Below are positions 1 through 64,000 of a stretch of 64,000 nt of DNA, piece by piece. The notes beneath the pieces are model-generated. The model ran no database searches, was not told the origin of the DNA, and saw only the letters and a list, made by a program, of their open reading frames with translations. The stretch's first letter is position 1. Every line of letters starts with the position of its first letter. The DNA is taken from assembly GCA_963833025.1 (NCBI GenBank), contig CAWHWI010000001.1:1948170-2012169 (forward strand). Reading direction: 5' to 3'. The position numbers and the translations under genes are program-made. The stretch is from an uncultured delta proteobacterium. GTDB lineage: Bacteria > Desulfobacterota > Binatia > Binatales > Binataceae.

Positions 1-1
1 T

Positions 2-352
2 AGCGGTGTTGCTCCCGGATCCGGCATTGCCGCCCAGCGCCACCAAATAGACAACAAAAGCGCCGGAACCGGGCCGAGTGTATTGCACCGTGAAATTGCC
101 GCTGGAATCGGTGGTCGCGCTCCCCAGCAGTGTAGGATTGGAGCCGTAGTACGTTCCTACCGCATAGAGCGTCACCGATGCGCCCGAGACCGGGACTGGG
201 CTCAGCCCACCGCTTTGCACCGTCCCTGAAAGAGTTGCCTGCTGAGCTCGTGCCGGTGCAGCAGCGAGCAACAGCGTCAGAACGATTAACGAGGGACACG
301 AGAGCCAGAGCTTTCTCGAAGGACTTCTTGTCCCGCAGTTCGCACGGCGCAT
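2..352 (-). CDS. Secreted protein, N-terminal part (continues off the left edge)
   Basis: Manual translation MRRANCG...LIVLTLLLAAAPARA-QQATLSGTVQSGG...VSGASVTLYAVG...TTDSSGNF...YLVALGGNAGSG. Signal peptide ending in AxA; GGAAGGTGG RBS upstream. Not in the ORF track because it has no stop within the window. Confidence 0.75.
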   Translation of the reverse strand, partial: MRRANCGTRSPSRKLWLSCPSLIVLTLLLAAAPARAQQATLSGTVQSGGLSPVPVSGASVTLYAVGTYYGSNPTLLGSATTDSSGNFTVQYTRPGSGAFVVYLVALGGNAGSGSNTA

Positions 353-507
353 TAAAACCACCTTCCGGAAAACAGCTTGCCAAGTATCCAGACTTGAAGG
401 GCTAATTCATAGACGCGGGAGAGGGGCGATGCGAAAGCGCACACAGATAGTGGGCGTGACGATGACGCTGACCTGGCCGACAAACGCGGGCATCCTTGCG
501 CCGTCGT

Positions 508-765
508 TTATCTTATCCCGCCGATCCCACCTAACCCGCCGAACGAGCCGAAATTCGCCGGCGCCGGCGTTTGGCCGCTAGGGAAGACACGTACGTTTGG
601 ATATGCCGGGTAGTTCTCAGGCCCCTCGTTCTTGGCAATCTGCTGGCAAGCATTCTGATTGCCGTTACTGCAGCTTTGCTGAAGAGCAACCATTTGATCA
701 TGCTCAGCGCAGCCGCTCGCAAGTAGCATCGCCGACGCAAACACCAATGTCGTCAGTTTGAGCAT
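508..765 (-). CDS. Small putative lipoprotein
   Basis: MLKLTTLVFASAMLLASG-C lipobox; GAGGG RBS; Cys pair CSNGNQNAC. Confidence 0.65.
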   Translation of the reverse strand: MLKLTTLVFASAMLLASGCAEHDQMVALQQSCSNGNQNACQQIAKNEGPENYPAYPNVRVFPSGQTPAPANFGSFGGLGGIGGIR

Positions 766-855
766 AGGGGTTCCCTCTTCGTGAATCATCGAACACTATC
801 TCGATGACCATTGTGGGCCCGCTTTTATTCCGATTCAAACGACCTGGGATGTGGG

Positions 856-936
856 CACTGGGTGCAGAGCTTGTCCTGAGCGAAGCCGAGGGAGGTCACC
901 CCTGCTCTTGATACTGGGTGCAGGGGTCACCCCTGC
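856..936 (+). repeat. REP-like palindrome family A (CACTGGGTGCAGGGGTCACCCCTGC), two tandem copies; the first carries a ~26-bp internal insert
   Basis: Plain copy at 913-936; interrupted copy at 856-905; related copies at 41227-41275 and 43190-43214 (reverse). Confidence 0.85.
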
Positions 937-987
937 AAACCCACGGCGGGTTTCACATCAAATAAAGTTCCTGCGCCACTCGAACTA

Positions 988-1860
988 CTATCGCTGTCCC
1001 CACCTGTGCTGACGCTGGACGGTTGTGCTGTGCCGCCTCGACGTTGCGGGAGCAATGCTCGGCGACGTCTGCGTGTTCGCGTGGTGAGAGACTTCGCTCA
1101 GCGCGGCTTCAATCGCTCCGCCGCGCAGCAAAATGTATTTGCGATCGCGCCGTCCGATCTCTCGGTCTTCGATCAGGTCTGACAATATGCGACCGACCAC
1201 CGGTCGCGAGCTGCCGATCATCTCCGCCAGGTCGGAACGAGTAGGTTCAAAGGTGAGCAGGACACCTTCGCGGTCGGCGATGCCAAACTTGCGGCCCAGC
1301 TCCGCCATCACCATTTCGATCCGCTCGCGATACGAGAGTCCGAGAAACGTCGCGTAATAGTGGACCCATTCCGAAGATGCGGAATTCATCCGCTCCGAGA
1401 GCGCCAGCAGCTCCTCGGGGTTCATGTTGGTCAGCAAATTGCGCACGTGTTGGCGCGTGACAACCGCAAGCACACACTTGCTGGCGGTCCAGGCTTCGAA
1501 GCGCCGGATCCACTGACCCTTGTCGTTGAGCTTGTCGGCGAGACCCAAAATGTCGCCAGCGGTTGCGAGCCGCACCAGCGTTTGCGTGCCGTTCGCATTC
1601 GGACAGATTTCCCGCACCACGCCTTTGACGACCCAGAGCACGATGTCGGCCGGCGACCCCTGGCTGAAGATCAACTTTCCAGGTGCATAGTCGAGTTCGG
1701 TATGATGCCTGGTCAGCTCCTTTGCGGTCTGCTCCGGAATCCCCCACGAGAAGAGACCGGCCTCGAACACGTTTGCCCGGTTGAGCAACGAGATCTCATT
1801 CATCTTCGACTCCGCAAAGGCGGTCTGCGCTGGTTTGGTTTTCATCGAGTGATGGTTCAC
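988..1860 (-). CDS. Crp/Fnr family transcriptional regulator
   Basis: cNMP-binding-type domain (IFSQGSPADIVLWVVKGVV...GDILG) and C-terminal HTH (TRSDLAEMIGSSRPVVGRIL). No FNR-type Cys cluster. True start may be 1845 or 1803. Confidence 0.9.
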   Translation of the reverse strand: MNHHSMKTKPAQTAFAESKMNEISLLNRANVFEAGLFSWGIPEQTAKELTRHHTELDYAPGKLIFSQGSPADIVLWVVKGVVREICPNANGTQTLVRLATAGDILGLADKLNDKGQWIRRFEAWTASKCVLAVVTRQHVRNLLTNMNPEELLALSERMNSASSEWVHYYATFLGLSYRERIEMVMAELGRKFGIADREGVLLTFEPTRSDLAEMIGSSRPVVGRILSDLIEDREIGRRDRKYILLRGGAIEAALSEVSHHANTQTSPSIAPATSRRHSTTVQRQHRWGQR

Positions 1861-2253
1861 CTTGATCGTGGAAAGTACGGCGGCCCGGGGTTACCTGCTT
1901 CCACCAGGCCGGCCCCCAATCCCCAGAAATCAGCACGGCCGAATCCGCAGGCGGGCCGCCGCAAGGAACAGCATCAGCAAATGACGTGCCCGGATGATTG
2001 CGATCGCGCGCCGGTCTTCCTGGACGCGCGAACCCTGCGTTTCGATGGACAAAATCTTGCTCAAGCGATGTGGGGGCGGCTTCACTCGCCAGAATCCACT
2101 GCTAATTGTGTGGATCGTACGCGAAGGGATGGGTCAAAATTCCCGCTCGTACAGCGGCATTGTTCCCGATCTTTCGCTATCCGGCGGTTTAGGCGGAACG
2201 CGGGCGATGGCATATAACTGGCGATGAACTTTGTGGTGAATGGAGCACTGACT

Positions 2254-3731
2254 GTGAGAATCGGCACTCGGCTGACGCTGGTCCTGCTGGTATGCGTAAT
2301 GCCAGTGCTGGCCGCGTACACCTATTGGAGTGTCGAGCAGTCCAACTTCTACATAAACGAGTTGAAGCAATCGGCCCGCGCCGCCAGTTCCGGGCTGGCT
2401 CCTTCGGTTGACGAAGACGTGGTCGCGCAAGAATGGAACAAGGTCGGAGACGCATTCCGGAAGATGGATGCCGAAGGAACGCGAAGCGCAATCCTCCGAA
2501 AGGACGGTACGCTTTGGTACTCGCTGCCGGATTTTCCCGCTGAACTCGTTGACACCGCCCGCGTGCAAATCGCGCATCGCAACTCCGCGGAGTTCGGACC
2601 GACGGCAGGCGTGAGGAACTGGTTCTGCGAATTGGTTCCTCTGAAGGGCCCGGGCGGCGACGTGATCGGATACCTGCTCGAAGTCCAGGACTGGACGAAG
2701 GTAGCCAGAGACAGTCGCGCTCAATACACAGCGTCGTTAATCGTGGCAATAGTGTTGATGGGCGTGGTTGCCATCGTCATACCGCTGAGCGTGCGGCGCT
2801 ACGTGTCGCGGCCGCTCGACGAGTTGTCGGCGAAGGTGATGAAATTTTCCTCGGACGATTCCGATCGCGACGGAGGAAACGAAGCTGGAAGTGCTCGGCG
2901 AAGAATTCCTCAAGCTCGATAAGCAACTCAACCGGGCGCGCATCCGATCTCGAGGAGCGGCATCGGCGCGAATTGGAACTCGAGCGCGGACTTCAGCGCG
3001 CGGACCGGCTTGCGATGATCGGCACGCTGGCCGCCGGACTCGCGCACGAGATCGGCACTCCGATGGGGGTGATACGCGTGCGCGCGGAGGACATTGCAGC
3101 AGGACGAGACGATTTCAGCAGACGTCTCGCGTGAAGCTGGGCGTCATCATCCGCCAGATCGATCGGATTGCGCGAATCGTCAGGATGCTCCTCGATTACG
3201 CGCGCAAGAGCGAATCGCACAAGACGATCTGCGACCTGAGAACGATCGCCGAACGCGCGCTGGCGCTTCTGGAGCCGGAAGCACGCACTGCGCGACGTAA
3301 GACCGTCGCTCAACTCGGAGAAACTCCGTTGCTGGTAAATTGCGATGCCGACCAAATCGAGCAGGTGTTCGTCAACATGATTATGAATGCGCTCGACGCG
3401 ATGCAGCGCGGCGGCGGAACATTGCGCGTAACTGCGGACACGGAGCACAACCAGCAAGGCTCGCGCGCGATGCTCGCGTTCGAGGATACCGGCGCCGGCG
3501 TCGCTCCCGAGCATGAGGATCGAGTCTTCTCGCCGTTCTTCACCACCAAGGAGCCGGGCAAGGGAACCGGAATGGGTCTGGCGGTCAGCCAGTCTATAGT
3601 ACGCGAGCATGATGGCGAGATAACGTTCAGCTCAGGGCCGTCGGGGATCGCGGTTCGTGGTCGCGATCCCGATGGCATGCAGCGAGAGAGTCGAAGATGA
3701 GCCTGGCCCCCGGCAACAGCGGCGCGCATAG
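2254..3731 (+). pseudogene. Membrane sensor histidine kinase (HAMP-HisKA-HATPase), about 5 apparent +1 frameshifts, probably sequencing errors
   Basis: Two TM segments; H-box LAAGLAHEIGTP in a shifted frame near 3020-3065; N-box QVFVNMIMNALDAM, DTGAG, PFFTTK, GTGMGL. Frame breaks near 2883, 2942, 3090, 3120 and 3648. Confidence 0.85.
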
Positions 3732-5094
3732 CGAGCAGGCGACCATACATGGTGGTCGACGATGACCACGATATGGTCAGCGCGCTTTCCGATATTTTGC
3801 GCCAGGCAGGATATCATCCGCTGAGCGCGAATTCGGGCCATGATGCGCTGGCGATCGTCGAGCGGGAAATGCGCCCGACGTGCTGATTTCGGATCTCCGG
3901 ATGGCCGGAATGAGCGGGCACGGCTTGCAAGCCGAGCTGAAGCGGATTGCGCCCGACTTGCCGGTAATCATAATCACGGCGTTCGGATCGATTCAGACCG
4001 CCGTCGAATCGATGAAGCTCGGCGCCTTCGATTACATCACCAAACCCTTCAGCAACGGCGAATTGCTCCTGATCGTCTCGCGCGCGCTGGAAAATCGCGA
4101 CCTGCGCGATGAGGTCAAGCGGCTGCGAATTGAACTGGCCCGCAATCACGGCCTCGAGAACATTATCGCCGCGAGTAAAAACATGACCGCGCTGTTGAGC
4201 AAGCTCGCGCAGGTGGCCGACAGCTCCGTCAGCGTGCTGATCACCGGCGAGAGCGGAACGGGCAAGGATTTGTTGGCGCGCGCGCTTCACTTCCTGAGCC
4301 CGCGGCATAGCGGCCCGTTCGTGCCCGTCAACTGCGCGGCGATTCCCGAAAGTTTGATCGAGAGCGAGTTGTTCGGACACACTCGCGGCGCGTTCACCGA
4401 CGCGAAGCAGAGCAAGCTGGGCCTCTTTGCGGCGGCCAGCCACGGCACGCTGTTCCTCGATGAAATCGGCGAGATGCCGCCGACGGTTCAGGCCAAGCTG
4501 CTCAGGGTGATCGAGGACAAACGCGTGCGGCCGCTCGGCGCGACGGGAGAGACCACGGTCGACGTCCGCGTTATCGCCGCGACCAATGCCGATTTGGAAA
4601 AAGCCGTTGCCGACGGCCGCGTTCCGATCGGATCTGTTTTATCGCATCGCTACGGTGACGATGGCGGTGCCACCGCTGCGCGATAGGCCCGAAGACATTC
4701 CACTGCTGATCAAGCATTTCCTGGTGCGCGCCAGCGCCGAGGCCGGGAAAGGCCCCGCCTGAACTGGACGCTGAGACGACGGAGTACCTGACGCGATATC
4801 GATGGCCGGGCAATATTCGCGAGCTGCAGAACGCGATCCAGCAGGCGGTCATCCTTTGCTCCGGTGGTCGGATAACGCGAGGCGACCTGCCGAACAGAAT
4901 CACCGGCGATCATCAATCGCCTGCCCGCTTCGAGGAACTCGCGTCTCGGCGCATGCCGCTGGCGGAGAGTCGAGCGAGATTATTCGCGGGCGGTGCTCGC
5001 GTCGGTGAACGGTCATCGTGGCGAGGCGGCCGCGATTCTCGGCGTCGATCGCAAGACCTTGGCTCGCAAGCTCGAAGACCCGGATGAGCGGTGA
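3697..5094 (+). pseudogene. NtrC/AtoC-type sigma54 response regulator with multiple frameshifts, probably sequencing errors
   Basis: Receiver VVDDD...LISDLRM...KPF; Walker A GESGTGKD; GAFTDA; Walker B LFLDEIG; WPGNIREL; Fis-type HTH ILGVDRKTLARKL ending at TGA 5094. Frame breaks near 3748, 3870, 4620, 4750 and 4920-4980. Confidence 0.88.
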
Positions 5095-5119
5095 CCGCAC
5101 ATTCATCTTGAGCCGCAGA

Positions 5120-5180
5120 ACCCTCACCTGCCGGCCGCGATGCGTCCGGCCGCCTCTCCCGTAAAACTAACGGGCGAGGT
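5120..5180 (+). repeat. Intergenic palindromic repeat family C (CCCTCACC...CTCTCCC...GGGCGAGG)
   Basis: Similar units at 31142-31192, 31231-31268, 42584-42642 and 43283-43310. Confidence 0.6.
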
Positions 5181-5230
5181 AAATCCGTATCGACCCGATC
5201 AAATAATCTGCTACGGTTATCTCCGGAACC

Positions 5231-5485
5231 ATGATTGATAGAACCATCAGGCGGCTCCTGGCAGTCGCGATACTGGCGACCGCCGCCGGTCTCCACGGAT
5301 GCGCGTCCTCCACTGATATCACCTCATGCCAGGGACAGGACCAACAGGACTGCGAAGCGCGCGACAATGCTCGCCAGGCGCGCGACGCTGCCGACTACCA
5401 GGATGAACCCGCGTTGGGCTACCTGGCCTCGCCGCCGGGATTGCTGCCAATACCGCTCACGTCGCGAAACACTTCCTCGAACTAG
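5231..5485 (+). CDS. Small putative lipoprotein
   Basis: Hydrophobic signal with lipobox LHG-C; Cys pair CQGQDQQDC. Confidence 0.6.
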   Translation: MIDRTIRRLLAVAILATAAGLHGCASSTDITSCQGQDQQDCEARDNARQARDAADYQDEPALGYLASPPGLLPIPLTSRNTSSN

Positions 5486-5734
5486 TTGAATTGACGCTCC
5501 TGCCGTTTGCCTTTGGCTGTGGCGGAACCGCACAGCCAGGATGAAATTTCATAGCCGCAGCGCAGCTGAAGCGCTGCGGATCTGCGCCCGTTTCACCTTT
5601 ACAACGTGGTTTTTTGGGAAAAATCCAGTCAAACTGGGCTCTTTTATCCTATATTGACACCTCTACCGGCGAGGGCAAGAATGCTACACTAAGGCGCGTT
5701 TGCCCCTCAAGGAAAACGCGGACGTGAGACGAGG

Positions 5735-7213
5735 GTGCGAGGTCGCAACGAACAGAGTAGGGCGCGTGTCCTGATCGTGGACGACGAGTTCCACGTTGCA
5801 CGCGGTGCCGCGATGGTCCTTTCACAGGCCGGTTACGAATGCGAAACGTGTCCCACAGTCGAGGCCGCACTAAAGGTGCTCGAGAGCGAGGGTGCAGACG
5901 TAATCGTCGCAGACATGAGGATGCAGGGGATGGATGGGATGGACTTGTTGAAAAAAGTGCAGAGCAAGCAGCCTGACCTGGCGGTCGTGATGAGCGTGCC
6001 GCTGCCGGCCGCAGAGTCGGCCAAAGAGGCATTGCGCGGCGGCGCCTTCGGCTGCGTGACGAAACCGTTTGACACCGATGAGCTCAACGCGGTCGTCTCG
6101 CGGGCGGTCGAGATGAGCACGCTGCAGCGCGAGAATCGGAAGTTGCGCGAGCAGCTCGACGTCGCCAGCATCGCCGCCGGCTTCGTGGCCGAAGCTCCCA
6201 AGAGCCGCCAGCTGGTCGCCATGATTCGGCGCGTCGCTCCGTCGCGCACGACCGCGCTAGTCGAAGGTGAGACGGGTACCGGCAAGGAGTTGGTGGCACG
6301 CATGCTTCATTACTGGAGCAATCGCGCCGACGGTCCGTTCCTCGCGATCAATTGCAAGGCGCTTGCCGACGGCGTGGTCGAGAGCGAGCTGTTCGGCCAC
6401 GAAAAAGGGTCGTTCACCGGGGCTATCCGCGACCGCGCGGGATGCTTCGAGCGCGCCTCCGGCGGCACACTTTTTCTCGATGAGATCGGCGAGGCGGGGC
6501 CGGACTTCCAGGCCAAGCTCCTGCGCGTGCTCGAAGACGGCGAGGTGCTGCGCGTCGGCGGTTCGAAACCGCGCAAGGTGGACGTCAGAATCATCGCGGC
6601 GACCAATCGCAAGCTGCGACGTGAAGTCGGCGCCGGCCGCTTCCGCGCAGATTTATATTTCCGCCTCAGCGTAATTCCGCTCAGGATTGCGCCGCTGCGC
6701 GAGCGTCGCGAGGATATCCTGCCGCTGGCGCATCATTTTCTCGCCTTTCATTCGACCGACGCCGGCCGGCCGCTCATGCTTTCGCCGGAGGCCGAGGAGG
6801 CGCTGCTCGGTTACTCGTGGCCGGGCAATGTGCGCGAGCTGGAAAACGTGATCGAGCGCGCGGTCGTGATGAGTGGGCAAGAGACGCTGATGCCCGAGGC
6901 GTTTGCTTTCGACGACGACGCTTTCGATGACGACCTCGCTCACGCCGGCGTTTCGCAGCCGGCCGCCGTCGAGTCCGCATCAAGCGCGAGCGCCGCGCCG
7001 GGATCGGCGCAAGGTTCGAACCACACGCAAGCGGCAGCGCAGGCGTCAGACAGTCCGGACGAGGGCACGCTGCAAACGACGCTTGATCGCGCGGCGACCG
7101 TGCGGATCAAGGCGGCGCTGGCGGCAGCCGGCGGTAACAGGGTCGACGCGGCGACAACCCTTGGAGTCGATCGGACCACGCTGTATCGGTTGATGAAGCG
7201 TCTCAGTCTGTAG
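5735..7213 (+). CDS. Sigma54-dependent response regulator (receiver-AAA+-Fis HTH), PilR/AtoC-like
   Basis: LIVDDE, D-M-R-M phosphosite, GETGTGKE, GSFTGA, LFLDEIG, WPGNVREL, LGVDRTTLYRLM. Confidence 0.93.
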   Translation: MRGRNEQSRARVLIVDDEFHVARGAAMVLSQAGYECETCPTVEAALKVLESEGADVIVADMRMQGMDGMDLLKKVQSKQPDLAVVMSVPLPAAESAKEALRGGAFGCVTKPFDTDELNAVVSRAVEMSTLQRENRKLREQLDVASIAAGFVAEAPKSRQLVAMIRRVAPSRTTALVEGETGTGKELVARMLHYWSNRADGPFLAINCKALADGVVESELFGHEKGSFTGAIRDRAGCFERASGGTLFLDEIGEAGPDFQAKLLRVLEDGEVLRVGGSKPRKVDVRIIAATNRKLRREVGAGRFRADLYFRLSVIPLRIAPLRERREDILPLAHHFLAFHSTDAGRPLMLSPEAEEALLGYSWPGNVRELENVIERAVVMSGQETLMPEAFAFDDDAFDDDLAHAGVSQPAAVESASSASAAPGSAQGSNHTQAAAQASDSPDEGTLQTTLDRAATVRIKAALAAAGGNRVDAATTLGVDRTTLYRLMKRLSL

Positions 7214-7369
7214 CATCGGACGCGCGCGGCGGTTCAAGACGCCGCGGAAAACCGATTCGGAATTTATCGAGCGGTCGAGGAGCCAATCCGCGGCCGTTCT
7301 TTTTTGCGCGCGGAAAATCGCAAGGAGCCGCAACTCTTCAATTGAAAAGTGCGAACGCACAAAACAAAC

Positions 7370-7410
7370 AGGCCCCGAACCCACTCGTTGCTGAGATGGG
7401 TTCGAGGCCT
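7370..7410 (-). terminator. Rho-independent terminator of the tad operon
   Basis: Stem AGGCC(C/T)CGAACCCA / TGGGTTCGAGGCCT followed on the minus strand by GTTTGTTTT, about 25 bp after the tadC stop. Confidence 0.7.
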
Positions 7411-7435
7411 CCTGGGAGAGGCTGTTGGATTGCGG

Positions 7436-8371
7436 TCAGCTTCCGGAGAGGGTACGGAGGACCGAGACCATTGCCGGTCCGATGATTACCGCGATCATCG
7501 CGGGCAATACGAAGATGACCAGCGGGAACAGAATCTTAATCGACGCCTTCTGCGCCTGTTCCTCGGCCTGCAGCCGGCGACGGGTGCGCAATGCGTCCGA
7601 ACTGGAACGTAACGCCGGTCCGATCTGCGCGCCAAGTTGTTCGCTTTGAATCAAGGTTGCGGCCAGTGGCTTGATATCTTCAACCGCGGTCCGCTCCGCC
7701 AACCCGCGCAAAGCCTGTCCCAGGGACGCGCCCGCGGAAATATCGGTGGCGACCAGGTTCAATTCGTTGCCGATTTCCTGCCCATGACGGTCGCATTCCG
7801 TGCCGACGATCCGAATCGCTTCGAACAATCCCATGCCTGCTTCGACACATACCACCAGCAGATCGAGCACGTCCGAAAGCTGCTTTGAGATGTTGCTTTG
7901 GCGCAGCCGCGCGCGCCGTCCCAGGATGTAGCTGGGCACGAAAATTCCGATCCCGACGCCGCCGATTCCGAGCAGCAGTGGCGTAGCCGCCGAGCTATGA
8001 AAAATTGCTCCGACTAACAGTCCGATCACGCCGCATCCGATCGCCAACAGCACGCGGACGGCCTGATAGGTCTGCGGCGCGCTGGATTTCAGAAATCCCG
8101 CCTGCGCCAGAGTCTGCTGCAGCTTCTCGCCGGTGGGGCTGTCCAGATCCGGCGGCGGGACCCGCTTGACGGCCCACTTGAAAAGCATGCGAAGCACGCC
8201 TTCGTCCTGCGAGTCACCAGTGAGCGCGCCCTGCGACGCGCGCATCTGGACCGCCAAATCCGCGAACCGTTCATCGACCGCCCGGTTCTGCGGTGAAAGG
8301 GCCAGGTACAAGGCCACGCATGCCGCGCCGGCCAGAAAGAAGACGAATATGCCAATCGCGAATGGACTCAT
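7436..8371 (-). CDS. tadC: Tad pilus inner-membrane platform protein TadC
   Basis: LDLLVVCVEAGMG, LIQSEQLG, KILFPLVIFVLPAM; operon position. Confidence 0.93.
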   Translation of the reverse strand: MSPFAIGIFVFFLAGAACVALYLALSPQNRAVDERFADLAVQMRASQGALTGDSQDEGVLRMLFKWAVKRVPPPDLDSPTGEKLQQTLAQAGFLKSSAPQTYQAVRVLLAIGCGVIGLLVGAIFHSSAATPLLLGIGGVGIGIFVPSYILGRRARLRQSNISKQLSDVLDLLVVCVEAGMGLFEAIRIVGTECDRHGQEIGNELNLVATDISAGASLGQALRGLAERTAVEDIKPLAATLIQSEQLGAQIGPALRSSSDALRTRRRLQAEEQAQKASIKILFPLVIFVLPAMIAVIIGPAMVSVLRTLSGS

Positions 8372-8372
8372 A

Positions 8373-9320
8373 TTAGTAGTTAATCCTCAGTAGTCGCCTG
8401 ATGGTCAGGATGGCGAGCACGTCCGATCCGACCGCAAATTTCAGGATCTTCTGACCGGTCGGGTCATGGAATAACTGGTTGGTGTAGCCCGGCTGAATCA
8501 AGCTGAACAAGCAGAGCACTATGATCGGCAGGAGGCCGACGACCATGCCGCCCATGCGCGATTGCGCGGTCAGCGCCCTGATTTGCATCTTGAGGCGCTG
8601 GCGGGTTCTCACGATTTCGGACAGCCGCCCGACAATCTGAGCCAGGCTCGAGCCGACTTCCGTTTGCACGCGGACCGCGACGATCAGGAGTCGCAGGTCG
8701 TCTTCCGGCACTCGCTTGAGCATGTCTTCGAGCGCGCGCGGCAGCGGCAATCCGATCCGGTTCTGCTCGAGCACGGTGCGGAATTCGCTGCCCAGCGGAT
8801 CGGCGAACTCGCTGACCAGAACCTGCAGCGCGCGCTGCAGCGAATGGCCGGCCTCGAGCGACGATTTGATCAGGTCCAGCGCAAACGGAAGCTGCGCCGC
8901 AAAGGCCTTGATGCGCCGGGTCCGGCGAAACTGGATGTACATCAGCGGCAAGCTGCCAACGATCAGCGCGGTGCCGAGCGCGAACCACATGTCGCGAAAC
9001 AAAATATTTCCTCCGACCAGTCCCGCGCCGAACATCAGCACTATGATCAGCAGGATGTCGGGGACCGTCATGTACAAGCCCGCCTGCCACATCATCTCTT
9101 CGAGTTTGCGTAGCAGGTTCAAGCCATACAGCCCGCGCAGCAGCACTCCTTCCTCCGGTCGGCGCTTGCGCATGACATCGATATCGATATCGTCGGCGGG
9201 ACGCGTCAGCCGTCGTGCCACCTCGCGTTGTTGCTCGACTTCATTGCCGCGGCTGCTGCTGAAGACCAGCACGCCCATGAAGACGAGCGCGAATATGCCG
9301 CTTGCCATTAAAAAGTCCAT
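8373..9320 (-). CDS. tadB: Tad pilus inner-membrane platform protein TadB
   Basis: QLPFALDLIKSSLEAGHSL, QTEVGSSLA, IRALTAQSRM. Confidence 0.93.
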   Translation of the reverse strand: MDFLMASGIFALVFMGVLVFSSSRGNEVEQQREVARRLTRPADDIDIDVMRKRRPEEGVLLRGLYGLNLLRKLEEMMWQAGLYMTVPDILLIIVLMFGAGLVGGNILFRDMWFALGTALIVGSLPLMYIQFRRTRRIKAFAAQLPFALDLIKSSLEAGHSLQRALQVLVSEFADPLGSEFRTVLEQNRIGLPLPRALEDMLKRVPEDDLRLLIVAVRVQTEVGSSLAQIVGRLSEIVRTRQRLKMQIRALTAQSRMGGMVVGLLPIIVLCLFSLIQPGYTNQLFHDPTGQKILKFAVGSDVLAILTIRRLLRINY

Positions 9321-9326
9321 GGTGGT

Positions 9327-10700
9327 TTATCCAATCGTGCTGCGGAAAATCTTGGCGTCGAGCTTGTAACCCGCGGCCTCAAGCCGTTGTGAGTAGGTTG
9401 ACCGAATCCCGGTGGCGACGAACTGGCCGAGCACCTCGCCGCCCGGTCCGATTCCGGTGCGCTTGAAGTCGAACAGATCCTGCATCATCACCATCTCGCC
9501 TTCCATCCCGCTGATCTCGGAAATGCGCATCACTTTGCGCGAGCCGTCGGAGAGGCGCGAGACGTGAACGATGATGTTGAGCGCCGACGCTATTTGCTGG
9601 CGCATCGCGCGCTGCGGAATCGACACGCCCGACAGCAGCATCATCATCTCAAGGCGTCCCAGGCTGTCGCGCGGAGTGTTGGCGTGGATGGTGGCGATGG
9701 AGCCGTCATGGCCGGTCGACATCGCCTGCAACATGTCGAACACTTCGCCGCCGCGGACCTCGCCGACGATGATGCGGTCGGGCCGCATACGCAGCGTGTT
9801 CCTCACCAGGTCGCGCTGGCTCACTTCACCCTTGCCTTCGACGTTGGGCGGCCGCGTTTCCAGCCGGACCACGTGCGGCTGCTGGAGCATCAGTTCCGCC
9901 GAGTCTTCGATCGTCACGATTCGCTCGTCGGCCGGGACGAACAGTGACATGCAGTTAAGCATGGTCGTCTTGCCCGAGCCGGTACCGCCGCAGATCAGGA
10001 TGTTGAGCCGCGCGCGCACGATGGTGCGCAGGAACTCGACAATCTCGGGCAGCAGGGTCTTCTTCTCGACCAGGTCGTCGATGTTGTAGCGCTTGCGCCC
10101 GAATCGCCGGATCGACAATGCCGGGCCGTCCAGCGCCAGCGGCGGAATGATCGCGTTGATACGTGAACCGTCGGGCAAGCGGGCGTCAACCATCGGCGAC
10201 GATTCGTCAACCCGGCGTCCGACCTGCGACACGATCCGGTCGATGATCAGCATCAAGTGCTGATCGTCCTGGAACTTGACCTCGGTGGCGTGCAGCTTGC
10301 CGCGTTTCTCGACGTAAACCTGGTTGTGTCCGTTGACTAGGATGTCGGTGATTTCATCGTCCCACAAAAGCGGTTCCAGCGGCCCGAGTCCCAGCAGCTC
10401 GTTCTTGATCTCCTCGATCAGATGAGCTTTGTCGGTGTCGGTGAGCAGGCGCCCCTCGTCGTCCAGGATGGCGGTGATCGCCTCGGTAACTTTATGCGCC
10501 GCGAGTACCGGTTCGAGGCTCTCAAGCCGCGTAACGTCCAGCATCTCGAACAACCGGTTGTGGACCGCAAGCTTGAGCTGCTGAAAACCCTCGGCCTGAA
10601 CGTCTTTGACCGCACGCTTCTGATTGCCGCCGATCAGCGAGCGCTGAAAAGGAATCGGCGTTGCACTGTTCTGTTGCGAAATTCTCTCAACCAGCTTCAT
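9327..10700 (-). CDS. tadA: Tad pilus assembly ATPase CpaF/TadA
   Basis: [51 protein letters not shown]. Confidence 0.97.
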
Positions 10701-10709
10701 TCGGACACC

Positions 10710-11933
10710 TCAACTGCGCGCGCCGATGACATTCAAGAGGCGCGAGACTAGCGAATTTGAAGAATCGCTTTCGGTGGACTCTTCGCCCACCTCGAGCCGC
10801 CGCGCCAGGTCTTCGATGCTTTTGGCCAGCGGCGAGTTCGGCGCCACCTGCCACAAATCCTGTGCGCTCAATTGCACCCGGTCCAGAACTTTTTCGTCGC
10901 GCGGAATACGCGTGTGAATCGATTTCGCCAGCGTATGGCTCAGCTGCTCTTCGCTTATCGGATGATTCGCCACGTACCGGCTCAAAATGAAGTTGGGCTC
11001 GAGGCCCGTCAGCCCCAGCCGTCCCACCAGGTCGACGAATCGCCACGCGCATCGGGCCGCGCCGATCGATTGGTCGAGTACGTAAAACAGATGGCTCGAG
11101 CGCTCCCAGGCCGCGACCGTGTTCGCGTCGATATGCGTGCCGCAATCGACTATCACGAAGTCGAACAACTGGCGCATCAGATCGAGAATCGCGCCGACGA
11201 TCGTGTCGCTGACCAACTCGCTGTCTTCGATCCGCTTGGGCGCGGCCAGCAGGTAGACGCCCGACGCATGCTTGCTGAGCGCCGATTCGAGTTGAATCGA
11301 ATCGAGCTTTCGCGTGCCCTCGGCCAGCGCCATGATCGTGCGCTCGGGTTCGAGGTTCAGGAACACCGACAGGCCACCCGTCTGCAAATCGAGATCCACC
11401 ACCGCGACCCGCTTGTCGAACGTGTAGCGCAGCGCCAGCGCCAGGTTGGCCGCCAGACTCGTGACGCCGGTGCCGCCTATCAGGCTCACCAGCGAAACGA
11501 TCGTGCCGCCGCCAACATGAACTTCTTCGCGCCGGCGGCTCTCGCTGATCTTGAGCAGCGCGCGCGTCGCGTCGCCGGGATCCAGCGGCAGAAACAGCAA
11601 CTCATCGGCGCCGGCTCTCAGCACCCGCTTCATCAAGTCCGGAGAACGATCGTGCAGCAGCGCGAAAAGGACCGGGCGGGGCTCTCGCCCCGCCTGGGTG
11701 TTCAGATAACTAAGAGATAGTTCGTCGTTGCCGTTGAACACCACCATCGTGACGTCGACGGAGGCGTCGGTGGCGGCGTCGGGATCCGGCTCCAGCTCCT
11801 GGATATTGAGGACCGGATCCCCCAAGGCGGCGAGCGCATCCCTGACTTCTGCGCGATGATCGCCGCCTTCGCCAACTAATTGAACCTTCAGGCCGTTACG
11901 TGACCCGTCACTTTTTTTACCGAGCGATGACAC
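10710..11933 (-). CDS. cpaE: Pilus localisation protein CpaE/TadZ (atypical receiver plus MinD-like domain)
   Basis: VLRAGADELL receiver; degenerate Walker A IGGTGVTS; VDLDLQTG; FDFVIVD. Confidence 0.9.
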   Translation of the reverse strand: MSSLGKKSDGSRNGLKVQLVGEGGDHRAEVRDALAALGDPVLNIQELEPDPDAATDASVDVTMVVFNGNDELSLSYLNTQAGREPRPVLFALLHDRSPDLMKRVLRAGADELLFLPLDPGDATRALLKISESRRREEVHVGGGTIVSLVSLIGGTGVTSLAANLALALRYTFDKRVAVVDLDLQTGGLSVFLNLEPERTIMALAEGTRKLDSIQLESALSKHASGVYLLAAPKRIEDSELVSDTIVGAILDLMRQLFDFVIVDCGTHIDANTVAAWERSSHLFYVLDQSIGAARCAWRFVDLVGRLGLTGLEPNFILSRYVANHPISEEQLSHTLAKSIHTRIPRDEKVLDRVQLSAQDLWQVAPNSPLAKSIEDLARRLEVGEESTESDSSNSLVSRLLNVIGARS

Positions 11934-12010
11934 TACACATTCCCCTTCGTCTACCTATGTCGTGTCACATCATGCACTAATTTCTCGGCTATGTCTCGTC
12001 CTTCGCCGAA

Positions 12011-13942
12011 TTAAAATCTCGGCCGAGTTGCATCGGGCTGCGCCAAACGACGGGTTTCGATCTGCTCAGGCGTCAGTTCCGGCACCGAAGTCGGATTGTA
12101 AACCTGGGCGCCCGAAGGCAGCGGCTGCACGATTTGCGGCGTTACGCTCATCACCAGGTCCGTTTCGGTGTTCGAATAACTGGTGTTGCGGAACAGTCCG
12201 CCGAGGTACGGAACGTCGCCGAGGTACGGCACTTTGTCGATATTAGTTTTCTTTTCGTGCAGGATGAGTCCCGCGATGATCAGCGTCTGATTGTCCCTGA
12301 GCTGGACCATCGTTTCAGCGCGCCGCGTCACGAACGCCGGCACGGTGAAGCCGAACAACTGCACGCCTTCGGCGAAATCCGGCTCCGACACTTCGGGCTT
12401 CACCAGCAACTCGATTTGATCGCGGCCGACCACGGTCGGAACGAATTCAACCGAGGTGCCGAACTGCTTGAAGACGATCGAGGTGTTCAATGCCTGCGCG
12501 ATGACAATTGGAATTTCGCCGCCGGACAGGAACTTTGCCTCTTCGCCTGAATTAGCCAGCAATTGCGGCTGCGCGAGAATCTTCCCGAGGTTGTGCTGCT
12601 CCAGGTACTGGAAGAATCCCTGCAACGCGTAATCCTTGTTGCCCAACGCCAGGCCGTAGGTCAGCCCCTGCGACAGTATGAGGCCGGTAAGCTCTCCCGC
12701 GGGTGCCAGCGATTGATTGACTGAAGCAACCGTTCCAGCGGGGGAGGTGACGCTCACCGACGGCGAGAACGGTGTCGCTACCGCGCCGGGCAATCCGACC
12801 GCCCCTAATCCCAGGTGGGTGAGCGCGAATGACAGGTTGGTGCCCTGGTTCTCGATAGCGGAGCGGTCCAGTTCAGCCACCATCGTCGCGAGCAACACCT
12901 GCTGTTTACCGTTGGGATCTATGCGCACCGGGCGCTCGTTGTATTGGCCCTGCTGGTCCCAGACTGCCAGCGTCGTGAAGCCCGGCTTGTGGCCTATCAG
13001 GTTGACCTGGAACGGATTGATCACCTGGATATCGGCGACGGTGGTATCGGCGATCGACACGCGGCGCAAGCGGGTCGGAAAGTCGATAATTTTCGACGCG
13101 CCGGTCTGCAACTGAACGCCATCTTCGGGCAGATAGTGACGTCCACCCGAAATCGCACCTGAATGCAGTTCGCCACCGCTTAAACTGATCGAGGGATCCA
13201 TCCGGTAGCGCTCGCTTGACACTGCCGCCGCAGCCGTCTGACTGGAGGGCGCGGCAGGTGGCGGAGTGTAAGCGTAATTAGCAGCCGGAGTCGACGGAGC
13301 GAAATCAAAGGTCGTAGAAGCAGGAGGCGGCGCGGTTACCGGAGCGGGCGCTACCGGAGCCGATGCCGGCGCGCCAGGCGATGCGGCCGCGACCGTTTCC
13401 GGGTTGCCCACAGTCGAGCTGGTTCCGCCAGATATCGATGAAGATGTCGATGAAGACGAGGAAGTTGACGACGACGATCCCACCGGACCCGCGCCTGCGT
13501 CGAGCTTCGCGACTACTGGAGCCGCCGCAGTGCCCGAGGAAGCACCGGTGCCTGTGATCGGCGCCGGACTGGTGCCTGGATGATTGATGTCGTAGGGGTT
13601 GGAGACCGATTTGACGTTGACGTCATACTTGACCGTGTCGCCAGCCGCCGTTTTGACAGAAACGGTCCATTCGCCGGTTTCCGCGCCCATCAGCACGACT
13701 TTGCCCGGCTCTTCGTTGTGTACCACCAGCGCGTGCGGATTTGTGATCACGTCTACGGCCGGCGTCTCGCCAGGGCTGACGTTGTTGATTACGTAACTCT
13801 CACCCGCATTCAGGTTGAGAGACATTTCCGTGACCCCGCTATCGGCCGCGCTCAACATGCCGGGCTGAAGCACGAGCATGCTGACAGCTGCAACCAGCCA
13901 CGGAAGCAATCCACATCCACGTTTTGCTTTCATCTTCTTCAC
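12011..13942 (-). CDS. cpaC: Tad secretin CpaC/RcpA with an extended N-terminus
   Basis: ILAQPQLLANSGEEAKFLSGGEIPI, FKQFGTSVEFVP, KVPYLGDVPYLGGLFR; N domain RRVSIAD..VADI...GFTTLAVWD. Confidence 0.93.
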   Translation of the reverse strand: MKKMKAKRGCGLLPWLVAAVSMLVLQPGMLSAADSGVTEMSLNLNAGESYVINNVSPGETPAVDVITNPHALVVHNEEPGKVVLMGAETGEWTVSVKTAAGDTVKYDVNVKSVSNPYDINHPGTSPAPITGTGASSGTAAAPVVAKLDAGAGPVGSSSSTSSSSSTSSSISGGTSSTVGNPETVAAASPGAPASAPVAPAPVTAPPPASTTFDFAPSTPAANYAYTPPPAAPSSQTAAAAVSSERYRMDPSISLSGGELHSGAISGGRHYLPEDGVQLQTGASKIIDFPTRLRRVSIADTTVADIQVINPFQVNLIGHKPGFTTLAVWDQQGQYNERPVRIDPNGKQQVLLATMVAELDRSAIENQGTNLSFALTHLGLGAVGLPGAVATPFSPSVSVTSPAGTVASVNQSLAPAGELTGLILSQGLTYGLALGNKDYALQGFFQYLEQHNLGKILAQPQLLANSGEEAKFLSGGEIPIVIAQALNTSIVFKQFGTSVEFVPTVVGRDQIELLVKPEVSEPDFAEGVQLFGFTVPAFVTRRAETMVQLRDNQTLIIAGLILHEKKTNIDKVPYLGDVPYLGGLFRNTSYSNTETDLVMSVTPQIVQPLPSGAQVYNPTSVPELTPEQIETRRLAQPDATRPRF

Positions 13943-13959
13943 CTTGCCTTCTTCGCGGC

Positions 13960-15054
13960 CTACGGTACTTCGATAGTTCTGGGCGTTGGGACGTGATCCG
14001 GCGCAACATTCGGTGCACCCGCCGGAGCGACGTAGCTGCTCACGGGAGCGGTCTCGAGGTCATGATGATCGGGTTCAGGAGCGCTCGCCACCGTGGTTGA
14101 ATCTGACGCGGCGCTGCTGGTGGTATTGTCGTCATCCGAGAACTCTGCCGCATCGCTGGAGGCATGCCGGGAGCTCTTCGAGCCCTCGCTGTCCGCCGCC
14201 GCTTCGTTCACGAACGAGACTGACTCGGACGACTTCCCGTTGCGAAGAATCTCGATCTCGACCGGCTTGCGCCGATGCGGTGTCGCGGCCACCACGCGGC
14301 GCGGCTCCGGCTGCACGGCCATCACCGGAACGTCGGGCGTTAGGCTGTAGGCGCGCAGCATCTGGGCAACGTCGGTGCCGCTGGTCAGTACTATCTTGTT
14401 GTCATTGTAATTGCGCATCGCCAGGCGCAGCGATCCCGCGTGACTCGCCAACGCGAGGCGCTCGGCCTCTTGCGGCGTAACCAACAGCGTGACGACTTTC
14501 ACGATTGTCGGCTCGTCCTTCTTCTCCTCGACCTCTTGCGCGACGGCGAGCACTTCCACGTTCTGCAGAACTACTTTCGAGAACTCCTTGGAGCCCTCGC
14601 CGCTGGTGGTCGCGACCAGCACGTCCACCCGCGTATGCGGCAGCACGAAGCCCGCGACGTCGCTGACTTCATCCACCGGAACTGACACGGCGCGCATCCC
14701 GAATGGGATCAATAGCGGCATCACGCCCGCCGTCTTGTCCCCGGTGAAGAGTTTGGCTTGCACCACCGGCTCATTGGCTACCAATGAGTTCTTGACGTAG
14801 CTGCCGATTACCTGTTTGGGATCGGTGTACGCACCGTCCGGCATGCTGTCGGCCGACCAGCGCGTCATCTTTACTTCGCCCAAGTCGATCTTGGTGCCGA
14901 GTGGAAGATCGTACGCCGCGACTACGACCTGTACGTTACGCGCCATCGCGTTCTGCACTTCGGCTTCCCTCCGCTTCAAAGCGGAGTACACCATCACCGA
15001 AGCCAGCATAGCCGCCAACCCCGCTAGTAAGACGAATACCATCGGTCGTCTCAT
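13960..15054 (-). CDS. cpaB: Flp pilus assembly protein CpaB/RcpC
   Basis: SAF domain VVVAAYDLPLG; GMRAVSVPVDEVSDVAGFVLPHTRVDV; VTLLVTPQEAERL. Confidence 0.95.
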   Translation of the reverse strand: MRRPMVFVLLAGLAAMLASVMVYSALKRREAEVQNAMARNVQVVVAAYDLPLGTKIDLGEVKMTRWSADSMPDGAYTDPKQVIGSYVKNSLVANEPVVQAKLFTGDKTAGVMPLLIPFGMRAVSVPVDEVSDVAGFVLPHTRVDVLVATTSGEGSKEFSKVVLQNVEVLAVAQEVEEKKDEPTIVKVVTLLVTPQEAERLALASHAGSLRLAMRNYNDNKIVLTSGTDVAQMLRAYSLTPDVPVMAVQPEPRRVVAATPHRRKPVEIEILRNGKSSESVSFVNEAAADSEGSKSSRHASSDAAEFSDDDNTTSSAASDSTTVASAPEPDHHDLETAPVSSYVAPAGAPNVAPDHVPTPRTIEVP

Positions 15055-15324
15055 ATCGCCCCTCCCCCCGGCTGCTCATATGGCAGACCGGCTATCTTCG
15101 AATACTTAAAGCAAACTACCCGTATCTATTTGCCTCTTTACCACGCGAAACGCAACATTAGCTAGACAGGCCGGTGGGGAAAACAAATGAATACGAGCCG
15201 GTGGAATAGGACCGAGTTCGAACCAGGTAGTCGAAATGACGCTCCTTCGGCGCGTAATTGAATCTGCCGGCATCACAACCTCCCCAAAAAAACGTGAATG
15301 GCTGCCTAAAACAGCGAACACACG

Positions 15325-15495
15325 CTAATTAAACAGGTTAACCACGTTAATGGTCAACGCCTTGATAATAGTACCCGCAGTTTGCGTTAGAGCAACACAT
15401 ACTGTGGCGATCGTCGCGAGAATGATCGCATACTCGGCCATCGTCTGACCGCGCGGATTGGCTATCAATTGGTAAACGCTCTTCAGCTGTTTCAT
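15325..15495 (-). CDS. flp: Flp family type IVb pilin, divergent copy (56 aa)
   Basis: MKQLKSVYQLIANPRG-QTMAEYAIILA; G/xxxxEY cleavage motif; GGGAGG RBS. Confidence 0.88.
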   Translation of the reverse strand: MKQLKSVYQLIANPRGQTMAEYAIILATIATVCVALTQTAGTIIKALTINVVNLFN

Positions 15496-15543
15496 TGACC
15501 TCCCCTCCCAGGGTTGTCGTCCTCTATCCGGAGTCATCACTCC

Positions 15544-15570
15544 TAGAGGGGGTCTGTTCGGACCCCCTCT
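15544..15570. terminator. Strong hairpin between flp copies (terminator or mRNA stabiliser)
   Basis: AGAGGGGGTC-loop-GACCCCCTCT perfect 10-bp stem; no U-tract on the minus strand. Confidence 0.5.
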
Positions 15571-15680
15571 AAGAAACCACGGCTCCTAACGACCGCGGGC
15601 CATTGGACAGCTGCCAGGTTTTCAATTTGATTGGGGGTGGCGGTGGGTTAGTCCGCCACCCCGATTTCACCCTTCGAAAT

Positions 15681-15851
15681 CTAGAGCTGGCCGTCAACGG
15701 TGCCGAGCAGCTTGGTGATGGTCGTGCCCATGGTCTGATAGCCCACGAACACCACGACCGCGACCGCGGCCATGATCAACGCGTATTCCGCCATCGTCTG
15801 ACCGCGCTGAGCCTCGCGCACCTTTACAAACAACCTCGTGATTTTGTCCAT
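15681..15851 (-). CDS. flp: Flp pilin (56 aa), not in the ORF track
   Basis: Manual translation MDKITRLFVKVREAQRG-QTMAEYALIMAAVAVVVFVGYQTMGTTITKLLGTVDGQL; AAGGAGG RBS. Confidence 0.93.
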   Translation of the reverse strand: MDKITRLFVKVREAQRGQTMAEYALIMAAVAVVVFVGYQTMGTTITKLLGTVDGQL

Positions 15852-16022
15852 GTCCCGTGTCCTCCTTCCTATCGTTTTTTTGGCCGAAATTGGCCATTGT
15901 CCCCGTTACTTGGTCTGACCTGCTCAACTTCGCGCCAACGAACCGAAGGCGCGAAGGGTTTTTTGGCTTTGGTGTGGCGGAGCATTTAGATCCGCCACAC
16001 CTGGGATTTCACCCTTCGAGAT

Positions 16023-16193
16023 TTAGAGCTGGCCGTCTACGGTGCCGAGCAGCTTGGTGATGGTCGTGCCCATGGTCTGATAGCCCACGAACACCACAAC
16101 CGCGACTGCGGCCATGATCAACGCATATTCCGCCATCGTCTGACCGCGCTGAGCCTCGCGCACCTTTACAAACAACCTCGTGATCTTGTCCAT
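16023..16193 (-). CDS. flp: Flp pilin (56 aa), same protein as 15681-15851
   Basis: Identical translation; AAGGAGG RBS before ATG 16193. Confidence 0.93.
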   Translation of the reverse strand: MDKITRLFVKVREAQRGQTMAEYALIMAAVAVVVFVGYQTMGTTITKLLGTVDGQL

Positions 16194-16259
16194 GTCCCGT
16201 GTCCTCCTTCGATTTGTTTTTTTGGCCAAAATCGGCCATTGTCCCCGTAGTTAATATGC

Positions 16260-16274
16260 TCAAACCTGATGCCT
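16260..16274 (-). promoter_or_regulatory. Candidate sigma54 -24/-12 element for the flp/tad operon
   Basis: AGGCATC-AGGT-TTGA against consensus TGGCACG-N4-TTGC. The implied start falls where the leader shared by both flp copies (ACGGGGACAATGG) begins. Alternative TGGCAC-AAGAG-ATGCT at 16480-16495. Confidence 0.4.
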
Positions 16275-16687
16275 GGACTGTCTTCTCGCGAAGAAAAACT
16301 CTTTTTGCTTGTGCTCAGCTTTACTGTGTCAAAATGACACTTGTAATGCTATAACACAGCTACAAATCTCCCGTCAATCAATCCCCGTGATCGTCGTTTA
16401 TCCTCATCAAATCTGGTCTATCGTTTGCTCTCCCGTTCAAAGAACGGCGCTCAACTGTGCTAAGCAGAGACTTGGGGAGAGCATCTCTTGTGCCACTTTG
16501 ATCTATTCAGCAATTCGTTCGACTTTTTAGGTTTAAGGCAAACTACGGTAGCCGCAGTGTTGCAACTGATGGTTGCGAAGCCGCAACAGACAAGGGCTTA
16601 GAGTACGTGCTGTTGAGAGTCTAAAATGGCTGAAGATGGTTTAGACCAGACATGGATTCATTGGGCTATTGCCTCAATGGTAGAACT

Positions 16688-17107
16688 TCAGTCGACGGGC
16701 TCGAACGCAATCCGATCGCCCACATCCGTCGAACTCTCGTCCGCCGCGCCCGCCGGCAGCTCGAGCGCTCGTCGCGCGCCAAAAACTATCGACGAGACCC
16801 GCCACGGCCGTAGCCGCCGGTTGATCTTCACCACCGTGTCGCCGCGCCCGATGAAAACGATGTCGATCGCGAAGCGCATGAAGAACATGTGCATCCACAT
16901 GAACGGCGTGAAGCGGCCGTTCTCGAACAGCATCCCGGTGCCGGGCTCGAGCCCGTCGCGACCCAGCAGACCGCGACCCTGGCCGGCGAGACCGCCGGCG
17001 TCCTCAAGTCGAGCGCATAGCACGGTCCTGCGGGTTTGATTGACTGCTCGAAGCGAAGCTTGCACGGTCGACGTTGTCGATGCGTCGGGCGTTCGGGACT
17101 GTCTCAT
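16688..17107 (-). CDS. DUF192 family protein
   Basis: RGLLGRDGL..GTGMLF, HMFFMRFAIDIVF, LELPAG. Confidence 0.88.
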   Translation of the reverse strand: MRQSRTPDASTTSTVQASLRAVNQTRRTVLCARLEDAGGLAGQGRGLLGRDGLEPGTGMLFENGRFTPFMWMHMFFMRFAIDIVFIGRGDTVVKINRRLRPWRVSSIVFGARRALELPAGAADESSTDVGDRIAFEPVD

Positions 17108-17140
17108 TCCCTCATCATGTAATAAAATCGCGTCAGTTTC

Positions 17141-17839
17141 ATGCGCTACATTTCAATATTTCTCGACGTGGCCGGCCGCGAATGCGCGGTGGTCGGTGGC
17201 GGCCAGGTCGCCGCGCGCAAAGTCGAGTCGCTGCTCGAGGCGGGCGCCCACGTAACTGTCGTGAGTCCGCGCCTGTCGCCGTCGATGGAAGCTATCGTTG
17301 CGCGCGGGCTGGTGATTCATATCGCTCGCGGCTATGCGCGCGGCGATATCCGCGGATGCGTGCTGGTTTACGCCGCAACTGACGATCCGAAATTGCATCG
17401 CGAGCTTGCGGCCGAGGCGCGCGCGCTCGGGATCCCGATCAACGTCGTCGATGTACCCGAGTTGTGCACGTTCATCGCGCCTGCGGTCGTGAAGCGCGGC
17501 GCGCTCCAAATCGCAATCTCGACCAGCGGTGCGTCGCCCGCATTTGCGGCGCGGCTGAGACGCACGCTGGAGGCTCAGTTCGGGGCCGAGTACGCGCTCA
17601 CGCTTGAAGTGCTGCGCGCGGCGCGCCGGCGGTTGCATAGCGATGAAATCGATCCCGCCGATCGCATGCGCCGGCTGAAGGACCTCGCCAACTCCGCGCT
17701 GCCCGAAGCGATTGCGGTTGGCGACGTAACCGCGATCGAGCGGATACTTGCCACGCATCTTGGTGACGGGGTCGGACTTGCGCGGCTCGGAATCGATCCG
17801 GCTGCCTTCAACCTCCCGCGCGCTGAATTCCGCCAGTGA
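17141..17839 (+). CDS. sirC: Precorrin-2 dehydrogenase / sirohydrochlorin ferrochelatase (CysG N-terminal, SirC)
   Basis: VVGGGQVAARK, AATDD, NVVDVPELCTF, ISTSGASP. Confidence 0.93.
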   Translation: MRYISIFLDVAGRECAVVGGGQVAARKVESLLEAGAHVTVVSPRLSPSMEAIVARGLVIHIARGYARGDIRGCVLVYAATDDPKLHRELAAEARALGIPINVVDVPELCTFIAPAVVKRGALQIAISTSGASPAFAARLRRTLEAQFGAEYALTLEVLRAARRRLHSDEIDPADRMRRLKDLANSALPEAIAVGDVTAIERILATHLGDGVGLARLGIDPAAFNLPRAEFRQ

Positions 17840-17851
17840 AAAACTAAAATA

Positions 17852-18679
17852 ATGGATACGCTATGGCTAATGCCCGCGCTCGCGTGTTACACGCTCTCCG
17901 CGGCTTTATTTGTTTTCGATCGTTCGTCGGGCCGCACGCGCGCGACCGGCTATGCGGTCGCGATACTCGGCGCGGGTGCAATCTTTCATGCGCTTGATTT
18001 GACCGCGCGCGGATTGCAAGCCGGCAATATCCCGGTCGCCAATTTTGCGCAGGCGCTGTCGTTTCTTGCGTGGCTGACCGCGCTGGCGGGGCTGGTGATG
18101 ATCGTGCGGCTTCGGCTGGCGGTGATCGGCGCGTTCGTGGCTCCCGCCGTCACGATCGCTCTGGGAGCCGCTTCGCTCACGACCAGCAGCGGACGCCTGG
18201 TATTGCCGGAGACTCTCCGCAGCGTGTGGCTGCCGATTCACGTCACGCTCGCAATCCTCGGCTACACGATGTTCGTGCTGGCGGCGAGCGTGAGTATCGT
18301 CTATCTCGCTTACGAGTCGCGGCTCAAATCCAAACGCGCGCTCGGCCCGGCCAACGAAGGCGCGCCGAGTCTCGAAAAGCTCGACCGAATCAACTATCAC
18401 CTGCTGGGATGGGGCTTCATAATGTTGAGCCTGGCGATCGTGAGCGGCGCGATTTGGGCCGACGCGACGTGGGGACATTTCTGGTCGTGGGAGCCCAAGG
18501 AATCCTGGTCGCTGGTCATTTGGATACTCTACGCGGGCCTGCTCGAATCGCGCTTGACGGTTGGATGGCGCGGGCGGCGCGCCGCGGCGCTGACGATTGT
18601 GCTGGCGAGCGTGTTGGTTGGTTCGTTCGTCGGCGTTAACCTGATCTTTCCGGGCAAGCACGGCGGCAGCTTTGGCTGA
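17852..18679 (+). CDS. ccsA: Cytochrome c assembly protein CcsA / HemX-like
   Basis: Multi-TM; WLPIHV; WWD motif GAIWADATWGHFWSWEPKESWS. Confidence 0.9.
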   Translation: MDTLWLMPALACYTLSAALFVFDRSSGRTRATGYAVAILGAGAIFHALDLTARGLQAGNIPVANFAQALSFLAWLTALAGLVMIVRLRLAVIGAFVAPAVTIALGAASLTTSSGRLVLPETLRSVWLPIHVTLAILGYTMFVLAASVSIVYLAYESRLKSKRALGPANEGAPSLEKLDRINYHLLGWGFIMLSLAIVSGAIWADATWGHFWSWEPKESWSLVIWILYAGLLESRLTVGWRGRRAAALTIVLASVLVGSFVGVNLIFPGKHGGSFG

Positions 18680-18681
18680 AA

Positions 18682-20016
18682 ATGGACCAGACTCTATTCA
18701 TCGTGGGTATTAACCATCGCAGCGCCGCCGTCGGGTTGCGCGAGCGGCTGGCGTTTGCCGACGACGAGATTGTCGCGTCGCTGGACAGACTGCGCGAGTC
18801 GTGCCCCGCGGTGGCAGAGGCGGCGCTTATCTCGACTTGCAATCGCGTCGAGGTGGTCGGAGTCGCGGCAGACGCAGCGCGCGCCGCTGATGAGACGCTC
18901 AATTTTCTGTCCGCGAATCGAAGCGTCGGGCAAACCGAGTTCGCCGAGTCGATTTACAGTTTCGCGGGGCGCGACGCCGCGCGTCATCTGTTCCGCGTCG
19001 GTGCGAGCCTCGATTCGATGGTCGTCGGCGAGCCGCAGATACTGGGTCAGCTCAAGCTCGCCTACGCGCAGGCGTCGGAGGCGCGCAGCGTCGGCTTGAT
19101 TCTGCATCGCGCGTTCCACAAGGCGTTCACGGTCGCCAAGCGTGTGCGCAAGGGCACGCTTATCGGTCACGGGTCGGTATCAGTCAGCTCGGCGGCGGTC
19201 GCGCTGGCGGGCCAGATTTTCGACACGTTGAAAGACAAGACCGTGATGCTGATGGGCGCGGGCAAGATGGCGGAGTTGACCGCGCGGCAGTTGGGCGCGC
19301 TCGGAGTCGAGTCGATCCTTATCACGTCGCGCACTTTCGATCGCGCGGTCGCGCTCGCGCGCGAGCTTGGCGGCACCGCGGTGCCGTACGACAACTACAA
19401 ACCGTACCTCAAGATGGTCGATGTGCTGATTGGATCGGTCGCGTCGACCAAGCCAATCCTCGGTCCCGACGAATTCGAGTTGATCGTGCGCGAGCGCCGT
19501 TACCGGCCGATGTTTCTGATCGACATGGGGGTGCCGCGCAACTTCGACGAGCGGCTGAACGCGCTGCAGAACGTTTACCTGTACGACATCGACGATCTCG
19601 GCGCGCTGGTTCAACGATCGCTCGGAGACCGCGAGCGCGAAGCCGAAAAGGCGGAACAAATCGTCGAGCTCGAGCTCGAATCGTTCCTCAAGTGGCTCGC
19701 GGGCCTCGACCTGACGCCGACGATCAAGGACATCCGCTATAGCGTCGAGCGGCTGCGCGACGACGAACTGGGGCGGGCGCGCGGATGGATGGCGCAGCTC
19801 GAACCCGCGGAGCGCGAGCGCGTCGAACTGCTGACGCGCGGACTGACCAACAAATTGCTGCATCGTATTTTGTCGGGACTCAAGCAGCGCGACGATAAGA
19901 CGCTCGACGCGGCGTTCGCGGCCGAGGTCGCGCGGCGATTGCTCGGCGCCGAGTTCGACGCGCAGGATGACGACCTCGACGACGCCGACGAAGATGACGA
20001 CGCGGATATCGAGTAA
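18682..20016 (+). CDS. hemA: Glutamyl-tRNA reductase
   Basis: GINHRSA, STCNRVE, LDSMVVGEPQILGQ, GAGKMA, DMGVPRN; acidic C-terminal tail. Confidence 0.97.
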   Translation: MDQTLFIVGINHRSAAVGLRERLAFADDEIVASLDRLRESCPAVAEAALISTCNRVEVVGVAADAARAADETLNFLSANRSVGQTEFAESIYSFAGRDAARHLFRVGASLDSMVVGEPQILGQLKLAYAQASEARSVGLILHRAFHKAFTVAKRVRKGTLIGHGSVSVSSAAVALAGQIFDTLKDKTVMLMGAGKMAELTARQLGALGVESILITSRTFDRAVALARELGGTAVPYDNYKPYLKMVDVLIGSVASTKPILGPDEFELIVRERRYRPMFLIDMGVPRNFDERLNALQNVYLYDIDDLGALVQRSLGDREREAEKAEQIVELELESFLKWLAGLDLTPTIKDIRYSVERLRDDELGRARGWMAQLEPAERERVELLTRGLTNKLLHRILSGLKQRDDKTLDAAFAAEVARRLLGAEFDAQDDDLDDADEDDDADIE

Positions 20017-20037
20017 CCGCCGGCCGACAAAAAGCGG

Positions 20038-20079
20038 AACCTAACCCCTAACCCCTTCCCGCGTGGGAAGGGGAACCGG
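20038..20079 (+). repeat. Intergenic repeat family B (AACCTAACCCCTAACCCCTTCCC-loop-GGGAAGGGGAACCGG)
   Basis: Half copy at 23642-23667; reverse copy at 31068-31110. Confidence 0.85.
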
Positions 20080-20131
20080 ATAGAGGCGGGAAATAAATGA
20101 TTAACCGGAGTATCGAGCGCGCTGACTCCTG

Positions 20132-21088
20132 ATGGCGGTCAAGCGGAAGATTAGAATTGGTTCGCGGCCGAGCAAGCTGGCGCTTGCGCAGGGGTCGATC
20201 GTGCGCGCGCGGCTGGCGGCGCAAATTCCCGAGATCGAAATTGAAATCATCGAGATACGCACCAGCGGCGACAAGATGATGTCGGGATTGCTCGCGGACG
20301 TGGGCGGGAAGGGACTCTTCATAAAGGAGCTCGAGCAGGCGCTCGCCGATCGCGCGATCGACGCGGCCGTCCATTCGATGAAAGATCTCCCCGCCGTGCT
20401 GCCATCGCAATTTCGCATAGCTGCCGTGCCCGGGCGCGAGAATTCGTCCGATATTTTGGTGACGCGCGACGGCTCGACGTTGTCTGCGCTGCCCGCGGGC
20501 ACGCGACTTGGCACGTCGTCGTCGCGCCGCCGATTCCAGGCACTCAGGAAGAATCGCGGACTCGAAACCCTACCGCTGCGCGGTAACGTCGATACGCGGC
20601 TGGCGCGCGTGGCCGACGGCACTTTCGACGCGATCATAATCGCGATGGCAGGATTGAAGCGGCTGGGGCGCGTGAAGGATGTAAAATTCGTCGAGCTCGA
20701 CGCGCGGGATTTTATTCCGGCGGGAGGGCAGGGCGCGCTCGCGATCGAAACGCTCGCCGATGGCGGCGAATCTTCCAAAGAACTTAATCGCGCCTTTTCC
20801 GCGATCAACGATGCGCGTGCGTTTTACGAAACAGCGGCGGAGCGGGCGTTCCTCGCGGCGATCGACGCGTCGTGCACGACTCCCGTCGGAGTGCGGGCGA
20901 GGATCGAGGGCGACACGCTGGCGTTGGCGGCGATGCTGTTCAGTCCCGACGGCGCGCGGGAGTTGTCGGAATCGATCGAAGAGCCTCTCGCGCGGGATCT
21001 TGCGGCCGGCGCAGCCGAAAATTCGGGAAAGCGGCTCGCCGAAAAAATGCTCGCGCGCGGCGCGGCCGCTATGCTTGGGCATGAATGA
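20132..21088 (+). CDS. hemC: Hydroxymethylbilane synthase
   Basis: IGSRPSKLALAQ, GGKGLFIKELE, VHSMKDLP, LRGNVDTRL, CTTPVG. Confidence 0.97.
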   Translation: MAVKRKIRIGSRPSKLALAQGSIVRARLAAQIPEIEIEIIEIRTSGDKMMSGLLADVGGKGLFIKELEQALADRAIDAAVHSMKDLPAVLPSQFRIAAVPGRENSSDILVTRDGSTLSALPAGTRLGTSSSRRRFQALRKNRGLETLPLRGNVDTRLARVADGTFDAIIIAMAGLKRLGRVKDVKFVELDARDFIPAGGQGALAIETLADGGESSKELNRAFSAINDARAFYETAAERAFLAAIDASCTTPVGVRARIEGDTLALAAMLFSPDGARELSESIEEPLARDLAAGAAENSGKRLAEKMLARGAAAMLGHE

Positions 21089-22632
21089 GCGAGCGCGCGA
21101 AGAAACAGAAGCGCGGTCGAGTTTTTCTCGTCGGCGCGGGTCCCGGCGCCCCCGACTTGATTACGATTCGCGGCGCCGATGTTCTTAGTCGCGCCGACGT
21201 CGTTGTTTACGACAACCTGGTTAGTCCCGAACTGCTCAAGCTCACGCCGCCCGAAGCCGAGTTGATCTACGCGGGCAAGCGCGGCGGCTCGGAAAAGAGT
21301 ATCGAGCAACCGAAATTGAACGCGATGCTGATCGAGCACGCGCGCAACGGGCGCGTCGTCGTGCGGCTCAAGGGCGGCGACCCGTTTATTTTTGGGCGCG
21401 GCGGCGAGGAGGCCGACGCGCTGGCGAGCGCGCGTGTCGAGTTCGAGGTGGTGCCGGGAGTCACGTCGGCGATTGCGGGGCCGGCGTTCGCGGGCGTGCC
21501 GCTGACGTATCGCGGGCACGGCTCGTTCGTCGCGTTCGTCACCGGGCATGAAGACGAAAGCAAAACGGCGACCTCGACGGTGCCGTGGGACGAACTGGTC
21601 GCGGCGGCTCGCCGCGGCGGGACGATCGTGATCCTGATGGCGACGGCGCGGATGCGCGCGACGCTCGATCGAATTCGCGCGGCGGGATTGCCGGCGGAAA
21701 CTCCGGCGGTGGCCGTGCAGTGGGCGACGACGGCCGCGCAGAAAACGGTTAGCGCGACGCTGGCGACACTCGCGGATGCGTCGTCGCGCGAGGGAATCGG
21801 CGCGCCGGCCGTAATCGTGGTCGGGGAACTGGCGGGCCTGCGCGAACATCTGAAGTGGGTCGAGCGCATGCCGCTGTTCGGCCGCACTATCGTGGTAACG
21901 CGCTCGCGCGCAGCCGCGCCGGAGTTCGCGACGGCGCTGAGACGGCTGGGCGCAGAGGTCGTGGAGTTTCCGACGATCGAAACCGCGCCGCCGTCGAGTT
22001 ACGCGGCGCTGGACCGTGCGACCAAACGTGTCGATTCGTTCGACTGGATAATTTTCACGAGCGCGACCGGCGTCGAGAGTTTTATCGAACGGCTGAAATC
22101 GCGCGGCGGCGATATTCGCGACCTCGGGCGCGCGTCGATCGCGGCGATCGGACCCGCAACCGCGGCGCGGCTGGCGGACTACGCGCTGCGCGTGACGGCG
22201 ATGCCTGACGAGTATCGCGCCGAACAGATCGTTACCGCGATTGGAATCAAGCGGATTCGCGGCAAGCGCTTCCTGATTCCGCGCGCCGAGGTCGCGCGCG
22301 AGGCGCTGCCCGAAATTTTGCGCGACAAGGGCGCCAAGGAAGTCGTCGTCGCGCCTGCCTATCGGACCGTCAAGCCGAAGGGCGCGCAGATCGAGCGGAT
22401 GCGCGAGTTGATCGCGTCGGGGGCAATCGATCTCGTGACGTTCACCAGTTCGAGCACGGTCGCGAATTTCTGCGAGTTGATCGGCGCGCAGAGCAGCAGG
22501 CTCAGAGCGGCTGCAATCGGGCCGATCACGGCGGCTACTGCGCAGGAGAAGGGATTCGAAGTGGTGGTAAGGCCGAAGAGCTATACGATTGAGGGGTTGG
22601 TAGAGGGGATTGCTAAGTACTATGGACGGTGA
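21085..22632 (+). CDS. cobA: Fused uroporphyrinogen-III C-methyltransferase / uroporphyrinogen-III synthase (CobA-HemD)
   Basis: LVGAGPG, RLKGGDPFIFGRGGEE; then PLFGRTIVVTR, IFTSATGV, FTSSSTV, AIGPITA. Confidence 0.95.
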   Translation: MSERAKKQKRGRVFLVGAGPGAPDLITIRGADVLSRADVVVYDNLVSPELLKLTPPEAELIYAGKRGGSEKSIEQPKLNAMLIEHARNGRVVVRLKGGDPFIFGRGGEEADALASARVEFEVVPGVTSAIAGPAFAGVPLTYRGHGSFVAFVTGHEDESKTATSTVPWDELVAAARRGGTIVILMATARMRATLDRIRAAGLPAETPAVAVQWATTAAQKTVSATLATLADASSREGIGAPAVIVVGELAGLREHLKWVERMPLFGRTIVVTRSRAAAPEFATALRRLGAEVVEFPTIETAPPSSYAALDRATKRVDSFDWIIFTSATGVESFIERLKSRGGDIRDLGRASIAAIGPATAARLADYALRVTAMPDEYRAEQIVTAIGIKRIRGKRFLIPRAEVAREALPEILRDKGAKEVVVAPAYRTVKPKGAQIERMRELIASGAIDLVTFTSSSTVANFCELIGAQSSRLRAAAIGPITAATAQEKGFEVVVRPKSYTIEGLVEGIAKYYGR

Positions 22633-22633
22633 T

Positions 22634-23608
22634 TCACGGGCGGAGTTTGCGCGCGACTTCTTTGGCGAAGTAGGTCAGGATCAGGTCGGCGCCGGCTCGC
22701 TTGATCGACGTCAGTACCTCCAGCGTGGCGCGTTCTTCGTCGAGCCATCCGTTGATGCCTGCTGCGCGGATCATCGAGTACTCGCCCGAGACGTTGTAGG
22801 CGGCTACCGGTGCGTTGAATTCATGTTTCACTCGCCAGATCAGATCGAGATACGCAAGCGCCGGCTTGACCATCACTATGTCTGCGCCCTCTTCCAGATC
22901 GAGCGCAACTTCGCGCATGGCCTCGTCGCCATTGGGCGGGTCCATCTGGTACGAGCGGCGATCGCCGAATTTCGGCGCCGACTCCGCGGCTTCGCGGAAC
23001 GGACCATAGAATGCCGAGGCGAACTTGGCCGAGTACGCCATGATCGCGACGTGGCTGAAGCCGTTGCCGTCCAGCGCGGAGCGGATTGCACCGACGCGCC
23101 CGTCCATCATGTCCGACGGCGCGACGATATCGGCGCCGGCGCGCGCGTGCGAGAGCGCGGAGCGCGTCAGCAGCTCGAGCGTCGCGTCGTTATCCACGTC
23201 ATTGCCGGAGAGCGCGCCGCAATGGCCGTGGTCGGTGTACTCGCACATGCAGACGTCGGTGATTACCGCCATCCCGGGCACGCGCTCCTTGATTTCGCGG
23301 ATCGCGCGCTGCACTTCGCCGTCGTCGTTCCATGCCTCGCTGCCCTGCGCATCCTTGCGTTCGGGAATTCCAAAAAGAATGACGGCGGGGACGCCGGCGC
23401 CCCAGGTCTCGCGCGCCTCGGCGACGATATTGTCGACGGACATCTGCGCCACACCAGGCATCGACGCGACCGGCTTCTTCACGCCGCGGCCGGGGCATAC
23501 GAACATCGGGAGGATCAGGTCGTCGGCGGACAGGCGCGTCTCGCGAATCATGCGGCGGATGGTCTCGGTGCGACGCAAGCGGCGCGGGCGATTTATTGGG
23601 AACGGCAT
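22634..23608 (-). CDS. hemB: Porphobilinogen synthase (Zn-binding type)
   Basis: [48 protein letters not shown]. Confidence 0.97.
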
Positions 23609-23641
23609 CGATAGTAACGCGTCGATTATATAGGAGGTAGG

Positions 23642-23667
23642 AACCTAACCCCTAGCCCCTTCCCGCG
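23642..23667 (+). repeat. Repeat family B, half copy
   Basis: AACCTAACCCCTAGCCCCTTCCCGCG. Confidence 0.7.
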
Positions 23668-23674
23668 ACCGGAA

Positions 23675-24436
23675 TTAGCGGTTCGGTTTGATGTGGGCTT
23701 CGTAGTGCGGGCGCATCGAGCGTAGCGCGCGCATCTGGTGGTAGGCCAGTTCGTCGTCCGGGTAGCGATGCTCGGGGCCGAGCACGCAGGCGGCGCGCGC
23801 GTGGCATCGCGGGGTGCAATCCGGTTCAACTTCCACGCGATGGGTCAGGCATTTCGGGATGTCCCATCCTGAGTCGATGCTCACCGCGTTGGCCGGGCAC
23901 GCGGGGATGCATGTGCGCGCGGTGCATCGCGGGCACGGGTCGAAGCCGAGCGCGTCGCCAGGTGAATCTAACTCTTCGTCGAGCAGCAGCGCGGCGCGAA
24001 ATGCGATCCACGGTCCATATACAGGATTCACGGTGACGCCGAGGATGCTCGGGCCGGCGATGCCCGCAACTTTGCCCAGCTCGATGAAGCTGAGCGTGCG
24101 GCCGTTGCTCATGAACGGGTAGACGGTGGTGCATCGCGCGCCCGATGCGCGAATCGGGGCGGCGATGTCGCGCTCGACAACTTCGCGGGTGAAGTCGTCG
24201 AGCGGATTTTCACGATTCCACCATCCGGGGTGGCGCGCTGCGTGCGATTTGAGCGCGTCCCAGAGCGCGCCGCCGCCGTTGCCGATGACGACGATCGAGC
24301 GTGATTGCGAATCGATCGCCGAGGCGCGCGAAATTTCCTTGACCGAGGCCTCGTAGCGCGCGACGGGGGTTGCCGCGACCAGGTTGAGTCCATGCGGCGT
24401 GGCGGCGCGGCGAATTTTGTCGAGCGTCGATGACAC
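23675..24436 (-). CDS. QueG/MMACHC-like Fe-S protein
   Basis: SILGVTVNPVYGPWIAFRAALL and CPRC...CIPACP...C...C..RCHARAAC cysteine cluster. Confidence 0.65.
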   Translation of the reverse strand: MSSTLDKIRRAATPHGLNLVAATPVARYEASVKEISRASAIDSQSRSIVVIGNGGGALWDALKSHAARHPGWWNRENPLDDFTREVVERDIAAPIRASGARCTTVYPFMSNGRTLSFIELGKVAGIAGPSILGVTVNPVYGPWIAFRAALLLDEELDSPGDALGFDPCPRCTARTCIPACPANAVSIDSGWDIPKCLTHRVEVEPDCTPRCHARAACVLGPEHRYPDDELAYHQMRALRSMRPHYEAHIKPNR

Positions 24437-24445
24437 GCGAAGATC

Positions 24446-25744
24446 TCAGGGCAACGCGATGGCGAAGATAGCGCCGTCGTCGCATTGGCCGCCCGCTTCA
24501 GCCGTCCCGTAGAGAGTGTTGTTCAGCAGGAGGACGTTGTCGACGGGATTTGCCGCGTCGTTCCCATTCTGGAACTGATAAATTTTCGTGTAGTTGTCGC
24601 CGGTCGTGTCGATTTGAAAGACCGTGCCGTTGCCCTGGCTGCCGCCCAGCTCGGTGGTGCCGTAAAGCGTGGTGCCGTTGAGCATCAGCGAGCCGTAGGG
24701 ATTTATACCGTCGTTGCTTCCAGTGGCGCCGAAGTTCTTTACGATGGTGAAGTGATTGCCGCCGGTGTCCATCGAAAAAAGCGTGCCGTTGCCGTACGCG
24801 CCGCCGAAGGTGGTCAGCCCGAATAGTGTCGAGCCGGATTGCACGAGGGTGCCGTGGTCGGGAGTCGCGCCGTCGCTGCTGTCGACGCACGTAGGCGTGC
24901 TGTTACCTGGGCAGCGGAAGTTGTGGAGCACTTTGAATTTCTTCTTGGTCGTGTCGAAGGAGAAGATGACGCCGACGTCGGACTTACCGCCGGAGCGCGT
25001 CATGCCGTAAAACGTGGTGCCGTTGGGATCGAGGATGAGCTGACCGTGCGGGTCGGAGCCGTGCTCGCCGCCGAAGGAGTAGAGCAGGGTGTAGGTGCTG
25101 CTGGAGGTATCGAAGGAGAAGATAGTGCCGTCGCCGGTCACGCCGCCATGCTTGCCGCCCTCGGAAGTCATGCCATACAGCACGCTACCCACAGCGACGA
25201 AGCAACTGTACGGCTGATCGCCCTTGCTGCCGGATGCAGTCTTGGGAAAATCGAACAGGGGCGGTGACGAGTAGCCGGTGCCGTCGTCGTTGATGCTGAA
25301 GATGGTGCCGTTGCTGTGCTCGCCGCCAGTGAGCGTGGTGCCGTAGAGGGTGGTGCCGACCAGGGTCATCGCGTTGTTGCGCGGATCGTTGCCGTCGGTC
25401 TTCGCGCCGGCGAAGAAGTTATCGACCGTGTATCCAGTCCCGTCGGGATTGATTTGGAAGATCGTGCCGTCGCCGTTTTTCGTGGTGGTCGAAGTGGTGC
25501 CGAAGAGCAGGCCGGTGGCGGCGACGTAGGTCAGCGAGCCCTTGGGGTCGGCGCCGTCGTCGATTTTAGAAGTGCAGCTGGTGCCGCCGGCGACGCCGAA
25601 GGAGTAGAGCACGGTCTCGCTTCCGGTCGGCGTCGCGGCGGGAGCGGCGCTGCCGGCGAGGGCTGCAGAAGCGAGAGTCAGCGATAGCACCGCGGTCAGC
25701 GTCGCGAAGATACAGTTGCGATTGAATCGAATGCGGGAAAACAT
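24446..25744 (-). CDS. Secreted beta-propeller repeat protein (Gloeobacter/Verrucomicrobia GloVer-type repeats)
   Basis: Signal peptide; about 7 repeats of DG..P.G.L....TLYGTT..GG....GTIF.I. Confidence 0.85.
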   Translation of the reverse strand: MFSRIRFNRNCIFATLTAVLSLTLASAALAGSAAPAATPTGSETVLYSFGVAGGTSCTSKIDDGADPKGSLTYVAATGLLFGTTSTTTKNGDGTIFQINPDGTGYTVDNFFAGAKTDGNDPRNNAMTLVGTTLYGTTLTGGEHSNGTIFSINDDGTGYSSPPLFDFPKTASGSKGDQPYSCFVAVGSVLYGMTSEGGKHGGVTGDGTIFSFDTSSSTYTLLYSFGGEHGSDPHGQLILDPNGTTFYGMTRSGGKSDVGVIFSFDTTKKKFKVLHNFRCPGNSTPTCVDSSDGATPDHGTLVQSGSTLFGLTTFGGAYGNGTLFSMDTGGNHFTIVKNFGATGSNDGINPYGSLMLNGTTLYGTTELGGSQGNGTVFQIDTTGDNYTKIYQFQNGNDAANPVDNVLLLNNTLYGTAEAGGQCDDGAIFAIALP

Positions 25745-25827
25745 AGCCCCATCTCCTCCACGTCCCAAAATGAATATCGGCCACGTCTATTGTAAGCGAG
25801 CCGAATGAACTAATCGATGCGGCGGGC

Positions 25828-26238
25828 TCAGGCGATTTTGTAGGTTACCAGCGCATCGGCGATGAGGGTGTCGGAGGCGTCGGCGACTTCGACGGCGAGG
25901 CTCGCGATCCGCTTGCCGGTGCGCTTCACTCGCGCGCGGGCGATCAAGTCGGAATTCACGGCGAAGCCGGTGTAATTCACGGTGATCGAGATGGTCGCGG
26001 TGCGCGTTGTCGCGGCGAGGCTCCATACCGCGGCGCATGCCGCCACGTCGGCGAGTGCGGCAATCGCGCCGCCGTGGACGGGAGCGGTCGGGCCGCCGTC
26101 GTTGAGGAGGCGCAGGTCGAACGGCATCCGCACGATAGCGGCGCCGTTGGCGGCCGACTCGATCTTGAGGCCGAGCGTCGCGGAGAACGGCGCTCGTTCG
26201 AGCAGTTTGATGAAGTGGCTTCGATCCTGGGCGGTCAT
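25828..26238 (-). CDS. PaaI family thioesterase
   Basis: PFSATLG, VHGGAIAALAD hotdog motif. Confidence 0.88.
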   Translation of the reverse strand: MTAQDRSHFIKLLERAPFSATLGLKIESAANGAAIVRMPFDLRLLNDGGPTAPVHGGAIAALADVAACAAVWSLAATTRTATISITVNYTGFAVNSDLIARARVKRTGKRIASLAVEVADASDTLIADALVTYKIA

Positions 26239-26723
26239 TCAACTTCTCTGTCGCGAATTTTTTTTGATGCGGCGAGCTTGAGCGCCAGCGCGACCGCGCC
26301 TTCGGGAGTGTCGGCGCGGTGCAGGCCGCCGATTTCGGGCCAGGAATCGAGCGCGATGATTGGCTTGCCGAATTTCTTCGCGAAGCCAATCTCGGCCAGC
26401 GTGCCGCCCTCGCCGGCCAGCGCGACTACCGCGTCGGCGCTCGCGACGATCACGGCGTTGCGAGCCTCGCCGATGCCGGTGGCGATAGCGAATTCGATGT
26501 GCCGGTTTGCCGCGCGGCGATCGTGACCCGGCAGGATTCCGATCGTATGCCCACCTTCGCTGCGCGCGCCTGCCGCCGCGGATTCCATCACGCCCGTGCG
26601 CCCGCCGTTCAGCAGCACGGCGCCGCTGCGCGCGATCTCGCGGCCGAGCGCGAACGCGAGCTTGCAAACGGCGCGCGGCGCATCACCCGCGCCGATGACC
26701 GCTACAACCTGCCGCCGTTTCAT
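26235..26723 (-). CDS. TIGR00725 / LOG family nucleotide-binding protein
   Basis: GGRTGVME, TIGILPG, TGIGEARN, GTLAEI. Confidence 0.88.
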   Translation of the reverse strand: MKRRQVVAVIGAGDAPRAVCKLAFALGREIARSGAVLLNGGRTGVMESAAAGARSEGGHTIGILPGHDRRAANRHIEFAIATGIGEARNAVIVASADAVVALAGEGGTLAEIGFAKKFGKPIIALDSWPEIGGLHRADTPEGAVALALKLAASKKIRDREVE

Positions 26724-26749
26724 CGCAAAAAAACTGCCCGCCGGATGAA

Positions 26750-27514
26750 TTACTCTTGCAAGCCGAGCGCGGCGGGTAGTTCCGCCAGGTCCGAGATGAC
26801 GATGTCCGGCGCGGGAATTCCGGCGGGCAACTCGCGGCCGCGCCTGCTAATCCACGCCGAATGCATCCCGACGCCCTTGCTGCCGAGCACGTCGTCGAGC
26901 GGAGTGTCGCCGACGAACAGGATATCGGCGGGCTCCAGGCGCATCGCGTCGAGAATTTTTTTGAAAATGAGCGGGTTGGGTTTTCGACAGCCGGTGTCGG
27001 CCGAGATGATCACGGCGTCGAAGATTTCGCGGATGCCGGTGTCGAGCATGATGAGATGGCCGGTCTCGGAATCGTCGAAGTTGGAGATCAAGCCGACCCG
27101 ATGGTGTTTCGCGATTAGCTTCATCGCGTCGATGCGCGCGGCGGGCGCCTTGGTGACCTCGCGCACGCGCGCCATGTGGATTCGGCGCAGATTTTCGGCC
27201 AGCGGCGCGGCTTGATCCGCGTCGACGTCGAGCAGTTTCAGCGTGCGCGAGAACCGCTCGAGGCAGGTAATCTCAACCGCGTCGTGCTTTGCCCGCTCGG
27301 CGAATATATCCGCGAAAACCGACCCCTGTGCCTCGACAAATCTCTCCCGGTCGAAGCGCTCACCAATCGCGGCTTCCAGCGCGGGATAGAGCAGCGGCGT
27401 CGTACTGCGGATTTCACGCCCGCGAAATTGCATCAGCGGCAGCGCGTCGGGATTCCAGGTGACGAGCGTGTCGAACAGGTCGATCACGACCGCCTTGTAA
27501 CGATGCTCAGCCAC
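26750..27514 (-). CDS. HAD superfamily hydrolase
   Basis: DLFDTL, ISNFD, RKPNP, FVGDTPLDDVLG. Confidence 0.9.
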   Translation of the reverse strand: MAEHRYKAVVIDLFDTLVTWNPDALPLMQFRGREIRSTTPLLYPALEAAIGERFDRERFVEAQGSVFADIFAERAKHDAVEITCLERFSRTLKLLDVDADQAAPLAENLRRIHMARVREVTKAPAARIDAMKLIAKHHRVGLISNFDDSETGHLIMLDTGIREIFDAVIISADTGCRKPNPLIFKKILDAMRLEPADILFVGDTPLDDVLGSKGVGMHSAWISRRGRELPAGIPAPDIVISDLAELPAALGLQE

Positions 27515-27977
27515 GCGGGGTCAAAGCTCCCGCGGTGCCGACGATGGCGGCAAGATTCAACAGCAGCACGGTGCCATTGAGAATCACCGAGGTGCGGTGC
27601 AGCTTGTCGAACTCCGCTTTGCGGGCGGCGTCGGGATTCGGATCCTCGGTGACGGCGCGAAGTGCGTCGGCGCGCGGCAGGATGACCGTGCCGGCATAGA
27701 AGGTGATCCCCAGCGCGATTGCCAGCGCGACCGTCGTGCCGCCCCACCATACTCGCGGCCCGCGGACGGCGGTGAAGTAGATCGCGAGCACCAGGCTGAT
27801 CGTTCCCACGATGTAGCCGAGCAGGTAATAGCGCGGGAAGATTGCGCTGATCAGTTGGCCGGCTTCGTGGCGCGGCAGGATCGTGAAAACGGCGGGCGCG
27901 GTGAAGAACGAGAAGAACACAATTCCGCCGAGCCAGCATCCGAGTGCGGCCAGGTAAATCGTCAAAACTATGATCAT
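27507..27977 (-). CDS. DUF4149 (TMEM205-like) membrane protein
   Basis: WLGG..FFSF.TAP.VF..L....AG......FPRYY; FDKLHR.SV.LN. Confidence 0.85.
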   Translation of the reverse strand: MIIVLTIYLAALGCWLGGIVFFSFFTAPAVFTILPRHEAGQLISAIFPRYYLLGYIVGTISLVLAIYFTAVRGPRVWWGGTTVALAIALGITFYAGTVILPRADALRAVTEDPNPDAARKAEFDKLHRTSVILNGTVLLLNLAAIVGTAGALTPRG

Positions 27978-28008
27978 TTTTCAGTGACCAGCGGGGCGAG
28001 CGTCGCGA

Positions 28009-28435
28009 TCAGTTGAGCCATCTGTTTGGCGCGCCGGGCAGTGGCTGCCGCTCGGAGAAGCCGGTGTCGACGCTGTGCCATGCGACGAGGCGCGATTCGC
28101 CGAACTGCCAGCACAGGAAGACGACTTCGTCGCCGGCGTCGTAGGGGAAATCGATCAGGCCGAGGTCGATGTCCTTGAGGATGCATCCGAAGGATTCGAT
28201 TTGCGCGGCGGCGTCGGCCATGTTGGTCGCGAACGAGTGCAACTCCGGATAGCGGCCGACGATTTCGCTGCATCGCGGAATGCACGATCGACGGATCGGT
28301 AACCGACAATTCGTCGATACGCGCGCGCAACGATGTCGCCTGCATCTGGAGCTGGCGCATCAAAATTTCCAGGCGCGGTATCAGCTCGTTAGCTTCTTCC
28401 TCGCTGAATAACCTATCAAATGCAATATTAGGCAA
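28009..28435 (-). CDS. DUF2203 family protein (one apparent frameshift near 28271)
   Basis: RLFSEEEANELIP in one frame; GCILKDIDLGLIDFP...LCWQFGE...WH...GFSERQPL in the next. Confidence 0.82.
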
Positions 28436-28585
28436 CGTTTCCTCATCAGTAGCGCGACCCGGTCACCGTGATTAGCTTCTTTTGTAAGAGGTAACCTTGT
28501 CCGCGCCACCACCGTATATTACGGTGAAATTTGGGTTGTGTGGAAGGTGTGGCGTGGGTTCCTCCCTACGAGGTTCGATTGACCT

Positions 28586-31031
28586 ATGGCAGATAAACCC
28601 AAAGGGGAAAAACGCTTCGAGATCGAAGAGGACCTGAGCAAGGCCGAGATACCCGAAATCCTGCCGGTGCTGCCGTTGCGCGGCATCGTGATTTTCCCGA
28701 GTCAGATACATCCGTTCCTGGTTTCGCGGCCGTCGTCGCTCAAGCTGATCGAGGACTGTGGGCAGACGTCCAAGGTGATTGCGCTCGCGGCGCAGAAGAA
28801 TCCGGAAGACGAGCAGCCCGCGCCCGAGGGATTGTTCAAGAGCGGCACCGCCGTGCGCATCCTCAAGATGCTGCGCTATCCGGATCAGAGCGTGCGGGTG
28901 CTGGTGCAGGGACTGGCGCGAATCGAGCTGGGGCAGTTCACCCAGCGCGAGCCGTACTTCCTCGCGCATGTGACGCGGCTGCGTCGAGCCGGCATCGACC
29001 GACAAGGAAATCGACGCGCTCCATGCGCATCTGGTGAGCCAATTTTCCAAGTTCGTGTCGCTCGTGCCGTACCTGCCCGACGAGTTGCAGGTGATGGCGA
29101 TGCAGGTGAAGGAGGCTAGCCGTCTGGCCGACATGGTCGCCTCTTACCTGAAGATTCCGATCGAAGAGGCGCAGGATTTGCTGGCGACGCTCGACGTTCG
29201 CGGGCGGCTGGAAAAGCTGATCGCGATTTTAGGCCGCGAGATCGAGATGCTCGAACTCGGGCACAAGATCCAGTCGCAGGTGCAGACCGAGCTCAACAAA
29301 AATCAACGCGAGTATTACCTGCGCCAGCAGCTCAAGGCCATTCAGAAGGAGCTGGGCGAGGGCGACCCGCGCAGTTCCGAAGTCGAAGAGATCGAGAAGA
29401 AGATCGAAGAGGCGAAGATGTCGCCCGAGGCGCGCAAAGTCGCGGACAAGGAACTCGAGCGCCTCAAGATGATTCCGCCGGAGTCCGCCGAGCACACCGT
29501 CGTGCGCACCTACCTCGACTGGCTGGTCAGCCTGCCGTGGGGCGTGTCGACCGAGGACAACCTGGACATCCGGCACGCGCGCCAGGTGCTCGACGAGGAC
29601 CATTACGACCTCGAGAAAATCAAGGAACGTATCCTCGAGTTTCTCGCGGTGCGCAAACTCAAGAACGACACCAAGGGACCCATCCTGTGCTTCGTCGGGC
29701 CTCCGGGCACCGGCAAGACCTCGCTGGGCAAGTCGATCGCGCGCGCGCTCGGCCGCAAATTCGTGCGGCTCTCGCTCGGCGGCATCCGCGACGAGGCCGA
29801 GATTCGCGGGCATCGGCGCACTTACATCGGATCGTTGCCGGGCCGCATCATTCAGGGGCTGCGCAACGCGGGCTCGAACAACCCGCTGTTCATCCTCGAC
29901 GAGGTGGACAAGCTCGGCATGGACTTCCGCGGCGACCCGGCGTCGGCGCTGCTCGAGGTGCTCGATCCGGAGCAGAACAACACGTTCTCGGATCATTACC
30001 TGGACGTGCCGTTCGATCTTTCGAAAGTACTGTTCCTGACCACCGCCAACATGCTCGATCCGGTTCCGCACGCGCTCCGCGACCGCATGGAAGTGCTCGA
30101 GCTGCCGGGATACACCGAGGAAGAAAAGCTGCAAATCGTGCAGCGTCACCTGATCCCCAAGCAACTCGACGAAAACGGACTCGGCGATCAGAAGATCGAA
30201 TTCTCCGAGGAGGCGCTGCGCGAGATAATCCACAGCTACACGCGCGAGGCCGGGCTTAGAAATCTCGAGCGCGAGATCGCGCGCGTCTGCCGCAAGATCG
30301 CGCGTTCGATAACCGAGGGCGAAACCGCGCCGGCCGTCGTCGGCGGTGACGATGTGCAGAAGTATCTCGGCGCGCCGCGCTTCTTTTCCGAGGTCGCCGA
30401 ACGCACGCAGGAACCGGGGGTCGCGACCGGGCTGGCATGGACACCGAACGGCGGCGAAATAATGTTCATCGAGAGCACCCGCATGAACGGGCAGAAAGGC
30501 CTCAACCTCACCGGCTCGCTCGGCGACGTGATGAAGGAATCGGCGCAGGCCGCGCTCTCTTACGTGCGCACGCACGCGGTGGCGCTTGGAATCGCGCCGG
30601 ACTTTTACGAAAAATCCGACATCCACGTCCACGTTCCCGCCGGAGCGATTCCCAAAGATGGGCCGTCGGGCGGCGTGACGATCGCGGCGTCGCTGGCGTC
30701 GTTGCTCAGCGGACGGCCGGTGCGCTCGGACATCGCGATGACCGGCGAGATAACGCTGCGCGGCAAGGTGCTGCCGGTCGGCGGAATCAAGGAGAAAGTG
30801 CTCGCGGCGAGGCGCGCCGGAATCAAGACGATCATTCTGCCGCGCCGCAACGAGCGCGACCTCGAGGACATCCAGCCCGAGGTCCGCAAAGAACTCGAGA
30901 TGATTTTCGTCGATACCGTCGACGAGGTCATCCGGCACGCGCTGCGCGACGGCGACGCGGTGAAGCCGGGCGCCGAGGCGGTCGCACCCACTCCGGCGAC
31001 CGCGCGGACCGAAAGAACCGTCCTGAACTAG
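28586..31031 (+). CDS. lon: ATP-dependent protease La (one apparent +1 frameshift near 28982)
   Basis: [14 protein letters not shown] domain; GPPGTGKTS; LDEVDK; PKDGPSGG catalytic Ser; GGIKEK Lys. Confidence 0.95.
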
Positions 31032-31067
31032 ATGTGAAGGGGTTCACGACCGCTCACTTCTCCGCGA

Positions 31068-31268
31068 CCGGTTCCCCTTCCCACAATGGGAAGGGGTTAG
31101 GGGTTAGGTTGGCTGGACTCGACCGCAATACTCGCCTTTTTTCCCCTCTCCCTGTCAGGGAGAGGCCGCGCTTCCAGCGCGGGTGAGGGTCCAAACTCCG
31201 AATCGCTTGCATTGCGTCGATAAGCGCGGAACCCTCACCTAACCTCTTCTGTGAAAAAACGGGCGAGG
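31068..31268. repeat. Composite (BIME-like) cluster: one family B and two family C palindromes
   Basis: 31068-31110 (B, reverse); 31142-31192 CCCCTCTCCC..GGGAGAGG..GGGTGAGGGT; 31231-31268 ACCCTCACC..GGGCGAGG. Confidence 0.75.
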
Positions 31269-31286
31269 AATTGGAATCTTGAACCC

Positions 31287-32744
31287 GTGAAGATAGCGAT
31301 CGTTGCGGTGGAAGCCGCCCCCCATGCGAAAGCCGGCGGTCTCGCCGACGTGATCGGCTCGCTGCCGGGTGCATTGAAGGCGGCGGGCGAGGAGCCGTCG
31401 CTGATCGTGCCCGGCTACGCGTCGATTGTTGAAAACGTCGAGACCGCGCCCGTGATGCGCGATATCGCGATGCGCTTCGGCGCCGCCGTCGAACGCTTCT
31501 CGGTGTTGCGCGCGACCGATCCGCGCGGCGTGCCGATGTACTTGATCGACCATCCCGGATTTTTCGGGCGCCCCGGAATCTACGGCGAGAATGGCAACGA
31601 CTATCCCGACAACATGCGGCGCTTCGTCTTCTTCGGCCGCGCCGCCGCGATCGCGTCCGCGGAGATAATCGCGCCCGACATTATCCATGCGCACGATTGG
31701 CATTCTGCCGCCGCGACAATTGCGATGCGCGCCGACAACGCGCTCCGTCGCCGCTTCAAGAAGGCGCTGTCGGTCTTCACGATTCATAATCTCGCCTTCC
31801 AGGGTATCGGCAAGCGCGAGGACTTCGCGCTGCTCAATCTCGACGCGCCATATTTCTCGGTCGACTACCTGGAATTTTACGGCCACCTCAACCTGATGAA
31901 GGGCGCGGTCGCTCTATCCGACGGCGCGTCGACCGTGAGCCCGACCTACGCGCACGAAGTGATCACAGATCCGGAGCTCGGCTTCGGACTCGAAGGAGTT
32001 TTGCGCGACAAGGGCGAAAACTTCGTGGGAATCCTCAACGGCGCCGACTACAACGAGTGGGATCCCGTCAACGACCGCGAAATCGCCGCGACTTACTCGG
32101 CGGCGAAACCCGACGGCAAGCGTGCGTGCACGCGCGCGCTGCGCGATTCGCTCAAGCTGCCCAATCGGGAAGACTGGCCGGTCGTCGGGATGGTAACGAG
32201 GATGACCGGGCAAAAAGGCGTCGACCTGCTCCGCGACGCGCTCGACGCCATGATGCGCCTAGATTTGCAACTCGTCATGCTGGCGAGCGGCGATGCGGTG
32301 CTCGAGAAATTTTTCAGAGACGCGGAGTCGCGCTACCCGGAAAAACTTCGCGTGATCGTCGAGTTCAACAACACGATGGCGCATCGAATCCAGGCCGGCA
32401 GCGACGCCTTCCTGATGCCGTCGCGATTCGAGCCGTGCGGACTCACCCAAATGTACGCGCTGCGCTACGGCGCGGCGCCCGTGGTGCGAGCCACCGGCGG
32501 ACTGCGCGACACCGTCAGCGAGTTCGACGCTGAGCGCGGCATCGGCAACGGCTTCGTATTCGAGAAGTTCGACGCGGCTGAAATGGTTGCGACGCTCGGC
32601 AGGATGGTCGCGACCTTCCGGGATCGCGCCACATGGCGACGGCTGATGCAAAATTGTTTTGCGGCGGACTTCTCGTGGGAGCGGGCGGCGCGCCAGTACG
32701 TCGAGTGGTTCGCGCGGCTGCGAAAAGATCGCGGCCTCAGCTAG
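31287..32744 (+). CDS. glgA: Glycogen synthase
   Basis: KAGGLADV, HAHDWH, TIHNLAFQG, GILNG, PSRFEPCGLTQ, TGGLRDTV. Confidence 0.96.
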   Translation: MKIAIVAVEAAPHAKAGGLADVIGSLPGALKAAGEEPSLIVPGYASIVENVETAPVMRDIAMRFGAAVERFSVLRATDPRGVPMYLIDHPGFFGRPGIYGENGNDYPDNMRRFVFFGRAAAIASAEIIAPDIIHAHDWHSAAATIAMRADNALRRRFKKALSVFTIHNLAFQGIGKREDFALLNLDAPYFSVDYLEFYGHLNLMKGAVALSDGASTVSPTYAHEVITDPELGFGLEGVLRDKGENFVGILNGADYNEWDPVNDREIAATYSAAKPDGKRACTRALRDSLKLPNREDWPVVGMVTRMTGQKGVDLLRDALDAMMRLDLQLVMLASGDAVLEKFFRDAESRYPEKLRVIVEFNNTMAHRIQAGSDAFLMPSRFEPCGLTQMYALRYGAAPVVRATGGLRDTVSEFDAERGIGNGFVFEKFDAAEMVATLGRMVATFRDRATWRRLMQNCFAADFSWERAARQYVEWFARLRKDRGLS

Positions 32745-32753
32745 AATCGGAAC

Positions 32754-33377
32754 GTGGCATCCGCGCCTCGCGAATATCTCGTTTACGCCGACGGTTCCTG
32801 CATCGGCAACCCCGGGCCGGGCGGATGGGGTGTGGTCGTGCGCGATCCGGACGGCAACGTGACCGAATTCAACGGTCACGACGACTCAACTACCAACAAC
32901 CGCATGGAATTGATGGCCGCGATCGAAGGACTGCGCGCGACCGGACCCGCCGCGTACGTTGTTCTGAAGAGTGACAGCAGATACGTCGTCGATTCGATGA
33001 CGCTTCACTATAAGCGCAACAAGAATCACGATTTGTGGGAAATGCTCGATGCCGAAGTTTCCGCGCGGCGCGTGCGATTCGAATGGGTGCGCGGACACGG
33101 CACCGATCCGATCAACAATCGCGCCGACGAGCTCGCGTTGATGGGCGCGAACGGCCGTATGCTTGCTGACGGTGCGACGTCGGAGAAGCGAAAGCCGCGC
33201 CGCATGACGCAAGGATCGAAGAGCGACGACTCATCGGCGGCGGCAGAGCTTGAGTCGCGGCTAAGGGCGGGCGAATCGATTCGCGAATGCGCGGGATGCG
33301 GCGCGAAGTTTGTAAGCCTTCGCGAGGAACTCTATTGTTCGCAGATCCGATGCCAACTCGACGCGCGCAATCGCTGA
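32754..33377 (+). CDS. rnhA: Ribonuclease HI with a C-terminal Cys4 extension
   Basis: YADGSCIGNPGPGGWG, TTNNRMEL, SDSRY, WVRGH, NNRADELA; tail CAGC...YCSQIRC. Confidence 0.92.
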   Translation: MASAPREYLVYADGSCIGNPGPGGWGVVVRDPDGNVTEFNGHDDSTTNNRMELMAAIEGLRATGPAAYVVLKSDSRYVVDSMTLHYKRNKNHDLWEMLDAEVSARRVRFEWVRGHGTDPINNRADELALMGANGRMLADGATSEKRKPRRMTQGSKSDDSSAAAELESRLRAGESIRECAGCGAKFVSLREELYCSQIRCQLDARNR

Positions 33378-33378
33378 A

Positions 33379-34152
33379 CTACCAGATAGCGGGAACCAGC
33401 GCGTCGGTCTCGCGCATGTACGTGTCGTACTCGTCGCCGAAGCGCGCGCGCATCGCGGCCTCTTCAGACCTTATCCGCCGCTGCGCGAAAATCGCTCCGA
33501 TTATCACCGTCAGAATCGCGGTGACTGGCGCTCCGTAAATGAGTGTCCATCCGAACGTCACTAAAAAAGTGCCCGCGTAAATCGGATGCCTGATGTAGCG
33601 ATAAAAACCGCGCTTGACGAGGACCGGATGCTCGGCCGTCCGGCCCGCCGTGAAAAATCCGAGCTGAACGCGCGCGCCCAGCGCCATCCACATCCCCAGC
33701 AGTTCAAGTAACAGTCCGAGCGCTCTGACGAACGCCGGCGCCGCGCCGCCGTAAACGTAGGTGCGCTCGAACGGGGCGGCCGCGAACGTCACCAACAGCG
33801 GGAGCTGCCCGGCGATGCGCCGGCTGAGCTCGACGTGTGCGGGCCGGTCCGCGGCGTCCTCGCGCACGATCAAATCGGAAAAGCAAAAGCCCGCGTAGGC
33901 GGCAAGGTAAGCGAGGACATAGCGATGCTCGCCGAAGTATGCAGTGATGCCGAGTCCCATCGCGATCGCGCCGACGACGGCGAGCAGGAAGATTGTGGTC
34001 TCCGCGAAGTGCAACGCCAGGCTGCGGATGAAATGCGGACGCTCGGTGGGGTGGGCGATGGCCTCGGCGAGGAGCGTCGCAGTCGTCGGCCTCAATCCTC
34101 CAGTCGCCTTGCCGTCGGATTGTGGCGCGTCCTGATTCGTTTCACTCGCCAT
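33379..34152 (-). CDS. Isoprenylcysteine carboxylmethyltransferase family membrane protein
   Basis: LVKRGFYRYIRHPIYAG, RIRSEEAAM..FGDEY..Y..T..LVP. Confidence 0.85.
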   Translation of the reverse strand: MASETNQDAPQSDGKATGGLRPTTATLLAEAIAHPTERPHFIRSLALHFAETTIFLLAVVGAIAMGLGITAYFGEHRYVLAYLAAYAGFCFSDLIVREDAADRPAHVELSRRIAGQLPLLVTFAAAPFERTYVYGGAAPAFVRALGLLLELLGMWMALGARVQLGFFTAGRTAEHPVLVKRGFYRYIRHPIYAGTFLVTFGWTLIYGAPVTAILTVIIGAIFAQRRIRSEEAAMRARFGDEYDTYMRETDALVPAIW

Positions 34153-34297
34153 CAACGTCACTTTCGCAGATGCTTTGAGGTTATCAAAGAGGTCCGCGCG
34201 CGAGGCGATGCGCAGCTAAATGACTGCGGGCCAGCGCTTGCAGCGATTCGCGAAAAAAGAAATTAAGCGCGAAAATAGAAGATGAGCCTTTTTCCTC

Positions 34298-34428
34298 TCG
34301 CATTCTGCGATTCTCGTTAACCTATTGATTTTAATAATATTTCTCTCGATGACCGCCATGAGGAACCTGGCAGTTTGCTAGATGATCCTTGTTAAATCGA
34401 GAGTTTTTTCGATGGCACCCGACTTGCT
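34298..34428 (+). promoter_or_regulatory. Sigma54 promoter with IHF site and candidate UAS
   Basis: TGGCAC-CCGAC-TTGCT at 34413-34428 matches the -24/-12 consensus; AATCAATAGGTTA on the minus strand at 34318-34330 matches IHF WATCAANNNNTTR; palindrome TCGCA-TTC-TGCGA at 34298-34310. Confidence 0.8.
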
Positions 34429-34467
34429 TTACCACAGTCAAGCAACTGAATACGGGAGGACCTGGAA

Positions 34468-34644
34468 ATGAACGCAACCACCAACGAAGCCGGAATCGCA
34501 GTGCTCGCCAACACCAACGAAGCGACGGAATCGACCGCCGGAACGCGCCTCGCGCAGAACAGCCTGCTGAGCGAACTGCCCGGCGTAGTGTTCGGCGTGA
34601 TCACGCTCGGATACATCGTCAGCTCGCTGCTGGCATTGGCCTGA
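34468..34644 (+). CDS. 58-aa membrane-anchored small protein, paralog 1 (not in the ORF track)
   Basis: MNATTNEAGIAVLANTNEATESTAGTRLAQNSLLSELPGVVFGVITLGYIVSSLLALA; GGGAGG RBS. Confidence 0.8.
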   Translation: MNATTNEAGIAVLANTNEATESTAGTRLAQNSLLSELPGVVFGVITLGYIVSSLLALA

Positions 34645-34674
34645 AATCGTCCGAAAAAATATGGGAGAAATAAA

Positions 34675-34851
34675 ATGAACGCATCAACCACAGAAGCAGG
34701 GTTCGCGGGAATCGGGTCGGTCGTCGAAGCTCCTATCAGCGAAGAGATTCGGTTCGCGCAGTACAGCATGTTGAACGAATTGCCGGGCGCGATTTTCGGG
34801 ATCATCACCGTCGCGTACATCGTCGGCTCGCTGCTCGCGCTCGCGCACTAA
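34675..34851 (+). CDS. 58-aa membrane-anchored small protein, paralog 2 (not in the ORF track)
   Basis: MNASTTEAGFAGIGSVVEAPISEEIRFAQYSMLNELPGAIFGIITVAYIVGSLLALAH; GGGAG RBS. Confidence 0.8.
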   Translation: MNASTTEAGFAGIGSVVEAPISEEIRFAQYSMLNELPGAIFGIITVAYIVGSLLALAH

Positions 34852-34852
34852 G

Positions 34853-35467
34853 TCATGTCGATTCGCGCGGCCAAAAAAACATCGCAAACGTCATCGGGTG
34901 CGTCAGTATCCGAACCGATGTGGCGCGCGCGGAAATGCGCGACGCGGTGGCGGGCTCGTCCACCGCTCGCGAGACCATCGTGAGTGACATCCAGATGACC
35001 GCGGCTGCCAGCACGATCGTGAACCAGGACATGGCGCGAATGCGCCGCAGCATCGAGTTGAGCTGTTCGACGGTGAACGCCTCGCCGTCGCCGTGTGCGG
35101 CCACCTCTTCCTGGCGCCCGATTCTGAACGCCAGTCCGAACGTGATGTAGGTCTGGATGAAGATGAGCACGAAGGCGAGTCCCAGCTTCAGTTCGAGCGC
35201 GGAACCGATCCGCGCGAAGTAGTCGAACTTCATCGACGCTTTCAGATCCGTCAGGCGCATCGCGCCGCTAATCACAATAATTCCCAGCACGCCGATCGTG
35301 AACGGGTTGTAGAACTTGAAGCCCGCGATCAGGCTCGCGCGCCGTGCGGCTTCATTGGGCGCGGTCTCGGCGGCCGGAATCAGCATATAGATGACCGCGA
35401 ACTGCGCGCCGACGTACGACGCCATCGCGCACAGATGCAGCCACATCAGGAATTCGCCGCCGCTCAT
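34853..35467 (-). CDS. Four-TM membrane protein (CopD-like fold possible)
   Basis: WLHLCAMASYVG first helix, four hydrophobic segments, host-like codon usage. Confidence 0.7.
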   Translation of the reverse strand: MSGGEFLMWLHLCAMASYVGAQFAVIYMLIPAAETAPNEAARRASLIAGFKFYNPFTIGVLGIIVISGAMRLTDLKASMKFDYFARIGSALELKLGLAFVLIFIQTYITFGLAFRIGRQEEVAAHGDGEAFTVEQLNSMLRRIRAMSWFTIVLAAAVIWMSLTMVSRAVDEPATASRISARATSVRILTHPMTFAMFFWPREST

Positions 35468-35491
35468 CGCGGCACCGGCTCAATCACTTGA

Positions 35492-36850
35492 TCAAACGAC
35501 CGGGTCGAAATCGAGTGCGCCGCTGCGCGCGACCTGCGCGTACCAGTGGCCGCTCTCCTTGACGATTCGCTGCTGCGTCTGGAAGTCGCAGTACACGATT
35601 CCGAAGCGCTGCTGGAATCCCTCGGCCCATTCGAAGTTGTCGGTGAACGTCCACAGAAAATATCCGCGCACGTCGGCGCCCGCCTTCATCGCGTGCCCGA
35701 CCTCGCTGATAAACCGGCGGAGGAAGCTGATGCGGCGCTGGTCGTTGACCTTGCCGTCGGCGCCCGGCTGGTCGCCGTATGAACATCCGTTCTCGGTTAC
35801 GTAGATCGGAATACCGGGGTAGTCTTTGGTGACGCGCAGGATCATTTCCGACAGCGCTTGCGGATGGACTTCCCATCCGAAGTCGGTCACTTCACCGCCG
35901 CGCGCCCTGACCTGCTTCACGCCCATATTGTGATCGTTCGAATCGTGCGCGACCACGGCGCGCGTGTACAGGTTGATCCCGATGAAGTCGAGCGGAGCTT
36001 TGACGACGTCCATGTCGCCCGCGCGCATCTCGACGCGATCCTCGACCGAACCGCGCAAGTAAGCCTGCGGATACCTGCCGTGCATCACGGGCTCGAGGAA
36101 CCACATGTTGTAAAATCGATGCCACCGCTCGGCCGCCGTGCGATCCTCGAGCGACCCGGTTTCCGGATGCACCGAGGACATGCTGAAGGCGGTGCCGACC
36201 GCCTCGGGCTTGTTCTTGGATTCGCGGATCGCCTTGATCGCCATCCCCTGCGCGAGATTGACCGTATGCGTCGCCTTGATCGCCAGGTCGGGTTCGCGGC
36301 GTCCGGGCGCGTGTGCGCCCATCAGGTAGCCGAGGATGGTAAAGATCCACGGCTCGTTGAACGCCATCCAATGCTTCACGCGATCGCCGAGCGAGTCGGC
36401 TACCGCGGCGGCGTAGTCGCGGAAATATTCGGCGAGGTCGCGATTGGGCCATCCGCCGGCGTCCTCGAGCGCCTGCGGCAGGTCCCAATGATAGAGCGTC
36501 ACCCACGGCTGGATGTTGCGCTTGAGCATCTCGTCGACGACCCGGCCGTAGAAGTCGAGGCCCTTTTGATTCGCAGGACCCTTGCCGGTGGGCATGATGC
36601 GCGGCCATGAAAGCGAGATGCGCGCGGCGTTGAGACCGAGCTGTTCCATCAGCGCGATATCGTCGGCATAGCGATGATAGAAATCGCATGCGACGTCGCC
36701 GGTGTCGCCCTGCTTAATTTTGCCGGGCGTATGCGAGAAGCGATCCCAGATGGACTCGCCCTTGCCGTCTTCCTTGCAGCCGCCCTCGATCTGATAAGAA
36801 GCGCTGGCAGTGCCCCACAGAAATCCCTTCGGAAATGAAGTTGGCGCCAT
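35492..36850 (-). CDS. GH1 beta-glucosidase
   Basis: FLWGTASASYQIEG, TLYHWDLP, FNEP acid/base, YVTENG nucleophile, DNFEWAEG. Confidence 0.96.
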   Translation of the reverse strand: MAPTSFPKGFLWGTASASYQIEGGCKEDGKGESIWDRFSHTPGKIKQGDTGDVACDFYHRYADDIALMEQLGLNAARISLSWPRIMPTGKGPANQKGLDFYGRVVDEMLKRNIQPWVTLYHWDLPQALEDAGGWPNRDLAEYFRDYAAAVADSLGDRVKHWMAFNEPWIFTILGYLMGAHAPGRREPDLAIKATHTVNLAQGMAIKAIRESKNKPEAVGTAFSMSSVHPETGSLEDRTAAERWHRFYNMWFLEPVMHGRYPQAYLRGSVEDRVEMRAGDMDVVKAPLDFIGINLYTRAVVAHDSNDHNMGVKQVRARGGEVTDFGWEVHPQALSEMILRVTKDYPGIPIYVTENGCSYGDQPGADGKVNDQRRISFLRRFISEVGHAMKAGADVRGYFLWTFTDNFEWAEGFQQRFGIVYCDFQTQQRIVKESGHWYAQVARSGALDFDPVV

Positions 36851-36922
36851 AGAGCGGTTTGTTATCACAGCGATAACAACATGGCGACCCCACCGCTCTG
36901 ACGCCTGAGTCTTCCTGCTACC

Positions 36923-37255
36923 TCACGCGGCCAACAACTTCCTGACTGCTGTTGCCACCGCTCGTTGGTCAGAGGCCGAAAGACCTCCCGCCTTGTGCAC
37001 GATCAATCGGTTGTCCAGGGTGAAGAGTTTCATTCGAACCTTCGATCGCGCCCGGAGTCCCGCCGCTGCAGAATCAATCGCCACGTCCATCGGCCAAGGC
37101 GGATTTGCGGCGCTCGTGATCATCGCAAGCACCGTGTGACCGCTCGCACTACTGAAGGTTTCTGATGAAAGAGCGAGCGCTGGGCGGCGCTTGACGGTCC
37201 GACTGTCTGTGAAGGGAAACGGCACAACGACGACGTCGTATCGCTTACAGGTCAC
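36923..37255 (-). CDS. PemK/MazF family toxin
   Basis: DVVVVPFPFTD...KRRPAL.LS, AMITS; GTG start overlaps the antitoxin end. Confidence 0.9.
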   Translation of the reverse strand: MTCKRYDVVVVPFPFTDSRTVKRRPALALSSETFSSASGHTVLAMITSAANPPWPMDVAIDSAAAGLRARSKVRMKLFTLDNRLIVHKAGGLSASDQRAVATAVRKLLAA

Positions 37256-37505
37256 CGTAAGCCTTCTCGTCGTGGTCCGAGTTCCACTCCGAGAGAGTCT
37301 TCTCCAGAGCCGCAAGAAACTCGAGGTCCAGAGGCTCGGCCTTGCGGATGCGGACCGTTCCGGCTTGCGACTCCTCGAAAATCACCGTATCTCCGGGCTC
37401 CAAATGCAGCTTTCTGCGAACCGGTAGCGGCACGGTAGCTTGGCCCTTGCTCGTCAGCCTGCTGCTTGCGATTGCTCGAACGGCAGAATGTCTGGAACCT
37501 CTCAT
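37245..37505 (-). CDS. AbrB/MazE/SpoVT family antitoxin
   Basis: SRLTSKGQATVP..VR..L.L.PGD.V.F; acidic tail EWNSDHDEKAYGDL. Confidence 0.9.
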   Translation of the reverse strand: MRGSRHSAVRAIASSRLTSKGQATVPLPVRRKLHLEPGDTVIFEESQAGTVRIRKAEPLDLEFLAALEKTLSEWNSDHDEKAYGDL

Positions 37506-37589
37506 CGCTGAATTGCTGGGTATTACGTTCTTACCATATTACTCTTGTGATTTTTTGATAGCAATTGGTTCTCTTGCTCCGCAGTGTTA

Positions 37590-38000
37590 CTAATTTGAAT
37601 TCCTAAGATACTTTCGGAGTTCTCGCTCGACTTGATCGGGCTTCTTGAGGGCACACTCCCAAATCACCAAAGCTGACCAGCCGAGCGTTTTCAGCCTTCT
37701 CAAGTTGAGCAAGTCGCGGCGGCGGTTGTGACGGAGTTTAGGCAGCCAGAAGTCTCGGTTGCTTTTCGGTGGTCGGCCTCGCCTGCACGAATGCCGATGC
37801 CAGAAACAACCGTTGACAAAGATAACTTTGCGCCGGGAGCGAAACACGATGTCCGGTCGGCCAGGGAGTTCCCGCGCATAAAGCCGATAGCGGTAACCGA
37901 GAGAATAGAGCAGTCGCCGAACGGCGATTTCTGGACGGGTATGCACGGCGCGCACACGCGCCATCATGCTGCTTCGCTTTGCGGAAGTTACCGAATCCAT
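37590..38000 (-). CDS. vsr: Very short patch repair endonuclease
   Basis: RSSMMARV...TRPE, LPGRPDIVF, FVNGCFWH, FW..K...N..RD, GW..LVIWEC. Confidence 0.95.
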   Translation of the reverse strand: MDSVTSAKRSSMMARVRAVHTRPEIAVRRLLYSLGYRYRLYARELPGRPDIVFRSRRKVIFVNGCFWHRHSCRRGRPPKSNRDFWLPKLRHNRRRDLLNLRRLKTLGWSALVIWECALKKPDQVERELRKYLRNSN

Positions 38001-38170
38001 CACGCCCTAGCGTCGCCACTATGTTCGAGCAATTCCTTGACCGACGATAGCCGATCTCAGACGCCAGCAGCCATCAGGGGCGTACAGCGCAACGTCCGAT
38101 GCACGCGCACGAAATTGTAGTGCGCGTAGTGGAGCGCAACCGACGCTGTCAGATTCGCCAATTTCTTCCT
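38000..38170 (-). mobile_element. C-terminal remnant of an IS1-family-like DDE transposase, with an internal stop
   Basis: Manual translation KKLANLTASVALHYAHYNFVRVHRTLRCTPLMAAGV*DRLSSVKELL resembles the IS1-like tail KK.EN....ALH...YNF.R.H.TL..TPAMAAG..D..WS..EL. TGA at 38057-38059. Confidence 0.75.
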
Positions 38171-38222
38171 AGCGACAGGCTCGCTCGAAAATGTCATTGT
38201 GCCCTACCGAGAGGAAAGGCAG

Positions 38223-39380
38223 ATGGCACCGAAAGGGGCAAAGACCGGGGGCACGGTCATCGATTTATTCAGCGGCTGCGGCGGCTTCTCATTGGGAGCC
38301 GAATCGGCGGGTTTTCGCTCGTTGGTTGCGGTCGACATCGATCCGACTCTTCAATCGGCGTTCCGACGCAACTTCCCCGGCTCGCATGCGATTGAAGGCG
38401 ATCTTTCGGAAATCGACGGCACCGCTTGGGGCCAATTCATAGGGAAAGTAAGGCCGGACGGGGTAATTGGCGGTCCGCCATGCCAAGGCTTTAGCCGTAT
38501 CGGAAGACGACGAAAAGATGACCCTCGCAACAGTCTGATCCACCACTTCTGTAGGCATGTCGCAGCACTCAAGCCCAAGTTTTTCATAATGGAAAACGTA
38601 GAGGGACTCCTCGACGATGACCGCATCACCGTCCTGACCCACGCACTGGAGACCTTAGCGGCGAAATATCGCGTGCTGTCGCCCTTCATGGTCAACGCCG
38701 CAGACTTCGGTGCGGCAACGAATCGCTATCGCGTAGTAATTATCGGCTACGATCCGGAAGAGGTCGACCCGCTGATCGTGCCTATGTTTCAACCGAAGCC
38801 TCCGACGCATCCGGCGACCGTGCGGCAAGCTATTTCGGATTTGCCGACACCGGTTCCCGAGTCGAAAGACGAAGAAGCCAGTTTCGGCTGGGCCAAGTAT
38901 CCGTCAGGCGACTCTGCGAAACTGTCCAAATATGCGCGCCGATTGCGGATGCCGCCGGTCAGCGGTCTTGGATGGAGTAAGGCGATCGGTATGCACAGAG
39001 ATGGTTTCATTTCAGGTCTAACGTCTACCCGACATAGCCACGCCGTGGCGAGTCGCTACGCGAGAATCGCAAGTGGAAAGAGCGATCCTATAACCAAGTC
39101 CTACCGTCTCGATTGGGATGGACAGTGCCCCACGCTGCGCGCTGGCACTGACCGCGATAAGGGAGCTTTTCAGGCCGTGCGCCCGCTACATCCGGGCAAC
39201 GGGCGCGTGATTACCATACGCGAAGCGGCTCGGCTACAAGGATTTCCAGATTGGTTCGTATTTCATCCGACAAAATGGCACAGCTTCCGCATGATCGGTA
39301 ACAGCGTCTCGCCCGCCGTTTCTCGCGGTATCCTTGCCGCGATTGCCACGAAAATGCAGACTTCCGCTCTTGTGAAGTAG
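38223..39380 (+). CDS. dcm: DNA (cytosine-5) methyltransferase
   Basis: Motif I DLFSGCGG, IV GGPPCQGFS, VI ENVEG, VIII TNRYRV, IX REAARLQGFP, X IGNSVSP. Confidence 0.96.
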   Translation: MAPKGAKTGGTVIDLFSGCGGFSLGAESAGFRSLVAVDIDPTLQSAFRRNFPGSHAIEGDLSEIDGTAWGQFIGKVRPDGVIGGPPCQGFSRIGRRRKDDPRNSLIHHFCRHVAALKPKFFIMENVEGLLDDDRITVLTHALETLAAKYRVLSPFMVNAADFGAATNRYRVVIIGYDPEEVDPLIVPMFQPKPPTHPATVRQAISDLPTPVPESKDEEASFGWAKYPSGDSAKLSKYARRLRMPPVSGLGWSKAIGMHRDGFISGLTSTRHSHAVASRYARIASGKSDPITKSYRLDWDGQCPTLRAGTDRDKGAFQAVRPLHPGNGRVITIREAARLQGFPDWFVFHPTKWHSFRMIGNSVSPAVSRGILAAIATKMQTSALVK

Positions 39381-39425
39381 AACACAGTCGGTCACCATTG
39401 ACTCTCCTGCGAGGAGAGCAATCAA

Positions 39426-41090
39426 ATGGCGCAGAAGGGGAAGCCGTTCTCGGTTAACACTGAACCAACAAAAGTTGCGGTAGTTACCAGCCTAACGCGC
39501 GATCTGACCGTCGACGCCTGCGTCTTCGATCTCATCGACAACTCGATCGACGCCGCACGAGATACGATTTTCAAGAATGAGCCACCAGCAGCACGTAAAC
39601 AGCTACCGGATTCATTTGAAGACTTCCGTATAAAGCTGACACTGAACGGGTCTGCATTCGAGATTTCCGATAACTGCGGCGGTATCCCGGTCAGCAATCT
39701 CAAGCGGCTAGTCCTGCGTTTTGGACAAATCTCCGCGCATGAAATGGGTATCGGCGCGTTCGGAGTCGGATTGAATAGGGCGCTCTTTAAGTTAGGGCGC
39801 GTAAGCCATCTCGAAACCGATACGGGTGGCCAGCGTTCGGAATTGACTCTGGACACGGATGAATACCTGAAATCGAAAGGTTGGGGTTTCACCGCCACGG
39901 AGTTTCCATCTACCGGCAAGATCGGGACGGATATAAAAGTCAGCAAATTGCGCACCGAAATCGCGAGCGCGCTTGCAGACACCGATTGGGAAAAAGAGAT
40001 TCGCAAACAAATCGGCCGCAGATACGCAAGATTCATCGCGAAAGGGTTGTCGATTGTGGTGAATCAGACTCCGGTGGAAAGCGAAGAGGTCAAGATTCGC
40101 ACGGACGGTCCTTACGAAGGCGGATACAAATTCTACAAAACCGAGAGCGGCGTCTCCATCCACATTCAGTATGGTCAGCACGCCGACCATCGTTTCACGA
40201 AGGAACCTGGTTACGATCTCGAACGTAACAAATCGTTGACTAGTCAGTTCGGCTGGACGGTCTTGTGCAATGATCGCGCGGTAATCATTTCCGACAAGAC
40301 CGCTAAAACGGGTTGGGATACCAAATTCCATAGCGAGTTCTACGGCTTTGTCGGCTTCGCCAGTTTTTTAGGTAATCCCGTCGCATTGCCGTGGAATACT
40401 ACGAAGGTCGATGTCGATTTGAACAACCCGGCGTATCAAACGGCGCTGATTGATATGCGGCACTTTGCAGAAAAGTGGCGCGCGCTCTCGGAGCGACGTA
40501 AGAAAGCGGCCACGCCGCCGTACCCGGTCCCAAAGAAGCCGGTCAAGCCGAAGGCCCAGAAAGTCAAAAAAGCTCCGGTCGCGAAACCCGTAACAAAAGT
40601 CGACCACAATCAGAGCAACACGGTTCTTCCAGACGACGTAGACGAGAAGCTCTGTTTTGACAAGCATCTGGCGTTAGTCCACGAAGGTAAAGACCTCGAC
40701 TTGCTGACTTCAACCTATTCGGGACTTGCAGTAATCAGGATGCTCTTCGAATCCACGGTGGTCGCCAATTTGATACGCCAGAATAAATACGCCGAGCTTG
40801 TAAAATTCGCTATCGATCACCGAAGGAAACATGGCGTGAAGTTATCAGCCGAAGATGAAAAGGACGTGATCCCGCAAATGGAGGAGATGTTGCTGTTCCT
40901 TCATAAGAATGCGCCCACATGGGCTGGAGGGAAAACGAACTATCTAAAGCACAGTTTGAGCCGAATGGCTTTCCACTCAAAGATGTTGAACAGTGCAATA
41001 CACAACCCATTTCAGCAAATTCATCGAAGCCAAGCCTTTCAAATCCGTGACGAAGTACTGCCTATCTTGCGGCATCTAATCGAAACGTGA
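39426..41090 (+). CDS. GHKL (MORC-like) ATPase with a C-terminal HEPN-like domain
   Basis: DLIDNSIDA, ISDNCGGI, IGAFGVGLNRA; S5-like CNDRAV..LPWNTTK; Lys/Pro linker; tail LAVIRMLFE...LNSAIHNP. Confidence 0.8.
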   Translation: MAQKGKPFSVNTEPTKVAVVTSLTRDLTVDACVFDLIDNSIDAARDTIFKNEPPAARKQLPDSFEDFRIKLTLNGSAFEISDNCGGIPVSNLKRLVLRFGQISAHEMGIGAFGVGLNRALFKLGRVSHLETDTGGQRSELTLDTDEYLKSKGWGFTATEFPSTGKIGTDIKVSKLRTEIASALADTDWEKEIRKQIGRRYARFIAKGLSIVVNQTPVESEEVKIRTDGPYEGGYKFYKTESGVSIHIQYGQHADHRFTKEPGYDLERNKSLTSQFGWTVLCNDRAVIISDKTAKTGWDTKFHSEFYGFVGFASFLGNPVALPWNTTKVDVDLNNPAYQTALIDMRHFAEKWRALSERRKKAATPPYPVPKKPVKPKAQKVKKAPVAKPVTKVDHNQSNTVLPDDVDEKLCFDKHLALVHEGKDLDLLTSTYSGLAVIRMLFESTVVANLIRQNKYAELVKFAIDHRRKHGVKLSAEDEKDVIPQMEEMLLFLHKNAPTWAGGKTNYLKHSLSRMAFHSKMLNSAIHNPFQQIHRSQAFQIRDEVLPILRHLIET

Positions 41091-41226
41091 GGTTACTATT
41101 TGGCCCATCGGCCTTCGCGGCTTTTCGGGCGTTCGCACGAAGCTGCGTCTTCGATAACTTCGCCGCGCGCGAAAAATGCGCGCTTCATCGGACCCTCACC
41201 TTCGCGACAACGGAGCGCGAGAAATT

Positions 41227-41275
41227 ACCGGGTGCAGAGCCTGTCCTGAGCGAAGCCGAAGGAAGTCACCCCTGC
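41227..41275 (+). repeat. Family A palindrome with nested insert
   Basis: GGGTGCAG-AGCCTGTCCTGAGCGAAGCCGAAGGA-AGTCACCCCTGC, nearly identical to 856-905. Confidence 0.85.
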
Positions 41276-41545
41276 CAACCGTTGTCATCCCGCTATGGCA
41301 CAATATTCACCATGACTGCCGCAACCGCTCCCGCCGACTCACGGCCGCACGCCACTGGCCTCCTCACCACTATCCACTCACCACTCGAATTTGCCTTCAC
41401 TCCCTCTGATCATCGGATTGTCTCGGGGCCTCCCCAACGCGTTCCTTCATCGCGAGCGTATACCAACGGAGAAATGGAGGAGAAACAACATGTCAACAAA
41501 ATCAGCAAATCGGCTGATTTTTCATTTTCAAACAGTGTTTGTTGG

Positions 41546-42487
41546 CTACTCGCCCTTGGATTCGAGCCAGCGTTCGGCGTCTATTGCTGCCATGCAGCCG
41601 GTGCCTGCTGCGGTTACTGCTTGGCGGTAGACGCTGTCTACTACGTCGCCGGCGGCGAAGACGCCGTCGACGTTGGTGTAGGTCGAGCCCGGTTTCACTT
41701 TCAGATAGCCGATTTCGTCCATCTCGAGCTGGCCCTTGAAGAGCGCGCTGCTGGGATTATGGCCGATCGCGACGAACACGGCGTCGGTCTTCTTGTCGGT
41801 GAGTTTGCCGGTCTTGAGATTTTTCAACTTGACGCCGCTCACGCCCTGTTTCTGCTCGCCGATGATTTCTTCGATCGTCGAATCCCAGATGAACGAGATC
41901 TTCGGATTCTTGCGCGCGCGATCCTGCATGATCTTCGATGCGCGCAGCGTGTCGCGGCGATGCACGACGCTCAGCCTGCTGACGAAGCGGGTCAGGAAGT
42001 TCGCTTCCTCCATCGCGGTGTCGCCGCCGCCGACCACGATCGCTTCCTTGTTTTTGAAGAATGCGCCGTCGCAGGTGGCGCACGCGCTGACGCCGTAGCC
42101 CATCAGGCGCTTTTCAGACTCAATTCCCAGGAGTTTGGCGGTTGCGCCGGTCGCGATGATCACGGCCTCGGCCTTGACTACCTTGCCGTCCGCGACCAGC
42201 TCGAAAGGCCGCTTGCCGAAGCGCACCTCGGTCACCGCGCCGCTCATGAAGCGCGTGCCGAAGCGAGTCACCTGGCGGCGGAACACGTCCATCATCTCGG
42301 GGCCCTGGATGCCGTGCTCGAAGCCGGGATAATTTTCGACGTCGGTGGTGATAGTGAGCTGGCCGCCGGGTTCGTATCCTTCGATGAGGAGCGGATTGAG
42401 ATTGGCGCGCGCCGTGTAGAGCGCCGCGGTCAGTCCGGCGGGGCCGGAGCCAAGAATTACTACCTTGTTGATATCGTCAGTCATCAT
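41546..42487 (-). CDS. trxB: Thioredoxin reductase
   Basis: GSGPAGLTAA, ENYPG, GVSACATCDG, GGGDTAMEEA, YRQAVTAAGTGC. Confidence 0.97.
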   Translation of the reverse strand: MMTDDINKVVILGSGPAGLTAALYTARANLNPLLIEGYEPGGQLTITTDVENYPGFEHGIQGPEMMDVFRRQVTRFGTRFMSGAVTEVRFGKRPFELVADGKVVKAEAVIIATGATAKLLGIESEKRLMGYGVSACATCDGAFFKNKEAIVVGGGDTAMEEANFLTRFVSRLSVVHRRDTLRASKIMQDRARKNPKISFIWDSTIEEIIGEQKQGVSGVKLKNLKTGKLTDKKTDAVFVAIGHNPSSALFKGQLEMDEIGYLKVKPGSTYTNVDGVFAAGDVVDSVYRQAVTAAGTGCMAAIDAERWLESKGE

Positions 42488-42680
42488 GAGCACTCGTCTT
42501 CAATCGTGGACATCCAGCGCCCTTTGCCGCGACCAATGAGCTTGGCATTTGTGTTTTTTACTTTTTTACTGTGACTAGCGGCGCACCTCTCCCGCATCGC
42601 TCCTTTCGGCGCGCTGCGACCTCCCCTCGGACAGGGGGAGGTTATTCAGGCAGGCAGAATGATGCTAGAGCATTTCCTCG

Positions 42681-43199
42681 ATGGCGGGCAAGAAACAATC
42701 CACAACGCGGCGCGCCGGCTCCGCGCGCCTGACGCATCTTGATGCTCGCGGGCGAATCCGGATGGTCGACGTCGGTGAGAAACCGATCACGCGGCGCGAG
42801 GCAATTGCGCGCGGGGAGATCCGGATGGCGCCGGCGACGCTGGAGGCGATAGTCGGCGGGAGACTAAAAAAAGGCGAGGCGCTGGCGGCGGCGCGTATCG
42901 CGGGAATCATGGCGGCGAAACGCACGCATGAGATGATTCCGCTCTGCCATCAGATACCGCTCGAAGTCGTCGAAGTCGATTTCACGTCCGATTCGGCGAG
43001 TTCCTCGATCCAGATAGAGGCTCGCGCGGTGACCGACGCGCGCACCGGGGTCGAGATGGAGGCGCTGGTCGCGGTGAGTGCGGCGGCGCTGACGATTTAC
43101 GACATGGCCAAGGCGATAGATCGCGCGATGGAAATCGGCGCGATTCGGCTGGTCGCGAAACGCGGCGGCCGCAGCGGGGATTTCGTGCGGCAGGGGTGA
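42681..43199 (+). CDS. moaC: Cyclic pyranopterin monophosphate synthase
   Basis: [26 protein letters not shown]. Confidence 0.96.
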
Positions 43200-43214
43200 C
43201 CCCTGCACCCAGTG
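43190..43214 (-). repeat. Family A palindrome overlapping the moaC stop codon
   Basis: GCAGGGGTGACCCCTGCACCCAGTG is the reverse complement of the family A consensus. Confidence 0.85.
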
Positions 43215-43355
43215 ACTTTTGGTTTCTGCAGTGGCGCCGCTCCGTTGTCGCTACACAGTGCTCAATCTCGACTCGGGCTGCCTCCTCTGTCTTGCAAAAG
43301 AGCGGGAGAGAAGACTAAGCGAGTTCCTCGTGCAGAACCTTGGCGGAGCGTTTGA

Positions 43356-44576
43356 GTGAATTCGCGGAAGGATCCATCGTCGGCACATTCTCGAGGCGCT
43401 GACAAAGCGCGGGTCCTCCTCAAGCGCGGCAGGGAAGGGCCGGTCCGCGGCGGCAATCCGTGGATTTTTTCGCAGGCAATCGATCGAATTGAACCTCAGT
43501 CGCCTGAAGCCGGGGCGCTTGTCACGGTGCATGACGCCTCGGGCGCGATGCTCGGGATGGGTTACTGCAACCTGGCGACGACGATCGCAATCCGGATGAT
43601 TGCGTGGGGAGAGGCTCCCGCAATCGAAGAACTGGTGGCGCGCCGGCTGAAGGGTGCGCTCGAAATCCGGCGGCGTTTCATCCACGACGATACGAATTCG
43701 TACCGACTCGTCAACGGCGACGGCGACGGGCTGTCGGGCCTGGTCGTCGATCGATTCGGCGACGTGCTGGTCGTGCAAATCCTGACGGCGGGCGCGGACC
43801 GGATGCGCGCAACGATCGTAGCCGCGCTGAACGACCTGCTTCATCCGCGCTCGATCATCGAGCGCAGCCATGGCACGGTGCGAAAGCAGGAAGGGCTCGA
43901 AGATCATGTAGCGGTGCTCAGCGGCGAACCTGTGACCGAAACGATCGCATCCGAGAATGGAATCAGGATCAAGATTGATTTCGAGCACGGGCAGAAGACC
44001 GGCTACTTCCTCGATCAACGCGACAACCGCGCGATGGCCGGCAGGATGGCGGCGGGCGCGCGGGTGCTCGACGCTTTCTGCTACCAGGGCGGATTCTCGC
44101 TGGCGGCGATTGCGGGCGGGGCGAGCAAGGTCGTCGCCGTCGATACGTCGGCGCGGGCGCTCGAAGTCGCGCGGCAAAATCTTGAGCTGAACGAGTATCC
44201 AGCGAGCGCCGTCGAGTTCGTTCATGGTGAGGCGGGCAAGTTGATGGCCGAAACGGCGGGCCGGTTCGATCTTATCGTCCTCGATCCGCCGCCGCTGGCG
44301 CGCAGCCGCGGTGACGCGGAGCGCGCGGGGCGTCTTTACGTCGAACTCAACACGGTCGCGATGCGGGCGCTGGCGCCGGGCGGGCGTCTGATGACGTTTT
44401 CATGCTCGACGCACGTCAGCGCCGACGATTTTGTCCGCGCCGTGCGATTCGCCGCGTCCAACGCGGGCCGCAATTTTCGTCTGCTTGCGCATCTCGGCCC
44501 CGGTCCGGACCATCCCGTGCTACTCGGCCACGGCGAGGGCGAATACCTGACGGGCGTACTGCTGGCGGATCTGTAG
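43356..44576 (+). CDS. rlmI: RlmI/RlmK-type SAM-dependent rRNA methyltransferase
   Basis: PUA domain GNPWIF, DGLSGLVVDRFG, GQKTGYFLDQR, VLDAFCYQGGFS, LDPPP, TFSCS. Confidence 0.88.
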   Translation: MNSRKDPSSAHSRGADKARVLLKRGREGPVRGGNPWIFSQAIDRIEPQSPEAGALVTVHDASGAMLGMGYCNLATTIAIRMIAWGEAPAIEELVARRLKGALEIRRRFIHDDTNSYRLVNGDGDGLSGLVVDRFGDVLVVQILTAGADRMRATIVAALNDLLHPRSIIERSHGTVRKQEGLEDHVAVLSGEPVTETIASENGIRIKIDFEHGQKTGYFLDQRDNRAMAGRMAAGARVLDAFCYQGGFSLAAIAGGASKVVAVDTSARALEVARQNLELNEYPASAVEFVHGEAGKLMAETAGRFDLIVLDPPPLARSRGDAERAGRLYVELNTVAMRALAPGGRLMTFSCSTHVSADDFVRAVRFAASNAGRNFRLLAHLGPGPDHPVLLGHGEGEYLTGVLLADL

Positions 44577-44676
44577 TTTTCGGTATTTCAAGCTGATTTT
44601 CCGGGCGCAAAATATGGCTTGCTAAGCTGGCGGGTTTGCTTGAGTATAGGGGAAATTTTTCGATGGGATTGGCCGA

Positions 44677-45813
44677 ATGGTGCGAAACCTCCGCGCATAC
44701 AGCTTAGTCAAGGCGCTCTTTGTTCTGATCGCGCTCGCGAGTGCTGGGTGTCATCGCGAAGTCGCGGTGCCGCCGTTGCCGCTGCGCAATATCACGCTCA
44801 CTGACAAGTTTTTCGATGTGTGGCCGACCAGCCCGACGCGTGCGTTTGTGGTCGGCGATCGCGGCAAGGTGCTGCTGACCGAAGACGGCGGCCGCAGCTG
44901 GAAGCGAATCGACATCGGCACCCAGCTCGGCGTGTTCGGAATCCAGATGGCCGACGATCAGAACGGCTACTTGTGCGGGCAGGACGGTCTGGTGATGCGC
45001 ACGCGCGACGGTGGCAAGACCTGGCAGCGGCTCAACTCGCGGACGCATCTGTTTATTTTCGGGCTGTCGTTTCCCGACGTGAATCACGGCTTCTTCGTTG
45101 GCGACCGCGCGCTGGTGCTGAGCACGACCAACGGCGGCGAAACTTTCACCAAGCGCCAGTTGCAGAAGATCTTTCCGGCGGAGCAGGCCGACTATGCGCT
45201 GCCGTACGAGGAGCCGGTTCTTTACAGCGCGAGTTTTCTTGACGTCGACCACGGCTGGGTGGTCGGCGAGCTGGGGCGAATCTGGGCGACCGAAAACGGC
45301 GGCAGGAACTGGCAGGAGCAGCAGCAATCGCTGGTGTCGCAGTGGAAGCGTCCGCTCGGACCCAACGACGATTCGCGCTTCGCGGATTTTTTGCTACCGA
45401 CTTTTTTCAGCGTCTCGTTCCGCGATCAAAAGCATGGCGCGGCGTGCGGACTTGAGGGATGGGTGATTCAGACCGACGACGGCGGCAAGACCTGGCGTTT
45501 CGCTCATCAGGCGGACAAGCCGGGCGCGGCGCCTGACGCGCTGGTGCCGGGAGCGCCGCAGATTCCGGCGCGCGATCCGCTGTTCTCAATCAGCCTGTAT
45601 GGCGGCGGCCAGGGAATCACCACCGGACTGACGGGCACCGTGCTGCGCCTGCAGCCCAACGGCGCATGGGCGCACGACCCGTCTGTGCCGGCGATACCGT
45701 TCCCGCTGAGCCAGGCGCGGTTTTTCGACGCACAGCACGGATGGATCGTCGGCTACGGCACCATCCTTTACACGGCGGATGGCGGCAAGACCTGGCGCTT
45801 CTGCCAGGGTTGA
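44677..45813 (+). CDS. YCF48/BNR-repeat beta-propeller lipoprotein
   Basis: Lipobox SAG-C; repeated T.DGG.TW Asp-boxes. Confidence 0.9.
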   Translation: MVRNLRAYSLVKALFVLIALASAGCHREVAVPPLPLRNITLTDKFFDVWPTSPTRAFVVGDRGKVLLTEDGGRSWKRIDIGTQLGVFGIQMADDQNGYLCGQDGLVMRTRDGGKTWQRLNSRTHLFIFGLSFPDVNHGFFVGDRALVLSTTNGGETFTKRQLQKIFPAEQADYALPYEEPVLYSASFLDVDHGWVVGELGRIWATENGGRNWQEQQQSLVSQWKRPLGPNDDSRFADFLLPTFFSVSFRDQKHGAACGLEGWVIQTDDGGKTWRFAHQADKPGAAPDALVPGAPQIPARDPLFSISLYGGGQGITTGLTGTVLRLQPNGAWAHDPSVPAIPFPLSQARFFDAQHGWIVGYGTILYTADGGKTWRFCQG

Positions 45814-45850
45814 GCGCGAACGCTCGAGCACGGGGACTTCGGAGAACGCA

Positions 45851-48241
45851 ATGACCTGGTATCGTTTTGGTGAATGGATTCTGCGCCGGCGCTTCATCGT
45901 GCTGGGTATCGTCGGCGCGCTGACGGCATTCTTCGGCTACTACGCGGCGCAAACCCAGCTGGTCACGAGCTTCGGCGACCTGCTCCCGCAGAACCATCCG
46001 TTCATCCAGATCGCGCACAAATACGACCAGTACTTCGGCAGCGTCAACAACGTGACGATCATGATCGAGGCGAAAGAAGGGACGATCTACACGCCCGAGA
46101 TCATCAAGAAGATCGTGCACATGACGAACAACCTGGATCTCGTCTACGGGATCCAGCACGGCTCGGTGCGCTCGCTCGCGACCGCCAGCTATTTTCGTCC
46201 GCTGGCCGGCGGCGTGATCCTGAATACGCCGGTGCTGCCTAACGGCGACATACCAAAGACCGCCGGCGAGCTTAACGAACTCAAGAGCAACGTCCACAAA
46301 AATCCGAGCGTGGTCTTCGGGCGCTTCGTCTCGCTCGACGACAAGGCCGCAGTTATAGAGGGCAGCTTCCTGGAATCGCGGCTCGACTACACGCGCATCT
46401 TCGACGAGATTCGGAAGATCGTGGTTAAGCCCGAGCGCGACGCGACGGTGCACATTTATTACGGCGGACAGCCGATCCTCTATGGATGGGTGTATCACTA
46501 CACGCCGGAATTTCTCTGGATTTTTGTCGCGACGGTGCTGGCCGTGTGGATCCTGCTCTATCTTTATTTCCACGACTGGCGCGGCGCGCTGCGGCCGACG
46601 ATCTCCGGCGTCATCTGCGCCATCTGGGGACTCGGCTTCATCCGGCTGCTCGGCTTCGGACTCGACCCGCTGGTGCTGGTCATCCCGTTTTTGATAACCG
46701 CGCGCGCGGTCAGCCATTCAGTGCAGATGCACGATCGGTACTACGAGGAGTTTTACCGCCTGCGCGACAAGGAAAAGGCCATCCTGTCGTCGTTTGCCGA
46801 ACTGTTCGTGCCGTCGCTGTCGGGAATTCTGACCGACGCGTTCGGCGTGCTGGTCATCCTGCTGGTGCCGGTTCTGTTTCTGCAGAAACTCGCGATCACG
46901 GCGAGCTTCTGGATCGCCGCGATTGTCGTGAGTGAGCTGATACTCAATCCGATCGTGTACTACTACCTGGACCCGCCGCGCATCGACGTGATCGAGCGCC
47001 GCGAGCATGGCTTCTTCAAACGAATGCTCATGTCGATCGCCAAACCGATGCTGGAAAGGCCGGGCCGCATCGCCACCTTCGTCGCCACCGCCGCGGTAAT
47101 TGCGCTGTGCGCGTTTTTCTGGACCGGTCTCAAGGTGGGAGACCCGTCGTCGGAATCGCCCATCCTGTGGCCCAACTCGGCGTATAACAAGTCGATGGCC
47201 GCGATCCAGGAGGAGTTCGGCGCGATCGAGCAGTTCGTCGTCGTCGCGGAACTCGCCAAGCGCGATTCGCTCAACGACCCCAAGCTGTACCACGTGATGG
47301 ACGAGTACGAGCGCTACATGGAGCGCGATCCAGCGGTCGGGCGCACATTTTCGGTCGCCGACCTGCTCTCGAACGGCGGCTCGGCGCTCAGAGAATTTCA
47401 GCCCAAGTGGAACGTGCTGCCGACCACCGCGCGTGGAACGGGACAGCTGCTCGGCGGATTGCTGGCGGGAGCGTCGCCGCTGTCGATCGCCTACATCATA
47501 ACGCCGCGCCGCGACGCGACCCAGATTACGGTGTACACCAAGGATCGCGAGGGTGAAAACGTGCAGCGAGTCGTGCTGCGCACGCAGCGATTCTTCGCCG
47601 AGCCCCAGCATGAGGTGCCGGGCGTGACCTTTTCTCTCGCCGCCGGGATAATCGGTGAGCTCGCCGCCGCCAACCAGGAGATCATCGACAATGATCTTTT
47701 GCTCAACGTGCTGGCGTTCGCGACTATCTACATCATAATACTCATTACCTACCGGTCGTTCATGGCGGGACTCTATTTGCTATTTCCGCTGGCGCTCGCC
47801 AATGCGGCGATCAATGCCTACATGGGCGCGCACGACATAGGTATTAACATTAACACTTTGCCAGTAGTCACTGTCGGCGTAGGATTCGGAATTGACTATT
47901 CCATTTACATAGTAAGCCGGATTATCGAGGAGCTGGCGGAGGGCTACGATCTCAAGGAAAGTACCTACACCGCTTTGATCACGTCGGGGAAAGCCGTCGC
48001 CTTCACGGCGCTGACGCTGGTCGCGTCGGTGCTGTTCTGGTACTGGTCGAGCATCCGCTTCGACGCCGAGATGGGACTGCTGCTGGCGGTCTGGATGTTC
48101 GTTTCGATGCTCGGTGCGATGACCATTCTGCCGGTCCTGATCGTGACTTTCGATCCCGCCTTTATCCGCAGTGAGAAGGAACGCGTGGTCGCATCGAAGC
48201 GCCTCGAGGTCGAGGGTCACACGGTGGCCGCATCTTCCTAA
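45851..48241 (+). CDS. MMPL/RND family transporter
   Basis: Two-repeat RND topology; ARAVSHSVQM..RYYEE; GVGFGIDYSIYI; TSGKAV. Confidence 0.92.
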   Translation: MTWYRFGEWILRRRFIVLGIVGALTAFFGYYAAQTQLVTSFGDLLPQNHPFIQIAHKYDQYFGSVNNVTIMIEAKEGTIYTPEIIKKIVHMTNNLDLVYGIQHGSVRSLATASYFRPLAGGVILNTPVLPNGDIPKTAGELNELKSNVHKNPSVVFGRFVSLDDKAAVIEGSFLESRLDYTRIFDEIRKIVVKPERDATVHIYYGGQPILYGWVYHYTPEFLWIFVATVLAVWILLYLYFHDWRGALRPTISGVICAIWGLGFIRLLGFGLDPLVLVIPFLITARAVSHSVQMHDRYYEEFYRLRDKEKAILSSFAELFVPSLSGILTDAFGVLVILLVPVLFLQKLAITASFWIAAIVVSELILNPIVYYYLDPPRIDVIERREHGFFKRMLMSIAKPMLERPGRIATFVATAAVIALCAFFWTGLKVGDPSSESPILWPNSAYNKSMAAIQEEFGAIEQFVVVAELAKRDSLNDPKLYHVMDEYERYMERDPAVGRTFSVADLLSNGGSALREFQPKWNVLPTTARGTGQLLGGLLAGASPLSIAYIITPRRDATQITVYTKDREGENVQRVVLRTQRFFAEPQHEVPGVTFSLAAGIIGELAAANQEIIDNDLLLNVLAFATIYIIILITYRSFMAGLYLLFPLALANAAINAYMGAHDIGININTLPVVTVGVGFGIDYSIYIVSRIIEELAEGYDLKESTYTALITSGKAVAFTALTLVASVLFWYWSSIRFDAEMGLLLAVWMFVSMLGAMTILPVLIVTFDPAFIRSEKERVVASKRLEVEGHTVAASS

Positions 48242-48279
48242 TCATCGATGCTCGTGGATAATCTGATCCGGTGCCCGCG

Positions 48280-48663
48280 ATGAAACTCGAGCGGCTGGAT
48301 CATTTCGGTATCGAAGTGGCGGACCTCGCCCGCGCGGAGCGCTTCTATACCGGTGTTCTCGGCCTTGAGGTGGTCAATCGCTTCGGCGATCAAATTTTGC
48401 TCGATTGCGGCGGTCAGAACCTCGCCCTGTTCCAGGTGCCACGGGCGCCGCTCGATGACGCCGCGCGCCAAGCGATCATCGGCCACCCGCTCGGCCGCGG
48501 GCATCATGCGTTCAAGGTGGCGGCGAGCGATTTTGCCGGCGCGCGCGAGCGGCTGGCGGCGGCAGGAGCAGAGAGCGCCGCGCCGATCGATTGGGACGAC
48601 CACGACTGCATCTACTTCCTCGATCCCGACGGCAATCTGCTCGAGATGGTGAGTTACCGCTGA
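48280..48663 (+). CDS. VOC/glyoxalase family protein
   Basis: LDHFGI.V.DL.RA..FY..VLG, HHAF, YFLDPDGNLLE. Confidence 0.9.
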   Translation: MKLERLDHFGIEVADLARAERFYTGVLGLEVVNRFGDQILLDCGGQNLALFQVPRAPLDDAARQAIIGHPLGRGHHAFKVAASDFAGARERLAAAGAESAAPIDWDDHDCIYFLDPDGNLLEMVSYR

Positions 48664-48697
48664 ATGCCGACCTGAAATTCCGCGCGTCCGCGGTTCA

Positions 48698-49654
48698 TTG
48701 CCGATGAACTCGGGTCCCATGATCCGTGCGGAGGATCTCCGCAAGCATTATGGCGAACGCGTTGCGCTTGATGGCGTATCGTTTGCGGTGAATGCCGGCG
48801 AGATCGTCGGCCTGCTCGGTCCCAACGGCGCCGGCAAGACCACCACGCTCTCGATTCTGTCGGGCGTGATCGCGCCGGATTCGGGCCATGCCTCGATTGC
48901 CACTCACGACCTCGCGACCGAGCCGCGCCTGGCGCGCCGAAGCGTCGGCCTGGTGCCGCAATCGCTCGCGCTCTACCCGACGCTGACCGCGCTCGAGAAT
49001 CTGCTGTTCTGGGGACGCATCCAGGGGATGCCCGCGCACGATGTTCTCAACCGAGCGCGCGGCCTGCTCGAGGAAGTTGGTCTGAGCGATCGGGCCGACG
49101 ACGTGGTGGAGGAATTTTCGGGCGGCATGATGCGCCGATTGAACATCGCGTGCGGAATGATTCATTTTCCGGCGGCGATCATGCTCGATGAGCCGACCGT
49201 CGGCGTCGATCCGCAATCGCGCGGACGGATCTTCGCGGTGGTCGAAGCGGCGGCGCAAGCCGGCGGCGCGATCCTTTACAGCACGCACTACATGGAAGAA
49301 GCGGAACGGTTATGCAACCGAATCGTGCTGATCGATCACGGGAAAATAGTGGCGCAAGGCACCGACCGCGAACTGATCGCGTTGGCGGGAACGGAACCGC
49401 GAATCGAAATCATGACCAAGAAAGCGCTGCCGCCGGGATGGTCGAACGGAATCGCGGGAGTCAACGAGCTGCCGTGGGTGGTGCTGGACGGCTTCGCGGT
49501 TGCGGCCACGCTGCGCACGCTCGATCAGGTGCCCGACGTGATGCGCCGCGCCGCCGAGGTTGGCGACGAGGTCGTCGAATTTCACGTCCATCGCCCCAAC
49601 CTGCAGGACGCGTTCCTTAAACTCACCGGCCACGCGCTTCGCGATACGCCATGA
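48698..49654 (+). CDS. ABC-2 type transporter ATP-binding protein
   Basis: GPNGAGKTT, FSGGM, LDEPTVGVD, STHYMEE. Confidence 0.95.
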   Translation: MPMNSGPMIRAEDLRKHYGERVALDGVSFAVNAGEIVGLLGPNGAGKTTTLSILSGVIAPDSGHASIATHDLATEPRLARRSVGLVPQSLALYPTLTALENLLFWGRIQGMPAHDVLNRARGLLEEVGLSDRADDVVEEFSGGMMRRLNIACGMIHFPAAIMLDEPTVGVDPQSRGRIFAVVEAAAQAGGAILYSTHYMEEAERLCNRIVLIDHGKIVAQGTDRELIALAGTEPRIEIMTKKALPPGWSNGIAGVNELPWVVLDGFAVAATLRTLDQVPDVMRRAAEVGDEVVEFHVHRPNLQDAFLKLTGHALRDTP

Positions 49655-49697
49655 ACGTGATGCGTTCCACGACCGCCGACCGTCCTTTCACGAGGCG

Positions 49698-51425
49698 ATG
49701 ATGCTGCTCGCGGTGTGGTTGACGATCGGCAAGGAATTCCTGCTCATCCGGCGCGATCGGGTCGGCCTGTTCATGCTGTTGGTCGCGCCGATCGCCGTCA
49801 TCGCAGCGGCCGGGTTTTCGCTGGCGAAAATTTATGGCGGTCAGCGGGCGCCGCGTGGCGAATATTCGGTGGCAGTTCTCGACGAGGACCACGGCGCGGT
49901 CGCGCGAGCGGTCCTCGACGCAATCACCCATCAGCCCGACTTGTCGGTTATTCATTCGTCGAGCCGCATTGCCGCGCAGCGGACTGTCCGCGAGGAAAAA
50001 TTGGCGGTAGTCGGAATCGTAATTCCGGCGGGAACCACCGATGCGATCGAACACGGCCGCGCCGCGCGCCTCATTCTGTACACCGATCCGGTCAAGTATC
50101 TGCAGACCATAAAGATCGAGCTGACCCTTTCGGAGCTGTGCAGGAAAATCAGCGCCGCCGCCGCCGAGCAGGCGCGCAGTCAAACCGCCGAACGAACCCG
50201 CGACTTTACCAATCAGCTCGATCAAGCGCGCCAGGCCGCAGCGCAAGCTCGCGCCGACGCTACTCGTCTGGCAGCTTCAGCCGATGCAGCACGCGCGGCG
50301 GCCGCCCCCCGGATTCGCGCGCGCATCGAGACCGCGCTGACCGACGCGCGCGAACGAACCAGGCTCGCGCTCGATACTGAGATGGACCGCATCGAGCGCA
50401 AGCTGGAAGCCGACACCGCTACCCGTCAGGCGAAACTCGACGAACTTAAGGATTACCTGAGCCGCCTCGACGTCGCGCACGGCCAGTTCGAGACCTGGTT
50501 CGAGCAACTCAAGGAGCAGGCCGGCAGCCATGCCGCCGATATTCCCGCGCCGCCCACTATCCCCACGCTGCCGGCCGATTTGGACCTCGGCGGAATCAAG
50601 CTCGCGCCCATCGAGGATTTCAGGGACGCGAGGAGCAGGCTCGAAGGCGCGCTTACGATTCCACCGATCGATCTCAATCTGCCCGAGCTGCCGCCGGCGC
50701 CGAAAATTCCGCTCCTCAAAATTCCCGAGATGCCGGTAATCGATCCGAGCCTCGCGATTCCGGGCACGCTCGGACTCGCCGAGGTCGATCTGACCGGCAA
50801 GGAAATCGGCGAGTTCGCGGGATTCAACGCCTTCGATCTGCAGGTGCCAGGTTTCGCGGTGACGTTTCTTTTGATCGGGATGTTGATGGGCGTGTCGCTG
50901 GCGCTGATCGACGAGCATGATTGGGGCACGCTCGAGCGGCTGCGCTCCGCGTCGGCGCCGCTGTGGACGACGCTCACCGGAAAGTTGCTCGCGCGATTCG
51001 TAGTCGGATTCATCCAGATGGCGGTGCTGTTCGCGGCCGGATACGTGCTGTTTGGAATCTCACTTGGCCGCACGCCGGCCGCACTGATTCTGCCCGCGGC
51101 GGCGATCGCGTTCGCCGGCGCGGCCTTCGGCCTGATCGTTGCCGGAATCGGACGCACGCGCGACGCCGTGCTGCCGGTGGGAGCAATCGTGATCATGACG
51201 ATGGCGGCGATCGGCGGTTGCTGGTGGCCGATCGACTTCGAGCCGCATTGGATGCAGCAGGTCGCGCTCGCGCTGCCGACCACGTGGGCAATGCGCGCAT
51301 TCAACGATTTGATGATCCGCAACCTGGCTGCCTCGAGCGCGGTAGTTCCGGCCGCCGTCAATTTCGGATTCGGAATCATCTACACTGTCATCGGTGTCGC
51401 AATCGCGCGCCGCCGTTTCGGCTGA
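49698..51425 (+). CDS. ABC-2 type permease with a large coiled-coil/Pro-rich extracytoplasmic insert
   Basis: KEFLLIRRDR, N-terminal TM; E...GTLERL..AP, GKLL, IGGCWWP, PTTWAM. Confidence 0.88.
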   Translation: MMLLAVWLTIGKEFLLIRRDRVGLFMLLVAPIAVIAAAGFSLAKIYGGQRAPRGEYSVAVLDEDHGAVARAVLDAITHQPDLSVIHSSSRIAAQRTVREEKLAVVGIVIPAGTTDAIEHGRAARLILYTDPVKYLQTIKIELTLSELCRKISAAAAEQARSQTAERTRDFTNQLDQARQAAAQARADATRLAASADAARAAAAPRIRARIETALTDARERTRLALDTEMDRIERKLEADTATRQAKLDELKDYLSRLDVAHGQFETWFEQLKEQAGSHAADIPAPPTIPTLPADLDLGGIKLAPIEDFRDARSRLEGALTIPPIDLNLPELPPAPKIPLLKIPEMPVIDPSLAIPGTLGLAEVDLTGKEIGEFAGFNAFDLQVPGFAVTFLLIGMLMGVSLALIDEHDWGTLERLRSASAPLWTTLTGKLLARFVVGFIQMAVLFAAGYVLFGISLGRTPAALILPAAAIAFAGAAFGLIVAGIGRTRDAVLPVGAIVIMTMAAIGGCWWPIDFEPHWMQQVALALPTTWAMRAFNDLMIRNLAASSAVVPAAVNFGFGIIYTVIGVAIARRRFG

Positions 51426-51451
51426 TCGCACGACGATGGAGCACTTGCCAA

Positions 51452-52105
51452 TTGAGTAAATCCGCAAATGAATTTCGCCACGCCCGGTCGCGCGCTCTGA
51501 TTGCGCTGGCCGGCGCACTCGCGCTGACCGTTTTCCAGCCACGCGCGGCAGGCGCCGCGCTGATGCGATTCAAAGTTGACGCCGATCGGAGCACGGTCAG
51601 CGTAACAGTCGCGGAGCCGGTCGCCTTCATTCGCGGGAGCGCTACCGGCACGTTTCGCATAATTGATGGAGCGGTGAGCGGCGACCCCGCCAACATCCCG
51701 GCCACGGCGAGAGTGCGGATCCTGATGGACGCGACCAGCTATCGCAGCGACAATGCGTCGCGCGATCGCTCCATCACCGAAAAAACGCTCGAGGCGGACA
51801 AATACCCGACCATCGGATTCGAGAGCAACAGCATCGTCGGAGTCGTGAAGACCAGTCCGCACGAAGGCACCGCGATCGTGACCGGCTTCCTGACGCTCCA
51901 CGGCGAAGCGCACGCCATGACCATGTCGGTCCACGCGATACTCGGCGCGGACGGCAGCTTCACGGGCGACGGCGAAGTGAAGTTCAATTACGAAGAGTTC
52001 GGCATCAAGGTGCCCGGCGTTATGTTTGGCGCGATTCTGGCCGGCGACGAGGCGACGGTTCGCTTTCATATCGTGGCCGTCAACGCCACCGCGCCTTCGC
52101 AGTAA
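51452..52105 (+). CDS. YceI family lipid/polyisoprenoid-binding protein
   Basis: Signal peptide; SDNASRD, LEADKYPTI.F, GFLTLHG, EFGIK. TTG start inferred from an upstream GGAG. Confidence 0.85.
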   Translation: MSKSANEFRHARSRALIALAGALALTVFQPRAAGAALMRFKVDADRSTVSVTVAEPVAFIRGSATGTFRIIDGAVSGDPANIPATARVRILMDATSYRSDNASRDRSITEKTLEADKYPTIGFESNSIVGVVKTSPHEGTAIVTGFLTLHGEAHAMTMSVHAILGADGSFTGDGEVKFNYEEFGIKVPGVMFGAILAGDEATVRFHIVAVNATAPSQ

Positions 52106-52148
52106 TCCGTTTGTCCGCGAGGCGGTCCATCAAATACAAGCTTGTATT

Positions 52149-53069
52149 ATGGTGGAACTAGCGACTTTTCCGCGCGGCGCAAAAGTCCCGGCCGCGGTAT
52201 CCGATCTAGCAGCAACGATTGAAGCCGACGGCGGTGCGGCGCTCGCCGCTTACCAGGAGCCGATCGGCGACCACTGGCATCTGTTCGCGATGCTCCCGCT
52301 CGCGAAAGTGGACGCGACGCCATATCAGCGCGACCTTTCGCCGGCGCATCTCAAGCGGATGATCGAGGTGATGAAAAAGCTCGACCGGTTTACCGAGCCG
52401 ATCGTCGCCGTTCACTCCGCCGGCATTTATTGGACTCCCAACGGCAACCATCGGCGCGCCGCCGCGGTGAAGTCCGGCGCCAGGATGATTCCCGCCATCG
52501 TGATGCCGGATCCCGAGGTCGCTTTTCAAATCCTCGCGCTCAACACCGAGAAAGCTCACAACCTGCGCGACAAGGCGCTCGAGGTTATCCGGATGTATCG
52601 CGCGCGTCTCGCAGAGCGGCCAAAATCCGTCGAGAAGGACTTCGCGTTCGAGTTCGAGCGCGCGCATTTCATCACGCTCGGCCTGCTTTATGAAAAGAAA
52701 CCCCGGTTTTCGGGTGGCGTTTACGCGCCGCTGCTTAGCCGGGTGGACGGATTCCTGAGCAAGCCGCTCAAGGAGGCGATCGAAGATCGCGAGGAGCGCG
52801 CGGCCCAGGTCGAGCGCGCCGACGATTTGGCGGTCGAGCTGGTGGCCGCGGGCAAGAAGCGCGGCTTGATACATCCTTATCTGAAGAATTTTATCGTCGC
52901 GCGATCCAATCCGCTGACGCGCACGCGAAAAAATCTTCCAACCTGCAAGGCGGCGCTGGCGAGCATGATCAAGGCGCTCGAGGAATTCGATCTCGGCAAA
53001 ATCCACTTCGGGCAGATTCGCGACGCGGCGCAGATCGCCGCCGCGACCTCGGTCGCCGAGCCAACCTGA
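52149..53069 (+). CDS. Stand-alone ParB/Srx N-terminal domain protein
   Basis: PYQRDLS, EPIV, TPNGNHRR (GxxR), ALNTEK. Confidence 0.8.
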   Translation: MVELATFPRGAKVPAAVSDLAATIEADGGAALAAYQEPIGDHWHLFAMLPLAKVDATPYQRDLSPAHLKRMIEVMKKLDRFTEPIVAVHSAGIYWTPNGNHRRAAAVKSGARMIPAIVMPDPEVAFQILALNTEKAHNLRDKALEVIRMYRARLAERPKSVEKDFAFEFERAHFITLGLLYEKKPRFSGGVYAPLLSRVDGFLSKPLKEAIEDREERAAQVERADDLAVELVAAGKKRGLIHPYLKNFIVARSNPLTRTRKNLPTCKAALASMIKALEEFDLGKIHFGQIRDAAQIAAATSVAEPT

Positions 53070-53083
53070 AGACGGTCAACGCG

Positions 53084-53308
53084 TCATGATTTCTGGTAGA
53101 GGCCGGTGCCGGCCAGCACTAGACCTATGATGATCGCCGCGCCGCCGACTAGCGGCGGCACGCTGTGCGAGGTGGGCTCAGTGGCCTGGACCTTCAAATC
53201 GCCAAGCGTCACCACGTTCTTGGTCTCGTTGGTAGTGAACTCCGGAATCGCGAGCCCCAACAACCCGAGCAGGGCAATAATCACTCCCACCATTACTATT
53301 GGCTTCAC
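53084..53308 (-). CDS. Small two-TM membrane protein (DUF3185-like)
   Basis: GVIIALLGLLGL...T.E..V.LG.L.V......VPP..GG..II.G. Confidence 0.7.
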   Translation of the reverse strand: MKPIVMVGVIIALLGLLGLAIPEFTTNETKNVVTLGDLKVQATEPTSHSVPPLVGGAAIIIGLVLAGTGLYQKS

Positions 53309-53688
53309 TCGATTGTGACTCCACTCGATTTTAGCCCAGCCTTAGACTTCATGATCGCATTACTCGCGATTCCGATCAGCAAGATGCCTATGCCCGCGAT
53401 TCCGAACGCCTGCCATAGCGGTATCCATTCGTGAAGCAGCAGTATTCCCGCGCATAGCATGCATATTGCGCCGCAAATCATCACGGCGACCACAGTTAGA
53501 GTAGTTATTGCACTAGCTAGCCGGGTCTCCAGCGCTGCACCTATGCTGGTCTCCAGCATGTGAGCCTCGGACTGCAGGATGCGCGAGACGTCGTCCACCG
53601 CCCTGCCCACCAGCGTCGGCCAATCCTGTAAGGTCTCCGGCGCGCCGTTGGCCGTGTGCAACTGTTTTTCTGACATGAGATCAGCCAC
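53305..53688 (-). CDS. YqjE-like membrane protein (phage holin family)
   Basis: LV....DDVSRILQSE..M, two TMs, IPLWQA. Confidence 0.7.
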   Translation of the reverse strand: MADLMSEKQLHTANGAPETLQDWPTLVGRAVDDVSRILQSEAHMLETSIGAALETRLASAITTLTVVAVMICGAICMLCAGILLLHEWIPLWQAFGIAGIGILLIGIASNAIMKSKAGLKSSGVTIE

Positions 53689-53696
53689 GCATACCT

Positions 53697-54005
53697 TTAG
53701 TGGGTTTCATCCGAGTCATGTGACATGTGCTTTGAGACTGCGAAACCGAGCAGCGTCGCGATTACGACCGGACCCGCGCCGCGGCTGGTTACTATAGAGC
53801 CGAACAGAAAGCCCAGCGCTCCGGCTATCAGCGCGGAGCCAACCGGATGGCTCTCGACGACGTGGTCGGGACGCATCTCATCTTCGACGCGTTCAACTTT
53901 GTCGTTGACATCGGCCAGCGTGTCGCGCAGGTTTTGGCGCGCGTCGTCGCGTTCAATCTGGATCGCGGAAATCTGTTCTTCCGTTGTCATGGTGTCCGTT
54001 GCCAT
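53697..54005 (-). CDS. DUF3618-like coiled-coil tail-anchored protein
   Basis: I..ERDDAR.NL.DTL..V..K; HPVGSALIAGALGFLFG. Confidence 0.65.
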   Translation of the reverse strand: MATDTMTTEEQISAIQIERDDARQNLRDTLADVNDKVERVEDEMRPDHVVESHPVGSALIAGALGFLFGSIVTSRGAGPVVIATLLGFAVSKHMSHDSDETH

Positions 54006-54288
54006 AGCTTCCGCCTCGAGCTGCCGCGCGATCGGGCTTTTGATTATCGTGATTGCCGGTGACCAACCCGACGATGAAACTGGTGGCGGCCCCGCGCAGC
54101 GCGATCCGTCCCACCAAAGTTAGAAGCGCGAGCCCGATGCGGCTGTTGGCTCCGCCGCCGAAGACGAATCCGACGCCGCCGGCTATAGCCAGCGCCGTCA
54201 GCGGTTCCTCTCTGACGTATTCGCCGATGTCCCGCTCGCGCCGGCGCAGCCTCTCATCCGCGGAGGCGGCCTCTGCTGAATTATTCAC
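53953..54288 (-). CDS. ElaB/YqjD-like small membrane protein
   Basis: YVREEPLTALAIAGGVGFVFG; GTG start inferred. Confidence 0.6.
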   Translation of the reverse strand: MNNSAEAASADERLRRRERDIGEYVREEPLTALAIAGGVGFVFGGGANSRIGLALLTLVGRIALRGAATSFIVGLVTGNHDNQKPDRAAARGGSYGNGHHDNGRTDFRDPD

Positions 54289-54304
54289 GGCGTTCGCTCG
54301 CCGT

Positions 54305-54544
54305 TCAGGAAACGCGCCGAATGATCTGCGCGGCGACGTAGCCGACTCCGAATGCGACCGCGATTGCCAGCCACGGTTCACGGCGCACGAACTCGCGCAG
54401 GTCCATGTCAACGCCCTTGTCCTTGACGAATTGCTGCGCGGCGTCGTAGCCGTCCCTGACGGCCTGGGTAGCTTTGTCGGCTGCTTGACGGCCCTGGTCC
54501 ATTGCACTGCGGACGCTGGAATTTGCGGTGTCTTCGAATGTCAT
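54305..54544 (-). CDS. DUF883 (ElaB/YqjD/YgaM) family protein
   Basis: FVRREPWLAIAVAFGVGY..A.IIRR; GAGG RBS. Confidence 0.8.
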   Translation of the reverse strand: MTFEDTANSSVRSAMDQGRQAADKATQAVRDGYDAAQQFVKDKGVDMDLREFVRREPWLAIAVAFGVGYVAAQIIRRVS

Positions 54545-54632
54545 TCCGGTTACCTCTGAGTCTCGCGGGTTTCTAAGTATGGTTGTTGGTTCCGATTGAA
54601 ACGAATCCAGTTGTGTAGTTGAACGCCGAAAA

Positions 54633-54794
54633 ATGTGGCGAGCACCCGGAAAGGGGGAGTTTCCCGGATGCCCGCCGTCGTACCATCACCGTCGCGATGG
54701 GCGCCGCTCGGATATGTGGCGGGCAGCCGAGAAGGGGGAGTTTCCCGGATACCAGCCGTCGTAGCTATCACCTCGCGACGAACACCGCTGGGCT
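54633..54794. repeat. Two diverged 81-bp tandem units, each a long hairpin (candidate structured RNA)
   Basis: Units start ATGTGGCG at 54633 and 54714; shared core AAGGGGGAGTTTCCCGGAT..GCCGTCGTA. Confidence 0.8.
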
Positions 54795-54879
54795 GCTGGA
54801 AGAACAATCGTTTTTGAAGCGGTCGATTCGATCCTTGCTGATTTACCTCGAATAAATTTCATTTGCCGGCTATCACCGA

Positions 54880-55077
54880 TCACTTCAACGCCGGCATTTT
54901 GAGTCCGGGTATGGCTCCGATCAACCCAAACGTTTGTAACAGCCAGATCAACACAACCACGAACACGACAATATTGAGCAAACTCTTGATAGCAGCGGCC
55001 ATCGGGATGTAGGTATTGATGAGCCACATCACCAGACCGACTACGACTAGAATCACTACTATATTGACCAAAGTCAC
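54880..55077 (-). CDS. Thivi_2564-like small membrane protein
   Basis: VVVGLVMWLINTYIPM...IKSLLNIVV.VVVLIWLLQ.FG. Confidence 0.8.
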   Translation of the reverse strand: MTLVNIVVILVVVGLVMWLINTYIPMAAAIKSLLNIVVFVVVLIWLLQTFGLIGAIPGLKMPALK

Positions 55078-55245
55078 TCGGAGCACTCCATGGGGGCTGC
55101 CACTGTTTCAAAGGACTACCGCGTTGCTGTCTGTGCGAATCTGTAGGCTACGCTTGCCAGAAAATCAGGTCCAGTCGAGCACCCTATGGTTCGGTTACAC
55201 GGGTAACGAAACCCAACGAAGATAATCAGCAAGAATTACAATTCG

Positions 55246-55395
55246 TCAGAGCCCGCCGCGACCGACCAGCAACCAGACCACCACCACGACGAGTATGAGC
55301 GGCACCAGGCCGCCAGCCGCGCCGTAGTTACTATAACCGTAGTAACCGCCTCCGCCGCCGAACAACAGGATTAGTATGATGATTAGTAGCAACAT
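55246..55395 (-). CDS. DUF3309-like 49-aa membrane protein (not in the ORF track)
   Basis: MLLLIIILILLFGGGGGYYGYSNYGAAGGLVPLILVVVVVWLLVGRGGL; AAAGGAG RBS. Confidence 0.82.
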   Translation of the reverse strand: MLLLIIILILLFGGGGGYYGYSNYGAAGGLVPLILVVVVVWLLVGRGGL

Positions 55396-55448
55396 GACAT
55401 TCTCCTTTCTCTATTTTCTCTAAATCACGAACTTCGTTTGCGGGAATG

Positions 55449-55796
55449 CTAGTACGGCGACGCATAGGTCGTCGTAGTGCGCCTCTGTACCGCCCCGTCA
55501 TCGCCGTCAGTCGTTACGGTGGTAGTGCTTTGATCCGGCGAAGAGTATGGAGCTGGCTGCGTATACGAATATGGAGCCGGCTGCGAATAGGTCCGCTGCA
55601 CGACGCCGTTGTCGTACTGAGTGGTGGTGGTAGTGTTGGCATCCGCTACCGGTGGCACCAAGATTGGAGGAGTGGTAGTATCGTATTGCCTAGTCGTGGT
55701 GGTTTCCGTGACATGAGTAGTAGGCGCGCAGCCGACTATGCATATCATCGCAACACCAACTCCCATCGCGATTCCTAGATTGGGTTTGTATTTCAT
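55449..55796 (-). CDS. Thr/Pro/Tyr-rich lipoprotein
   Basis: MKYK..lipobox IVG-C; internal repeats Y(S/T)QPAPYS and G.VQR; AGGAG RBS. Confidence 0.7.
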   Translation of the reverse strand: MKYKPNLGIAMGVGVAMICIVGCAPTTHVTETTTTRQYDTTTPPILVPPVADANTTTTTQYDNGVVQRTYSQPAPYSYTQPAPYSSPDQSTTTVTTDGDDGAVQRRTTTTYASPY

Positions 55797-56059
55797 TGTT
55801 GCTCCTGTCTGATGTTGTACTCTCTTGTCTAGCGATATACATCCACAAATACTCCAGCCGAGTTGAATAGAGTTATATGTGGCACCATTTGAGTAATAGT
55901 AAGTAGGATTACACACACGGATGTGCTGTCAGGCACGTTCTTGGGCGAATGCAGATAGAAGTTACCTTGCTCTTGGCGGAGACTGACAGAAGTTCGCGGA
56001 TTCAACTTCAACGAGAGTAGTCAACGTTTCAGCAAACGCAACTGACAAGGAGTGTCATC

Positions 56060-56566
56060 ATGGTTTTGTTCACGCATCGGAACGCACGCGCGGCAGGCGC
56101 GGCAGTAACTCTTCTCGGCGCAATCGCTTTGGCCAGCCCATCGTTTGCGGCCTCGAATCAAGTCCTGGCGAACGCTAGTTCGCAGCCGGCGATGGGGTCG
56201 ACGACTTCGGATCCCACCGGCAAGGCGCCCGTCGAGGCGCGCATCAGGGATCTTCACAAGAAGCTCCACATCACCGCGGCTCAGAAGCCGCAGTGGGACG
56301 CACTAACGCTGGTGATGCGCGATAACGCGCAGGCGATGGTCGATCTGCAGAAACAGCGGACCGCGGACGTGCAGTCGATGAGCGCAGTCGAAGTCGTCAA
56401 ATCGTACGAGTCCGTAATCGAAGCGCACGAAGATGGAATGAAGAAATTCGTTCCGCCTTTCGAGGCTCTCTACAACACCATGTCGGACGCGCAGAAGAAG
56501 ACCGCCGACTCCCTGTTCCGCGGCCGCGAAAAAGCCTCGGCAGCAAAACAGACCGCAGCAAAGTAA
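56060..56566 (+). CDS. Spy/CpxP (LTXXQ) family periplasmic chaperone
   Basis: Signal peptide; LHITAAQKPQW, LYNTMSDAQKKTADSLF; AAGGAG RBS. Confidence 0.85.
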   Translation: MVLFTHRNARAAGAAVTLLGAIALASPSFAASNQVLANASSQPAMGSTTSDPTGKAPVEARIRDLHKKLHITAAQKPQWDALTLVMRDNAQAMVDLQKQRTADVQSMSAVEVVKSYESVIEAHEDGMKKFVPPFEALYNTMSDAQKKTADSLFRGREKASAAKQTAAK

Positions 56567-56622
56567 AGCGGGAATCGATCCCGCGAGGCAGTGTTATTAT
56601 GCAAGTATCGCTCAAACCGGAA

Positions 56623-56931
56623 ATGAAATTATGCTCTAGGATAGCCAGGATTGCGGCGGCTATCGGGTTTGCGCTCGTGATTGGCAGCTTCGGTGTGGGG
56701 CCGGCGCGCGCCGCCGACAACCACCGTGGCGGAGGTGGCAATCGCGCCGTCGCTCATCGCGGTGGCGACAATCACGGCGGTTACCGCGGAGGCGGTGGCG
56801 GCTACGGCGGAACGGTCGTGGACAACTATTACGCCCCTCAGCCGGATTACTACGCGGCGCCTGAGCCTTACTACTATGGCGATGCGCCCGAACCGCCGCC
56901 GCAGGGCGTCAGCCTCTTCTTTGGCCTTTGA
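56623..56931 (+). CDS. Secreted Gly/Tyr/Pro-rich small protein
   Basis: Signal ending PARA; RGGGG repeats; YYAP repeats; C-terminal GVSLFFGL. Confidence 0.65.
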   Translation: MKLCSRIARIAAAIGFALVIGSFGVGPARAADNHRGGGGNRAVAHRGGDNHGGYRGGGGGYGGTVVDNYYAPQPDYYAAPEPYYYGDAPEPPPQGVSLFFGL

Positions 56932-56952
56932 TAGTAGCCGGACCCGCTCGAC

Positions 56953-56986
56953 GGTAGTGTCCTGACTCTGAAGTTAGGACACTACC
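56953..56986. terminator. Hairpin between convergent genes
   Basis: GGTAGTGTCCTGAC-loop-GTTAGGACACTACC. Confidence 0.6.
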
Positions 56987-57000
56987 CGGTCGTCATCATC

Positions 57001-57888
57001 TCATTCGTGGTTCTTTACCCGCTGCTGACGGTCGCCGAGCCCATATACCATCGCGGTTTTGGTGGTGCCGAGTTTGATCCACTCCGCGCAATCGAGCTGC
57101 ACTTTTTTGTAGAACTCTTCCGATAGCTCAAGGGACTCCTTGCTCACCTCTTCCAGCCGCTCGAACTTGCACTGGAATGCGAACTCACCGGATAGGGACT
57201 TTTCCAGCGCCCGGCTCCGCCATATTGCGATAGTAGTCTTACCCTTGAAGTGATGCCCGAAGTGTATGATGCCCATAGTATTCTGCACTTCCTCGACCGC
57301 GACATTGTTAACCAGCATCATTTTGGTTCTAGGTCGTATGTCTATGTTCTTGAGGGTCGGGAAGGCTTTGGCGATGTCCTCGATACCGCGATCGAGCTCG
57401 ATTTTGGGTGACGTCAGGACGCATCCATGAGAATACACGCTGCGCATCCCGCCCAGCCGGTCGCGCTCGAGCAATAACTCTTCTTTGAACTTTACCTCGT
57501 CGTGTCCACCCAACTGCGGACGCACATCAACCGCCGCGGCGCTCGCGAGCTCCGGGGCGCGGAATTTGAAAGTCAGTTCGTGGCCGGGACGCGGCCATCC
57601 CTGGTCATAGAAGGTGCGCTTTCGCAGGATGAAATGGTTGTTGTAGAGATCGAACTGTGGAGTGTCATAGAACAGCACTTCCCGAACCTGGCTGTCGAAT
57701 GCGTGTTTGTCGACATCTACCTTAAGGTCCAGTTTCTTAAGAGTCTTGGACGCGGCTTCCCAAAATTCGAGAAAACCGTCTTTGCTCGTAAACCTGTCGG
57801 GCTGCAGCAGGATCTTGTACTCGCGGTAATGGACGACGTCGCTCGCCAGATGCTCGGTTTCGGGATGCTTGCTGATGTGCTTGTCCAT
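57001..57888 (-). CDS. CYTH/triphosphate-tunnel-like domain protein
   Basis: YREYK (ExExK-like), FYDT..FDLY...FILRKR, LTFKFR, C-terminal TKT. Confidence 0.6.
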   Translation of the reverse strand: MDKHISKHPETEHLASDVVHYREYKILLQPDRFTSKDGFLEFWEAASKTLKKLDLKVDVDKHAFDSQVREVLFYDTPQFDLYNNHFILRKRTFYDQGWPRPGHELTFKFRAPELASAAAVDVRPQLGGHDEVKFKEELLLERDRLGGMRSVYSHGCVLTSPKIELDRGIEDIAKAFPTLKNIDIRPRTKMMLVNNVAVEEVQNTMGIIHFGHHFKGKTTIAIWRSRALEKSLSGEFAFQCKFERLEEVSKESLELSEEFYKKVQLDCAEWIKLGTTKTAMVYGLGDRQQRVKNHE

Positions 57889-58042
57889 GGGCGGCACTAT
57901 CCTCCAAGTACATTGGCGGAAACGAACTCCTCCGCTGGAGAACAAATTCGCTTCCCGCAATTGCCGCAATTGTACTTAAAAATTCGGATTTTCCAAATGA
58001 CGGTGAGCGCGACGAAGTTCAGAAGGGACCGTGGCTGAGATG

Positions 58043-58080
58043 CGGCAACGCCGTTCCCCCGAGGAGGAACGGCGTTGCCG
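58043..58080. terminator. Hairpin downstream of the large surface-protein gene
   Basis: CGGCAACGCCGTTCC-loop-GGAACGGCGTTGCCG, perfect 15-bp stem. Confidence 0.65.
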
Positions 58081-58112
58081 GTTACGTAAAGTCAGTTTTG
58101 GATGTGCCCCGC

Positions 58113-61100
58113 TTATGGCAGCACCACCGAGGCTGCGCCGTTGGTCGGCGAGAAGCCGGCTGCGAATTTCGGGCCCACCGTCCAGGTCCCGCTCGACTGG
58201 CTGTACAGCTCCGAGTAGTCATTCGTTGCGTTGGCGGTGCCGCAGGTGGTCGTCGCCTGTGTGCTGCCTATGACCACCGACTGCAGGCTCGGCGACGGAG
58301 TCGTGCATGCGCCGCCGATTACGATTACATCGGTCTCATCGGTCCCCGTTCCGATTACGCCGAGGCCATTTCCTTCACGCGGCTGATTGAGCTGTCCGTT
58401 CGTGAGCGAGGTGCTCGAGACGAAGGTTCCGCCGGTCCCGGTGCCCGGTTCGTACAGGTCGGTCTCGGACTGCGCCGCCTGCTTGATGCCGGTGGTGGCC
58501 GCGCAGGTCGATGGGGCAGTGCCTGCCTCGACGTCTACGCCGCCTGGCAGAATCACCTCGCCGGCGAGGCTGCCGGTTTCGAGCAGTGTCGCTGCTCCCG
58601 CGCGCTTGGTGCCCATCGTGTTGGCCGCCGGGCTCCAGGTCTGGGTCGACGGGTTGAACACCTCGGCGGTGTTAAGCGTCGTCGCCAGCACTGGCGACGA
58701 GCTGACGGTGCAGGCGCTCGAAGTTGCCTCGATGCCGCCGAACGCCACCAGCTGGCCGGACAGCGCGCCGGTAACGACCGAAGGATCCATTGCAACCAGC
58801 GCGAACAGTTCGCGCGGGGTCGCCAGCGACCCGGAGGTCTGGGTGAAGGTCTGCGTGGCCGGGTTGAAGATGAACGACAGGTTCGACGACTCGCCCAGGA
58901 ACGAGACGAGGTCACCGCCCGCCAGCAGCACTTGGCCGCCGTCGTTCGGGATCAGCGCTGCGCCCTGGTCCACCATGCCGCACTCAGAAGTGTCGGCCGC
59001 AGCCGTTCCACCAGTGCCGGCGGCCAAACCCGAGGCCGCCGTGAACTGGAACGTGGTGGCGCTGGGAATCGCGGTTACGACGAAGGTTCCGTTGTAGCCC
59101 GCCTGGCTGACGTTGGCGATGCTGACCTGATTGCCGACGATCAGGTTGGACGGATTCGCCGTCGTCATGGTGATCGTCGCCGTGCTTGCGCTCTCGGAGG
59201 CGGACGAGATGGCGCTCGTAGGCCCTGCGCATAGAGAAGGAAGACCGGTGGAGCATGTCGTCCCTGTCGGGCAAGCGGGAATCGAGCCGATGGCAGTAAA
59301 GGCGTCAGTGCTTGGGTTGTACAACTCGGCTGTGTTCAACCCCACTTGTCCGGTCGGTGCGCCCGAACCCGGCGGCGGCGTCGTGATGCTCAGGAACGAG
59401 CTACCGCTGGAACCGCCAACGATCAGCACCTGACCGTCCAGTGCGGTGCCGCTACCCTCGATCAAGGTGGCGCTCGGGCCGCTGCGCGCCGAGGTCATCA
59501 CGCCGCCGCTGTTGCTGCCGGCGTAGGTGAACGACTGGGTGCTCTCGCTGTACAGCTCCGCCGTGTTCAGCGCGTTGCACTGGAACCCACTGGTCCCGCC
59601 ATAGCTTGCCGCCGAGCAGGTCTCGCCGCCAACGATCAGAGTCAACCCGTTGGTCAGCACGACCGCCGCTGCAGACTCGCGCGCGGTGTTGAGCGAGCCC
59701 ACCAGTTGGAAGCAGTTACCGGTTGTGTTGAAAATCTGGGCGGACGCGCTGGACACCGTCGCGGTGGCAAGGTTGATGGCGCCGCCCAGCTTGCCGCCTA
59801 CGTCGCCGCCGGCGACCAGGATGCCTCCAGACTCGGAGGCTGCCGGAGAGCAGGTCGGAGTTGCCGTTGGGGTGGCGGTTGCGGTTGCCGTCGCGGTCGC
59901 CGTCGCTGTCGCTGTCGCCGTCGCGGTTTTGGTCGCGGTCTTGGTGGCAGTCGCGGTCTTGGTCGCGGTCGCAGTCTTAGTCGGAGTCCCGCTGGTAGTA
60001 GACGTCGCGGTTGCCGTTGCAGTCGGTGCCGTTGCAGTCGGTGTCGCCGTCAACGTGGCCGTAGCAGTCGACGTCGGCGTCGCCGTTGCCGTGGCGGTCA
60101 CGGTAGCCGTTGCGGTGTTCGTTGCGGTGGCGGTTGCCGTTGCGGTGTTCGTGGCGGTCGCCGTGGCAGTGTTGGTGGCAGTCGCTGTGGCAGTTGCGGT
60201 GTTGGTCGCGGTCGCCGTAGCCGTCTGCGTGTCGGTCGCAGTCGCCGTCGGCGTGGCGGTCGCTGTTTGCGTGTCGGTCGCGGTCGCGGTGGCCGTCGCA
60301 GTCGGTGTGGCCGTCGCCGTTTGCGTGTCAGTCGCGGTGGCCGTAGCCGTCTGCGTATCGGTCGCCGTGTTGGTCGCCGTAGCTGTCGCGGTTGCCGTGG
60401 CTGTCGCCGTTTGCGTGTCGGTTGCCGTCGCAGTCGCGGTTGCGGTGTTGGTGGCGGTCGCGGTTGCAGTGTTGGTCGCGGTTGCGGTGTTCGTTGCGGT
60501 CGCTGTCGCCGTTGCTGTGTTGGTGGAGGTGGCAGTCGCAGTGGCTGTTGCCGTCGGCGTTGCTGCCGTACCGAATGCGACTCCGACGAGGGCTACCGTT
60601 TTGGTGCTCACTTGCGCATCGTCGACAAAGGTCAGCTTTCCAGTTTCGGCGGTCCCGTTCGCATCAGTATCAGTGGTCGGATTGAATGTCACCGAGACCT
60701 GGCAGCTCGAATTCGCCGGCACCGAGCCGTCGCAGCTATTCGCTGTTATGACGAATGGGCCGCTGGTGCTGATCGAACTGAAGGTGACAGGTACTGCGTT
60801 GGAATTGGTGAGCGTGACGGTCATGGGGGCGGATATTGTGCCTACCTCGACTCTCCCAAACGACAGGGAGGTCGGCGATACGGTGGGAGTGACGATGTAG
60901 CCCACGCCTGCGGCAGTGATCGACTGGGTGGGTAGGTACGCATTGTCGGTGACGACGATTTGCTCTTCGCTGTCGCCGGTTTGAGTAGGAGTGAAAATCA
61001 CGCCAAAAGTGCAGGTGCCGCTGGCGGCGACCTGTGTTCCGCTGCAGGTGTCATCGGTAGTGGTGAAAGGGGCCGACACCACGACGCTGGTGACGCTCAG

Positions 61101-61679
61101 TGAAACCTGGTTGGGGTTGGTCAAGGTGATCGTCCGCGCGGCGGAGGGAACGTCAAGCGGCTCTTCGCCGAAGCTCAGGTGAGTGGGCGAGAAGGTCGGC
61201 CTCAAGATGATGCCCGTGCCGGAAAGATTCACCGTTTGCGGGCTGTTGAAGGCGCCGTCGGTGATCGTCAAGGCGCCAGTGCGCTTACCGGCCTGGCTCG
61301 GAGTGAACACGACACTGACAACGCAGTTTCCCGAGGGCGCGAGCGTGGTGCCGCTGCATCCATCGCTCGAGAGGCTGAAATCTCCGGAAGGGACAACGCT
61401 GGTAATCTGGAGGGGAGAGCTGTTCGGATTGGTAAGGGTTACGTTTTTGGCGGCGGAGGTTGTCTCGACTTCCTGCTCCGGAAACGAGAGCGCCAGCGGG
61501 CTGATGGTCAACCTTATTTCCGAGGCGAGCGCGGGCGCGGCGCCGAATGCGGTCAGGATCGAAATGACAGTCAGAGCGAGCGCGGTGAGTCTTGCGGCGC
61601 GAATTACCCTCGCGAGAGCTGGATGCGACGGCTTGAGACTCAGTGAGGGTCGGTTGGACAGGTTAGCGCGTTTGGTCAT
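58113..61679 (-). CDS. Large secreted protein: 3 ASH/choice-of-anchor-D Ig-like domains, Thr-Ala mucin-like stalk, kelch-type propeller
   Basis: Signal peptide; three units SP..LSF......S....VTLTN...C...V.FTP...G.L.I.D; about 230 aa of TATATA; kelch units LIVGG...TAELY.P....F. Confidence 0.88.
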   Translation of the reverse strand: MTKRANLSNRPSLSLKPSHPALARVIRAARLTALALTVISILTAFGAAPALASEIRLTISPLALSFPEQEVETTSAAKNVTLTNPNSSPLQITSVVPSGDFSLSSDGCSGTTLAPSGNCVVSVVFTPSQAGKRTGALTITDGAFNSPQTVNLSGTGIILRPTFSPTHLSFGEEPLDVPSAARTITLTNPNQVSLSVTSVVVSAPFTTTDDTCSGTQVAASGTCTFGVIFTPTQTGDSEEQIVVTDNAYLPTQSITAAGVGYIVTPTVSPTSLSFGRVEVGTISAPMTVTLTNSNAVPVTFSSISTSGPFVITANSCDGSVPANSSCQVSVTFNPTTDTDANGTAETGKLTFVDDAQVSTKTVALVGVAFGTAATPTATATATATSTNTATATATATNTATATNTATATATNTATATATATDTQTATATATATATATNTATDTQTATATATDTQTATATPTATATATATDTQTATATPTATATDTQTATATATNTATATATATNTATATATNTATATATATNTATATVTATATATPTSTATATLTATPTATAPTATATATSTTSGTPTKTATATKTATATKTATKTATATATATATATATATATPTATPTCSPAASESGGILVAGGDVGGKLGGAINLATATVSSASAQIFNTTGNCFQLVGSLNTARESAAAVVLTNGLTLIVGGETCSAASYGGTSGFQCNALNTAELYSESTQSFTYAGSNSGGVMTSARSGPSATLIEGSGTALDGQVLIVGGSSGSSFLSITTPPPGSGAPTGQVGLNTAELYNPSTDAFTAIGSIPACPTGTTCSTGLPSLCAGPTSAISSASESASTATITMTTANPSNLIVGNQVSIANVSQAGYNGTFVVTAIPSATTFQFTAASGLAAGTGGTAAADTSECGMVDQGAALIPNDGGQVLLAGGDLVSFLGESSNLSFIFNPATQTFTQTSGSLATPRELFALVAMDPSVVTGALSGQLVAFGGIEATSSACTVSSSPVLATTLNTAEVFNPSTQTWSPAANTMGTKRAGAATLLETGSLAGEVILPGGVDVEAGTAPSTCAATTGIKQAAQSETDLYEPGTGTGGTFVSSTSLTNGQLNQPREGNGLGVIGTGTDETDVIVIGGACTTPSPSLQSVVIGSTQATTTCGTANATNDYSELYSQSSGTWTVGPKFAAGFSPTNGAASVVLP

Positions 61680-61975
61680 GGCGCATTCCTCTTTCGAGTC
61701 GAGGGAGTTGAGCTTGTAGGTAGCGGGTTAGCAAATTGTTTTCATGTGGGCAAGGCAAATCGAGCAGCACGAGTGAGAGAGAGATCTCGAGTAGCTAGAA
61801 ATTCACCGATGGGCCGGGTGTGGATGGCTCTATCTGACCGTCCGGCAATCAGTCGAGGCGCAGCAAGTCGAGGTTTGAGGCGAGAATTAGCGGTTCAGCG
61901 CGCGAATTTGGGTATCGGCTTTTTGGTAATAAATTTTGTGGCGTTGCACAGAAGGATTGGGACCCTTCGAGTGTT

Positions 61976-62230
61976 TCACTGGCGAGCCACGCGCGAGAAT
62001 GACAGAAGAACACCTCCGAGCTGGGCCAGAGTGAATCCGAGCAAGGCGATACCGAAGCAGCTGTACGAATATTTCGCGTCCGCGGGCCTTTGCGTACCGC
62101 GACTGACGAGGAATTCGCGCAGCGCGACGGGGTCGTAATCGGCAAACAGATTGTCCAGATCCTTCGGCACGAGATTCCCGAGAACGCTGGGAAATCCCGA
62201 GCGATGAGTTACCAGATCGGTAAGGTGATC
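61976..62230 (-). pseudogene. Internal fragment of a class C beta-lactamase-like serine hydrolase
   Basis: DLVTHRSGFP...N..P....N.FADY....L.EFL.......KYSYSCFGIALLG; lacks the SxxK and C-terminal motifs; YSN reads YSC. Confidence 0.65.
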
Positions 62231-62508
62231 ATCCGCTGCATCGAACAACCACAGTCTGCTAGAAGTCAGGGCGATTCCCAGCGCGACACTTCCCAGGCAC
62301 AAGCGCCGAATCATTCGCACAGATGCGCGATGATTTCGAGGCAACCAGTTCGGCTGTCTGGTGCTGGGCGAATATTCGGCGCGAAGCGCGTCGATCTCGG
62401 CGAGATGTCGCGCGGTAAGGCGCGCTCGGCAACCGATTATGCAAAGCGGCGGGCCTTTGAGGCCCGCCGCTTCGTTGCGCGCGATGTTAAGTGCTCGCCG
62501 GACCTCTA

Positions 62509-63999
62509 TTACTTTTTGGCGGCCTTGCCGGTCCCGGACAGCGGGCGCATCTGCGGTGCTCCTGCCGCGTCGTCGTTGATGATCAACTCTCCGTTTTGCT
62601 CCATAGTATTCGTCGGACTGAAGGTCACCGAAACTCTACAGCTCTGTCCCGGCGCCAACGATGTGATGCATGGGCTGCTGACCGCGAACGGCGGGGAGGC
62701 AGTCTCACCGGTGATCGATACGGTAATCCCACTGTCGTTCTTGATCATCACCTGCTTGGGTTTGCTGACCAAATCAACCCTGGTCGATTTGCCGAAGTGC
62801 AGCCCGGACGTGGGTGTAATCTTCAGCTCGCCGACGCCAGGTGTTGGCGTCGCAGTTGGTGTGGCGGTGGCCGTCGCTGTCGCGGTTGCAGTAGCCGTCG
62901 GTGTCGACGATCCGGTTGATGTCGCAGTTGATGTCGCCGTTGCAGTCTGAGTCGCGGTGGCCGTCGCCGTTGCAGTCTTGGTCGCCGTTGCCGTAGCCGT
63001 CGGTGTCGATGATCCAGTTGACGTCGCAGTTGCCGTTGGCGTCGCAGTTGGTGTGGCAGTTGCAGTCGCCGTCGCGGTTGCGGTCGGTGTAGACGATCCG
63101 GTTGCCGTCGCGGTCGCCGTGCGGGTGGCGGTCGCGGTTGCAGTCGGCGTGGAAGTGGCCGTCGCAGTCGAACTGGAGGTTGATGTCGGAGTCGCAGTCG
63201 CGGTGGCAGTCTGAGTTGCGGTCGCGGTGCGCGTCGAGGTCGCGGTCGCCGTAGCTGTCGCAGTCGAACTGGATGTTGATGTCGGAGTCGCAGTCGCTGT
63301 GGGCGTTGCGGTCCTGGTCGCGGTTGGCGTCGCCGTCGCGGTTGCCGTAGCCGTCACGGTCGGCGTCGCGGTATTGGTTGCAGTAGCTGTCGGCGTAGTC
63401 GATCCGGTTGATGTTGCAGTTGGTGTCGGCGTCGCGGTAGCGGTAGCAGTCGCGGTCTTGGTCGCAGTAGTCGAGGTTGCCGTCGCCGTGGCAGTCGCCG
63501 TTGGAGTTGCCGTCGCGGTTGCCGTGGGCGTCGCAGTTTTCGTCGTTGTCGCTGTCGCCGTCGGCGTGCCGCTAGTCCCTGTCGCCGTCGGTGTTGCGGT
63601 GCGAGTTGCGGTCGCTGTCGCCGTTGCTGTCGCCGTTGCTGTCAGCGTTGCTGTGCTGGTCGCCGTCGGCGTCGCGCTCGATGTAGAAGTAGAAGTTACG
63701 GTTGCGGTCGGCGTGGGACCCCCTATCGGCTCCGAGTACTCCAACGCCCGATTGTTCCCCTTATCCGTCACGTAGAGGTTGTTCGACGCGTCCACTGCTA
63801 CTCCGGCTGGAGCGCTCAGGCTCGTGGAGCTAATCCCCGTGCATGCATTCGACGTGAAACTGCCGCACGTTCCAAAGACCGTATCGGCGGTCGTGTCGGT
63901 GGTCAGCGGAGCGTTGTACTCCAGCACCCGCTTGTTGGTGCCATCATTCACATATACGTTGCCCAGGCTATCCACGGCGACTGCGGTTGGACCGTCGAG
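62509..63999 (-). CDS. NHL-repeat surface protein with Thr-Ala-Pro stalk and C-terminal ASH domain (5' end off window)
   Basis: P.GVAVD..NLYV.D..NNR.LEY repeats; about 290 aa TATPT stalk; LAPGQSCRVSVTFSP...PQ...LSGTGK. Frame open to the window edge. Confidence 0.88.
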   Translation of the reverse strand, partial: LDGPTAVAVDSLGNVYVNDGTNKRVLEYNAPLTTDTTADTVFGTCGSFTSNACTGISSTSLSAPAGVAVDASNNLYVTDKGNNRALEYSEPIGGPTPTATVTSTSTSSATPTATSTATLTATATATATATATRTATPTATGTSGTPTATATTTKTATPTATATATPTATATATATSTTATKTATATATATPTPTATSTGSTTPTATATNTATPTVTATATATATPTATRTATPTATATPTSTSSSTATATATATSTRTATATQTATATATPTSTSSSTATATSTPTATATATRTATATATGSSTPTATATATATATPTATPTATATSTGSSTPTATATATKTATATATATQTATATSTATSTGSSTPTATATATATATATPTATPTPGVGELKITPTSGLHFGKSTRVDLVSKPKQVMIKNDSGITVSITGETASPPFAVSSPCITSLAPGQSCRVSVTFSPTNTMEQNGELIINDDAAGAPQMRPLSGTGKAAKK

Positions 64000-64000
64000 G

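Follow-up and report, generated by a model that had tools for sequence, protein, structure and literature searches.

Among the closest described systems is PD-lambda-5 of E. coli ECOR7, a validated system that gives broad protection and was called a compacted RM+Abi system, its two proteins bearing the labels ParB/HEPN and methyltransferase (Vassallo et al. 2022). A role for prokaryotic MORC/paraMORC proteins in restriction-modification (R-M) has been predicted since 2008, when neighborhoods were described in which GHKL+S5 ATPases, bearing a C-terminal extension after S5, occur with cytosine methylases and Vsr, and in which about 70% of the MORC operons also hold a helicase or RE-fold gene (Iyer, Abhiman, Aravind 2008). 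GHKL-HEPN fusions near R-M genes have likewise been described already, including paraMORC-Ymh HEPN proteins, and a PrrC/RloC-like logic was proposed for them (Anantharaman et al. 2013). The MORC work in both studies was purely computational, and a 2026 preprint still refers to prokaryotic MORC/paraMORC defense as "proposed." In a classification built on REBASE sequences, GHKL-fused proteins are counted as restriction endonucleases (REases), either characterized (R.HgiDII, with a GHKL N terminus and a C terminus of unknown fold) or putative, the latter falling into four subfamilies, of which R.NmeAIP carries a Hypoth_Ymh tail (Orlowski and Bujnicki 2008; PMC2441816).

The locus presented here, found in a 64-kb window (the whole stretch of DNA that was analysed), shares features with each of these. 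Like PD-lambda-5, it consists of two genes, for a DNA methylase and a tail-bearing protein (approximately 450 to 510 aa in PD-lambda-5), and the PD-lambda-5 protein's C-terminal domain, of about 170 aa, is homologous to the tail in the window. An R..(F/L)E helix and a His are common to both tails, whereas PD-lambda-5-like tails have Trp where the window tail has R541. The ParB-like N-terminal module of PD-lambda-5 (HHpred, 96.4%) and its D12 Dam-type N6-adenine methylase are absent here, where we find instead a MORC GHKL+S5 ATPase and a C5 cytosine methylase with Vsr; what the locus has of PD-lambda-5 is the C-terminal domain of its protein A, recognized at the level of the family profile. GHKL+S5 ATPase, cytosine methylase, Vsr and an extension after S5 are the components of the neighborhoods of Iyer 2008, but the cassette has neither the helicase nor the RE-fold gene. 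The GHKL-fused Type II enzymes of REBASE have a GHKL N terminus followed by an unknown or Ymh C terminus, like the window protein, the tails being likened by description, and DNA cleavage is documented for the HgiDII enzyme but not assigned to the GHKL ORF; the partner of these enzymes is a C5 methylase. VcSduA/paraMORC3 (Shedu type I-D) also joins an N-terminal GHKL module and a C-terminal effector in a single polypeptide, and both its ATPase and effector mutants lose anti-phage activity; in contrast to the window protein, its effector is a DUF4263 PD-(D/E)xK DNase, no methylase is paired with it and its GHKL module belongs to a different subfamily. The PrrC/RloC anticodon nucleases resemble it in architecture, as an NTPase with a C-terminal HEPN-type RNase, and a linked R-M system restrains PrrC, but their ABC ATPase, canonical Rx4-6H HEPN and type I R-M partner all differ from what is found here.

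Both genes of the cassette lie on the same strand (Table 1), with the ATPase ORF 45 nt 3' of dcm and preceded by its own GAGGAG site. The mechanical ORF call for dcm was 38199-39380, from a GTG at 38199; the ATG at 38223 is the likelier start because the ribosome-binding site GAGGAAAGG precedes it. A consensus scan of 38004-38222 found no promoter. GC content drops from 0.62 to 0.51 over 37 to 41.5 kb, a low-GC island that holds vsr, dcm, the ATPase gene and a toxin pair. This MazF-like/MazE-like pair shares the island with the cassette and does not recur as a neighbor in related loci. Among the six window proteins scanned with Pfam there was no restriction-type nuclease, the only nuclease-fold matches being Vsr and the MazF-like toxin.

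Table 1. Features of the cassette and its immediate surroundings (positions are those of the window; residues are those of the ATPase).
Feature	Position	Strand	Basis
MazF-like toxin	36923-37315	-	PemK_toxin 3.3e-15 (Pfam)
AbrB/MazE-like antitoxin	37245-37505	-	MazE_antitoxin 2.1e-6 (Pfam)
vsr, very-short-patch repair endonuclease	37590-38003	-	Pfam, NCBIfam and PADLOC matches; divergent from dcm
vsr/dcm divergent intergenic region	38004-38222		Contains the dcm ribosome-binding site, just 5' of ATG 38223
dcm, C5 cytosine DNA methyltransferase, 385 aa from ATG	38223-39380	+	PF00145, TIGR00675, PADLOC MTase_II
MORC-type GHKL ATPase with C-terminal PD-lambda-5A-like tail, 554 aa	39426-41090	+	Pfam, profile searches, signature scan
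Bergerat ATP-binding domain, residues 30-154	39513-39887	+	HATPase_c_3 1.4e-8 (Pfam)
Motif I, DLIDNSIDA, residues 35-43	39528-39554	+	Motif position read in the ATPase
Motif II, DNCGGI, residue 82	39669-39686	+	Motif position read in the ATPase
Motif III, GIGAFGVG, residue 108	39747-39770	+	Motif position read in the ATPase
MORC S5/transducer signature GWTVLCNDRAV, residues 276-286	40251-40283	+	Pattern GhXhhpXXRhl (Iyer 2008)
K327, invariant	40404-40406	+	Alignment of 56 homologues
Basic Lys/Pro-rich linker, residues ~352-395	40479-40610	+	Composition
Type A C-terminal tail domain, residues 396-554	40611-41087	+	Conservation, PD-Lambda-5_A models, hhalign
Tail residues R438 and E442 (E420 conserved too)	40737-40751	+	Conservation over 45 tails
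Tail L521-N522...H526	40986-41003	+	Conservation over 45 tails
Tail R541	41046-41048	+	Conservation over 45 tails

By the definition of Iyer 2008 (GHKL plus S5 signature), the ATPase is a prokaryotic MORC. It carries all four GHKL motifs (ExxxNxxD, DxGxG, GxxGxG and GT, the last as GTDI at residue 167), with Asp for Glu in motif I; no NCBIfam model matched it, while those for dcm and vsr agree with Pfam. Its homologues number 503 proteins at E <= 1e-3 among 8000 candidates scored, and the best 120 of these 503 cover 86-100% of the query (117 of the 120 cover 97-100%); clustered at 50% identity, its relatives amount to 1375 representatives at E <= 1e-3. Across 56 diverse homologues, D38, N39, D42, D82, G86, G110, G113 and G115 are invariant, as are G276, C281, N282, R284 and K327, and D35 is conserved in at least 90%. 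In a profile alignment the DLIDN of the window falls on ELLDN of MORC4, and 45 of 46 long and 34 of 46 short relatives have DxxDN. Asp occupies each of the two catalytic acidic positions; one proton acceptor suffices for hydrolysis, according to an eLife 2026 article. The S5 signature is matched in 44 of the 46 long and 38 of the 46 short relatives, and in profile searches MORC3 (E 1.3e-3) and MORC4 come out as the nearest proteins of solved structure. The linker is net positive in all 38 proteins with the same type of tail (type A; median charge +7, median length 57 aa). The preliminary description, made from the letters of the sequence, had reported a two-gene methylase and ATPase operon, a MORC-like ATPase with an S5-like region, an Asp-for-Glu GHKL box and a Lys/Pro linker; the ORFs, the signature and its MORC3/MORC4 relatives, the MORC4 alignment with the DxxDN counts, and the linker composition bear this out, and all the motif strings it quoted, DLIDNSIDA, LAVIRMLFE and LNSAIHNP among them, are found in the ATPase.

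The partner gene encodes a C5 cytosine DNA methyltransferase of Dcm type, with a PF00145 fold (DNA_methylase, 7.5e-63) and the catalytic Pro-Cys motif GGPPCQGFS, invariant across 33 Dcm orthologues. It further matches TIGR00675 (NCBIfam, 4.4e-47) and PADLOC MTase_II (2.8e-95), and its closest solved relative is 3g7u_A (E 9.3e-89). A Dcm homologue is present in all 37 type A loci, which span 6 phyla, and lies directly upstream on the same strand in 34 of them; Dcm and MORC pairwise identities co-vary (Spearman 0.73; 528 pairs, 33 loci). Vsr (Pfam 1.6e-28; TIGR00632 3.7e-42; PADLOC 5.3e-27) adjoins the cassette here and its gene occurs in 17 of the 37 related loci, and E. coli MutL, which has the same GHKL+S5 architecture, is functionally linked to Vsr (cited in Iyer 2008), all of which would suit a repair accessory, that is, a MutL-like matchmaker stimulating Vsr at Dcm-made T:G mismatches rather than a defense protein. 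We consider such a role highly improbable: Vsr is missing from 20 of the 37 loci while Dcm is never missing, Vsr is also found beside C5 methylases that have no long MORC (e.g., loci L063 and L077), and variable, swapped effector-like tails, HEPN included, are a hallmark of conflict systems, as is a mobile-element context.

The cassette is horizontally mobile. Type A loci are flanked by genes for transposases and integrases, by Tn7-like and prophage genes and by further defense genes, and one copy, in E. coli, occupies a tRNA-Asn island next to an integrase. Among the 146 flank proteins of the 37 loci no nuclease recurs (five loci carry five different nuclease domains), and in related loci no helicase or RE-fold gene is linked to the cassette. 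A classic Type II R-M system, with a cognate endonuclease of known nuclease fold beside the methylase, was considered and set aside, such a gene being neither found among the six window proteins scanned nor recurrent in relatives. The comparison of homologue neighborhoods that the preliminary description had suggested thus gave relatives with no recurrent separate REase and with strict Dcm linkage; its claim that there is no restriction endonuclease holds for a separate nuclease, here and as a recurrent gene in relatives, but overlooks the GHKL-fused proteins counted as REases (PMC2441816).

A second MORC and a PF20553 protein accompany 11 of the 37 type A loci, and the pair may therefore in some cases work together with other proteins. 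One could picture the working form as four genes (Dcm, long MORC, short MORC and PF20553) and the window cassette as an incomplete remnant, its long MORC inactive or regulatory by itself, which we judge quite unlikely. The window has neither partner, a tblastn search of the 64 kb with 39 PF20553 proteins and 46 short MORCs having found no further copy of either; among the 14 distant loci, 9 carry a short MORC or PF20553; and by inference two MORC paralogues could heterodimerize as MutL homologues do. However, the window protein belongs to a clade of 24 type A proteins (its own and those of 23 close loci; support 99) in which only 2 of the 23 close loci carry such partners, the ATPase and tail residues are all conserved regardless, and the two-gene form, which several classes share, also turns up in the E. 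coli island.

The type A tail of about 160 aa holds LAVIRMLFE at residues 434-442 and LNSAIHNP at residues 521-528, and over 45 tails E420 is conserved in 42, R438 in 42, E442 in 43 (with Asp in two more), N522 in 38, H526 in 42 and R541 in 37. The order of its motifs, an early-helix acidic residue, a variable insert and a hydrophobic-Asn-x3-His stretch before the last helix, is the HEPN layout of Anantharaman 2013, and on predicted helix assignments it has the polar residue after the Arg position (N522, 38/45) and the acidic residue of the upstream helix (E442, 43/45, Asp in the other two). The canonical HEPN Rx4-6H motif itself was rejected: H526 is kept in 42 of 45 tails, but Arg at position 521, four residues removed from the His of the Asn-x3-His site, is found in none, with L, M or I there in 43. 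HEPN families that keep the His without the Arg do exist (Parep1/8 and c2405; Anantharaman 2013). Identity with the Ymh HEPN domain (Hypoth_Ymh, PF09509/TIGR02391, with its RNxxxH motif) was also rejected by sequence, the window protein having no PF09509 match; none of 34 tails matched PF09509 even at E <= 10, and hhalign against a 28-sequence Ymh profile returned 0.3% probability (0.4% with the whole tail superfamily). Weak matches to HEPN-family Pfam models were obtained for a few of the 34 tails (DUF4145, 3/34, best 0.044; DUF6988, 4/34, best 3.7e-4; DUF5677, 4/34), while Pfam gave no PD-(D/E)xK, HNH, GIY-YIG or PLD match and no recognizable metal-binding nuclease motif in the same 34, and a PDB profile search found nothing relevant. 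No stand-alone tail emerged from a profile search, whose four short matches all came from contigs shorter than 2.6 kb. What had been described beforehand as an echo of HEPN, with the Arg not conserved, survives in part: conservation centers on the R..E helix and the N...H site, and 45 of 45 tails lack the canonical Arg, but the Ymh profile gives the low match just noted.

Profile comparisons instead place the type A tail as a homologue of the C-terminal domain of PD-lambda-5 protein A. PADLOC PD-Lambda-5_A models were matched by 31 of 34 tails (best 2e-8), and sister tail types match the C-terminal part of these models at 1e-14 to 1e-37. Type A aligned with the other tail types by hhalign at 95.2% (E 2.6e-8, 179 columns), and the type A profile aligned with a Kosakonia plasmid protein, whose neighbor is a Dam methylase, at 76.8% (E 2.1e-5). 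For the window tail itself the homology rests on the family profile (hhalign), because this tail matches no PADLOC family even at E <= 10; the whole window protein has a single PADLOC match, to a PD-Lambda-5_A model (E 0.011, residues 345-456), and of 12 type A tails run singly at E <= 0.01, 2 gave no PD-Lambda-5_A match. Published HHpred results for PD-lambda-5A list DUF4145 at 35.6% and HEPN_RiboL-PSP at 8%. On a common MORC chassis tails have been exchanged, in one case with a genuine HEPN domain of the Ymh family: as in the paraMORC-Ymh fusions of Anantharaman et al. 2013, the relative L036 carries a Ymh tail (7.3e-34), unlike the window protein, whereas L042 carries a type A tail, and their N-terminal modules are 60% identical and sisters at 98/95 support. 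So clean a swap suggests that the tails are interchangeable effectors.

The strict linkage to Dcm (37/37 loci), the basic linker (38/38 proteins) and the example of paraMORC3/VcSduA, a GHKL-nuclease fusion that restricts phage directly, would be compatible with a DNase tail that makes the MORC protein an ATP-dependent, Type II-like REase cutting DNA without the Dcm mark. Orlowski and Bujnicki 2008 (PMC2441816), who list R.HgiDII and four putative subfamilies of GHKL REases, regard GHKL-fused proteins as DNA restriction enzymes, which adds to this case and argues for a DNA over an RNA target. We nevertheless find a DNase rather unlikely, since the tail shows no metal-binding nuclease motif and none of the four nuclease-fold matches sought, swaps with the Ymh HEPN domain of an RNase superfamily, and has conserved E, R, E, N and H residues that suit metal-independent chemistry. 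Metal-independent RNases typically have sites built from Glu, Arg and His that lack a cluster of acidic metal ligands, and metal-independent nuclease chemistry needs a 2'-OH. Alternatively, the protein might not be a nuclease but work in the manner of eukaryotic MORCs, as a xenogeneic silencer that clamps DNA without the Dcm mark and compacts or silences it, the tail serving as a dimerization or reader domain. The MORC signature, MORC3/4 as nearest solved relatives, the basic linker and the lack of any detected canonical nuclease fold agree with this, and trapping and condensation of DNA have been described for MORC-1 of C. elegans (PMC8277788). The near-invariant tail positions, which are charged or polar (E, R, E, N, H), resemble an active site more than they do an interface, though, and a tail that swaps with a HEPN RNase domain and shares homology with a portion of a protein active against lytic phage makes a silencer very unlikely in our view.

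We therefore return to defense, and propose, at what we take to be about an even chance, a self-contained, horizontally mobile, methylation-keyed cassette in which a MORC clamp controls a HEPN-like nuclease tail. We favor this reading because of the strict Dcm linkage, the mobile-element context and the homology of the tail to a validated anti-phage protein that has a methylase partner, and on these grounds the cassette is probably an immune system without a classical restriction nuclease. The same three observations (linkage in 37/37 loci, mobile context and PD-lambda-5A tail homology) fit the methylation-gated anti-phage system of the preliminary description, although the defense role, like the clamp behavior, the reading of methylation, and the chemistry and substrate of the nuclease, is something we infer. 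In the proposed mechanism, Dcm would mark host DNA at its target motif, and Vsr would repair the T:G mismatches that arise from deamination of 5-methylcytosine. The MORC protein would be both sensor and effector, its GHKL+S5 module dimerizing on ATP to form a clamp and its basic linker holding nucleic acid. On DNA without the Dcm mark, closure of the clamp would bring two C-terminal tails together, and the tail, with its HEPN-like motif order and no canonical arginine, would then become a metal-independent nuclease through a putative E420/R438/E442/N522/H526 site. We lean modestly toward RNA cleavage and abortive infection over DNA cleavage as the outcome.

More speculatively, and in our estimation improbably in its full extent, the cassette may exemplify a general architecture made of a nucleotide-gated DNA clamp (MORC here, ParB-like in PD-lambda-5), an exchangeable helical tail and a methylase, in which the Arg-less tail would be a new HEPN-like variant or a new fold that fires only once the clamp closes on DNA without the methyl mark, and prokaryotic MORCs would read methylation directly, which would be the ancestral logic of how eukaryotic MORCs silence DNA that is unmethylated or foreign.

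The cassette is minimal, having two genes and neither a helicase nor a classical nuclease, and it is widespread, with a relative in a natural E. coli isolate; it therefore lends itself to asking directly what bacterial MORCs do and if they read cytosine methylation. The homology of its tail ties it to PD-lambda-5, a validated system without a known mechanism, so that one set of mutants (R438, E442 and H526) could explain both. If the clamp-plus-methylase logic is true, it would link bacterial immunity to eukaryotic MORC-based silencing.

The locus consists of a C5 cytosine methylase gene (dcm) followed, after a 45-nt spacer, by the gene for a MORC-type GHKL ATPase, with vsr transcribed divergently from this operon, and the identities of Dcm and Vsr are concordant across Pfam, NCBIfam and PADLOC. 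The two-gene operon placed at 38223-41090 in the preliminary description stands, because the ATG at 38223 is preceded by GAGGAAAGG and that of the ATPase by GAGGAG. The cassette lies within a GC trough (GC 0.51-0.56 versus ~0.62 on both sides) bounded by a beta-glucosidase-like gene and trxB, and shares this low-GC island with a MazEF-like gene pair, for which no recurrence was found among related loci.

Features of the vsr-dcm-MORC locus and its surroundings, in window coordinates
Feature	Position	Strand	Remarks
14-nt direct repeat, first copy	36875-36888		AACAACATGGCGAC
MazF/PemK-like toxin and AbrB/MazE-like antitoxin	36923-37505	-	71-nt overlap; in common low-GC island with vsr-dcm-MORC
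vsr	37590-38003	-	ORF call
C5 methylase ORF	38199-39380	+	ORF call; likelier ATG 38223
MORC ATPase ORF	39426-41090	+	ORF call; 554 aa
14-nt direct repeat, second copy	41484-41497		AACAACATGTCAAC
~50-nt dispersed repeat, first copy	~857-908		GGGTGCAGAGCYTGTCCTGAGCGAAGCCGARGGARGTCACCCCTGC
~50-nt dispersed repeat, second copy	41227-41278		GGGTGCAGAGCYTGTCCTGAGCGAAGCCGARGGARGTCACCCCTGC

The 14-nt direct repeat, exact over its first 9 nt, occupies both edges of the ~4.6-kb island, with integrase and tRNA genes absent nearby, and could be an insertion scar or a product of chance. One copy of the dispersed repeat sits within a 455-nt non-coding stretch 3' of the MORC gene, and the 19-nt core of the repeat had 0 matches over 100 shuffles. 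No tRNA genes were found in the window, Rfam gave no credible match over 36800-41700, and the output of a promoter and terminator scan was no better than chance.

A protein search returned at least 503 homologues of the window ATPase; a separate search of sequences clustered at 50% identity gave 1375 representatives at E <= 1e-3, 370 of these at E <= 1e-30. We collected 80 related loci from one scan of GTDB species genomes, picking genes crudely as the longest non-overlapping ORFs of >=70 aa before clustering. Their MORCs are of two kinds, short (~420-510 aa) and long (546-627 aa), the latter adjoining a Dcm. The C-terminal tail of the window protein (residues 396-554), termed type A, recurs in 37 loci, which span six phyla (31 are Pseudomonadota); type B and type C tails occur in three loci each, a single tail in L031, and a true Ymh HEPN tail in L036 (PF09509, 7.3e-34). 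A Dcm is present in 37/37 type A loci, directly upstream of MORC on the same strand in 34, and Dcm and MORC pairwise identities co-vary (Spearman 0.73; 528 pairs, 33 loci). Vsr is present in 17 of the 37, a count to be set beside the rival explanation that the MORC protein is a Vsr helper. When plasmids and phages were searched by tblastn with the whole ATPase, matches were to the N-terminal GHKL-S5 module only, in two plasmids and one phage.

The short MORC is followed in 39/80 loci by a ~325-aa PF20553 ("Methyltransf_35") protein, forming a conserved pair (among others in L027, L037, L040, L043, L046, L050, L053, L059, L063, L066, L070 and L074-L079) that stands by itself in some cases and in others is accompanied by a C5 methylase or an N6_N4 methylase or adjoins dndABCDE clusters; the version with a C5 methylase is also present in the Pseudomonas Pf filamentous phage PP058144.1 (L082:280-3711). 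Invariant residues of the PF20553 protein (YxGxG, E, NxP, WxDY) resemble those of SAM methylases, no obvious nuclease was found in the pair, and PADLOC v2 gave no match for short MORCs or PF20553 proteins when three of each were tested (L036, L043, L078). The pair is a candidate modification-linked system. The window cassette might alternatively be a remnant that needs such a pair: a short MORC or PF20553 accompanies 11 of the 37 type A loci and 9 of the 14 distant ones, and is found in 2 of the 23 closest to the window, while neither partner was found in the window itself.

We identify the window ATPase as a MORC. Its one Pfam family match was HATPase_c_3 (1.4e-8, residues 30-154); no NCBIfam model matched, PADLOC gave one weak match to the whole protein (PD-Lambda-5_A, E 0.011, residues 345-456), and a PDB sequence search with the whole ATPase found no solved relative. 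With a 56-homologue profile the best solved relatives were MORC3 (E 1.3e-3) and MORC4, ahead of HtpG. The S5-region signature by which Iyer et al. (2008) defined MORCs, GhXhhpXXRhl, reads GWTVLCNDRAV at residues 276-286 and is matched in 44/46 long and 38/46 short relatives; K327 of the S5 region is invariant, and the linker between S5 and tail is basic in 38/38 type A proteins (median net charge +7). The protein has the full set of four GHKL motifs, all conserved, with Asp-x-x-Asp, not Glu-x-x-Glu, as the acidic pair of motif I (DxxDN in 45/46 long and 34/46 short relatives). An eLife 2026 study reports that hydrolysis by MutL and GyrB is efficient only if one or both of the motif-I acidic residues can accept a proton, so this substitution need not abolish hydrolysis.

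The pair had been described as lacking a restriction endonuclease, which left the possibility that homologous loci always include a separate one that was lost here. Against Pfam (E <= 1e-6; one scan per protein cluster) we scanned 146 proteins encoded no more than 2.3 kb from the cassette at the 37 type A loci, a set reached from 154 candidates by omitting five small overlapping ORFs and three large proteins (L013:14164-17679, L061:10315-16209 and L023:2504-5245). Nuclease-type domains appeared in five loci: ResIII+RE_endonuc (L007), HNH_2+MTaX1 adjoining a second methylase (L013), HNH in a pyocin locus (L017), PLDc_2 (L038) and SNase (L039). All other flanks were housekeeping or mobile-element genes, the latter including an IS1595 transposase cluster in 7 loci (one representative scanned), resolvase, integrase, Tn7-like TniQ/TniB, prophage and relaxase genes, and, as we counted them, Thoeris-like TIR and SLOG genes. 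Because the five nuclease domains all differ and none is recurrent, the Dcm-MORC pair moves as a unit without a separate restriction endonuclease, and a nuclease gene always accompanying the homologues is not what the neighbourhoods contain. At L009:4565-13911 the genes flanking the cassette encode a SLOG protein, a large TPR/AAA protein and two TIR proteins, of which one is ThsB-like, and because of these neighbours the locus suggests a defence island.

The tail itself is not a Ymh domain, a candidate ruled out by the absence of PF09509 matches in the window protein and type A tails and by hhalign probabilities of 0.3% against both a 28-sequence Ymh profile and, in local mode, the single L036 tail. 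A PDB search with the tail profile gave chance Hsp70-lid matches only. The tail never occurs alone; a profile search restricted to proteins of 92-333 aa returned four, and all of these lie on contigs shorter than 2.6 kb. Its relatives are found in PD-lambda-5, an anti-phage methylase system of E. coli ECOR7 (Vassallo et al. 2022). PADLOC PD-Lambda-5_A models match 31/34 type A tails (best E 2e-8), with no match to the window's own tail in this set even at E <= 10, and, when type A tails were tested singly, 10 of 12 (all except L014 and L041). The C-terminal ~170 positions of the models strongly match tails of the other types, namely those of L031 (1.6e-37), L030 (1.3e-27), L069 (3.7e-23) and L025 (1.5e-14), and local hhalign aligns type A with the pooled other tail types at 95.2% (E 2.6e-8, 179 columns). 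A 445-aa protein encoded on a Kosakonia plasmid has the same tail and precedes a D12 Dam methylase, and the type A profile aligns with residues 284-442 of the 445-aa protein at 76.8% (E 2.1e-5); this PD-lambda-5-like pair had no blastn match in E. coli genomes. We therefore take the type A tail to be homologous to the C-terminal domain of PD-lambda-5A, via the family profile and the Kosakonia protein, not the ECOR7 sequence.

According to Vassallo et al. (2022), PD-lambda-5 was validated in E. coli, where nine of ten phages were affected, and required a host deleted for the mcrBC-mrr region; the HEPN label of PD-lambda-5A reflects weak HHpred matches (DUF4145 35.6%, HEPN_RiboL-PSP 8%), and ParBc scored 96.4%. 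PD-lambda-5A thus has a ParB-like N-terminus, whereas the window protein carries a MORC module in ParB's place. The general idea has been published (Iyer 2008; Orlowski and Bujnicki 2008; Anantharaman 2013). Our literature searches returned neither the tie of MORC tails to PD-lambda-5A nor the replacement of ParB by MORC; preprint supplements such as Tiamat Data S1 may list the family. Two other ideas were rejected: a bearing of the Caulobacter ScmA/VsrA work on this locus, since no ATPase is mentioned there and the vsrA gene is unlinked, and identity with the HEF_HK/Response_reg_2 system (Bellieny-Rabelo 2021), whose domains did not appear in Pfam scans.

Across 45 long tails (L036 left out), the conserved residues are E420 (42/45), R438 (42/45), E442 (43/45, plus 2 Asp), N522 (38/45), H526 (42/45) and R541 (37/45; Trp in PD-lambda-5-like types). 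HEPN domains, as defined in Anantharaman 2013, are four-helix up-down bundles in which an insert separates helices 2 and 3; helix 2 carries an acidic residue, and helix 3 ends in an Rx4-6H motif whose Arg is followed by a polar residue. Some families are without the Arg and keep the His. The HEPN-like motif reading of the tail holds in part: from sequence, the order of features is as in HEPN (early-helix acidic residue, variable middle, hydrophobic-Asn-x3-His, last helix) and the His site is retained, but the canonical Arg is absent, position 521 being L, M or I in 43/45 tails and Arg in 0/45. Weak matches to DUF4145, an accepted HEPN family, in 3/34 tails appear to point the same way.

Trees of the N-terminal module alone indicate that tails have been exchanged. 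With FastTree (86 rows), short and long MORCs separate (support 99 each) and the window falls in a 24-row clade, all type A (support 99). With IQ-TREE (26 rows), L036 (Ymh tail) and L042 (type A tail) are sisters (98/95), as are L068 (type B) and L069 (type C; 99/95), well-supported branches require at least five tail changes, and a single origin of type A was recovered in 0/200 bootstrap trees. In the MORCs of L036 (7992-9632) and L042 (1021-2853) the N-terminal 395 residues are 60% identical and what follows is unrelated, by which we recognize a clean natural domain swap between Ymh HEPN and type A that is usable in experiments. Repeated domain swapping is a behaviour of effector modules in conflict systems. 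The repeated swaps of tails, one of which involves a canonical HEPN domain, are an argument that type A tails serve in the same role as effector modules such as HEPN.

The window Dcm (38223-39380) matches 3g7u_A, a solved but functionally undescribed methylase, over its full length (E 9.3e-89) and shares 44% identity with the Pf phage PfAC20 methylase. The stretch separating the catalytic motifs is conserved in all 33 Dcm orthologues, which suggests that they share one target sequence. A tractable relative of the cassette is found in E. coli ws5-3 (L083; NZ_CP110511.1 1143742-1146626), where a Dcm and a 574-aa MORC "ATP-binding protein" lie in a tRNA-Asn island adjoining integrase, type IV pilus and conjugation genes. 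This MORC has a tail resembling type C and an N-module 47% identical to that of Photorhabdus L047, whose tail is different. A DNA search matched 255/5426 E. coli genomes, and among the ten matches listed, six were to the methylase alone.

We propose that the cassette is a methylation-keyed defence system, in which Dcm would mark self DNA, Vsr would limit the mutational cost of methylation, and the MORC dimer would act as an ATP-gated clamp that shuts on unmarked DNA and so unites two tails into a metal-independent nuclease site; a rival explanation makes the MORC protein a non-nucleolytic silencer. A strong rival within the nuclease model is that the tail cleaves DNA, as GHKL-fused proteins are treated as restriction enzymes by Orlowski and Bujnicki 2008 (PMC2441816). 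The residue set, the HEPN swap and the description of PD-lambda-5 as RM+Abi favour RNA over DNA, and we therefore lean towards a defence system in which the tails would cut RNA and the outcome would be abortive infection.
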